A DNA stretch of 64,000 nucleotides from Octopus sinensis. Taxonomy: Eukaryota. The translations under genes were made by a program, and so were the position numbers. Where the stretch lies: assembly GCF_006345805.1 (NCBI RefSeq), contig NC_042998.1, positions 1,550,001 to 1,614,000 on the forward strand, in the 5' to 3' direction. Positions 1 to 64,000 of the stretch are shown piece after piece (positions within the stretch are counted from its first letter, which is position 1; each line of letters opens with the position of its first letter). The notes beneath the pieces are model-generated. The model worked only from the letters and a program-made list of their open reading frames with translations, was not told the DNA's origin and did not search any database.

Positions 1-160
1 GACGGGCGTCTTTCAGTTTCCGTCTACCAAACCCACTCACAAGGCTTTGGTCGGCCCGAGGCTATAGTAGAAGACACTTGCCCAAGGTGCCACGCAGTGG
101 GACTGAACCCGGAACCATGTGGCTGGTAAGCAAGCTACTTACCACACAGCTACTCCTGCG
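1..160 (-). mobile_element. tRNA-derived SINE, family A (5' part, cut by window edge)
   Basis: Minus strand has A-box-like TAGCTGTGTGG and B-box-like GGTTCAGTCCC, then CORE-like CCTTGGGCAAGTG; matches copies at 16036, 39261 and 54730. Confidence 0.85.
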
Positions 161-194
161 TGGCACCTAGGCGCAGGATATAAATGTTTCGTGC

Positions 195-450
195 ATGTAT
201 TTGTGTGCATGTGTGGGTGTGTTTGTCTATGTGTGTGTTTGTGTCTTTGTATGTGTATACATGCATTTATATGAAAATATTTGTTTGAATACATGCATGT
301 ATATATACTTTACACACACACACACACATACACACACACACAGGCATGCACACACACACACTAACACACACACACATACACACAAACACACACAAACACA
401 CACACACATATATATATATATGTATGTATGTATGTGTGAGTGTGTGTGTT

Positions 451-481
<31 letters not shown>

Positions 482-867
482 ATTAGTGTGTGTGTGTGTG
501 TGTGTGTGAATGCATGTATGCTTGTTAAAGTGAATGTGAAAAAACTGTTCAGTTATAATCCAAGTCATTGAAGGTTAAACAGTTATTAACCAACATGAAT
601 GTCTTGAAATGGAAAACTAATAACTTTTATAACAACAACCAATTCTAGAGAACACTTTCAAATAGCTGCAATATATATATATATAGGTGTGCTGCGTGTG
701 TATGAGTGTGTGCATGAATGTATATGCATATATACATATGTATGCATCTATATATATACATACACACACACATACATATATATATATTATATATATATAT
801 ATGTATAGACTTCGGTAGATTTAGATATACATGTACATACATGTATGTATGTATATATGTGTATATA

Positions 868-945
<78 letters not shown>

Positions 946-1024
946 CTTCGGTAGATTTAGATATACATGTACATACATGTATGTATTCATATATGTGTAT
1001 ATATATATGTATATATATATACAT

Positions 1025-1078
<54 letters not shown>

Positions 1079-1082
1079 AATA

Positions 1083-1122
<40 letters not shown>
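195..1122. repeat. Compound (GT)n/(CA)n/(TA)n/(GA)n microsatellite field
   Basis: Directly visible; includes a duplicated unique island GACTTCGGTAGATTTAGATATACATG at ~808 and ~944. Confidence 0.95.
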
Positions 1123-1123
<1 letters not shown>

Positions 1124-1124
<1 letters not shown>

Positions 1125-1790
1125 TTCCAAGATACATTTCGCAGATGTTGCAAGATGCGTCATCAGTGATGATTTTGGATGTTTTAGGAGGTTTCGAATC
1201 TCGCAACTTCATACCCTTTCGCCCACTTCATCCAAACCGGGTTTATCAACTACCATATTGTATCGCAGTTGCAACAAACCACCGGCCTACCCCCCTTTAT
1301 CCAAAGCCACGAAGCGGCATTCTCTGCAGTTTCAAGAATAAAATCCACGGCACCTCTTCTTTGATGCATCATCAGCAACTCAAAGCCCATTCAATGCTTT
1401 GCAGAATAAACACAGCCCACCTCAGCCCTGATTTCTACACTGATCTACCAGCGCTTGGTATTTAGCAAGCCACTTCTTTTTATATTCTTCTCAGAGCATA
1501 GTTACTTCCCACGTGATCACCTGTTTGGTAGAATTTGAGATTACTGTGTCTGAGCCGAGCGTTGTTGGTTCGATATGATCTGGAAACTTCGCGAAACCCA
1601 CTCTAAGCTGGCAGTCTAGGGCTGGGAAGAGTAAGCACAATTGTTGATGTTTCGCAGAAGTGGACTTCTTTCCGTCTCTGAGAAAGGTGGTGGCTTCTTT
1701 CTTTGGGTGATATTTACTGGGTGGAATGATTGTTGATGTCAGACCATTTCGTCAGTAGTAGCGGTTATCGGTTAAAGCCCTGGAACGATA
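1124..1790 (-). mobile_element. Decayed 3' end of a restriction-like-endonuclease (RLE) non-LTR retrotransposon, HERO-like
   Basis: Minus-strand translation fragments FPDHIEPTT..DTVISNSTKQVITWEVT, LAKYQALVDQCRNQG and ETAENAASWLWIK resemble HERO C-termini; 3' UTR ends CATCACTGATGA...(TA)n. Confidence 0.55.
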
Positions 1791-1804
1791 AAAATGACAT
1801 AAAT

Positions 1805-1935
1805 AATTCTTTCTAATTTTGGCACAAGGCCAGCAATTTTGATGGGAGAGGACAAGTTGTTTACATCGACTCCAGTGCTAAAATGGTACTTATTTTATCG
1901 AGACCCGAGAGATGAAAGGAAACGTCCACTGCAGC
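1805..1935 (-). mobile_element. SINE family B fragment (type-ii tail)
   Basis: CCTTTCATC...GTCGATAAAATAAGTACCA...GGCCTTGTGCCAAAATT shared with other family B copies. Confidence 0.7.
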
Positions 1936-2132
1936 AGAGTTTAACCCATCGTGGGCCGGCGGGGTCCCTTGGGACACCAGAAAATTTTAAAAGTTACGCA
2001 ACTTTTACATATTTAATCTAAATGATTTTATATCTCATGTCTTTTATTGTCAATAGTTTATGTATGTACACACAAATTTTGGGCTTAAAATTTCCAGTCA
2101 TAATGATGTTATAGCATTAAATATGTAAAACG

Positions 2133-2280
2133 GGGAACTGGCAGAATGGTTATTTCGTCCAACTTCATGTTCTGAGTTCGAATTCAGCCGAGGTCGACGG
2201 TGCCTTTTTGGGTCGATAAAATAAGTACCAGTTGAACACATTTGCCCAAAATTACTGGCCTTTTGCCAAAATTTGAATTT
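2133..2280 (+). mobile_element. SINE family B, degenerate
   Basis: CTGGCAGAA head, GTTCTGAGTTCGAATTC B box, GGCCTTTTGCCAAAATTTGAA tail. Confidence 0.7.
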
Positions 2281-3479
2281 GCCAAAATTTGTATGTACAA
2301 TATGTTGTAGGCGTTCACTTGTTCTTCTATATTGTTACTTTCTACAATAAATATTCTAACTAATCTCACAAATGTTGTCCATGTATATGTATTCGAAACT
2401 ACCAAATTGCATGCATATTTTCCCTCTGTAAGCGTATGTACTTGTATCAGATGACATTTCTGTTGCTTCACCGTTTAGTCAGAGACGGAAGAGCAGTCAG
2501 TATGAACCTTTATTTTAACGGGTCCTCCACATCTGCGAGAGAAATCATCTTCAAGTATTGGGTTATATGGCCGCAATGCTCGTAACTGAATGAACTCCAC
2601 TAAAAGCACTCATGGTCCATGTCGTGGGAAAATCAGTCAAAACGCCCCAGAATAAAATCTGCCATTTTAAAACTAGGCTAGCGACGAATCGAATCTAAGT
2701 TCAGAATCTTCCTTTACTACAAGTTAAACAGTTGTTTAACAATTCGGTCTTACAGGTGGTGAAACAGCAGCAGCAGCAGCAATGTAAAAGGATTTCTCAT
2801 TCAATTCCGCTGTGCGGCATTTTAGGCAAATATTCTCTCTAAGTAATAAATACAAATAAAAGAATAAATGAATTAATTTATTTTTCTGTATTTCTAGATT
2901 TTCTGCCTGAACAGAGAATAACCTGGTCTCAGGGAGAATGGTTTATTAGAATTTACTCAAAAAATACTGCAACAAATATTTTACAATTCGTATTCAGAAA
3001 TTTCAAACATAAGGCAAGGTGATTGACCCTCGTTTTAAGTATAACCCTTAGTTGTGACGTTCATACTTTGCCCTAAATAGTGCAAATTGAATTATACACA
3101 CTCAAATTGTGCGTAAACACAAACGTCATTTGACAAGGGCATTCCTCTGTTTTATGAAAGAGGCAAGCCTCCTATATAAAGGCTGAAAAGGGAAGTTGAT
3201 GAAACTTAAATAGAATTGAAGCATTAAAAAGATTACGTTGAGTTAAAGATTAATTAACTTAAAGATTAAACTGAATTAATTAAATAAAAATTGTAATTAA
3301 TTAGATTTATACTAAATTAAAATGGAATAAATCAATTATGTAACTACGGGTGGATTTACCACCAGCCTCCGCAAGAGGACGCCCACAGAAAGTGGTCCGA
3401 TCGCTGCAGTCAACGACAGAAAACAACGATATCTCCAAGTACACACTGCCATGCATAAGTATTAAAGAGTTATGTGAAT

Positions 3480-4905
3480 CAGGACAGAAAGTCGATGGCA
3501 GATGTTTTGGTTAAATCTAAAATGAGTAAAGCTTTTAACACTTTACACCGAGATTGCTCCTTGTGACTGTATATACCGAAGTCAACAAAGGATCGCTCTG
3601 GCTCCCAGTTTTCGCTTTGGTTGCCTAATTAAGAAATATAAAGTATACAAATGCCTCTCACTGTTTGGTACTCCAGTATTAGCGAATCATTACTCGAATG
3701 GTAATATTAGTGGATCATTGGTCTATGGGACCTAATAATCAATAAGTAATCCTTGTTGCTGATGGTTTGGACCAAGTTGTTCCATTATTAATCAAAATTG
3801 GTTTGGAAGACAACACGTGAAAATTTGATTTTTATATGAAATACAACGAACAAAGAAGTAATCAAACGACATATTTCATAATCTCCTATCCGATATCCAC
3901 GCAACATTGGACGTGGGTTTGATATCGCGTCTTCTATGCTGGTCAGTGGCTTAGGTCATCATCTATTTGTCTTTCTAAAATAGGCAGAAATGGCGCGAAT
4001 GACTGAGCGACTGTAACACCAGAATGCATATCATGATGCAGAACTGCTTTGCGGTAACTCCCCTGGTGTACCCCCCTTGGCATCTGCGGTGTACTGCAAT
4101 GTCGACAAACTGACTGATAAGCAGGACCTTAACAGGTATATGCAATGCTAGTTTCAACGACATCGGTCAGGTGAATCTACCGATAAGGTGGCCTGGAATT
4201 CAGGAGATTGTCTAACTATTTATTGACAACATATATCATGCAACTGTACGCTGCAGCAGCATGGACTGAGACAAGAGGATCATTTCCAGTGGCACAGGAT
4301 CCGCCCTATTCTTTGATAGCATCCAGTCTGTTTTAGAGATATATGGACGACGCGGTTTGGAATCGAATACTAAATTTGGTATTTTTGACATCGGTTTAAA
4401 AAAAGGCAAAACAATTGGTATGCGACAGTTGTTGAGAGACATGCAGAATGTGTGCATACCGACACATAGAATCAAATTCTTGCACATTTGGGAGCTACAT
4501 CTGAGTCACAGAGCATGCTTGGGGGAACTCTCTTCCGGTGTTCCAAATTGGTATCAAGCTGAATGACGGGTGGGATCAGATGTGTATTGAATGTTAAGGT
4601 ATAATTGTGTGCAAAAGATGACTCCAGAAGGACACCATGCGTCATCGCGCCATGTCAGTAACGAGAGATACTTCCGGTATGCCGATGCAGGCAATATTAG
4701 CCGCACACGATCCATTGGCTGCGTGAATCTATCGGCGATTTTGAAACTCTCCAGGCAGGGAACGTGGCGATCGCAAACGCCTGAACTCACTGATCTGTTT
4801 TTCGTAGGCCTCGGTTTACTCGCTGCTCTGTAAGACTCTTGTAGCCGATACTTACAAAGACAGCTCGATCTCTGAGCCTATGATCCACCTCGACAAAGAC
4901 TGAGG
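3480..4905 (+). mobile_element. Highly decayed LINE remnants (RT/RTE-like)
   Basis: SKAFNTLHR-like motif near 3525 and RHVSNE motif near 4650; no intact ORF. Confidence 0.3.
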
Positions 4906-4960
4906 AATGCACACACACACACACACACACATAAACACACACACTACATGCATGTATGTA

Positions 4961-5026
<66 letters not shown>

Positions 5027-5104
5027 CGCGTGTGTATGTATATAGCTATAAATATATACATACATACATATATATATATATATGTATATATAATATATAT
5101 ATAT

Positions 5105-5170
<66 letters not shown>

Positions 5171-5175
5171 TATAT

Positions 5176-5206
<31 letters not shown>

Positions 5207-5354
5207 ATATATGATATATGCATGTATGTAATGTACGTATGCATTCATGTATGTATATATGCATGTATGCATGCATGCATATATGTATGTATTAAGTATG
5301 TACGTACGTATGTATGTATGTATGTATGTAGGTAGGTAGGATGGTAGGTAGGTA

Positions 5355-5567
5355 CGGCGGGGTATTGAAAAGTTCTTGGCTTTGAGTAAAAGAAAATTCA
5401 GGAGGATCAGTTAATTATGATTTTATTCAACTTATTCCCCTCTCAGATGCACACACTTATTGCAGCGGTCCTTCAGCTTTTCTAAACCCTGTAAAAGAAC
5501 TCGGAAATACTTCCAACCAGGCCTTTTGCGATACCCTTAAAACTAGGAACTCTTCAGCACCCCTTCG
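5355..5567. mobile_element. Mariner-type MITE
   Basis: Imperfect TIRs CGGCGGGGTATTGAAAAGTTCTTGG / CTAGGAACTCTTCAGCACCCCTTCG flanked by TA. Confidence 0.75.
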
Positions 5568-5779
5568 TATGTATCTATGCATGTATGAACTGGTAGCAAT
5601 GGGAGCAACTGGTGTCGCCAGTAAATCGACCGAGGTTTTTTATCAATTGATCAACGCGATTCGGGTAAAGTAGAAACAAGGCTGAGCTGCCTCTGTTCCA
5701 TGACTTCGATCGTTTTCGTGATGACGATTTGTATCAGTGAACTGACAGATAGAATGGAAGAAGACTTTGCCGTTTATCT

Positions 5780-6185
5780 TTTACCTGTTTCAGTCATTGG
5801 ACTATGGCCATGCTACAGCACCGCCTTGAGAGGTTTAGTCGAACAAATTGCCCTCAGTACTTGTTTTAAGCCTGGTAGTTATTCTATCGATCTCCTTTGC
5901 CAAACTGCTAATTTACGGGAACGTAAACAAACCAACATCCGTTACCAAGTAGTGGGAGGAGGGGGAGAAACACATACACACACAAATACATACATACATA
6001 TATACCAATCCACACACGCACACACGACGGGCTTCTTTCAGTTTCCGTCTGCGAAATTCAATCTCAAGGCTTTTGCCGGCCCGAGACAATAGAGGAAGAC
6101 ACTTGTCCAATGTGTCACACCATGGGACTGAATCAGAAACGATGTGGTTGGGAAGTAAGCTTCTAACCACACAGTCACGCCGATA
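5780..6185 (-). mobile_element. SINE family A, older full-length copy
   Basis: Head, central (CA)n and 3' GCGGTGCT..AGCATGGCC...AATGACTGAAACA tail. Confidence 0.8.
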
Positions 6186-7142
6186 CAAAATATTCTTTAA
6201 AAACTTAAAATCTAAAATATTTAGTTTATTTTTGTAAATAAGATATTAATTGGTTTTCAATCTAGTTTTTTTGGCTTTTGTTTCAAGTTTAAGATTTTAA
6301 CAAGCAAAAATTAACAACGATAACAAAAGTATTTTGGGTGGGTGTTAGATTCTAAGTAATAAGAAAATAAAACTATGCCCTGGCCTATTTCCAATAAGAA
6401 AAACAAAATAACACCCCTCTCTTTAAAAAAAATATTCAGAGATAAGCGATAGAAAAAACTGATATCTGAACAAGGTTCAAAAGTGAACGAACTATTTAGT
6501 ATAAACTTAAAAGTAGGTTAATAAAATTGCTTCCTGAGTATTTTTTTCCTGTCTCGATTTCTTTTAATTCTATAGTTTATCTGTTTATCTATTCATTTAT
6601 TTCATCTTTTTTTTTCACTCATTCTATGATTTTATCTATGTGTATGTATTTCAACATATATCTAGTCACCATGTTTCTTAATTTCTCAATCGCCATTTTC
6701 TCCACGTTTTCTCTCACCTTTATATATTTTGCTCTTCTCTCTTTCCATAGCTTCAGTTCTTTCTTTTTTTTATCAGTCTTCCCTTTTGTATATCCACTTT
6801 TTAACTTCCTCTTCCAAAGGAGATTACTTCCACATTTACCGTAAGTTGATCCTCTTCGTTTACAAATACAAAATCAATTTTTTGTCGTGGAGTAGTGAAG
6901 GTGAATGAAGCCGCCCAAGTGAATATATTAATCATAGATCTTTCATAATCGATGCAGTTTGAACACAGAACGTACAGTGACAAAACTAAATAATAATTTC
7001 TAGCATAGGAATCGACTGTATCCTCGTAAAGGAGGACAGTGTTGATTGAGTCGAGAAATAAATTGAACTTCTACCTATTTTCTTCATACAGGAAGTATGG
7101 AAAGTAAAGTCTACTAACACAGGATATGAGCTTCTGAAAATA

Positions 7143-7358
7143 ATGGTTTAAAATCGTGGCACAATGCCTGCAATTTTATGTGGGTTGGGTTATGTCGATA
7201 TCATCGGTCCAGTGCTCAACTGGTACTTATTTGATCGATCCAGAAAGGATGAAAGGTAAAATCGACCACAGCAACATTTGAACTCAGAACGTAAAGCTAG
7301 AAGAAATGCCGGTAAACGTTTTGTCTCAGCGCGGTAACGACTCTGCCAGCTCAGCGGC
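7143..7358 (-). mobile_element. SINE family B (type-ii tail)
   Basis: GAGCTGGCAGA head, GAGTTCAAAT box, matches other family B copies. Confidence 0.75.
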
Positions 7359-7384
7359 TTAACTTCTACAAATAGTGGTTGAAA

Positions 7385-7812
7385 GTGGCTGTGATTGAAA
7401 AACCTGCTTCGCAACCATGTGGTCTCGGGTTCGGTCTAACTGTGCAGAACCTTTTACTACAACCCCGGCCGACCAAAGCCTTGTGAATGAATTTGGTACA
7501 TGAAAACTGAAAGAATCCCACCATATGTACATATACACACCCGTACGTACTCACATCTTACACACACACACACGCACACGCACACGCACATATCTGTATG
7601 TATGTATGTATGTATGCATCTGTTCTTGTTTGTCCCCTCTGTGTTTAGCCCCTTGTGGGTAGTAAAGAAATATGTATATACGTATGTATGCATGTATGTG
7701 CGAAGGTCTGTCTTTATGTTTGTCCCTCATCGCCGTTTGACAACGAATGTTCGATGACGTCCTCATAACACAACAGTTCGGCATAAGAGACCGATAGATC
7801 AAGTACCAGACT
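7385..7812 (+). mobile_element. SINE family A, degenerate, with a family B Tx1-like tail fragment (7621-7672) inserted in its (TATG)n middle
   Basis: Family A head and tail flank TGTTCTTGTTTGTCCCCTCTGTGTTTAGCCCCTTGTGGGTAGTAAAGAAA. Confidence 0.7.
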
Positions 7813-8593
7813 TGGAAAAAAAATGGGGTCTCTTTTTCACACACTCACACACACTTACACACACACACACTCACACACATACTCTCACAATCCCTAAATC
7901 TCTGACTCATCTTTTTACTTTTTTACTTGCTTCTCCTGAGTTCACTCCCACTCCCCACCACCCACTCATTCTTTCAGGACCTTTTCTTTTTTCCCGTTCC
8001 TTCTTAACTCATTCCTTCTTCTATTTCATCATGTCGTTCATTTTCATTCTTTCCTCTTCGTTCTTTTTGCTTCGGTTCTCACTCCCTTTCCTCCCCTCAC
8101 CCATCTCTTTGTAATACAATAACTATAAACCACTTTCGTCTCTTGATAGCTCAGTAAAGAAAGCGCCCTCTACACCAAAAGATAATAAACACGCAACTGA
8201 AACATACGAATGATGCTGTCAGAAATAGATGGTTAGTCAAACATTAAAGCACTATCGAGTAAGTGGTGCTGTATTAAATGACATATGCAATTAATTTCTT
8301 AATCTTGAATAATTGAAATTTATCTCAAAGTTTGAGGAAGAAAGTAAACACCTAATGGTAATTGTTTCAAAGTAAAAGGGGGGGATAATTTTAAGACATT
8401 AAGGATTCAATTTCACAAAATTTAATTCACTTGATTAGTGGGGAATCTGGTTTTACTTAGTGGACAAGGTGACAGCTTTAGACCTTATCATAGACATTTC
8501 CTAACTCGAACTATTTTGATCAACCGAGGTTTTATATATAGAAAAAGTGTCACGGAGGATTTATATTAATAGTAATTTACATAATTGTTTTTT

Positions 8594-8730
8594 ACACAAG
8601 GCCGGAGATTTCAGGGGAAGGGGTTAAGTCGATTACATTAACCTCAGTACTGAACTGGTACTTTATTTCATCGACCCCGAAAGAATGGAAGGCAAAGCTG
8701 ACGTCAACGGGATTTGAATTCAGAATGTAA
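8594..8730 (-). mobile_element. SINE family B fragment
   Basis: Shared core CTTTCGGGGTCGAT..AAAGTACCAGTT. Confidence 0.7.
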
Positions 8731-8900
8731 AGAGCCGGAGTGGCTGTGTGGTAAGTAGCTTGCTTACCAACCACATGGTTCCTGGTTCAGTCCCACTGCG
8801 TGGTATCTTGGGCAAGTGTCTTCTACTATAGCCTCGGGCCGACCAAAACCTTGTGAGTGAATTTGGTAAATGGAAACTGAAAAGAGGCCCATCGTATATA

Positions 8901-10495
8901 CTGTGGGGGTCAAAAGTGTTTGCAAATTGTATATATTGATAAATTTATGCTTCAATATTTTCCAATATAATAACTATGTTACTCATTGTTCGATATGCAA
9001 ATATATAAAGTAAATTCCTAGAGACAGAAACCAAATAATCATATTCTGGGGGGAAAATATGGATTTTTAAAAAATTTCAGGAAGGAATATGGGCCAAAAG
9101 AGTTTGCAAGACTCATTTATTCGAAATAAATAACATTTTTAAACATAATATAATTTGAAACATTGTGTCATTATGATAATAGTACCATATATTGATAACA
9201 TATTACAAGAAAACAACAGTTATTGCTCAAATAACAATTAACAAAACAATACAAATTTATAAAACAATTTAACCCTTTATACGCTTTCCTCCATTCTTAA
9301 TCAAATCCATCAGCCTCCTATCAACAGAGGATGTTAATTTATGCACTTGTTGAGGTGTGATTTCAGAAGATACCTCCTTGATCCTCTCCCAAATATCTTT
9401 TTTACTGTTGAATTGATGGCCGTTTTCGTAAACCTTCTTCTTCAGAATCGACCAGAGGTTCTCTATCGGATTCAAATCCGGGCTCTGAGGTGGTCAGTCC
9501 ATCAGACGTTCACCAGAGATCCCCTGGTCTGAAAGCCAAGCTTTTGTGAACCGAGAAGCATGGCTTGGGGCATTGTCTTGTTGAATAATGAGATTCTGGT
9601 TAACAGCATCATTTTGTGAATTCAACCAGGGCAATAAATTCTCTTCCAAAAACTCGCAGTAGTTCACAGAATTCATTTTGACACCTTCAGGGACAAGAAA
9701 AGGACCAACAATCTCACTTCCAATAATCCCAGCCCAAATCATCACTCCCCCTCCGCCCTGTTGACGTCTGAATCGTAAGCGTGGGCTATTGCCTTAAGAA
9801 GCCATCCCTTGGTCCAACCGTCGGGACCGTCGAGGGTTGCTCTAGCCTCGTCAATCCAGAGAACATTTTGAAAATTGGTTTTCAAATATTTAGTGGCCCA
9901 TGCTAGTCGCTTCTGACAGTTGATATCACTCAAAGGAGGACATTTTGTCGGTGTTCTCTGGTCAGCTATTTGTTTCAAAATCCGATTTCGGTCCTTTTAG
10001 AGATGTCAGACACTCCTGCATGGTCGAAAATAGCTTTGCTTGTGCTGTGTGGGTTTGCTAGCACACTCCTCTTGATTTTTCTCAAATCTCGTGGTGAAGT
10101 AACCTTTGCTCTGCCACTTTTGTGCTTTTTTCTTCCATCTTTGCCGTCAATGAAACGTTTCACAGTTCGATGATCTCGTTTCAAAATTTTTGAAATTTCT
10201 AATGTAGACTTCTTTGCAGCAAGTAATTTAACAATTTCACCCTTCTCGCTATCTGTCAACATCTTTCCTTTAGCCATTATTAATAAATTTATGTTACCTG
10301 CATAAACTTTTGGCTCACCTGAAAAGAGGAAAATGTTTAACAATTATTAAATTCTGGTTTTTTCGTAAAATGTAGTAATGAAAAAAAACAGAATGGCAAC
10401 CAGCAAATGATGGAAGAGGTGAAACTAAAAAATAAAGCAAAATTAATAAAGAAATTCAGAAAAAATAGGTCTGCAAACTCTTTTGTCCCCCACAG
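8901..10495 (-). mobile_element. Tc1-like DNA transposon (DD37E, TRT-like), full length, inactivated
   Basis: TA-flanked TIRs CTGTGGGGGTCAAAAGTGTTTGCA / TGCAAACTCTTTTGTCCCCCACAG; transposase inside. Confidence 0.92.
9269..10277 (-). pseudogene. Tc1-like transposase with frameshifts and a TGA at the conserved Trp of WPP
   Basis: HTH region MAKGKML...RDHRTVKRF, WIDEARATLDGPDGW, QQDNAPSH, (W>stop)PPQSPDLNPIENLW; 37 residues between second D and E. Confidence 0.92.
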
Positions 10496-10505
10496 TATGT
10501 ATATG

Positions 10506-10556
<51 letters not shown>

Positions 10557-11099
10557 TGTGTGTGTGTTGTGTGTGTGTGTGTGTTTGTGTGTTTGTATGT
10601 CTGTGTTTGTCTACCCAACATCACTTGACAACCGATGCTGGTGTGTTTACGTCCACGCAACTTAGCGGTTCGGCAGAAGAGACCGATAGAATAAGTACTA
10701 GGCTAACAAAGAATAAGTCCTGGGGTCGATTTACTCGACCAAAGGCGGTGCTCCAGCATGGCCGCAGTCAACTGACTGAAACAAGTAAAAGAGTAACAAT
10801 CGTTGATAACTCCGCCAGATCTCCGCCCTAGTAATCTGCATAAGATAATGAGCTAAGGGCTGCAAGCACTTGTGTTATTCTTCATTAACAGTAATTACTC
10901 GGTTGACAGATGCCAGTGTGTGTTATGTTTAACGTGGAAGGTACACCAGCTATCACTAGAATCCGGGTTCAATCGCTAGGCAAGCCGAAACGATTATTGA
11001 ATTTACTTTGAGGTTAAGTGTTGAAGTAGTTTCATTAGATCAACAGGAAGAAATGATCCCAGTTCTGCAAAGATAACGAAATCCTGGCCAACTTTCTGA

Positions 11100-12115
11100 A
11101 AGTAACTGATGCATACCCTATTTTCAGCTGGTGTGCGTGGAGCCATATAAGAATAAAGCTGGTATTTTGTTTAACACCAAGACATCCTTGTCTTCTCTAT
11201 CAATGCCACACTGGTCTGTATTCCTTGAATCTGGCGGATCTCGTACCTCCATCGCTCAAGTATTTCAGACCCAATCGTCTTTCCAACTTTCGTCAACCTT
11301 GATGCACCCAATCGCTTTCATCACCCTAAAGACTATACCCATTCCTTCGTCCTCAGAATATTGTCCCTCTGGAATCTTCTCTCACTCATCCAATTATTGA
11401 CCTGCAACAATTTAAACAAACACTAATCGTATCAATTTCACCAGCCTTCGAAGCCCACCAAGAGTCATGACTTTGTCTCTTCATCCAAACTCAGAAAATA
11501 AAAGTAATGCATTCTAGCCGTGACTATTTCGTCTTTTTATAAAGAATCTCAGAGCATAATATATATATTATGCACACCAGAGGTACTCTTCAGGGTTCCC
11601 GAACAAAATGGCTACGTCAAGGAACAAAATGGCTATGTCAACGTCAAGGATCAGAACAGCGTCATCAGCAAAACGAAGCTTGCATATTGTTATTTTAGCT
11701 CTAAGGTGTTTTGCTTTGAAGCCTCGGAGCACAATTGATATGATTCTTATTGCCAAAATGTTCCAAGAAAAGGCAAAGGAGTAGCAGAATCCAATCTTTT
11801 CATCTTGTGTGATTGGCTAAAACCTTTAACACGGCGAAAGAAAAAAAAAGACTTCTAGGAAATACTTGCGATACTCAGCTGCCCAGACAATTTCTAACGA
11901 ATGGTTCTGCTCCTTCATGGTGGCATGAAGGATGAAATTCATGTCATAGTGAACTTAATCCTTTACTACAACGCACCGTAAAGTGTGCGTTGCTACTGGT
12001 TCCCTGTTCATTGACTTCCATGTAACTGGAAGTTAATAGAGAGATCGATTTCGCACTACAGAACATGACGTTGCTGCAAGACTATCAGGAATCCAAAGTT
12101 TCTGCAACAAGAAGA
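11100..12115 (-). mobile_element. Decayed RTE-like LINE (RT fragment)
   Basis: KLRFADDAVLI motif near 11660 plus weak RTE-like context; internal ~21-bp duplication at 11601-11643. Confidence 0.5.
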
Positions 12116-12178
12116 TGCTTGTACATACACATAGATGTGTACAAACTATGTCCGTATCGATATATATATATTATATAT

Positions 12179-12210
<32 letters not shown>

Positions 12211-12242
12211 GATATATATATATATATATATATACACGACTT

Positions 12243-12727
<485 letters not shown>

Positions 12728-13159
12728 ATGCATATACATGCATACATATATATACACACATATAAATATGTACAATAGCCTATACATATGTACATACTTT
12801 CATAGATACATTCATACAGGCACAGAGACAGACAAAATACCAACAATTATGAAACATGCAATTAATTGGGTATCGGACCAAATGACCCCTAGTATAAATT
12901 TCAATTAATTAAAAATCCGCTTTAATTTAAATCTACCTCCCACGTATATAAATGCACATTATATGCATCAACATATTTATATTCATGCATGTGTATCTAG
13001 CTCAATCTAACGATATATATATATACTGTATATATATATATATATATATATATGCCTGTAAGCATGTACGCATGCATATATGTATGTAGGCGTGTGAATG
13101 TGAGTACTTGATATAAGAAACGTCCACAAACATACACACACACACAAATACATACATAC

Positions 13160-13458
13160 GCATGGCTTAATGGTAAGGGTGTTGCACTCAGCATCTAGCT
13201 ACCGTGATTTCAGTTCCTAGACCGTGTGGGGAGTTATGTTCTTGAGCACAAACGCTTCAGCTCACGTTGCTCTGCGATCACTTCGATACCAGACACATGG
13301 CACTATGCCATGCATCTGTTCAGGCAACGTTGATGTCATGAAGAGAGACCTAATGTGCGGCACGAACATCTGATCAGTATAAACAAATCATTTGTGTACA
13401 TCGTTCGGCAAAAGCTGAACGCTCGTACGTAGTCTTCGGCAGGAGAGTCCATCGGACA
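13160..13458 (+). mobile_element. tRNA-derived SINE family C
   Basis: TGGCTTAATGG A box; body matches 52977-53270. Confidence 0.75.
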
Positions 13459-13544
13459 CAAGCACGCACACACACACACACACACACTAATATATACATA
13501 TGTATGAATGTATACATACGCACATACATACATTTTATTTATTT

Positions 13545-13846
13545 ATGCGCCCTTTTCAAGCCTAGCCAGGTTCATGGGCCCGGTTTCCCGGTTTCTGTGG
13601 CGTATGACTTCCCCCCAGCTGGACGGGACGCCAGTCCTTCGAAGCGTTACTCAAGAAACAGGAAAGAGAGTGAGAGAAAGTTGGGGCGAAAGGGTACAAC
13701 AGGGGTCGCCACCACCCCCTGCCGGAGCCTCGTGGAGCTTTTAATTGTTTTCGCTCAATAAACACACACAACGTCCGGTCTGGGAATCGAAATCGCGACC
13801 CTCCGACCGCGAGTCCGCTGCCCTAACCACTGAGCCATTACGCCTT
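13545..13846 (-). mobile_element. tRNA-derived SINE family D
   Basis: TGGCTCAGTGG A box, TTTCGATTCCC B box; matches 38964-39230. Confidence 0.85.
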
Positions 13847-14122
13847 CGTTTATATATATATTTCCTAGACTTCAACGGTGATATTAAGTATGTTTTGGCT
13901 TGTTCAGATTAGCTAATCCATTTAATTCGTTCCACTTGGTTTATCCTCTGCCAAAGTTAACAAGGTTTGTTAACAGGAGACAGTAGCTTTACGATGCGAG
14001 ACGGACGTAATTGCAACTCGCCAACAACGTACATATCGAGTCACAACCATACAAACATACATACATTGAACCTCTCTTCCTTTCTGTCTCTCTCACTCTC
14101 AAATACACGCATTCCCATACAT

Positions 14123-14158
<36 letters not shown>

Positions 14159-15009
14159 ATATACACTTAAAACATAGCGGTCCCCTATTTGAAGGTGATG
14201 GATGTGCCATCAAATCATATCTAGTATTTCTGTATATATTCACTCCACATCAATGACTTTATGTGTGCGTGTGTGCGCGCGCGCGTACGTGTGTATGTGC
14301 GTGTGTGTGTTGCGCGCGCATGTACATACTCAGTGTTCTGCGGTTTCACACACTGGTATTATTGGCAATTAAGTATGGAAATATTGAAATATAATCAGCA
14401 GAGTGCAATGATATCCTTCCTGTCGAGGCTGTGACCAAGTCAGTTAGCTCCTCAGTGCTTCTGGTTCAGGCACCATAAACCAGGAACTAGAAACTTCGGG
14501 AAGCTACTTGTATAGTTTCAGCTTTGTACACACAGACGCGCATGCGCAAGCACACACACATACACACGCACACACACACACAAATACAACGTGTGTAAAT
14601 ATATATAGAAACACACACACATACAGGTTGCGGCAGACACTTGCCCATAGTGCCACGTAGTGGAACTGAACCCGGAACCATGTGGTTGGGAAGCAAGCTT
14701 CTTACCACACATGCTGATGGTTTCTATGAGATAGTGCTATACGTTATTACCACTAGAGAGTAATTATAAATAGTAAATGAAAAAAAAAAAATATCTGCTG
14801 TGTATGCATATTTTCCTTTATTTGTTAATTTCAATTTCAAATTTCTAACCCTGCCAAATATTGTGAAGAATGGTCAACTCCGTTGTAAAAATTGTCCACC
14901 AAGGAACAACGTTTTTACAGAACTTATAGTTAAGCGTGTATAACTTTGGCAACTAGTCTATGTTTTCCCTCAAAATTTTTGTTTCCAATCATTCTAGTAT
15001 CCTGTAAGG

Positions 15010-15050
15010 CTTCAATGAAGAGATCTAATAATATCGAAACATGTTTGAAG
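15010..15050 (+). ncRNA. Degenerate minimal type I hammerhead ribozyme motif (C3>A)
   Basis: CTTCA-aTGAAGA-GAT..ATC-GAAA-CATG-TT-TGAAG: stem I 5 bp, stem II 3 bp, palindromic ACATGT. Confidence 0.45.
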
Positions 15051-15429
15051 TTGTCTCTGCACTTGGCCAAAGATAAAACTTACTCTCACTGCTTCCTTCT
15101 ATTTAATTTTTAATTTATTTGGATTTCGTAGTTGGTTCCCTTGCTCTTTTTTTTTTAAGCTAAAGACACTTATTTGCATTACAGATAGAAGCTTAAATGA
15201 TTAAGCATAGTTTCCAATCATCAAATTAAGTGTACTATCTTCTTTTCCGCAGTCCAATTACTAAAACAAGTAAAAGATTAAAAAAAAACGGAAACAGATG
15301 GGATTATTTCTTTTTACTTGCCTCCCAAAACAGCTATTGCTTCGAAGTCTCCTTTTCGGGGCACCAAATAACTTTATATTACTAATACAATAAAGTTGTG
15401 CTTCTCTGTTGCATTATTTCTCTGATGTA

Positions 15430-15615
15430 AGGCGGCGGGCTGGCCGTGATATTTCGTTTATCGCTACGTTCTCAGTTCAAATTCTTCCGCGGCCGACTTT
15501 GAATTTCTTCCTTTCGGGGGTCGATAAATTAAGTACCAGTGAAACACTGGGGTCGATGTAATCAACTATACCTTCCCGCAAATTCCAGGCCTTGTGCTTT
15601 TATTAGAAAGGGTCA
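15430..15615 (+). mobile_element. SINE family B (type-ii tail)
   Basis: AGGCGGCGGGCTGG head, conserved core, CAGGCCTTGTGC tail. Confidence 0.75.
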
Positions 15616-16035
15616 TTTCTTTGATATAGATTTCAAGCTTTCAAATCAAACTCCACTCAACTTCATCTAGAAGGGATCGTCGTCACCTCTACGAGAGTTA
15701 ACCCCAGGGTACAACATGTGTTCTTTATATGGCATTTCCATTTATATTTATCATGGATTACTTCTTAATAGCAGACATTCCATCGGCATCCTGATGTCTG
15801 CTTCTTTATTTACATCGTCTACTTTTACTTACTTCTTTCTATCTTTATTTTTCGTTTGTTTGCTTGTTTTTCTTCCTTTTTTTTCTTCTTGATTTCCATA
15901 GTAAACTATTCTATTTCATTCATTTAAAATTATTCTCGAGGTGATTTTCATCTTTTGTTTTTCCTTTTTTTCTTTCTTGGTGATTTCATCACACACATAC
16001 ACACACATACACACACACACATTTATATATATATA

Positions 16036-16455
16036 GGCACAGGAGTGGCTGTGTGGTAAGTAGCTTGCTAACCAACCACATGGTTCCGGGTTCAGTTCCA
16101 CTGCGTGGCATCTTGGACAAGTGTCTTCTGCTATAGCCCCGGGCCGACCAATGCCTTGTGAGTGGATTTGGTAGACGGAAACTGAAAGAAGCCTGTCGTA
16201 TATATGTATATATATATATGTATGTGTGTGTGTTTGTGTGTCTGTGTTTTTCCCCTAGCATTGCTTGACAACCGATGCTGGTGTGTTTACGTTCCCGTCA
16301 CTTAGCGGTTCGGCAAAAAGTGACCGATAGAATAAGTACTGGGCTTACAAAAAGAATGAGTCCCGGGGTCGAGTTGCTCGACTAAAAGGCGGTGCTCCAG
16401 CATGGCCGCAGTCAAAATGACTGAAACAAGTAAAAGAGTAAAAGAGTAAAAGAGT
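16036..16455 (+). mobile_element. SINE family A, young full-length copy
   Basis: Intact A/B boxes, (AAGAGTA)n tail; nearly identical to 39261-39671. Confidence 0.9.
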
Positions 16456-16782
16456 ATATACATGAATACAGATGCATATATGTGTATGTATGCATGTGTA
16501 TATATGCACATTTATATATATACATATACACATATATATATATACTTATGCATATATATATATAAATACATATATAAATATATATATATTTACACACACG
16601 CATATATTCATAGATATACATATATGTTTGTGCATACATATGTACGCATATATTATATAAATATACGTACATATATGTTGTATATATATATATATAGTTC
16701 ATATATGTATATATATATATACGTATATATATATATACGTATATATATATGCATATATATATAGAGAGAGAGATATATATAG

Positions 16783-17006
16783 ATGCGAGCTGGCAGAAAC
16801 GTTAGCACGCCGGGCGAAATACTTAGCAGTATTTCGTCTGACGCTGCGTTCTGAGTTCAAATTCCGCCGAGGTCGACTTTGCCTTTCATTCTTTCGGGAT
16901 CGATAAATTAAGTACCAGTTACGCACTGGGGTCGATGTAATCGACTCAATCCCTTTGTCTGTCCTTGTTTGTCGCCTTTATGTTTAGCCCCTTGTGGCAA
17001 TAAAAA
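16783..17006 (+). mobile_element. SINE family B with Tx1-like 3' tail
   Basis: GCGAGCTGGCAGAAACGTTAGC head; tail TTTAGCCCCTTGTGGCAATAAAAATA followed by TATG. Confidence 0.85.
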
Positions 17007-17050
17007 TATATGTATATAGGTACATATATGCATATATATATATATAAACA

Positions 17051-17144
<94 letters not shown>

Positions 17145-17178
17145 ATATATATATATATAAATATATATATAATATATA

Positions 17179-17257
<79 letters not shown>

Positions 17258-17669
17258 CTGAGGTACCTGGTAATTCCCGGAAAGCGGGCTTATCCCTTGC
17301 TTCCGTTCTCATAATTATTTCGCTAATCCAATAACAACAATACAAAGTTTGTAGCCCTTAAAACAGTTTTTGTGCATTTACAGAGAATACCGAATTGTCT
17401 TATACAGGATCTTCTTAAGGATTCCCAATAATTTATGAATGACGAAATTGTGAAGTCAGTTACATAATAAAAAGGAAATTAGTTACCTGATAGTAAGAAT
17501 TCAAATAGAGTAGCCCCCTGAAAAAGGATTTAATGCGTTCCCAGAGTATGTAGAACACAGGAGGAAATACTAATGAGGTATGTATACTAAAATCGAGAAG
17601 AATGTTTCGTAATAACAGGATAATCAGATATGAGATAATAAGAATTCAAAATAACTCTGAAAAGGGCTT

Positions 17670-18430
17670 TTAAAAAGTAAAATACAATTAATTAGAATAT
17701 TTAAAACATATATATATAAGATACAAGATATACATTAAGTGAAAACTAAATACTATAATTTAAACTATATACATTAAATTAAATTATTAATGAATTCATT
17801 TATTTATTTAATAAACATCTAAATAAAGTCTTATACTCATTAAGTAATTTATATTAAAAACCTTAATGTTAAGTAATATACATAATGTTAGTACAAGACA
17901 TAAATATTGAAATTAAAAATAGGAAAAGGTTCAAATATATACACAGATATAGTTAGATAAACTAACTATATTATTAATATATATGTATCTATAGATTTAA
18001 TATTTTACTCAATAATATAGTTGACAAAAATATTAATTAATATAAAACTAATTTACTTAAATGTAATACTACGTAATAAATACACCACCTGACTATTAAA
18101 TAATGTATTGTCTTACAAAACTAATTCTCAAATTAAATCATATGTACAGCGTTAAATCACATTATAAAAATAATAATAAAGCATAATAAATAAATAGATA
18201 TACATATCATAACTAATAATTATCAAGAAATTATATATAAAATTAATATTTTTACAATAATAATAACAATGATATATATATATTAGAAACATTTTCTATT
18301 ATTAATTCCAATATTTATAGCTTTAAGGTTTTTAATACAAATTACTTAATGAGTATAAGACTTTATTTAGATGTTTATTAAATAAATAAATGAATTAATT
18401 AATAATTTAATTTAATGTATATCTTATATC

Positions 18431-18499
<69 letters not shown>

Positions 18500-18955
18500 T
18501 TAAATATTTTAATTAAATGTATCTTATTTTTTAAAAAAGAATATATTTGTTAAGATATGTCGTATTTTTCAAGATTATTTACGTATATTAATTAATTTAT
18601 CTAATTAATTATTTTATTATTGTTGTTATCTTTAACCTGAAGAGTGGCTATATTTATATTGAAGTGATTTTACTACTACTACTACTATTATTTTTACTAT
18701 TATCATTTCTTAAATATAGCCACGAAACACGTACCATAATCATTATTATATGTTTTATCTTATATTTAATCTTTCTATAATATGCAATTTTTTCTAAATG
18801 GTATAATTTCATTTTTCACTATTGAATTGATAAAAGGTGGGTTTTTTTCCTAATTTATATATATATATAAATATATTATATTTTGTGAAATTTGATTTAG
18901 CATTTCTAAATTGAATTTTTCCCTGTAGGTTTTGAATAATATTCCCTCATATTAT
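17670..18955. mobile_element. AT-rich probable Penelope-like remnant with a long inverted repeat
   Basis: Arms ~17670-17868 and ~18322-18540 are reverse complements; hammerhead-like core at 18637-18733. Confidence 0.45.
18637..18733 (+). ncRNA. Hammerhead-like core without a clear stem I
   Basis: CTGAAGA, perfect 13-bp stem GTGGCTATATTTA/TAAATATAGCCAC, then GAAA-CAC-GTA. Confidence 0.4.
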
Positions 18956-18988
18956 TATTATATGTATATATATATATATATATATACG

Positions 18989-19059
<71 letters not shown>

Positions 19060-19102
19060 GTATGTGTATATATATATACATATACGTACATATATATACA
19101 GA

Positions 19103-19152
<50 letters not shown>

Positions 19153-19221
19153 TGTATATATATGCATGCATACAATCACCCATCAACCCATCCACACACA
19201 CACACACATGCATACATACAT

Positions 19222-19276
<55 letters not shown>

Positions 19277-21566
19277 AATCTTATTTCTTCCTTATCTTTC
19301 TTTCATCCTTTATATTCTTGTTCGCACCATTTACATTCACCCGTTGGGCTTACAGTATCTCACCAACATCATCATATTTGTTAACATGTCTGTCACAATT
19401 ATACGTGATTTTCAAGCTTGAAATTCGTTTATCTGCTCAAAATATTAACTGTTATCTTATATATTATATAATTCCTATTTCTAATGATATTTGATATAGT
19501 CGTATAGATCCACCCATACTCCCTCTCTTTTCTCTCTCTCTTTCACTCTCTATCTCTCTCTCCTATAGTCTCTCTCTCGGTCTGTCTCTTCTCTCCTTCT
19601 CTCTCCCTCTCTCTTCTCTAATTCTCATATAGTCAATGGACTGCATCTATGCTAGAGAACCGTCGTGAAAGTTTTCGTTAATCAAATCGACCTCAACATT
19701 CCTTTTAAGATGTATTTATTCTATCGGTTTCTTCTTGGTACAGTGCTAAGTTAACGGGACGTAAAAAACGAACACCGGTTAAGAAGCAGCGAGAAGCAAA
19801 TATACATAAACACACACACACACACATATAGACATCGTGTATGTGTGTCTATGCATGTAATTAAATGTAAATAAGATTACACAATTGCAAAAATGAGAGT
19901 AAATGTTAGCAAATAACAAATAAAACTAAAATCGAACCGACAGCCAAGATTACTACACATTTAGACTAACTGGTGTCATAGTATTCACTATCTCAATTTT
20001 ATTGTCCTTTATTTACCGCAGAGTCGCTGAAGAGCCCTTGTAGACGCGAAGATAAAGCATGTTCAGTGTTTTCCTGTAAAGAATACTTTATAATGAGTTC
20101 CTGTTACGTTATCAAGGTCAATAGCAGATCTAGAGCTCAGCACCGCAAGATAATGAACCCTTCGTTAATCATGCAATGCTGTAAATAGATTCCATAAAAT
20201 CTATTTACATTTAGGTGGAGTGAACTAAGAAAAGTTAAGAGATTTTCACCATGCGCACGTAACAGTATTGGCTGATGTCTCGGGTTGCCTTTTATCATGG
20301 AAATCTCATATCCTGTTGCCGTTTATTTATCGTTCACCTGTCCCTATTCAAGTAACCAGCAATGACTAACATAACTATAACTAGGGCATCGTTGTAAATA
20401 AAGTAAGGCGCGCTCCCAGCTAGTGTTAAGACAGAGTGAAGGCTTATAGACTTTATGCCTTGTCAAAATAAAATGGCAGAATTGTCACCATTAAATGTGT
20501 TTTTTTTTGTTTTTTGTTTTGTTTTTTTTCAGATAATCCTGAAACGATTTGAAAATTCGCCTTCTTTTGGCTGCTCTGAAATCGATCGGAATCAACTGTG
20601 TCTTTTATTCTTCTATGGCTGAAAATATCTACAACAGTAGGAATTGAATTAACGAATACTTTTATCCTACTGAAAAGAAATCTACAGTGTTCATTGATAT
20701 TAGTCGTGAAAGTGAATTTGGATTGCTTACGTTCTCACAAAAGATTCAATTTACCACAAATGAAACGTAGGATGTTCAGCATCAATCACATTTCTCAGGG
20801 AAAATCACAGCGAAAATGAAACAGTTTCATATAAGATTAATTTCTATGTGGTCGGCCTATGACGTTGCTTTGTCCTTGGTCTTCCGTTTTTAAGCAAAGC
20901 TATGGTTAAAAACGTTTAAGCTGTGATCATCTTGTAAGATAAATTATAGCCAGGACCAAGTTCCCATAGACACATATGTCTACCTCCATTAACCCGGGAG
21001 TTTGTCATACATTTTCGGTTGCAATTCCCTGCAGGTTGTCACTTTTGACAACGATGAAAGCTACATAGATTAATAAGCAAAAAATGATTAAAGCAGTTGA
21101 GTAATAAATCACCAACAATCTGAGTAAATAAGTACTCTATGCAGCTGATGTATCTCTTTATCTATTCAGATATACAGAAGTAAGGTATTGTTACTATGTT
21201 CTATAACTGACGAAAATTCAAGCGGAATGGCACAGTTGCGAGACAAACTTCTTTGTCATACAACAATGACTGCTATCATATATATCAACTGTTCTTCTGG
21301 TGAGGGTATGGAAGCTAACCAACTCCATTATTTTCAGTATATGTATTATATATACGTCTGTAGATCATCCTAAGCTGTATTTAAATATTGGGAAAATAGA
21401 AACATAAGTTCGATGTAATTTCACGGATGGATTGTTTTATTTTCTTAATACTGGAAATGTTCATCGATATACAATGAACGAAGGCGAAAGTTTAATAATC
21501 ATGTCGAAGCTCCTACAACTGAATGGAGATAATGAAATATATTAGCGATATCAGAAATAATAGAGT

Positions 21567-21599
<33 letters not shown>

Positions 21600-21654
21600 C
21601 GACGATGACGACGACGACGACGACGACGATACTGATGATGGTGGTAGTGGTGGT

Positions 21655-21855
21655 GGGTTCAAATTCAGAAACAAGGCCACCGATGTAACTGGTAGGCTTT
21701 AAGTCAATTTACATGGACCCCAGTACTCTACTTGTACTTATTTTATTGACCTCGAAGGGACGAAAAGCAAAGTCGACCCCGGTAGTATTTGAACTCAAAA
21801 CGTAAAGACGGATGAAAAGCTGCTAGGCATTTTGCCCCGCGTACAAACGATTCTA
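21655..21855 (-). mobile_element. SINE family B, degenerate, next to a (GAT)n/(GAC)n tract
   Basis: Family B core and GAGTTCAAAT box. Confidence 0.7.
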
Positions 21856-21922
21856 TAATAATAATAATAATAGTAATAATAATAATAATAATGATAATAA
21901 TAATAATAATATAATAATAATA

Positions 21923-22831
21923 ATGAAATCCAAACTAAAAATAGAACAGCAACGAACCATGATAAAACGATGGCAAGAAAAGCCCCTTCATGGTAAATAC
22001 TGCACTAAACTAAACGCAAAAGAAATAGACAAAGAAAAATCCCAGCAATGGTTGAGAAGCTCAGGACTCAAAGCAGAGACAGAGGGATTTTTAATTGCAG
22101 CACAAGACCAAAGCCTCCCCACCAGAAATTACCAAAAACATGTAATGAAAAGAAATATACAAGTAACTGCAGAATATGTGGAGATGGACAAGAAACAATA
22201 AATCATATTATCTCTAGCTGCCCAGTCCTGGCTAAGAAGGAATATATTCACAGACATGACAGAGTTGGAACCTACATACATTGGAAGCTATGCCAACATT
22301 ATGGAATAACAACAGAAAAAAGATGGTGTAGGCACACACCAGAAAAGGTCACAGAAAACGAGAAAGCAACCATACTCTGGGATATGCCGATACACACAGA
22401 TAGAGAAATTAAGGCCAACAGACCAGATATAGTTGTCAGAGATCATGAAGAAAAAAAATGCTTTCTAATTGATGTATCAATACCGGCAGATGACAACGTG
22501 CCTCTAAAAGAAATGGAGAAACTCTCAAAATACAAAGACCTGGAAATAGAGGTAACTAGAATGTGGAATCTGAAAACAGAAACAATTCCTATCATAGTAG
22601 GTGCATTAGGCATGATAAAAAAATATTCAGACAAATACATAACAAAAACACCAGGACTTACAAACACATATAACATACAGAAAATTGCACTACTAGGCAC
22701 TGCACACATCCTACGCAGAACACTTTCCATACAATAACCATCAGAGCATCACAACAAATCACAGCACATACCCAAGGCATACAGTGCTGCGCTCGGTAGT
22801 GAAGTGAAAGCACGCTATAAAAATAAAACTA

Positions 22832-22835
<4 letters not shown>
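21923..22835 (+). mobile_element. 5'-truncated R4/Dong-like non-LTR retrotransposon, family 1
   Basis: LHGKY, CRICGDGQETINHIISSC zinc finger, RHDRV, RPDIVV..LIDVSIP..K..KY RLE domain; one frameshift; stop at 22737; flanked by (AAT)n. Confidence 0.92.
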
Positions 22836-22890
<55 letters not shown>

Positions 22891-22892
<2 letters not shown>

Positions 22893-23447
22893 GCCCTGAT
22901 GCAGTACCAGGCAGTGGCTCTCATGGCTTCTGATCTTAACTGATTAGAAGTGTTAAAATGTTCATTGTTTTGTCTTGGTATAAAAGATGGGCTACAGCAA
23001 ATATTCTGCTCAATACCACGGATTTGCTCGTCAGTTGTTTGACCTTAACCAGTTGAGCATGTCCCTTAGTGGCTGGTGATATGTGCATTTCTGATCACGA
23101 GCAGAAGTAGTGGGGGAGCATCATAGCCATGTGTTGAGAGGGATTCTTTGGGGTTTGAATAATTCACCTCTGGAAACATGGGTGGTTCTTTCAACATCCT
23201 TAAACAACCCTTATTCAGGGACCTTTTGAGCGGGATGGGTTACTCGATCTGAAGAAAATTCTAACTGGGCTCCACCCACAAGGTCATGCGCTGTTTACCT
23301 TGATATGAGATCACCATGTCGCGCACATATGGTTGTGATGCATGTGCCTGGTGTACCCTTATCAGACGGGTAGTCATGATGGGTATATTGGGCTTCGTAT
23401 ATTTTACCCCAGTGTCACTTTGATGGCATGAACTGCTCTCTCACTCA
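22891..23447. other. Non-coding ~557-bp insert between (AAT)n tracts, probable non-autonomous element
   Basis: Complex, more GC-rich sequence with sharp (AAT)n borders; no ORF or tRNA head recognised. Confidence 0.45.
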
Positions 23448-23468
23448 ATAATAATAATAATGATTATG

Positions 23469-23512
<44 letters not shown>

Positions 23513-24137
23513 TTGAAGCGAAGAAAAAGAGTAAATTGTAGTGGCATAGAATTGCGAAATGGAGAGAGACTGGAAGATCCGGATGATGATGGGTACGAGT
23601 ACCTTGGGATCCTAGAGCTGGACAATATTTTGTACAAAGAAATGAAAGACAAGGTCATCACTGCATATTTCAAGCGCTCCAAGCTTCTCTTGAAATCAAA
23701 ACTCAACTCAAGGAACATAGGGGCTGTTGCTGTAGTCCGCTATAGTGCCTCCGTTCTGAAATTGACACAAGCGGAGATTGACCAACTCGATCGTACTACC
23801 TGAAAGACAATGAAAATGTACGGTGCCCAACATTCTAAGGCAAATGTACACAGGCTCTACATGAAGAGAGGTAAAGGTAGGCGCGGGGGGCTGATTAGTG
23901 CACGGGAGTACATCAACAGTGAAAGAAGAAACATGACAGAATATTTGGTAAACATACTGCTACAGTATGCTGCTAGTACAGGAGTTAACAAACATGGACT
24001 TGAGAGTGCTCATGAATTCCGATCAAGAACAGCCAACGAGAGAGAAGAAACCCTACTCCGTATGGAACTACATGGTCAGTTCCACCATGAAACCAACAAA
24101 TTAAGAGATCAGGAAGCATACAGAAAATGTCGAAAAT
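23513..24137 (+). mobile_element. R4/Dong-like RT C-terminal fragment, family 2
   Basis: GYEYLGILELD, LLLKSKLNSRN, RLYMKRGKG..GGL, LHGQF. Confidence 0.85.
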
Positions 24138-24146
24138 AACAACAAC

Positions 24147-24202
<56 letters not shown>

Positions 24203-24203
<1 letters not shown>

Positions 24204-24406
24204 CGTTTCAAATTTTGCCACAAAAGCAGCACTTTTACATCGACCCCAGTGTTCAACTGGTACTTATTTTGTCGACCACAAAAGGATGAAAGGCAAAGTC
24301 GACCTTGGCAGAATTTGAACTCAGGACGTAAAGCCCGACGAAATACCTATTTCTTTACTACCCACAAGGGGCAAAACACAGAAACGTGCTAACGTTTCTG
24401 CCTTAC
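24203..24406 (-). mobile_element. Nested SINE family B pieces (Tx1-like tail inside a type-ii copy)
   Basis: Junction GTAGTAAAGAAATAG|GTATTTCGTC at ~24346. Confidence 0.75.
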
Positions 24407-24939
<533 letters not shown>

Positions 24940-25320
24940 TTAGTAAATATAAAGACCTGCTAATAGAATTGAAAAAATGTGGCATCTCAAGGCGACTACA
25001 GTAACAGTGATTGTAGGATCTCTAGGAATGATAAAAAACGCTACTGAAACCCATTTGAAAACGATTCCAGGCTTACCATCCCTACAGGAAGTGCAAAAAA
25101 TCGTATTAACTGGAACGGTTCATGTACCGAGAAGAGCATTATCGCTGTGAAACAACATCCATCCATGAATTTATTTATTTATTAATTTTTAAATACATAT
25201 TTTATCTGTGAATTTGCGTGTGTAATCTGGGAATGCATACAATGAGCTTCTATGCCCTAGGTGTATGGAAAACACTCGGCGAGAAACGGAAGAAAATTTG
25301 AAGACAGAAGGAAAAAACAT
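24940..25320 (+). mobile_element. R4/Dong-like 3' end, family 3, copy 2 (tandem duplicate)
   Basis: Same as 24454-24835 apart from a 1-bp indel seen by eye. Confidence 0.85.
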
Positions 25321-25362
25321 AATAATAATAATAATAATAATAATAATATAATAATAATAATA

Positions 25363-25408
<46 letters not shown>

Positions 25409-25430
25409 TAATAATAATATAATAATAATA

Positions 25431-25473
<43 letters not shown>

Positions 25474-25474
<1 letters not shown>

Positions 25475-25842
25475 GATTGATGTTGCATGCCCTTTTGACC
25501 CACGAATAGTCAAGAGGGAAATCGAAAAAATAGACAAATATAACCCTCTTAAGTACGAAATAGCCCGGCTTTTGGAAATGAAGAAGGTGAAGATAGTGCC
25601 AATTATTGTTGGGTCCTTGGGAACAGTATCGGAAGGCATCAAGGGGAATATAAAGGAAATTGGAATAGAGTGCTCAGTAGAACTGTTACAAAAACTTTGC
25701 CTCCTTGGTACTGCCAGGATAATCGGGAAAGTATTAGATAGCTGAAAAGAATGGATAGCATGGTACCGTAGGTTGCAGGTAACTAGCTCGCTACGCATGT
25801 AAAAAAAATCCAGGAGCTCCAACAAGACCTGTGATAAAGAGA
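25474..25842 (+). mobile_element. R4/Dong-like 3' end, family 4
   Basis: IDVACPFD...EKIDKYNPLKYEIARL...PIIVGSLG...LQKLCLLGTARII. Confidence 0.85.
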
Positions 25843-25864
25843 AATAATAATAATAATAATAATA

Positions 25865-25914
<50 letters not shown>

Positions 25915-25915
<1 letters not shown>

Positions 25916-26244
25916 GGGACTAATTGCTACCTAACTCAGATACCAGGAAACCCCAAAATGGCAGAAATTCAAAAGATAGTGCTCATGGGAACTGCTCATA
26001 TCCTACGCAAAATACTCTCTATATAATCCCAAGGTTTAAAACAAACTTTTTTTTATTTGCTATTTTTATTTATTTTTATTTTTTTTGTTTATTTTTTATT
26101 TTTATGTATTAGACATTCACTAGTACAACACCAAAAAAAAAAAAACCAAATATATGGCACAGAACTTCTAACCTGTTGTCTCTTGAGGTCTCTGGGTGAG
26201 ACTTGGAGCCAACTTGTACAGACATAAAGCAAAAGTCAAACATA

Positions 26245-26245
<1 letters not shown>
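25915..26245 (+). mobile_element. R4/Dong-like 3' end, family 5
   Basis: IQKIVLMGTAHILRKILSI* plus a distinct 3' UTR, (AAT)n flanks. Confidence 0.75.
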
Positions 26246-26287
<42 letters not shown>

Positions 26288-26320
26288 TACAATAACAATA
26301 ACAATGACAATAATAATAGA

Positions 26321-26413
<93 letters not shown>

Positions 26414-26415
<2 letters not shown>

Positions 26416-29400
26416 AATAAGAAGAGTGCGACTGTTATCGAATGAGCAATATTTCGACACTTCGTGTGTCTTCCACAAGTTCAAAATGATCAGTTCAATC
26501 TACTTCATTTTGGTAATATTTAAGGATTGACGTTACTCCTCTCGAAGGTAAAGGAACAATAAGAAGACACGCGAAGTGTCGAAATATTGTTCATTCGATA
26601 ACAGCCGGACTCTTCTTATTGTTCCTTTACCTTCGCGGGGAATAACGTCAATCTTTAAATATTACCAAAATGAAGAAGATTGAGATAATTATTTTGAACT
26701 TGTGGAAATGATGGTGACAGTGTTCCACCCGGCAGGCTCAGAGATTCTGGTCCGGCTCCAGCCTGCCGATATCCAGAAAGTGACCACCACACACGGCGTA
26801 AATGGAGCAAGCAAATTAATGTTGTGGTCATGGAGTGTTACTACCCCAGCAACCCGATAGATGAAAATGGTGCTCAAATTAGGGGTTACTGGCAACGTAT
26901 GTATGATTATTGGAGAGAAAAGGGATTGTTTCAACTCACGGAACAGATATTATGTGATCAAGCTAGAGCAATAAGAAAAATCGTTGGTTCACAGAAGTAG
27001 AGCTCGAAGCTATCAAAAGACGGGTCTTGGAAAATAGCAGCAGAGATAACGATGAAAATACAGATCTTACTAATAAGAGTAATCTCATTGCACAGGAAAG
27101 AAGTATTGGTAGTTTACTTGACGAGAGACATGCAGACGATCTAAAAGAAGACAATAAAGCTAATGGGGACATGACAGATGAACAAAAGGCAATCTACGAC
27201 AGATTAAAGGCAAGACTACAGGAAAACGATAGCGACATTATTTGCAAACTTAAAGAGGTTGATCGAATTATTTTCAATAAAAATCTCCAGCATCTTTATG
27301 TTAGAACATAAAGAATCAGATAAAATACCCCTAAACAAGAATTGTTGTAGCAGAAAACGTGAGTGTGTTTGCCATGAAAAGAAGCATAATGAAAGAGAAA
27401 AAAGAAAAGATCCATGGTGGAAAAGAAGAATCCAGGCAGGGTTAGACAATCTCTCGAAGGAAATTTCTGTGTTAGACCGAAAAGAAAAAGGGGAGCTTAA
27501 AAGTGAACAGAAATACAGGGCGCTGAAAAGAAAGTATAATATTGAAAGAAAGAGCCTGAAAGTAGTAGTGGAGTAACTGAAACAGCACCTCGTTGCAAAG
27601 AAAGCAAAGATGGTAAGATACGACTAAAGAATGAAGGGTTACCACCAGAATAGGCTATTCAGAGTAGATCAGAAGAGATTCTATAAAGAAATACCTGGAG
27701 AGTGTACAGGTGAAAAGTTGATACCAGATAACAATGAAAGTCAAAGGTTTTGGAGTGACATCTGGAGCAAAGACAAGGAGCACAAGAAGGATGCTGAATG
27801 GTTGCAAGAACTGAAACAAACAGTAGTCTGTCCAAAACAGGCAGAACTTGTCATTTCAGTTAGAGAAGTGAAGGAAATCAGCAAAAAATGAGCAACTGGA
27901 AGGGCCCAGGACCAGATGGAGTTCAAGGGTACTGGATCAAAAGATTTGGTGAATGTCATGCACTAATAGCTGCGCAACTCAACATCTTGTTAAATGCCGA
28001 CCAAGTAACACCGGAGTGGTTGACATTGGGTAGGACAGTGCTGTGCTAGAAAAACATCGAAAAAGGTCATACGGTAGACAATTACAGGCCGATATCCTGT
28101 TTGTGGAAGTTATTGACTGGAATACTTGCGGAATCAATGTTCGAACATCCGGAAAAAAATGGAGTCCTGCCACATGAGCAAGAAGGGGTGCAAGCGTAAG
28201 TGCAGAGGTACCAAGGATCTACTCTTGATAGAAAAAAAACTGTACTTAGAGACTGCAAGAGGAGGAAAAGTAACTTAGACATGTCATGGATCGACTATCG
28301 TAAGGCGTACGATATGCTCCCACACTCTTGGATTATGGAATGTATGAACCTATTTGGTATTGCATCGAATGTCGAGCGATTGCTTGGAAAAAGTATGGCG
28401 AATTGGAGGACGGACCTGACAGCATACGGAAGAAGCTGAGGGACAGTAGAAATTAGGAGGGGCATTTTCCAAGGGGACTGTCTGTCCCCACTGATCTTTG
28501 TACTGTGCTTGATACCACTAACACTGATTCTGAGGAAAGCAAAAACTGGGTATGTATTCAAAAGCCGCCAACAAAAAGTCAACCATTTGTTATTCATGGA
28601 TAACCTCAAACTTTATGATAAAGATGAAGCCTAAGTTGTTACGATGTATACCTTCAGTGCTGATACCAGAAGGAAGTTCGGACTGAGAAAGTGTGGTATG
28701 TTAGTGTTGAAGAGAGGCAAAATCAAATGTATGGATGGACTAACGATACCGTCGGGAGAGGTTATGAAGCAGATAGAAGAGACGCGCTATAAGTACTTGG
28801 GGATTTTGGAAATGGATAAACTGATGGAGAAAGAAATGACAGAAAAATTTAAGGTGGAGTACTTATGCAAACTGAGACTGATCCTTATGTCGAAATTAAA
28901 CAGACGGAATAAGATTGAAGCTATCAACACCTGGGTGGTTTCAGCCCTTAGATATGGAGCAGGGTTAATCGCATGGACAGTAGAGAACCTAAACAGCTTA
29001 GACAGAAAGACAAGGAAGTTGCTAACTAGATCTGGGTCACTCCACCTAAAAATTGACACAGACAGACTGTATGTACCAAGAAAAGAGGGGGAAGAGGACT
29101 TATTGGAGCACTAGAGCAGAAATAAAACAACACAGCATAGTATGTAAAAAATGTAAGAAGGCAGGCTTGTGTAGGATGAATGATTGCAAAGTTAAAGCAA
29201 TGTACAAGAAATTGAAAACGAATGAAACTGAAAATAGGTGGATAAAGAAAAGAACGCATGGTCAATTTCAAAGGAATGTTGAAGATAAGACAGACAGAAA
29301 AAAAAGATGACTGTGAATGACTAAAAGTAGCTTAAAACCGGAAACGGAGGCACTAATCTGTGCTACCCAAGAGCAAGCACTAAGAACAAACTACATAAAT

Positions 29401-30022
29401 ATAGAATAGACAACACATCAGAAAGTGATAAGTGGAGAATCTGTGGACAGAAAGAATATAAGAGACGCCACGACAATATAGCCAGGCTTGTCCATTGAAC
29501 ACTTTGCAACAAGTATGAACTTGACAGAGCAAAAAATTGGTACGACCACAAACCCGAAGGCATCGTCGAAAATCCTATGGGATTCTTATGGTTCAGTGTA
29601 ACCATGAGATAGAGTATAGGAAGCCAGACATAGTCTTAATTGAGAAAGAAACCAAACTATGCTGGATCATATATATATATAGCATGCCCAGCTAACAACA
29701 AAGTATGCGATAAGGACTAAAGAAAATTCGAGAGATATGACAGGTTAGCTTGGGAGGTTAAGTAGTTGTGGTCGATGAAAAAGGTAGCAGTAGTACCAAT
29801 AATTGTCGGAGCCCTGGGAACAGTGAACAAAAATCTCGAGAGGTACGCGGAATAAATAGGAGCTGCAATAAGAGTGGAGCACTTGCAGAAAACATCACTG
29901 CTTGGAACCACCCGAATACTCCGGAAGATGCTCGAAAAATAAGAGGTGTTACCATAGTTCACTGGTAGTGAACAGCTGACACTGTAGTACATCTCCAGTG
30001 TTAGAAGCTGTGCAAAGGCAAG
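26414..30022 (+). mobile_element. Near full-length decayed R4/Dong-like element, family 6
   Basis: N-terminal RKWSKQIN..VMECYY; RT motifs [49 protein letters not shown]; RRHDNIA; RKPDIVLI; many stops and frameshifts. Confidence 0.9.
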
Positions 30023-30035
30023 AATAATAATAATA

Positions 30036-30098
<63 letters not shown>

Positions 30099-30099
<1 letters not shown>

Positions 30100-30327
30100 T
30101 CAGACAAATTCAGACAATATTCAGACAAATACATAACAAAAACACCAGGACTTACAAACACATATAACATACAGAAAATTGCACTACTAGGCACTGCACA
30201 CATCCTACGCAGAACACTTTCCATACAATAACCATCAGAGCATCACAACAAATCACAGCACATACCCAAGGCACACAGCTGCGCTCGGTAGTGAAGTGAA
30301 AGCACGCTATAAAAATAAAACTACTGA
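30099..30327 (+). mobile_element. R4/Dong-like 3' end, family 1, second copy
   Basis: Near-identical to 22625-22835; short TTCAGACAA reiteration at the 5' junction. Confidence 0.9.
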
Positions 30328-30343
30328 ATAATAATAATAATAA

Positions 30344-30393
<50 letters not shown>

Positions 30394-30466
30394 CAACAAC
30401 AACAACAACAGCAGCAGCAGCAGCAGCAACAACAACAACAAAAACAACAACAACAACAACAACAAC

Positions 30467-30516
<50 letters not shown>

Positions 30517-30534
30517 TAATAATAATAACAATAA

Positions 30535-30712
30535 TCCTTTCTATTATGAATTTTTTGTGGGGGATCGGGCTAATAGATTACATCGACCCTAGTGCTCAAC
30601 TTGAGTCGATGCTTTCTCAACCCCGAATAAATGAAAGGCCAAGTCAACCTCAAGTGAATTAGATCTCACTCGGCACAGACGGACGAAATGACGGTAAGCA
30701 TTTTGCCCTGCA
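30535..30712 (-). mobile_element. SINE family B (type-ii tail) whose (ATT)n tail is the right end of the main AAT array
   Basis: Family B core; tail runs into (AAT/CAA/CAG)n at 30328-30534. Confidence 0.65.
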
Positions 30713-31518
30713 TGAGATGGACACAAACGTCAATATCACTAAGTTAAATATAGTATATGTATGTGTAGCAAGTCTTTAGTTGCGAAAGTAACTCGGAATT
30801 CTCTCAGATCTACCAATAAAAAAATATCATAATGTAAAGAAACAGTATAGAAAGCAAGCATACAGAAACTGATTAGAAATGAAAATAAATTTCTTTAGCT
30901 TTGAAGAAATTAATGACGAATCGACACAACTGTAGAAAGAAGAGACAAAAGCTTCGAAAAATATATTGAATCCAAAATCAAAGATGGCTTAGAACAAGAA
31001 TTTTCGATTAATTACAAAGAATCTGTCAGTAATGTTAAGCGAGACGGATTTCTCATTTGTCTTCTTTTTTTCTGTTGTAAAAATAAAATAGAAATATTCT
31101 TTTCTACTCTGGGCACAAGGCCCGAAATTTCGAGGGAGGGTTCCAGTACGCAACAGGTACTTAATTTATCGACCTCAAAAGAATGAAAGGTAAAGTCGAC
31201 CTCGGCAGAATTTGAATGAAATAGAAATATTGCAGCTCCAATGAAAACATAGAAGAATTATGAGAAGGAACCAGATCAGCGAATGAATCGTAACAAATGA
31301 AGCCGTTTAAATCAGCGAACAGCACATCGAAACAGCGAACAGCATATCTGGTTATGGGCCATCATAGCGACTGAAAAACTGGTGCCAGGAATGTATAAGA
31401 CCCTAAATTTACGGTTAAAACATATAACTTAGAATCTCAAGTTTCTAAGGGGCATGTTGATACAAACGGAAGCGAGGACATTACCTGACTGGACATACTG
31501 AAAAGCAAACCATCAAAT

Positions 31519-31755
31519 CCCTCAATACTAAAGAAAACCAGAAAACCCCTCAATACTAAAGAAAACCAGAAAACCCCTCAATACTAAAGAAAACCAGAAA
31601 ATCCCTCAATACTAAAGAAAACCAGAAAACCCCTCAATACTAAAGAAAACCAGAAAACCCCTCAATACTAAAGAAAACCAGAAAACCCCTCAATACTAAA
31701 GAAAACCAGAAAACCCCTCAATACTAAAGAAAACCAGAAAACCCCTCAATATTAA
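31519..31755. repeat. 28-bp minisatellite, 8 full units plus a partial unit
   Basis: Unit CCCTCAATACTAAAGAAAACCAGAAAAC. Confidence 0.95.
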
Positions 31756-32069
31756 AAAGACGGCTAACTCTGAAAACTACAGAATATAGTTTTCAAGGAT
31801 AGCCAGGAAAGGACGTACTTGCTAATCGAAGTTACAATTCCAAATGATTTTAATGCATCACTAAAGGGCTTGGAAAATGTTTTCAAATATAAGATCTGGT
31901 TATAGAGATAACCAAAATGTAGTGAGTCAAAACAGAAACTACTCTTATGATAACAGATAGCTTGGAAATGATTTTAAAATATATTCAAACAAATAACTAA
32001 AGACATGCATAGTATATACACTACCAGACACTTCAGATATGACAAAAATGATACGTTATGTTATCTTAT

Positions 32070-32392
32070 GGCACTCCGTCTGTTACGACGATGTAAGTTC
32101 CAGTTGATCCGATCAACGGAACAGCCTGTTTGTGAAATTAACGTGCAAGTGGATGAGCACTCCACAGACACTTGTACCCTTAATGTAGTTCTCAGGGAGA
32201 TTCAGCGTGACACAGAGTGTGACAAGGCCGACTCTTTGAAATAAAGGTACTACTCATTTTTGCCAGCTGAGTGGGCTGAAGCAACGTGAAATGAAATGTC
32301 TTGCTTAAGGACACAACGCGCTGTCGGGAATTGAACTCACGACCTTACAAACCTGAACCGAATAGCGTCACCACTAAGCCACACGCCTTCAC
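32070..32392 (-). mobile_element. tRNA-derived SINE family E
   Basis: TGGCTTAGTGG A box, GAGTTCAATTCC B box; matches 50050-50375 and 63688-64000. Confidence 0.85.
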
Positions 32393-32537
32393 CTATACAT
32401 TATGTAGAGTTATTTCAACGCAATAGAAAATTCAGAACGAAAACAAAGCGCTATACATACCTAAGGTGCACAGAGCTGTGCTTGGCTTGGCGGTGAAAGT
32501 AAGGAAATAAGACGACTGAAAAATAATAACAATGGTA

Positions 32538-32900
32538 ACGGTTTCAAATTTTGGCACAAGGCTAGCAATTTTGGGGAAGGGTGTAAGTCAATTACATCGA
32601 TCCCAGAGTTTAACTGGTGCTTATTTAATGGATGCCGAAAAGATGAAAGGCAAAGTCGACCTCGGCGGAATTTGAACTCAGAACGTAATGACGGACGAAA
32701 TACCTATCTGTTTACTACCCACAGGGGTCTAAATACAGAGAGGACAAACAAGGACAGACAAACGGATTAAGTCGATTATATCGACCCCAGTGCGTAACTG
32801 GTACTTATTTAATCGACCCCGAAAGGATGAAAGGCAAAATCGACCTCGGCGGAACTTGAACTCAGACCATAACGGCAGACGAAATACCGCTAAGCATTTT
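32538..32900 (-). mobile_element. SINE family B with Tx1-like tail nested in a type-ii family B copy
   Basis: Junction GTAGTAAACAGATAG|GTATTTCGTC at ~32703; core duplicated. Confidence 0.85.
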
Positions 32901-33329
32901 AATCTGCCAGCATACTGCTGGCAAGAGAGAGTGGGGCGGGGGGTTCGGAACCGGAAATAATGAAGTTATTCTATGAATTATCCAGCTAAACAGCGGCTGA
33001 GTTGACCAAAGTACAAGGCGTTGTTGAGTGATTTTAAGCTGTAGATAACGTAGAGGTGTAGGTGAAGGAATAAGAAATGTGAAAGGTGCAGTTATTGTGT
33101 TCTATGAGGAAGGTGGTGCTGATGAGGACAGGACGGGTTTGCAAATTGGGTCGGGAACAAGAAGAAAGTCCGTAGGAAGGCAAAAGAGAAAAGGATAAAG
33201 CTATGCATCAGTAAGCCGTGTAGGTGACGGACACGTTTGAATGAAGTAAGGCGTTTTATAGAAGGGGAAAGAAGACTGAAGAAGGCGGAAAGTGAATAGA
33301 TTCTTTCCCCGGTGACCATCAGTACAGAA

Positions 33330-34900
33330 TCCGTATGGCATCATTTAGTAGGACCGGCTCTACGAATAACGCCATTGTTCCTCTACCTTTGAAAAGTACA
33401 ATGAAAGTATTGGGTTGTCCTAAAAGTTCGTGCCGATTTATAGTAGCTTACATTTCGATTTATTTTAGAACATGGTTGAGTCCATGAAATAGAATTTGAC
33501 TACACCTCCATTTAGAGAACAGTTTAAGCTATCTTTTCGTGGAAGAAGATTGATGTTCCTATAACCTGTGTTAGTTCTGTAACCCTTTAAAATGGAAGAT
33601 AAGAAAGTTCATTTTCGGCACTTGATGCTTTGGAAACCAGACAAAAATTACTGCAGCTCGGCTGGGATGTGTTGCCCCACCCTCCATGTCCACCAGATAT
33701 TGCTCCTTCGGATTTCCACTTATTCAGGTCTCTTAATGGATGATGTAAAAAGATACCTTGCTGAATTCTTTGCCATGAAACCACCTCAATTCTGGGAAGA
33801 AGGTATTTTCAAGTTAAAGGGAAGATGGAGACGCATTGTGCAACAAAATGGTTCATATTTGGTTGATTAAAAATGTAATGGCAAGTATTTATTGACCTTT
33901 TTCTTGCCTTTAAAAATCGGCACGAACTTTCCGGACAACCCAATATTATCGTTGCACTTAATATCAGCAGAGTATTTGACTATGTTCGGATGAGCATCAA
34001 ATACCTAAGCTGCACAACAATGGTGTCCACCTATCTCTCACAATCTTGGATTGGAAGTTTGTTATTATAACAGGAAGGGAACTCCCTCCTGTGAAGGTCA
34101 GTCAGCGAATACTAGACCGGTGAGATTTTATCAGTACTGTCTTTTACATACTTTCTCCTGGATATTAATAACCTGCTTATTGTTGCATCTACGAACTCTC
34201 ACAGCTATGTTGATAATACCACACTTGATTAACCTTTAACATGCCTCGCAGATGTGTATCTCATGAATGGATGCACTCTCTGTATGGAGACCTCCGAAAC
34301 ATCCTCTAACAAACTAGTATCTTTCTACAGCTCAAATACATAATCACTGCTTATATAGAGAGAGTAATCTTACAACCTCATTATTTGTCAAAGACGAGAT
34401 GAATCCTCAACCTTACAGTTTCTTGTGCATCCTTTATATTTCTTTTCCTGGCGATATTTCATATTAACATAGCTAAAGCTAGATCCCAAAGATCAACCGT
34501 TCTTTTCGGGACCAGAACGTACTCCAGCTCTGCTGGCCTTCTATAAAGTTCAGTGAGAACTACAATGGAATACTACCTCCACAGATAGAACAATGCTGCT
34601 ACGCAAACTAAAATTTCAGACTGTATCCAACGCACTACAATCTCTGGGCCACAGATGTTTTTTTTTTTTTTTTCTGCATCGTGTCTGTCTATTATATATT
34701 GCTATGATATAACAATGATTTCGTCCCTTCTAAACTATCTCGATGCATACCACTCCCATATCTCATCCTTATCCCCAAGTATCAATCTTACCGACAATGT
34801 CCTGCACCAACCAGTTTCACTAATCCTTCCTTACCAGGATATCCTTACCACTCGGGAAATCGCTACGGATTTCAACATATTTTATGTAGACGGGAATTTG
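33330..34900 (+). mobile_element. Decayed CR1/Jockey-group LINE RT remnant interrupted by a mariner MITE
   Basis: After removing the MITE the frame reads ES.IVALNISRVFDYV (VALDISKAFD-like). Confidence 0.45.
33410..33943 (+). mobile_element. Internally deleted mariner element (MITE-like), copy 1
   Basis: TA-flanked TIRs TTGGGTTGTCC..AAAGTTCGTGCCGATTT; residual WDVLPHPP.PDIAPSDFHLF. Confidence 0.92.
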
Positions 34901-35096
34901 TAGTTACCCAAACCTCAATATTTCACCAAATTCATAGAGCCAGCAAATATTAAGAATTGTGCCAAATTTCCCTGACCACGTCATTTCACACCTACAGTCC
35001 ACATTGATGACTTAACTACCAAGCATATTCTGCATATATATTCAAGTGATCATCATTCCGCACCACAGAAATCATTTTCATTATTATTCTCAGTTA

Positions 35097-36095
35097 TAGG
35101 CGGCGAGCTGGCAGAATTGTTAGCACGCCGGGCAAATACTTAACTGTATTTCGCCCGTCTTTACGTTCAAAGTTCAAATTTCACCAAGTTTCGACTTTGC
35201 ATTTCATCCTTTCGGGGTCGATGTCCCCATTTTCCAAAATTTCAGGCCTTGTGCCTATAATGGAAAGGATTGCTATTCTCGTAGTAAAGTACTCGTATAT
35301 GGTATAATATATATAGTATGTATAGTACATATATTCTATACATATATACTATTTTAAACTAATCGTTAACCGAATCGTTAGCACGCCGGGCAAAATGCTT
35401 AGAGTCATTTCATCTGTCGTTACGTTCTGAGTTCAATTTTCTCCAGCGTCGACTTTGCCTTTCATCCCTTCAGGCTCGATAAAATAAGCACCAGTTGAAC
35501 ATTGAGGTCAGTATAATCGACTTACGTCCTCCCCTGAATTTGCCGGCCTTGTGCCAAAATTTGAAACCATTATTACTTTCATTGCAATAATGACAGCTAC
35601 AGTCCACATTCATGAATTAACAACGACTTATTATATTACACACGACTATGACCTTCGTACCACATTAGAATGCCACAGAAATAATCTTCAACATTATTCT
35701 CATTGTAAAGTGTTGCAGATAAATAGAACTATTAGAGAGTCGGATTAAATGCTTTTGCTACAAACCGTTACTATACTCATCGTTGACAAGTGCTCTGTGA
35801 TGTAATTGAGAACATGGTTGCCTAGTAAGTGCTAGATGTGCAGTTCAAGTCCCTTTAGGAGGCCTGTGTTTCTTTTAAGGTGGTAGACTAACAGAATCGT
35901 AAAAGCGTAGGAGTAAATATTTTGCGGCATGTGCTCTAACTCTTTGCGTTTGGAATTCAAATATCATCGATGTCAACTTTGCTTTTCATATTTCCGAGGT
36001 CAGTAAAATAAAGTTGCAGTCGAGTACGGGAATCAGTGCTATAGATTGTTTCTGCCCCTAAAAGTCTGGCTTTGTGCCTATGTTAGAAAATATTA
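35097..36095 (+). mobile_element. Three dispersed SINE family B copies (35097-35275, 35370-35575, 35880-36095), type-ii tails
   Basis: Shared head and core with GGCCTTGTGCC-like tails. Confidence 0.75.
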
Positions 36096-36358
36096 ATATT
36101 CTCTTATTCCTCAATATTATCAGCGTTATTATTTGCTTTCCAAAATTAGCTGAATGGATATCGCTTCCATTAGAGAAATATAGGTGCAATAAAAAAATCG
36201 ATGATGAATAAAAAAAATAAGAATTAATGAAAGAGTTAGTGAATGAATGAATGAGTTAATGAATGGATGAATGAATGAATTAATGCTTGCATGAGTGTTA
36301 GACTAAGAATGAGACGAATGAAACAAAGAAGAAAAATTACTTACGATTAATTGAAATT

Positions 36359-36454
36359 TTAGTCGTCAAATTCAGTAAATATTGGAGCAACATATGGCGA
36401 ATGACGGATTCCAAAGGAATAAGCAGCGGCCGTTCTCTTCGGTCGCATCCATTG
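36359..36454 (-). CDS. ODF3: ODF3/SHIPPO1-like protein, last coding exon
   Basis: Acceptor ATCAACAG; QWMRPKRTAAAYSFGIRHSPYVAPIFTEFDD* matches the ODF3 family C-terminal FGIxHS motif; phase 0. Confidence 0.88.
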   Translation of the reverse strand, partial: QWMRPKRTAAAYSFGIRHSPYVAPIFTEFDD

Positions 36455-37150
36455 CTGTTGATATATATTGGAAATTACATTTATAATTCGTGGACAATCA
36501 GTACAGACGTGTGCGTCCGTGTATGTGTTTGTATCAAAGTAATAGACGCAATGCCGCTTACAGTTACAAACAAAATCCTTTCCAAATGTTTTCATAGTAT
36601 ATATGAATACGGAAAGGAGACATAAAACGGGAACTTCTAATTAAATGTAGATTACGAATCAGACATTAACATTCCATATCGCTTGATTGACAATCTACAA
36701 CTGACAGCAACCACAGAAAATTTAATAATTATTTCTGGCATCTGAATAACTCGCCGGAAAATGCTTTCTGACCAATGCCTGAAGTAAATTTGAAGAAACA
36801 CCACACACAGATAGCAAGTTTGGAATTTTTTTCCCTTCGACCATTTTGCTTTTAACTGCATACATGAAACTGAAGCATAACCTTACATTGTTTTATGATG
36901 GCTTGTATATTAATAAATTCTAGGGTAGCAAAAAAAATTAAGAAAATTTCTTTGCTACCAGTGCTCTAGCGAGAAGAAAAAAACTAGTCAATAGACTATA
37001 TATTATTCATATAAAAATACTGTGTACATTTAAACACATAAGAGATAACCATAATAGGACATCTGACTCGCTAGGAGTAGTAGTTAAACTCGAAACCACT
37101 ATTAGGGGTAATTTCGAAAGGGAATGAAAAATAAAAACATTTATCCACTA

Positions 37151-37226
37151 TTTCCTATACCATAGTTTCAAGCTATCTTCAGTAAATAAAATATTTTACC
37201 TTGGCGAAGCTCTCGTCAGTAGGAAA
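37151..37226 (-). ncRNA. Minimal type I hammerhead ribozyme, core intact
   Basis: TTTCCTA-CTGACGA-GAGCT...AGCTT-GAAA-CTATG-GTA-TAGGAAA: stem I 7 bp, stem II 5 bp (one G.U), predicted cleavage after GUA (37158/37157). Confidence 0.8.
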
Positions 37227-37419
37227 GCCAAGATTAACAATTACCACTACTAGAGGTAATTTCGAAAGGGAATGACAAATAAAAACATTTACACTCTATT
37301 TCCTATACCATGGTTTCAAGCTATTTTCAGTAAATAAAATAATTTACCTTGGCGAAGGTTATAACATGTAAACACGAGGCATGTTCTGTATCGCCTCATC
37401 TTTATATGTTAATATTGGT

Positions 37420-37495
37420 TTTCCTACCGACGAGAGCTTCGCCAAGATAAATTAATTTATTTATTGAAGATAGCTTGAAATCATGGTATAGGAAA
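37420..37495 (+). ncRNA. Hammerhead ribozyme copy in the inverted arm, core mutated (CCGACGA)
   Basis: TTTCCTA-CcGACGA-GAGCT...AGCTT-GAAA-TCATG-GTA-TAGGAAA. Confidence 0.6.
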
Positions 37496-37734
37496 TAGAG
37501 GGTAAATGTTTTTATTTTTCATTCCCTTTTGAAATTACCCCTAAAAGTGGTTTGGAGTTTAACTACTCCATCTAGCGAGTCAGACGTCCTGTTATAGCCA
37601 TATCTTATGTGTTTAAATGTACACTGTATTTATATATATATATAAGGCGACAGAATAAGAGAAAAACGAGAAAAGGCGAGGAAGATGTATATATAAAAGG
37701 TGGAAGGTTGAAAAACCGGAAAACGAAAAAGAAA

Positions 37735-37807
<73 letters not shown>

Positions 37808-38086
37808 TGAGAATAACTTCGTGTATGTATTTATTTCCCTGCCACTCGACATCAGTGTTGTTTAAGTCCCTGTAATTTAACGGTTCAGCAACAAGCATCA
37901 TACATTTAAAAATTAAATGCGGTGGAGGAAGGGTGCCTTTGTTCGACTAAATCTATCAAGACATTGTCCCAGCATGACCGTAATCCAGTGGCTGAAATAT
38001 ATAGAAGAAGTAAATGTATGCGATAAATGTTTCCAGGACACTCGAGTCACAATTCTCACTCAGTTCTTTATTGCCAATGTCTACTC

Positions 38087-38285
38087 CAGTGGTTTCCAAA
38101 CTTTTTATAGTCGCGACCCACTATTTATCACACCAGTTTGTGACGACCCACTTAACTCTACTTGAACTATCTCGATAGACAGCAGTTAATCAAAGCTAAT
38201 GCGTAATTTTATAACTTTTTGCGACCCACTAAGATTCCGTTCGAGACCCATCTGTGAGTCGTTACTCATAGTTTGGGAACCACTG
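38087..38285. mobile_element. hAT-type MITE
   Basis: TIRs CAGTGGTTTCCAAACT / AGTTTGGGAACCACTG with perfect 8-bp TSD GTCTACTC. Confidence 0.92.
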
Positions 38286-38573
38286 GTCTACTCATTTCAA
38301 CCGTTAGGCGAACAATGTTAAGCCGACTGTTTTTGATAGAATACTCTGTCAAAGGAAATCTTTGTCAATTCAAATTGTGCTGAATTAATCGTTCATTATC
38401 TCGTAGTTTTGACGTTTTATGAAGTGGTAGTTTTTAAGAATGATATTGCAGGATAGGTGTGAGAGGTCGGATATGGCAAGTTTGAACGTGAAACAGGTTG
38501 AATATTTCGGTCGGTTATGCCGGTTTCAATTCTAAAGAGCTAAAATATTGAGCAAGAGAGGATTGTAGCTTAC

Positions 38574-38714
38574 CAATTCTTCATAATGTGCAGCGGGTCC
38601 TGGTATTGTCGTGCTAGCTGATAAAGGCTGGTTTCTCTTGAGAATAGAATAAGCTGGAGGTCTGTTTAGGTACACTGATGTATGAACCGTTTTATATGAA
38701 TTTGGACCAGGTGT
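38574..38714 (-). CDS. ODF3: ODF3/SHIPPO1-like protein, coding exon 3 (absent from the ORF track)
   Basis: TTATTGTAG acceptor, GTAAGC donor, 141 nt, phase 0/0; TPGPNSYKTVHTSVYLNRPPAYSILKRNQPLSASTTIPGPAAHYEEL contains two PGP repeats. Confidence 0.92.
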
Positions 38715-38792
38715 CTACAATAAGAGAAAAATTTATGTGTATATATATATATACATACATACATACTTAAATACATACATACATACATATGC

Positions 38793-38835
<43 letters not shown>

Positions 38836-38918
38836 AAGGCACGTGGACCAGTTTTGATGGCTAACCCTGCGATGGACAAGCCTTCCCATCAAGCGAAAAC
38901 ATCAAAGTGTAATAACAA

Positions 38919-38963
<45 letters not shown>

Positions 38964-38965
<2 letters not shown>

Positions 38966-39230
38966 AGGCGCAATGGCCCAGTGGTTAGGGCAGCGGACTC
39001 GCGGTTTCGATTCCCAGACCGGGCGTTGTGCGTGTTTATTGAGCGAAAACACCTAAAGCTCCATGAGGCTCCAGCAGGGTGTTGTGGCGACCCCTGTTGT
39101 ATTCTTTAGCCCCAACCTTCTCTCATGCTTTCTTCCTGTTTCTCGGGTAACGCTGCGATGGACTGGCATCCCGTCCAGCTGGGGGGAAACCACATACGCC
39201 ATAGAAACCGGGAAACCGGGCCCAAGGGCA
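38964..39230 (+). mobile_element. SINE family D
   Basis: Matches 13545-13846. Confidence 0.85.
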
Positions 39231-39260
39231 AAAAAAAAAAGAAAATATGTATATATATAT

Positions 39261-41028
<1,768 letters not shown>

Positions 41029-41212
41029 TTAAAGTAATATGCATTAATGATAAAGTATATATATAATATAATGTTCCTTTTTGGTAAGGTCAACAAAAAA
41101 AATACTCCATCCGATGAGAGATAAATATTATTTAACAACACAATACGTTGAGAAATATTTGAAACCTATCATCAGGCACAAATCACATAGCATAATGAAC
41201 TAATAGATATTT

Positions 41213-41546
41213 AGGATCCCCTTCGGTCATGAATGACCATGGGGTTACACCTAGAAAGTTCCCCTCCGAAGCACAGGTGTGGACAAGGTTGTTTATGGAA
41301 GACCAGCAGTCGCCCATGCATACCAGCCACCCCCTCTCCATGCCACCGATGTTATCCAAGGGAAAGGCAAAGGGGCCGATACAGCTTGGCACCTGTGACG
41401 TCGCAACCCATTTCTACAGCTGAGTGAAATGGGGCGACGTGAAATAAAGTGTCTTGCTCAAGAACACAATGCAGAGCCCGGTCGAGAATCGAACCCACTA
41501 CCTTATGATTGTAAGCCCGACGCTCTAACGATTAAGCCATGCGCCA

Positions 41547-41547
<1 letters not shown>
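41213..41547 (-). mobile_element. tRNA-derived SINE sharing head and core with family E but with a different 3' tail
   Basis: GGTTCGATTC B box, CTTGAGCAAGACACTTT core, tail CCATGGTCATTCATGACCGAAGGG. Confidence 0.8.
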
Positions 41548-41599
<52 letters not shown>

Positions 41600-41925
41600 A
41601 CACACACACGTACGTACTTTAATGCATGCATGGACATCAAGCAGTGAAAACATTCTAGTCACATACGTTTCTGGAGAGATAGGAAAACGGCATTCAGGAA
41701 AGATAACTCTAAAAATTGGAAGAGTACAGTCCCTTGATTTAATCTGTTGCGTCGTGAACAAAGGAAATACCGAGTATTATTTGTGAGCTTTTTTCGTTTC
41801 CATTTAACGAAACAGACACATAAATACATATTCATGTTCTGCATACTTTTTTCCGGTATATTTTAGCATTATAGTTATTTTATGAGGCGTATAAAGTTTA
41901 CAGAGTCTGTTGTTTAGGTCATGTT

Positions 41926-42116
<191 letters not shown>

Positions 42117-43203
42117 TGTTTCTTTATTAGCCACACAGGGCTGCACACAGATAGAACAAATTACAAGGTAGAGCTTTTCTTTTGAAGGTTTAAATAAAAA
42201 AAAAAAAGGAAGGGGAGTTTCGATCAAAAGGGATCGTAAAAGGAGAGAAAGAGGACAAAAAAAGGGGGGTTAAAAAAAAAAAAAAGGGGGAGAGGAAAAA
42301 AAAATTGATCAATAGGGATCGTTATCACAGAAATGTCAATATGAAGTGTAAAGGGGAGGACAGGTGAGGTTTACCCGTGGAAAGAAAAGCCTACGGAAAA
42401 GACCACGGTAACCTCGGTCAATGAAGTCACATTTTATATTTATTTTTTTTTTTTTTTTTTTTTGCAAATAAGCAACTCTCTGTTTTCGATTTCTGGGTTC
42501 ATAGGACTATGCTCAAGGTGGCTTCGTCATTCATACGTGCCATTCTTGCTACATTCACCCATCTTTTTTTAAAACATTCGCTAGACAAAACTTGCCTCTC
42601 TACTCTCACTTTCCTTTTCAAGTGGTACTTGAAGAAGTTGATGAGAGATTGACCAGAGAGGAAAGTGTTTGTCTCCAATCCTTTCAGACGCGTCCACCAG
42701 ATACATTCTTTCGCCATAGCCACAAGGATGATGAAAATAGCTCTTCTTCCCGTTTGAAGGAAGGAGCGTGACAATATTGACGATAGACTCAGCTGATAAA
42801 CCGACTCGTCCCACACGTGACAGCAGTTGTTCGACATAAGCCCACAGGTCGGAAATTGTTGGACACTGAACGAGTGCGTGCAGAACGGTTTCGTCGCTCT
42901 GACCGCATCTCGGGCAGGTCGGCCCCGTGTTTCTCGAGCCGTGTCTGTAGAGCTTATCCGAACGGGTAGCGCTTCTCGGTAGCACTGCCAGGCCAGGGAT
43001 CTCTGGAAGTTGTCCATGGGCCCTGGCCCGAAAGCCGTCCCGAACAGGGGGGTCAGGTACTCCTCGTCGACGTCCAGGTTCGCCCCGAGCTCGTCGTCGT
43101 ACCTCCCCTCCACTAAACCCCTATAGAATGCTTTGGTTGTGTTGAAGTCACTTAAGGTCGACCCAGGACGGCAGAGTTGCTTGAGAGCAACGCGACACTC
43201 GCG
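42117..43203 (-). mobile_element. 5'-truncated Tx1/L1-group LINE, subfamily B
   Basis: ORF2 C-terminus (RSLAWQCYREALPVR, CPRCGQSDETVLHALVQC) paralogous to copy A; diverged 3' UTR. Confidence 0.9.
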
Positions 43204-43788
<585 letters not shown>

Positions 43789-44107
43789 CTTTCTTTTATT
43801 AGCCACACAGGGCTGAATACAGAGGGGACAAATACAAATGCAGAGCTTTTCTTTTCGAGGGTGGAAAAAAAAAAAAAAAAAATGTAAGATTGCGATCAAA
43901 AGGGATCGAGAGGAGGAAAAAAAAAAAAAAAAAAAAATGGAAAAAAAAGGAAAATCGTGTATCACAGAAATAATGGTGTAAACATTGATATAACAAGATT
44001 GGGTTCATCCGTGGAAGAAAAGCCTACAGAAAAGACCACGGGAACCCCAGTCAGGGAGGAATAAACACATGAGGTCAAAAATGCTCTCTTTCTTTCTTTT
44101 TTACGAT

Positions 44108-47100
44108 CTACAGGATCATGCTCAAAATGGTTTCGTTACTAGCACGCACCATCTTTGCAACATTCACCCATCTTTTTTTGAATCTTTCGCGAGACAAAAC
44201 TTCCCTCTCCATTCTCACCTTCCTTTTCAAGTGGTACTTGAAAAAGTTGATGAGCGATTGGCCAGAGAGGTAAGTGTTTGTCTCTAATCCTTTCGCTCGA
44301 GTCCACCACACACATTCTTTCACCATGGCCACCAGTACGATGAAAACTGCCTTGCCTTCCCGGTTGAGGGAAGGGGGCGGAGCAATTCTCACGATAGACT
44401 CGGCCGATAGGCGGATTCGTCCCACACGTGACAGCAGCCGTTCGGCATAAGCCCACAGGTCGGAAATGGTTGGACATTGCACGAGTGCGTGCAGAACGGT
44501 TTCGTCGCTCTGACCGCATCTCGGGCAAGTCGGTCCAGTGTGTCTGGAACCGTGTCTGTAGAGCTTATCCCGAACAGGTAATGCTTCTCGATAGCACTGC
44601 CAGGCCAGGGATCTTTGGTGATTGTTCATAGGTCCCGGCCCGAAAGTTGTCCTGAACAGGCGGGTCCTCGTCGACGCCCAGACTCTGCCCGAGTTCGTCG
44701 TCGCACCTCCCCTCCACTAATCCTCTATAGAATGCCTTTGTTGTGATGGAGTCGCACAAGTTCGATCCCGGACGGCAGAGTTGCTTGAGAGCAACGCGAC
44801 GCTCGCGGTGCCATTCGCCTAGCCTCGGTCTCTGCTTGATCCATGACTGTAGTTCGTCCAAGGAGACGAGCTGCGGGAAAGCGCGCCGCACAAAAGGCGA
44901 CCACCCCTGTTCACCGTTGTCTATGAAGCGCCGGAGATGTCGCAGTCTCAGCGCATGTCTGCGCATCATCAACCACGGCATGCCCAGCCCTCCATTTAGC
45001 GGGTGTTGGCAGCAAATGGATCGCCTAACCATCGGAACGTTTCCCTTCCACAAGAAGCGGAAGAGTATGCGTTCCAGTTTGGTGATGGTAGGGTCGGGAC
45101 AAGGCACGACGGTCAGACGATACTCGATGACGGATGCGATGTACGCGTTCGCCACCTCCGCCCGACCTTTTAGGGATAGCTTCTCTCAGTCCATTTCTGG
45201 GTGAGAGTAGCCACCCTAGTCGTTATCTCGCCCCAGTTCTTCTCCATTTGGAGGTCCGGACCGAACCAGACCCCGAGCAATTTAACCGGTCCGTCCGTCC
45301 AGCGTCCCACGATGGAGACGCTGTTGGACGGCATGGGCTTGCTTCTCCAGGTGCCGAGCCGCAAGCCCACTGACTTTTCCCGGTTAATTTTTGCTCCCGT
45401 TACCGCTTCGTATTCTTTCAGTGTCTCGCCGACCAGCTCGATGTGCTCGTAGCTCGACACTATGACGGTGACGTCATCCGCGTATGCAGACACGCTCCTC
45501 CCGCATCCCAGCTCTCGTGGATGCCCCTCAGCGTCGCCAGTTTCCGCAGTAGTGGCTCAAGAGTCAGTACATACAGCAGCGATGAGAGGGGGCATCCCTG
45601 ACGAACCGAACGCATGATGTTAAAAGGTCTGGATAGATGACCATTTACGCGAACTACTGAGCGGATGCCGCTGTATAAGGCAGCGATCCAACCGCGGAAA
45701 ACTGGACCGAAACCAGCCGCTTTGAGGACAGCCTCCAAGTAGTGATGGTCTACCCTATCGAAGGCTTTTGATTGATCCAAATTGATCAGCGCCCCACCCA
45801 TGCCAGGATTTTTAACTACCCTGTCTATGATGTAGCGCATCAGATGGAGGTTGTCATGAATACTTCTACCCGGCACGGCGCATGTTTGCGCCTTGTCGAT
45901 TAGTTTCTTGATGACAAGCGCCAACCTCTCGGCTAACACCTTGGCCAAAATTTTCAAATCTGCGTTGAGCAGAGTGATGGGCCTGAAATTATCTATGACG
46001 TCCCCCTTGTTTGGGTCTTTCTTGATCAGTGCCACTGCTCCTCGCTTTACAAAAGCAGGAATACTCCCGTTCTGCTGCCAGTTGCAGTAGACAGCTGCCA
46101 AGACGCCTCCAAACAAGTCTGGCATATGAAAATAAAATTTAGGGCAGACCATCCAAGCCTGGTGACTTGTCTCTCGCGCAGCCTACCATCGCATCCTGTA
46201 CATCCGCAGCTGTGATAGGCTTTTCACAAGACTCCACCTCCCTTGCTGAGAGTCGTGGCAAGGCATGCAGGTAGGCACTAAAGTCCACTCTGCTTTCTGA
46301 CTCACCACTTGTCCCAAACAGTTGGGTGAAGTGTTGTTGAAAAACCCCACACATCCTTTTAGGCTCGAGCAATTCGCGCCCCTGTTCATCTATAAGAGAC
46401 TTGATGGTGGCTCTGTTGCCTCGTTGCGTCTCCACCACTCGGGCCTCTTGGGCGGCTCCAACTCCTTCGTTCCTCAGAGCACGCATCCTAGCTCTGACAA
46501 CGCATCCCTCGTGTTTGGCGTTGAGGTGTTGGTCGAGGGCCAATCTCGCCGCCAGTACGTTGGACGCGATGCCAGTTCTAAGTGCCTCTTCTAAAACCTT
46601 AACTAATTCTCCCTCTATTCTATTTCGGTCTAATGCTAGGGCTCTACTGTATCTGACTGATTCTGCTTTAATCGCTTTTTTTAGGGCATACCACCATCTG
46701 TTGTTGATGATGGTACCCGTCAAAGCTCTCTTAACTAATGTGCTGATCCGGTCCCTGTAAACCTGTCGTGCTGTAAAAGACGCGTTCAGTTTCCAGTAAC
46801 CAGGACCCTGCCTATGTGTCTTATCTAAGTCAAGTGTACAAGTCACAAACTTGTGATCTGTGTAACTGACTATATGAAATTGTGGACAACCTACACTATT
46901 TTTATCTATTGTCCTACAGAATACTCTATCTAAGTATGATCTGGACGACCCGATGCGGTTACTCCATGTCCACATTGGCACATTCGGGTGGTCCAGTCGG
47001 TACCTGTCAGACAGTTGGAAACGTCTGAGCAGGTCTTTGAGGCATTTGCATCCCCTTCTATTGCTATCTCTGCCCACGTAGTCTAGATGCGTGTCCAGGG

Positions 47101-47533
47101 TGGCATTCCAATCCCCCACTAAAAGTAAAGGACGAGACGTTCCCATGAAAGACTCTAGACGTCGAAAGAAATCTGGTCGGCCTGTTAAGGACGGAGCATA
47201 AACTGCTATCAGTCGAAAAGCACACTCATTGCTGCCATCGACATCCAAAACGACCAGCCTACCCTCCGGGTCTAGGAAATTTGCTCTTACTTTGAGATCC
47301 AGACTCTTCCGGATAAGCACCGCGGTGCCACCTCCGCCCATTCTCGGTAGACACGGAGAAAAATAAATGTTGAAATGTGTACCGAAAATGTGCTGGAGTG
47401 CCCGCAAGCTGTGGAGTCTGGTCTCACTGATGGCTATGATATTCAGATTTAGTGACTTGATGTCATTTAACAGGTAGCCTTGTTTCCAAGGCGACCCCAA
47501 GCCACGTACATTTATACTACCTATTCTGAGCAT
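44108..47533 (-). pseudogene. Tx1 ORF2 (APE endonuclease + reverse transcriptase + zinc finger), split by about four frameshifts
   Basis: SINVRGL, ISETRL, VYAP, GDWN, SYLDR, TDH, GPGYWKLN, KSPGLDGLP, FRPITLLNADLKI, LDQSKAFDRV, SVRQGCPLS, AYADD, GGLGMP. Confidence 0.92.
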
Positions 47534-49726
47534 GTTCCGATAAAAGTGCAAAAAAGGAAAAGGAGAGAGAAAAGGTTACTTGTTTTTCGAAAGTTCTGTC
47601 TTTCACCTCACGGTCTTCTTCTATGAGGCTTTTATACAGTTTTTTCGATGAGTACTTTTGAAATCTCCCTACTGCATCAGGGTAAAGAGATTTCAGGGTG
47701 CTGTATGTGTTCTGTGTCACGTGTATTATTTTAATGTGTTGTGGTGGTGTGTGTGTGGGTGGTTACTTGTTTTTATGTCGTTTTCAGTAATGTTAGTGTT
47801 TGACCTAATGTGTTCCATTAGGTCGTGGTTGTTTGTGTTTATGGCTGTCAACATTTTTGGGGGGTTTGATGATGGTGTGTTTGTGTTGATGTGGTGTTTT
47901 CTGTGGATGTTTTTGTTTCGGGAGTGGTGTATCTTCCCGCTTTGTTTGTTATTTTTTCTTTTCTTTTTTTCCCCTTTTTCTTCTCCCCGCTGTGGCTATT
48001 TGCCAATCTTCCGTGTCTTCTTCGTCTAATGACAGATCAGACGAATCGGAGTCTGGAAGAGGGAAAGTATTGGGGTCTATTGTCGACTGTGTTGGTTTTT
48101 GTTGTTGGGTTGGTTGGTGAGCGTTTGGTTGTGGTGTATGCGGTTTTGGATGTGGGGTTTGGGTATTTTGTGTTTGAGTGATTGTGGGTATTGTTGTGTT
48201 GTTTAGGGTCTCAATTTTGTGGGGATTTGGAGTTGTAATTGTTTCTTCATTTTTGCTGGGTGTCTTTTTGGCAGATGTCCTTGGTTTGGGAGTTGGTATA
48301 TTCTTGGTTGTTGTTGTTGGTGATGCTGCTTCTGTTCTTGGTGCTGCAGTTGGTGTGGTTGTTTGTTTGGTGAGGTTTGTTCCTGCAAAAAGTGGTGTGG
48401 GTAGTAAACCTTGTTTATTTGTTTTTGTTTCCGGCTGCTGTTGTTGTTGCTGTTGTTTTCTTGCGGCAGATTCGCAGTTTTTTTTGAGGTGTTGCTCACT
48501 GCCGCATATGTAGCAACGTGGTCTTCTGCCATCGACGACCACATATAACTTGTGGTCGTCTGATACACATATCTGGGTGGGTATTTTTTTTATATCTTCA
48601 TGATGTATATGTAGAAGAAATTCTATTTTTTTCCCACCCAGTTTTTATGCTCTGTGACTGTGGTTTCCAAAATAGTATAATTCGCCATTTTTACGCATAA
48701 GGCCTTTACAAGCCATAGACTATTGGCTATTTTGGGGACATTGTTTAGAGTGATCTTAGTCACTTTCTGTCCCCGATAGCTTGGTGTAAGTTGGAGTTCA
48801 TCTGAGTGAAGAGTTAGCGTTGAGAAATGTCTAGCTAACTCTTCGGTGTAGAAAACGACTTGTATGTGGGCAAATTTGTTCCACCAGGTTACATATTCTT
48901 TGTGATCCCAGATGGGTTTCAAGCACTTCTCTATTTTGCTTGTGTTGGCCTTCTCTGGGATTTTTGTTTTTTTGTTAACTATTTTATAAATGATTGTTCG
49001 TCTTTTTTCATTTTCCAAAATATCTTCTGGTATGTTTATTTTTACTATACCTTCTGATTCTGTTATTTTGATGTTCGTGTCCTGTATTTGTTGAGCCGTA
49101 AAGTATATTGTTGTTTTTTTTTCTTTAATCGCCTCAGCGAAATTTGTTGTTGTTTTGTTATTGTTGTTGCTTGTGGTGATGTTGTTGTTGGCTGCAGTTT
49201 GTAAAATTGGTGTGTTTGGTTCGATCGTGCAAGTAGGAAGGGGTGGAAAATTGCCTGCGTACTTTAGTCCTGCACTAGGGCAAAATTCGACATTTCGTTT
49301 GCTTGTCGTCGTTATTTTTTCACTTGTTGGTGATGGAGTGAGCAGTGGTTGAAGGGAATTGTTGTTGTCGTCGTTGTTGTTGTTGTTGTTATTGTCGTTC
49401 TTGGTGACGGCGGTGGTGTTGGTAGTATTAGTAGCATTGACGGCACGGTCTTTGGTGGCGGTGATGGTGATGTTGGTGTTGTTATTGGTGGCGATATCTT
49501 TAGTAGGGATAGCAGTTTTAGTAGCAGATTCTGCCATGGTGTTGGTGGTGGTGGTGGACTCACTGATGGTGTTGACGGTGCTTGGCCTTGCGACCTTTGT
49601 TTTGTATTTGTTGCTGTTGGTGGTGGTGGAGTTGTCAGGTTCGGCGTATGCTAACAGAGCATCCTGTTTTTCTGTTTCTGCGTCACGCTTGACTTGCAAC
49701 TCAGCCTCGTGGTGGCCAGTGGCCAT
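47517..49726 (-). pseudogene. Tx1 ORF1 (gag-like, T/N-rich low complexity, CCHC knuckle), frameshifted
   Basis: MATGHHEAE start; CYICGSEQHLKKNC; last segment stops just inside the ORF2 start region. Confidence 0.75.
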
Positions 49727-49951
49727 TTTGGAAATAAAATGGCTAAATGAAACCACGAAGGCTATGAGAATTTTTTCTTTTAAATTTTGCCCACTAGGGG
49801 AAAAATTTTGTGTCGATATTTATCAAAGGTTTACAGTGGATGTTGTTGCACAACTTTTAAGCACAAAATGTTTGTCAATATACACTTTTAAATAGTCAAA
49901 ATAAATGATTACCTTCGGAGCTGAAACGACATCACATCCGTCAGAGATAGG

Positions 49952-50049
<98 letters not shown>

Positions 50050-50050
<1 letters not shown>

Positions 50051-50375
50051 GAGTACTCCGTCGGTTTCGACGACGAGGGTCCCAGCTGATCCGACCAACG
50101 GAACAGCTTGCTCATGAAATTAACATGCAAGAGGCTGAACACACCACAGACACGTGTACCCTTAACGTAGTTCTCGGGGAGATTCAGCGGGACACAGAGT
50201 GTGACAAGGCCGGCCCTTTGAAATATAGGTACTACTCATTTTTACCAGCTGAGTGGACTGGAGCGACGTGAAAGTAAAGTGTCTTGCTCAAGGACACAAC
50301 GCGTCGCCGGGAATTGAACTCACGACCTTACGATCATTAACCGAATGCTTCTAACCACTAAGCGACGCACCTTCA
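50050..50375 (-). mobile_element. SINE family E whose 3' end runs into the (TATC)n tract at 49946-50049
   Basis: Matches 32070-32392. Confidence 0.88.
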
Positions 50376-50552
50376 CATACATACATACATACATACATAC
50401 ATGCATGCATACATACATACATACATGCATACATACATACATACATGCATACATACATCCATACTACATACATACATGCATGCATACATACATGCATACA
50501 TGCATACATACATCATACATACATACAATATACAACATACATACATACAGCA

Positions 50553-50584
<32 letters not shown>

Positions 50585-51626
50585 CATACATACATACATA
50601 CATACATGCATGCATACATACATACATACATCATACATGCATACAGACATACATACATACATGCATACATACATGCATACATACTAAGCGACGCACTTCA
50701 CATACATACATACATAATACATACATGATACATGCATAATACATAATACATACATGCATACATACATACATACATGCCATACATACATACATACATACAT
50801 AATACATACATACATACTACATACATACATACATACATACATGCTGATACATACATGCATACTGCATACATACATAATCTTACATACTAAATACATACAT
50901 ACATACATACATGCATGCATACATACCGACATACATGCATACTACATACCACATGAATACATACATACAGACATACATACATAAACATAATACATGCATA
51001 CATACATACATACATACATACATACATACATACATGCATACATACAACATATGCATACATACATAATACATACATACATACATACATACATACATGCATA
51101 CATACATACATACATACATACATACATACATACATGCATACATACATACATACATACATATATGCATACATACATACATACATGCATACATGCATACATA
51201 CATACATACATACATGCATGCATACTACATACATACATACATACATACATACATACATACATGCATACATACATGCATACAACTAAGCGACGCACCTTCA
51301 CATACATACATACATACATACATACTACATGCATACATACATACATACACATACATACATACATACATACATACATACATACATGCATGCATACATAATA
51401 CATACATACATACATACATATACGCTACATACATGCATACATGCAACATCATACATACATACATGCATACATACATGCATACATGCATACATACATACAT
51501 ACATACATGCATGCATACAACATACATACATACATGCACATACATACATACATACATACATACATGCATGCATACATACATACATACTACATGCATGCAT
51601 ACAACATACATACATACATGCATACA

Positions 51627-51658
<32 letters not shown>

Positions 51659-52432
51659 CATGCATGCATACCTACATGCATGCATGATGCATGCATACAT
51701 ACATGCATACATGCATGCATACATACATACATGCATACATGATACATACATACATACATACATACATACATGCATACATACATGCATACATACATACATA
51801 CATACAACATACACATACATGCATACATACATGCATACATGCATACATACATACATACTAAGCGACGCACCTCACATACATACATACACATACATACATA
51901 CATGCATGCATACATACATACATAATGCATACATGCATACATACATACATACATACATGCATACTACATACATACATACATACAATACAACATACATGCA
52001 TGCATACATACATGCATGCATGCATGCATACATAACATACATACATACATAATACATACAACATGCATACATACATGGATACATGCATACATAACATACA
52101 ACATACATGCATGCATACATACATACATACATACAACATACACGCATGCATGCATGCATACATACATACATACATACATGCATGCATGCATGCATACATA
52201 CATACATACATACATACATACATACATACATACATACATACATACATACATGCATGCATGCATGCATACATACATACATACATACATACATACACGCATG
52301 CATGCATGCATACATACATACATACATACATGCATGCATGCATGCATACATACATACATACATACATACATACATACATACATACATACATACATGCATG
52401 CATGCATGCATACATACATACATACATACATA

Positions 52433-52445
<13 letters not shown>
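50376..52445. repeat. ~2-kb (CATA)n/(CATG)n array with recurrent CTAAGCGACGCAC islands
   Basis: Islands at ~50685, ~51283 and ~51858 copy the adjacent SINE head. Confidence 0.95.
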
Positions 52446-52468
<23 letters not shown>

Positions 52469-52609
52469 GGTGTGTGTGCATGCGCGTGCCCTTGTATATG
52501 CATACATACGAACACATTGGCATGGCGGTGAGACAAGAAGTTTGTTTCCCAACCACGTGGTTCCGGTCAAAAGCCATGGTATAATCCCACTGCTTCTATA
52601 GCTCCGGGA

Positions 52610-52830
52610 TTATAGTGATCCAATGTTCGTTCCGCACAGTCGCACACTCTTTCAATCAAATGGACGTTGTCTGAACGGGTGCATTGGGTACCACGCTTCG
52701 GGTATCGAAGTGATACTCAGAGCAATGTGAGATGAATTGTTTTGCTCAAAAGCACACCGCCTAGGAATTGAAACCGCAATCTCGCGGTCGTGAGTCCAAC
52801 TCCCTAACCGATAGGCCATGCGCCCTCATA
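52610..52830 (-). mobile_element. SINE family C-like copy
   Basis: GCGCATGGCC head, GTTTCAATTCC box, TTGAGCAAAAC core. Confidence 0.7.
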
Positions 52831-52866
52831 TATATATATGTGTGTGGTGTGTGTGTGTGTGTGGTG

Positions 52867-52897
<31 letters not shown>

Positions 52898-52976
52898 TGT
52901 GTGTGTGTGTGTGAGTGTGTGTGTGTATAAAACCATAAAAGTCTGATGCTCTGATATTCGGCTGGATATTGTGAGT

Positions 52977-53270
52977 GCGCATGGCCAAGTGATAAGGGTG
53001 TCGCGCTCACGATCGCCAGGTCATAGTTTCAATTCGTAGATAGGGTGGTGCGTTGTGTTCTTGAGCAAAAGACTTCATTTCATGTTGCTTCGCAATCACT
53101 TGGACACCTGGTGTGTGGTACACCTTGCACCTTTTCAAGTAACGTTGATTTGATGGAGGGGAGAAGCTGATGTACAGCACAAACATTTGATTACTATAAA
53201 CAAGTCATTTGCGCAGGTCTTTCGGCAAAAGCTTGTTACTCATTCGTCGTTTTCGAAGGGACACTCCAAA
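52977..53270 (+). mobile_element. SINE family C
   Basis: Matches 13160-13458. Confidence 0.75.
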
Positions 53271-53291
53271 ATATATGGGTACATATATCTA

Positions 53292-53858
53292 TTGGGTTGT
53301 CCAGAAAGTTCGTGCCGATTTATAGTAGCTTACCTTTTCGACTTATTTTAGAACATGGTTGAGTCCATAAAATAGGATTTGACTACACATCCATTTAGAG
53401 CACAGTTTAAGTTATCTTTTCGTGGAAGAGGGTTTATGTTCCTAAAACCTGTGTTAATTCTGTAACCTTTTAAAATGGAAGATAAGAACGTTCATTTTCG
53501 GCACTTCATGCTTTGGGAACCAGACAAAAATTGCTGCAGCTCAGCTGGGATGTGTTACCCCACCCTCCATATTCACCAGATATTGCTCCTTCGGATTTCC
53601 ACTTATTCACGTCTCTGCAGAATAGTGTTAATGGTAAAAATTTCAATTCTTTGGATGACGTAGAAAAATACCTTGCTGAATTCTTTGCCATGAAACCACC
53701 TCAATTCTGGGAAGAGGGTATTTTCAAGTTAAAGGAAAGATGGAGACGCATTGTGCAACAAAATGGTTCATATTTGGTTGATTAAAAATGTAATGGCAAG
53801 TATTTATTGGCCTTTTTCTTTTCTTTAAAAGTCGGCACAAACTTTCTGGACAACCCAA
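53292..53858 (+). mobile_element. Internally deleted mariner element, copy 2
   Basis: Same TIRs and TA TSD as 33410-33943; HPPYSPDIAPSDFHLF motif. Confidence 0.92.
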
Positions 53859-54221
53859 TACATCAAAAATATCACACATACGTAGGTAATTGTTCGCTCA
53901 TCCTCGAGTACGAATATATAAATAAACACACACTTTTATACATTACATTTGCACTTAACAAAATACAATTGTAATTTCAAAAAATGGCCGTTCCAATTCA
54001 AATACCTAAATCGAATAAATGAACTCGTTTACTTTTTTTGTTTTGTTTTGTGTAACCATATATGTATGCGTCTTTACATATTTGTAATTGTTGCCGTTTA
54101 AGTACATTCTCTCACACGCATCTACACACACACACACGCACACACACACATACACACACACATATATACACGCGCACGCGCGCATTCAGGTCAGGCATGC
54201 AAAAAAAGATATGAGACTTAC

Positions 54222-54340
54222 GTGAGAATAGCCGAGGCCTGCGTCTCGAGTCGATGAACCGATACTGTACGCTGGTGGTTGCGTTTTGTTGCTTTCGTAT
54301 GTTTTGCTTAGCACTGGTGGCAGCGTATAAGCGTTAGCAG
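54222..54340 (-). CDS. ODF3: ODF3/SHIPPO1-like protein, coding exon 2
   Basis: TTTGGCAG acceptor, GTAAGT donor, 119 nt, phase 1/0; (A)ANAYTLPPVLSKTYESNKTQPPAYSIGSSTRDAGLGYSH. Confidence 0.9.
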
Positions 54341-54519
54341 CTGCCAAATATAAATCATTTAAAATTAATTTTGATATGTGTATTAAAGTTTGGTCAAATG
54401 ACTCTACCGAAATCACTATTGCACTAATTGGCTTAAACTCACTCATTAATATACATTACTCTCCGACCCTAACAGACACGCTGCTACCTCGCATTTATTC
54501 TATTATCACACTAAAATAG

Positions 54520-54576
54520 CCGTTGCTCCTCAGAGTAACCGTTGCTCCTCAGAGTAACCATTGCTCCTCAGAGTAA
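54520..54576. repeat. 19-bp tandem repeat, 3 copies
   Basis: CCGTTGCTCCTCAGAGTAA. Confidence 0.9.
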
Positions 54577-54729
54577 GCGAACTGGATACTACCTCCACTT
54601 AATTCTATCCGATTCATTTACCACATTTGCCTTTTTCTTTTCTTTTTCTTTCTCACGTTAGTCTCGCTGTGTCTCCCTCTCTAAGCTCTGCACTAATAAT
54701 TTTTCATAATGTTTCTTCCTCAAAAGAAA

Positions 54730-55130
54730 GGCGCAGGAGTGGCTGTGTGGTGAGTAGCTTGCTTACCAACCACATGGTTCCGGGTTCAGTCCTACTGCGT
54801 GGCACCTTGGGCAAGTGTCTTCTACTATAGCCTCGAGCCGACCAAAGCCTTGTGAGTGGATTTGGAAGACGGAAACTGAAAGAAGCCCGTCGTATATATG
54901 TATATATATATATGTGTGTGTGTTTGTGTATCTGTGTTTGTCCCCCTCCCCCAACAACGTTTGATAACCGATGCTGGTGTGTCTATGTCCCCGTAACTTA
55001 GCGGTTCGGCAAAAGAGACTGATAGAATAAGTACTAGGCTAACAAAGAATAAGTCCTGGGGTCGATTTCCTCGACTAAAGGCGGTGCTCCAGCATGGCCG
55101 CAGTCAAATGACTGAAACAAGTAGAAGAGT
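54730..55130 (+). mobile_element. SINE family A, full length
   Basis: Intact head, (TG)n middle and tail. Confidence 0.9.
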
Positions 55131-55362
55131 AGGACTTCTTAAACATCAAATGGCTTTGAGGCTCCACCCTAGTTTAAAAGGAATCAAAGGGGTCCATAGG
55201 CAAAGAAATGGTTGAGAACCACTGTTTTGAATGAAGGCCACTGAAGGGAGAAAGCGAGAGGGGTTAAGTTCATTCAAAAAGAGGCACGCGCTGAACGAGA
55301 TAATTATCAGAAATACAGGTAATAACTCGCACCTGACTATTTTAGATCTACTAAGAAATTAC

Positions 55363-55765
55363 CTGGTGTTTGGTCATTTGTATTTCCTTCAATGGTTCTT
55401 CCAAATGTGTATTTCGGTGGCGCAGGATAACTGCTCGCGATACCTGAATCGATGTGGTAGGCAGCAGGTCCTGGTACATCGAAAGGTTTAAAATCTTTTG
55501 CTTTACCAAATATATAGGCGTGAGCTTGGCCTAGTTTGCCATCACGATATACAGGTAGATGCTGAAAGTTGTATTTTGGTCCTGGTGTAACGGTCTGCTG
55601 AATAAATTCTGTCCTTTTACCTATCTGATAAGCTGGTGCCTTTAAATAAGTGCTGCGCGTGTCATGCTTATCATATCCAACTAATGGTGGTAAAGAGTAA
55701 ATGGGCCCTGGACTCGAGAACATGGCTGATACAGGGCCACGTGGAATTGTCGGCTGGAACGTCAT
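55363..55765 (-). CDS. ODF3: ODF3/SHIPPO1-like (CIMAP1 family) protein, coding exon 1
   Basis: MTFQPTIPRGPVSAMFSSPGPIYSLP..KAPAY..TPGPKY..VPGPAAY..TP; exon acceptor TTTCAG at 55778, donor GTAATT at 55362; symbol is family-level, paralog not resolved. Confidence 0.93.
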
Positions 55766-55814
55766 ATTGTAGCAGACCTGAAATAGAAATCTAAGAAACA
55801 AAATATATATATAT

Positions 55815-56392
55815 ATAGTAGCAGCTAATCCCGGTTTCACTCGGTCGGTTTGGATGATGTGGTTGTAAAACCTGTCCTGTGTAAGAATTCGACTTGTTTG
55901 GGCACGCTTACGTTAAAAGATCATTTTAGAATGGCTTTTTTATTCTGACAAAACGCTAAAAATAACTCACCAACAAAAAAAACAACCAAGATTCAACCAA
56001 ATTAAAAAATAAACCCAAATACTAAGCGAACAAAGAAGAACCATTCCACTTCCATTGCGCGCGCGCACATTCATATACCCCCCCTTTTACACACACATAT
56101 ATTCACACAGAGTTGAAACTCTATTTGATTTATTTTTTCAGCGAACAATTTTCATCATCCCACTACCAAGTATGACATCACCCCTTCCTTTCTCATTCAT
56201 AAACACAAGAGTATTATTATAGTAGAATATCTCGGTAACCATGGGAGCTATGAAAAAATACAAAGCCCAGCTTTACCACCAGATCATTCTACACATCTGT
56301 GTAACTTTTCGCGCAATTCCACCCAGCCGTTTGACCGTGAATCCCAAGACAAGAGAGAATCGCCCATGTCAAATTTATATGTATTGATAGAT
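55815..56392 (+). mobile_element. Probable non-autonomous Helitron/Helentron-like element
   Basis: Starts TAGTAGCAG..CCCGG..CTCGG, ends TTTATATGTATTGATAGAT; same layout as 57035-57425. Confidence 0.4.
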
Positions 56393-57034
56393 ATAAATTT
56401 TTGCAAATCAAATATTGCATTACAATCATTTAAGCGCATATTTATTCTGTCTCTCCTGGAATTTTATTAAAAGATACTCTCAACAATGGTGGGATTATAA
56501 TTTAATACATCAAAGGACGAAACCAATTATCAGAAGGTATTAAGCTTCATATAATATTGATTAGCTAATACAAACTGATTATTCAAAATATAAACTGACC
56601 ATTTCATTAGCATTAGATGTTATACTGAAATATATCTTTGTTAGTTCAATTTCAATTACAGTCAACATAAAAACGATGCAACATACACTACCATTATGTT
56701 AATACAAACAGTTTAATAGAACACTCAAGCAAAAGCGCAGGAAATATTATTCAATTATTTATTGAGCATAAACTATTTAAATCTTGTAGAACAATGATAT
56801 AAGAACCAATAACGAAACTAACGATTAAACACGCTGTCGAAATTTCCGAAATCATGTACTTTCTATATCTACGCAGCAAGATATAAACTGACGATATCCA
56901 ACGATAAAGAAAGGTCTAGTGTATGGCGGTAATCTAACTTTAAGCCTCTTCTAAAATTTAACATTTTGTTGAAGTCAAAAAGTTGAAGTCTGCCATGTTG
57001 AAAATCAAAAAACGTATCTCATTTTTATTTAATA

Positions 57035-57425
57035 CTAGCAGTATCACCCGGCGTTGCTCGGGTTTGTTTCGACCCTTTAGAATTGGTATATTTGAAAAGT
57101 AAAAAAATTGCATTATGTAGCTTGTTATTCTCTTTAAGTGAACGTTTTTCTGGTTGAATACACCGAAAAATGGCGACACAGCAGTCAAAAAATCGTAAAA
57201 AATAGGGATTTTCATAGAAAAAAAGCACCTTTTTGAGGTAAATAATTTTTGGTGTTAACCTGGTCCGATTTGAATTTTATATTCTATGGAAGGAAAAGCA
57301 AGCCTTCTTCTATCATACTCTCAATTTTGGTCAACTTGCGCCGCAGGGTCTCGGAGAAGATAATGTTAGTTGAAGGCTAGCAAACCTGCCATACACAGAC
57401 AACTTCAGCTTTATATATAGAGAGA
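57035..57425 (+). mobile_element. Probable non-autonomous Helitron/Helentron-like element
   Basis: ACTAGCAG..CCCGGCGTTGCTCGGG hairpin near the start, ACAGAC..CTTTATATATAGA end. Confidence 0.5.
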
Positions 57426-57743
57426 GATTTTTATATTTCAGACACGAATAAGAATTGAACTTGATCCAGAATAATTAAATGCTAAAATATTTTAAATCTC
57501 ATTTATTCAAGCAGTGAAGTTCGAAAATCAATTGCCAATAATTGAACTTATTGAATATTTTCAAGGAACTCTTCTAAACACTACTAGTTTTCTCGACCTA
57601 AAAATGTAGGCATAGTAAATCGGTGATCAAGACTAAAAAAATCCTATGGAACCTAGGACCTGAGCTTTTTGACTCTATTCAAAAATAAGTAGCTTTTCTT
57701 TTCAACCTGACACAACAATAACTGGATATGAGACATCATAATA

Positions 57744-57960
57744 AGGCGGCGAGCTGGCAGAAACGTTAGCACGCTGGGCGAAATGTGTAGCCGTATTTCG
57801 TCTGCCGTTACGTTCTGAGTTCAAATCCCGCTGAGGTCGCAACTTTGCCTTTCATCCTTTCGGGGTCGATAAATAAAGAACCAGTTTCGCACTGGGGTCG
57901 ATACAATCTGTCCTTGTTTGTCCCCTCTATGTTTAGCCCCTTGTGGGTAGTAAAGAAATA
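57744..57960 (+). mobile_element. SINE family B with Tx1-like tail and ~16-bp TSD
   Basis: TSD TATGAGACATCATAAT / TATGAGACCCCATAAT. Confidence 0.9.
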
Positions 57961-58210
57961 TATGAGACCCCATAATTTTCCCCTAAAGTAGGGCGAAATT
58001 AAAGTCGGCTGACCTCAACTAGGAATCAAAACATTCTTTCAGATACAGTTTGCTAGGAACTAAACTTTTGCTTGTCATGTTTCATCATTAGTGAAGAGAT
58101 AATTAACTTAAAGCTTCAGAATTTAAATGTCAGCTGTTTGTCTCAAATAATGACTAGCAAATTATATCAACTATACCGATATCAATGTCGGCATTAATAC
58201 ATGTATTTGA

Positions 58211-58445
58211 AAGGCGGCGAGCTGGCAGAAACGTTAGCACGCCGGGTGAAATGTGTAGCCGTATTTCGTCGGCCGCTGCGTTCTGAGTTCAAATTCCGCC
58301 GAAGTCGACTTTGCCTTTCATCCTTTCGGGGTCGATAAATTAAGTACCAGTTACGCACTGGGGTCGATATAATCGACTTAATCCGTTTGTCTGTCCTTGT
58401 TTGTCCTCTCTGTGTTTAGCCCCTTGTGGGTAATAAAGAAGTAGG
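58211..58445 (+). mobile_element. SINE family B with Tx1-like tail and 16-bp TSD, full length
   Basis: TSD TAATACATGTATTTGA / TAATGTATGTATTTGA. Confidence 0.9.
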
Positions 58446-59016
58446 TAATGTATGTATTTGATAAATGCTTTTAACTCTGTTTAAATTTGTTGTTGTTATA
58501 TAGCTCTACGTAATCCCTAATCCAGCAGATTCATAATCAAAAGCATTCCACCCATAACCACCACTTGTATTTTTCAAACAGAGCCTATTTTGAACAAAAC
58601 TATGCAATTTATCCTTCTCGTTTTAGAACAATAGTGTGTGATATGAAGCTGGTTAGACTTCTATTTTAAGTAATTCGAATGACCCCATAGAAGCTTCATA
58701 GCAGGTTTTTATATGAATTTGTTGATACCCAACCCCGAGTCAACCTTGACTGATTAGACCCGTAATAATCAAAAGCTATCCAGTCATGATCAACCCATCT
58801 TAGTATTTTTTTTTTAAATCTTAACTTTTTAAAGCGGCTAGGAGTGTTACAAGAGAAAGTTAGTTACTATTTCTAACATAATGAATCACTAAATATATTT
58901 TTACAACGTTAGACGGCATTTCTTCAGGGGGAAATTTACATGCAATGACTACTGAGTTTGTGGAGTATTAAAGTATTAAAACATAATGTTAATCAATATA
59001 TATATTAACAACTTAC

Positions 59017-59075
59017 CATAAAATCGAAACGGGAACTTCGTAGCGAATTCTTGACAAAGCAAGCAATGAAATAAG
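59017..59075 (-). other. Candidate upstream ODF3 exon ending in ATG
   Basis: Acceptor TTCCTTTTTTTAG and donor ATG|GTAAGT; splicing to 55777 is in frame (MVCYNMTFQ...). Confidence 0.4.
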
Positions 59076-59154
59076 CTAAAAAAAGGAATTTAATAGAAAA
59101 TTGAAATTATTTTTCACTTAATAGTTTCCATTTTCATTTCGTACGCTGTTGAGA

Positions 59155-60320
59155 CAACATGAAGCTATTGGGAATACTTGAAGCAGATGGAATCAAACAC
59201 CACGACATGAAGGAAAAGACAAAATGAGAGAACCTATGGCGAGTGAGAAAAATATTGGCTTCAAAGCTGAATGCCAGAAACATAACTTTGGCAATAAACT
59301 CGCGCGCAGTGGAAGTAGTTCGGTATGGCGCTGGAATCCTGAAGTGGACAGAGTAGGAGCTAAAGGAGATGGACAGGAAGTCAAGGAGGCTCCTGACGAT
59401 GCATGGATCCATCAACCATGTGCAGATGCTGATCGCCTATACAAGAAGAGAGTAAATGGAAGAAGGGGACTGCGTGTGTATCGAACTCGAGAGCTTAATG
59501 GGATACCTAGCCTAAAGTAAGGAAACCTTGCTAGTGACAGTAAGGAGTAAGGGAGTATTAAAAGCAGAGAAAAGGGGGAAAACAAAGGAAAAAGTACAAA
59601 AAAGACATGAAGAAGAATTACGCAAGAGACTACACGATCAATTCTATGTAGCCACAATAGAAGTAGGTGGGATTGGCTGATGAAAGGAACCTTTAAAAAA
59701 TCGACCGAGAGCACATTGCCCACATCATGAACGATGCCCTAGACTTGCCCCAAACCACTACAAGTTGTGGCAACACTACCAGGAAGCGAATGTGCTACAC
59801 TGGAAACGGTGCGAAAAGTGGGGGCTAGAGTGAGGCAAAACGTGGTATAAGCAGTCGGAGACTAGCAAAATTCTCTGGGATTTCCCAGTCCAAACAGATC
59901 AGGTGCTAGAGCATAACAGACCGGACCTAGGGGTGGTCGACAAGGTGCACCACATATGCTATATAGTTGACATTGCATGATCCTTTGACCCACGAATAGC
60001 CAAGAAGGAAGGCGAAAAGATAGATAGGTACAACTCTCTTAAGTAAGAAATAACCCCGCTATGGAAAATCAAGAAGGTGAAGATAGTGCCAGTTATTGTT
60101 GGATCCTTGGGAACAGTATCGGAAGGCATCAAGAGGAAATTGGAACAGAGTGCTCAGTAGAACTGTTACAAAAGGTTTGCTTCCTTGGTACGGCCAAAAT
60201 AATCAGGAAAGTATTTGATAACTGAAAAGACCGAATGGCATGGTACCGTAGGCTGCAGGTAATAAGCCTGCTACGCATGAAGACTCCAGGAGATCCAACA
60301 AAACCTGTGATAAAGAGAAA
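59155..60320 (+). mobile_element. Decayed R4/Dong-like element, family 4, followed by (GAT)n
   Basis: LLGILEAD, ILWDFPVQTD..NRPD, VDIA.PFD; 3' end matches 25474-25842. Confidence 0.85.
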
Positions 60321-60360
<40 letters not shown>

Positions 60361-60513
60361 CGACGACGACGACGACGATGATGACTAATGTTCAACTTCC
60401 GTTTTGCTCCATCCTGTACGACGTTTGGTTTCTGAAAGTATTTATCTTTAAGTCCTTCTACCGAAATAGAAAAGGTTTAGGTTCTTTTTAAGGAAGGCAC
60501 TTAACTCAATGCA

Positions 60514-61353
60514 CGAGGGCCTACCCAAAACAAATCGGAATTTTTCAATAATATTTTATTCACTTAGTTTTAAATGTTTACACTTATTGCCATCAAAGAA
60601 TTCTTCATTTGAAGCAATGCATCGGTCTAGGCGCATTTTTCATTATTCGAAGCAGTGATGGAACTCTTGCGATGTGATGCCTTTTAACGCTACAGTCGTA
60701 TTTTTCTTCATCTCTTTCACATCAGAAAATTCCGTAGCACCAGCTTTCGTCACCACTGATAACCTTCGAAAAAAAAGGTCTGGATCAACTTCCAACTGTT
60801 CTTTTGGTTCACGACACGCATTCAGTCGTGACTGCTTTTGATCTTCCGTGAGCAAGCGAAGCACGAATTTTGCTACAACTCTTTTCATTCGTAATTCCTC
60901 GCCAGAGCTCGTTGGTGAGAGTTCCAAGACACGTCACTCATATCAACATGTTCGTCAATTGTTCGGTGATCATCTTCCGAAATCAGTCCATGAATTTTCA
61001 TGATGTTTTCATTCGTTCGGGAGGTTAACGGTCGTCCTGAACGAGGTTGGTCTTCAAGCGACGAGTGACCATTCCTAAAGCGTGGAAACCACTTGTAATC
61101 TTGTGTTTTGCTTATGACAGTGTCCTTGTAAACTGTTTGAAGCATGACAGCTGCTTCGGCCGCCGTTTTCCCCAGCAGAAAACCGAATTTCACAGAAGCA
61201 CGCTGTTACTTCGTTTCAGCCATCGCAAAACAAAGACGCACAACGTGGCAGTACGATTTCATCCAATGACGCCAGCTTCTAGTGGTGTTAGCCTGAATTG
61301 CAACGGATTTGTCCCACAGAGAACGTTTCCAGTTACTTTTGGGTACCCCGTCG
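60514..61353 (-). mobile_element. Internally deleted mariner-family transposon
   Basis: KFGFLLGKTA..SLEDQPRSGRP, AKFVLRLLTEDQK; degenerate TIRs CGAGGGCCTACCCAAAA / TTTTGGGTACCCCGTCG. Confidence 0.85.
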
Positions 61354-62942
61354 TGTTTCTGTTTGTTACGTTAATAATCAATTAGTAAAGTGTTATGATC
61401 AAAGATTGAGTGACGAAATAGTTGAGTAATTTGCTAGTAATCCAATGTCCAAACTGAACCAACATATTTCACAACGGTAGTTGCGATGCTATCTCTGTTT
61501 TATATCCTAAAGTTGTACAAGCGAGCAGCAGTCAGTCAACAGCTGTGGCGTCGAACTGGCAAAATAACCTACTCGTTGTGTAATCTCCGCAAGATCAGGC
61601 ATTCAAACTAAAACATCGGAGAGTAGCTAATTCATTTTATCTTTGTAATCTAATTGTTTATAACCAAACTGTTAGACGTATTTTGAAATAAAGACATTAG
61701 TTACGGATAACTAGAAAAAATATGTGCAGACATTGATTATAGATATACATTGTGTATGTAGTTTGACATTTCGAATCAGACACGGTAACACTCCTCTTTG
61801 ATGCTACATTCATTTTTAGACATATCTGAAACAGAGTTAGGACGAACAAAGCAATTATCCTATTGATATCTACTTTGTTTATGATGTTCAATATTCTTAA
61901 CAGATTAAGTATCAACAGATTTTACAATATGATATAGTATGCATTGCATACAACTTTTAATCAATAATATACCAAAATGCTGCAGGCAAAACACCAAATG
62001 ATAATAAGTCTGGATCTTACCAAACTTACAAAATTACAATACTGAAGAAATACATTAGATTAACAAACAAAGTTGTGTATGTAAACGTATTTAATCTTGC
62101 ATTAAACTCAGTTCTATTGGATTTAACATGGATCATTGTGACAATCGAAATCGTTGCTTCCATTCCATTACACAAAATGCATGAATGTTGCCTCATCCCT
62201 TGTCTCTTCTTTTAATTTGACGTTGAACTTTATGCTCGTCTTCAGATCAATTATTTTTTCTGAGTTGTGTAAAAGCGGGCGAGCGCTTTTAAGCTCGAGA
62301 CATTGAATTATGGGCAACGAATCCTTACAAACATCTTCAGAGATTTTAGGCAAATAATACACATCTTAAATCAGTTGGAAAGCTCCTCAGCAGTTCCTCT
62401 TTTACTAAATTTTAGAGACAATTTTGAACTTTAAATCAACTGTTTCCGCTATAAATTTTTCAACCATAAGGATATCCAACAAGGATATTACAATCTTGTA
62501 CCGCTTACAGACACAATAAGACAGAAGTCATTTATTTTAAGGTGGAAAGTCACGCTCCTTTGATTCTTATAAATAATTCTCAACTTAAAGAATCCATTTC
62601 ACTGCACAGACATCGATTAATACTTTCTAGAGATTTTTTCTAAAAATACATCAAAACCATATTTACTGCGACGAGTTAACTTGTCTAACTTATAGATAAT
62701 TTTCAACTTTCATTAAGCTACCTGGATGCACGTTTAATGACTCATTCAAACGCTGAACTTATAGAAAACATTAAAGAAAATGTTTCTTGTTTCTTCAACT
62801 CAAACCCTTTCTCAAGCTGACCTTTTACTGTTTGGCGTCCATGTTCCCAACCGTATCAATTTCATACATAATCACACAACTAATGATAGTTAGAGAAGGT
62901 GAGCCGACATTAGTATATTACTATTAATATGGCAGTAATATT

Positions 62943-63113
62943 AGTTTCAAATTTTGGCACAAGGCCAGTAATTTTGGGGAATCGGGTAAGTCGATTACAT
63001 TGACTCCAGTGTTCAACTGGTACTTATTTTATTGACCCCGAAAGGATGAAGGGCAACATCGACCTCGGCGGAATTTGAACTCAGAACTTAAAGACGGACG
63101 AAATACCGCTAAA
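62943..63113 (-). mobile_element. SINE family B (type-ii tail)
   Basis: Conserved core and GGCCTTGTGCCAAAATTTGAAAC tail. Confidence 0.8.
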
Positions 63114-63118
63114 CATCC

Positions 63119-63149
<31 letters not shown>

Positions 63150-63264
63150 CAACAGTTGTGGAATCATCTCGTTCCCTCCCCTCTCTAACTGTAATATCAT
63201 TCAGAGTCAAAGGATATCGAAAATGAATAAAATAACATTATATATATATATGTGTGTGTGTGTG

Positions 63265-63322
<58 letters not shown>

Positions 63323-63687
63323 ATCTTAACTATGTATTACAAACACTTGCTTTACCTCTCACAAAGAAAGCAGTTGACCATTTGGTGACCAGACAAGTGA
63401 ATATTTCTTTAACGATTTGGTAACTATTCACGACAACTAGATGTACTTTATGTATCTTCCTTTAATGGACAATTAAAATTTCCATCCCCTAAACACAACA
63501 AACCATCTACGACAGATTTGAACTCACAATATATCATTAGGTAATCGAATGTCATAATAGTCATTAGCATGAGGTCTAATGACTTTTTAAATTTAACCTA
63601 ATGCATATTTGGTTGAGATGGTAGCGCGGTAAGGGTTAAATTCTTGGCGAATCGAGTCAGCCATTTGGTTCAGTTTTTCAGTGTCCT

Positions 63688-64000
63688 CGCTCTCCGTTGG
63701 TTACCATGACGAGTGTTCCAGTTGATTCCGTCAACTGAACAGTCTGCACGTGAGACTAACGTGCGAGTGGCTGAGCACTCCAGAGAAACATTTACTCTCA
63801 GCGCAGTTCTCGGGGAAATTCGGCGTAACACAAAATGTCACAAGGCTGACATTTTGAATTACAGATGCAACTAATTTTTGCTTACTGAGTGGTCTGGAGT
63901 AACAAGAAATAAAGTATCTTGCTCAAAGACACAACGCACCACCTGTAATCGAAATCACGACCTTACGATCGGGATATGAATACCCTAGCCACTAAGCCAC
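63688..64000 (-). mobile_element. SINE family E, older copy
   Basis: Matches 32070-32392. Confidence 0.8.

Follow-up and report, generated by a model that had tools for sequence, protein, structure and literature searches.

An abundant octopus SINE with a tail common to L1/Tx1-group LINEs, and the LINE branch that probably copies it

A SINE of apparent tRNA type, estimated at about 250,000 copies in the octopus genome if a random 1-Mb sample is typical, carries a tail that is common to LINEs of the L1/Tx1 group. We consider it probable that this tail was gained by template switch and that the SINE is copied by a reverse transcriptase of the branch comprising LINE lineages C and D, and not by that of LINE family A, which is found in the window (the whole stretch of 64,000 nucleotides analysed here). 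Lineage C inserts at one base of the SINE head, a targeting that was overlooked in the initial annotation of this DNA. A wider reading, which we put forward tentatively and judge to fall a little short of evenly balanced, is that of a closed loop: this would be the first SINE with a stringent tail derived from Tx1, lineage C would amplify it and, over three or more subfamily ages, would have kept hitting base 48 of its head; the parasite would so multiply the safe landing sites of its driver, and read-through bases would steer SINE subfamilies to different sites.

The SINE and the origin of its tail

A 30-letter pattern of the tail has 61,183 exact matches in the 2.72-Gb genome and none in the reversed control. 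Searching 100 evenly spaced 10-kb stretches (the random 1 Mb) with a profile of the tail gave 107 matches, and none in reversed DNA; 91 of the matches were preceded by the SINE core and had an end that could be read. The SINE, which belongs to SINE family B (distinct from the LINE family B described below), is 229 nt long. Its head shows box-like motifs, its core is one that we take to resemble the MetaSINE core, and its tail, some 62 nt long, has no poly(A) and closes with AAAGAAA and two further bases (TA in 81/91). The motifs lie near bases 10-21 and 73-83 of the head and are presumably A and B boxes; since ARAGORN and Rfam found no tRNA in the head, its likely tRNA origin is argued from these motifs. 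Rfam gave no snRNA match for the SINE. Of 114 full-length copies, 47 are flanked by target-site duplications of 8-23 bp (median 15). The identity of copies to a single consensus is 92.9%, and that to the nearest neighbour ranges from 90 to 97.6% (median 94.5%), with none above 97.6% in the random sample. Tandem arrays in which the SINE lacks its head, with a spacing of about 186 bp, were seen at G000:C1:8970307-8971454 and in L272.

The same head and core are also joined to at least two other tails, and these diverge directly after the shared core, in agreement with the tail exchange that had been proposed. The other tails had been called unrelated; they are indeed different, and may, tentatively, hold the same small hairpin loop. 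In two of them the loop CTTGT is enclosed by a 4-bp stem, and they are often located in (ATT)n (L236, L243 and L288 among L213-L312; window 32550-32600), and their source may be another LINE of the L1/Tx1 group. On the minus strand of L251, at 1830-1860 and 1-25, there are two T-rich ends, related to each other, that carry this loop and the terminal motif and have no coding match nearby; they are a candidate source of one of these tails.

The match from which the analysis started was recovered as claimed: the 3′ terminal 43 nt of a family A LINE (43790-43832, minus strand), which have no poly(A), and the SINE tail at 7629-7670 are identical in 36 of 43 alignment columns, with one gap. The local score of this LINE end against the SINE tail is 49, and the best of 100 reversed 10-kb stretches reached 28. 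All six tail copies named before (at 7629, ~16960, ~24350, ~32705, ~57915 and ~58395) were found again by the SINE-tail profile, at 7619-7672, 16948-17008, 24382-24348, 32770-32706, 57907-57959 and 58378-58442; the profile also picked both LINE ends of the window, at 43833-43792 (E 5e-8) and 42167-42118 (E 9e-7). Two of the copies, both on the plus strand, are full SINEs with a Tx1-type tail: the one at 58213-58445 has a duplication of about 18 bp, and the one at 57745-57961, which bears a short internal deletion, a duplication of 16 bp, so that the two duplications of about 16 bp reported earlier are present, with mismatches. Another SINE with this tail, at 16782-17008 (plus strand), lies within an AT-rich tract. 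The tails near 24350 and 32705 exist as well, the former as a tail-only fragment joined to base 48 of a family B head (24348-24382, minus strand) and the latter in the first unit of a dimer, where a Tx1-tailed SINE is joined to base 48 of a second family B unit with another tail (32550-32902, minus strand). What had been read as a family B copy at 7629 is really a tail-only fragment within the microsatellite of a different SINE (7619-7672, plus strand).

The similarity persists at the consensus level, where the ends of the poly(A)-less L1/Tx1-group LINEs score between 45 and 60 against the SINE tail (families A 49, B 50, C1 45, C2 50, C3 60, D 51 and E 50; shuffled maximum 20-28). No better match came from the other LINE clade in the window, a 5′-truncated element at 39868-41030, which we take to be CR1-like; it ends in (ATT)n and its end scores only 10. 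Six copies of a further family, F, scored 46-68, values that are inflated for the three found by a SINE-like pattern. The poly(A)-less terminal motif was present in every Tx1-like family whose end was read, in a sample that took in a share of the Tx1-like families; therefore the SINE tail can be traced to this group. Families sitting in (ATT)n, at 27-31% protein identity, keep the motif too, which argues that it is ancestral on the LINE side. By sequence comparison the tail thus points to the L1/Tx1 group and to no single family, C3 and some F copies standing out. Further Tx1-like families with the same terminal motif were noticed by (ATT)n and (TC)n repeats (L175, L273, L220).

LINEs of the window and lineage C

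The full-length Tx1-like LINE of family A (43788-49944, minus strand) is flanked by (CTAT)n arrays and has broken reading frames. A 5′-truncated Tx1-like LINE of family B (42115-43203, minus strand), whose end at 42118-42167 has the terminal motif, lies in the same array; the (CTAT)n microsatellite at 43204-43787 (no strand) is the target of both. The layout of family A, ORF1 followed by endonuclease, reverse transcriptase and a C-terminal zinc finger, is of the L1/Tx1 type, and its ORF1 shows a CCHC zinc knuckle by eye with no Pfam hit. Among named relatives, the LINE protein comes closest to one from Argonauta hians (62%), and the best solved relative of ORF2 is human L1 ORF2 (E 2e-64, versus 2e-20 for R2). 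In a quick tree, built without curated Tx1L, Keno or vertebrate L1 rows, the reverse transcriptases of A to D formed one unresolved group (support 95) with two proteins automatically named TX1, and C and D came out as sisters (support 99). The putative membership of these LINEs in the Tx1 clade is argued from domain layout, automatic names and targeting. The best 30 copies of family A are 99.7% alike and end without poly(A), 29 of them with (CTAT)n on the 3′ side. Copies of families A and B stacked head to tail inside one (CTAT)n array were seen in L033/L034, L047/L048 and L050/L051, and likewise in the window at 42115-49944. A third tRNA-like SINE family occurs in the window at 50055-50380 and 38950-39224, one copy abutting (CTAT)n upstream of the family A LINE.

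Lineage C was first met as a different LINE at one SINE locus. The family of that LINE, C1, is 50-63% identical to family A, measures 5.35 kb and has intact frames in several copies, encoding an ORF1 of 520 aa, with a zinc knuckle and PF00098 above cut-off, and an ORF2 of 1134 aa, with an apurinic endonuclease, a reverse transcriptase and a C-terminal zinc finger. SINE base 48 follows directly after C1 in all of its 30 best copies, and after the older C2 and C3 in 29/30, in hosts of both tail types; lineage C as a whole thus sits at base 48 of the SINE head in 59/60 copies, with a 16-bp duplication. Nineteen of 20 C1 copies fetched whole were of full length and had the first 63 bases of the SINE head upstream, and the first base of the 16-bp duplication was the same on both sides at all 17 readable loci. 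Because the LINE parts of C1 are 99.8% alike and the host SINEs only 91.5%, the copies represent independent insertions into older SINEs. The host has the Tx1-type tail in 29/30 cases for C1, and several hosts retain their own outer duplication. Five older C-type ends (L145, L147-L150) have the exact terminus of the SINE and its junction; four of them lie on one chromosome and are maybe duplicates.

Landing sites of the SINE and its probable driver

Among the 91 random SINE ends, 25 lie at base 48 of a SINE head, five near base 15 and 61 elsewhere. The copies that carry duplications favour a motif as well: NRTA starts 29 of 47 upstream duplication copies, compared with a background of 5.8% (p 2e-24), and this motif of the dispersed copies is similar to the target site of lineage C. 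Outside SINE heads, a single-base variant of the tail predicts the landing motif (43:4 vs 1:18, p 2e-11). The base at the junction of SINE dimers is a G, also where the head has C (9/9). The SINE was also seen in antisense in the core of another family B copy in L147, L149, L284, L287 and L296, mostly at GGTA, which is a possible second hotspot.

In target-primed reverse transcription, a LINE protein attaches to the end of an RNA, nicks the target and starts to copy from there. The SINE is presumably mobilised by such LINE machinery, as we infer from the sequences. Four ends fold into one bulged hairpin, in which 92.5% of cells pair and covariation is not above that of shuffles (214/500); five of the six common tail variants fall at an unpaired position or keep the pair. 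On the proposed mechanism, the SINE would have gained the LINE tail by template switch, the LINE protein would bind the bulged hairpin in the last ~35 nt of the RNA, a GGTAT-like site in the DNA would be nicked, and reverse transcription would be primed two bases past the terminal AAAGAAA. The SINE RNA probably ends with a few read-through bases that pair with the target at the nick and so influence where the copy lands, as suggested by the tail base that predicts the landing motif and by the junction G that appears regardless of the head. The SINE would in this way use the enzyme of the LINE and in turn provide the landing sites of lineage C. The link between tail variant and landing motif, read here as a sign of such read-through, would equally be explained by two different driver families.

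The initial annotation had proposed the Tx1 family of the window, A, as partner of the SINE, and this did not hold: family A targets (CTAT)n and is highly uniform, while the SINE is older and lands elsewhere, so that A is probably not the driver. That the microsatellite-targeting families A and B together drive the SINE is very improbable in our view. Their tails match it about as well as those of C1 and D (scores 49 and 50), and B-type ends are many, with 7,511 exact pattern matches genome-wide, and varied; however, the flank starts with TATC in 30/30 sampled copies of A and 24/30 of B, and in none of the 91 random SINE ends (0/91), which argues against both, and no SINE neighbour in the random sample approaches the 99.7% of A. 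Lineages C and D and the ORF1-only family F fit the SINE better than A; for older C, D and F the tail match is equal or better, and older C and D seem to overlap with the SINE in age. The identity to consensus is 95.1% for C3 and 96.4% for D, against 92.9% for the SINE, ages that are biased young on the LINE side, where the sampled copies were those that matched a query best; activity periods of SINE and Tx1 elements thus appear to overlap for C3 and D and not for A and C1. Against C or D as a simple partner stands the near-strict choice of base 48 by C, when two thirds of the SINE ends counted above (61/91) lie elsewhere; as D is dispersed (0/30 at base 48) with no clear GGTAT preference, there is no one family that agrees with the SINE in tail as well as in target. 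The closest tails are those of family F, with scores up to 68, and we regard it as unlikely, though worth keeping in view, that the tail came from F or from its unsampled autonomous partner and that this partner, instead of C/D, is the driver. The ORF1 of F matches that of lineage C (27.7%, E 2e-21), and the one long copy examined (L358:300-1660) has ORF1 only, with no ORF2 between it and the tail, whereas no coding part lies upstream in two copies that are 5′-truncated; so far as these copies show, the family encodes no reverse transcriptase, and the comparison comes from 50 candidates and six copies, three of them with the inflated scores.

A similarly unlikely reading accepts that the tail is Tx1-derived but holds that the SINE-in-SINE junctions are mainly tandem duplications or read-through masters, in which case a site common with lineage C would say little on the driver. 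The arrays spaced at ~186 bp are in its favour, as is the junction G whatever the head base, and dimers with the same tail have variants common to both units along their whole length, so that tandem duplication does contribute and some dimers may have arisen in this way or by read-through copying. In mixed-tail dimers, however, shared variants cluster near the junction and fall from 6/23 at bases 48-63 to 0/63 at bases 141-166, as insertion predicts; dispersed copies favour the same motif, with GGTA starting the target-derived side in 13/26 of those with the main tail variant, and tail-only fragments occur at base 48 (window 24350). We give hardly any credence, the least of all, to a reverse flow, in which the LINEs took the tail from a host SINE, or to convergence on a poly(A) signal. 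Lineage C does lie directly upstream of SINE tails, and one C-type copy (L211) terminates in a SINE tail; yet the motif is present in distant families never found in the SINE, the similarity reaches about 30 nt beyond AATAAA, and 152 of 257 SINE tails have AGTAAA in its place. Copying by a reverse transcriptase of the C/D branch is the reading that we hold to be likely.

Significance and comparison with known systems

L1-group LINEs are a standing exception to the rule that a SINE and its partner share their 3′ end, and the only SINE group tied to Tx1 so far was tied by target alone. That a SINE of an estimated 250,000 copies bears a Tx1-type tail speaks for recognition of a specific RNA end, not of poly(A), by an animal L1/Tx1 lineage. 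The related families combine one tail with different targets (CTAT, ATT, the SINE head, dispersed sites), some with intact frames, and would let the shares of the endonuclease and of RNA-DNA pairing in target choice be tested directly.

In the literature searched, we found no published SINE with a Tx1 tail and no octopus SINE/Tx1 pair, although Repbase, Dfam and SINEBase may already hold these families; Tx1 is absent from the available portions of PMC5786205, PMC7245038 and PMC4824008. The portion available of PMC13282606 describes 13 L1-Tx1 families with recent activity in Octopus vulgaris and gives no partners there. Kojima 2015 (PMC4494074), in the part accessible, assigned the crocodilian SINEU to Tx1-Mar via a common target in another repeat, with no LINE found that has the SINEU 3′ end. 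As described there, SINEU and the octopus SINE are alike in being linked to Tx1 by a target inside a repeat and in having tandem SINE copies at the target. SINEU, however, has snRNA heads, poly(A) and a Mariner transposon as target, whereas the octopus SINE, with neither a U1/U2 snRNA head nor a poly(A) end, has a tRNA-like head, a tail common with the LINE and the SINE itself as target. The same text reports Kibi and Koshi, Tx1 families that target microsatellites with the units TC or TTC, which families A and B resemble in inserting into a microsatellite and from which they differ in the unit, CTAT.

The available part of Ohshima 2013 (PMC3747384) gives 58 SINE/LINE pairs, among them no Tx1 partner and none from a mollusc; three have L1-clade tails (maize ZmSINE2 and ZmSINE3, Chlamydomonas SINEX-3). 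With the stringent pairs, as far as that text describes them, the octopus SINE has in common a shared 3′ sequence and a predicted stem-loop. In the accessible text of Levy et al. (PMC2836564), Alu has a self-insertion hotspot at Alu position 133, a sense nesting at one base of its own family like that of the octopus SINE; Alu and L1, however, have only poly(A) in common, and L1 is not confined to the Alu site, in contrast to lineage C with 59/60 copies at its own. MetaSINEs (Nishihara 2016, PMC4824008), for which the part seen names no partner LINE and no octopus member, have a tRNA head, a conserved core and exchangeable tails, with a 66-bp Meta-domain behind the head, and in its combination of tRNA-like head, core and swappable tails the octopus SINE seems to be like them.
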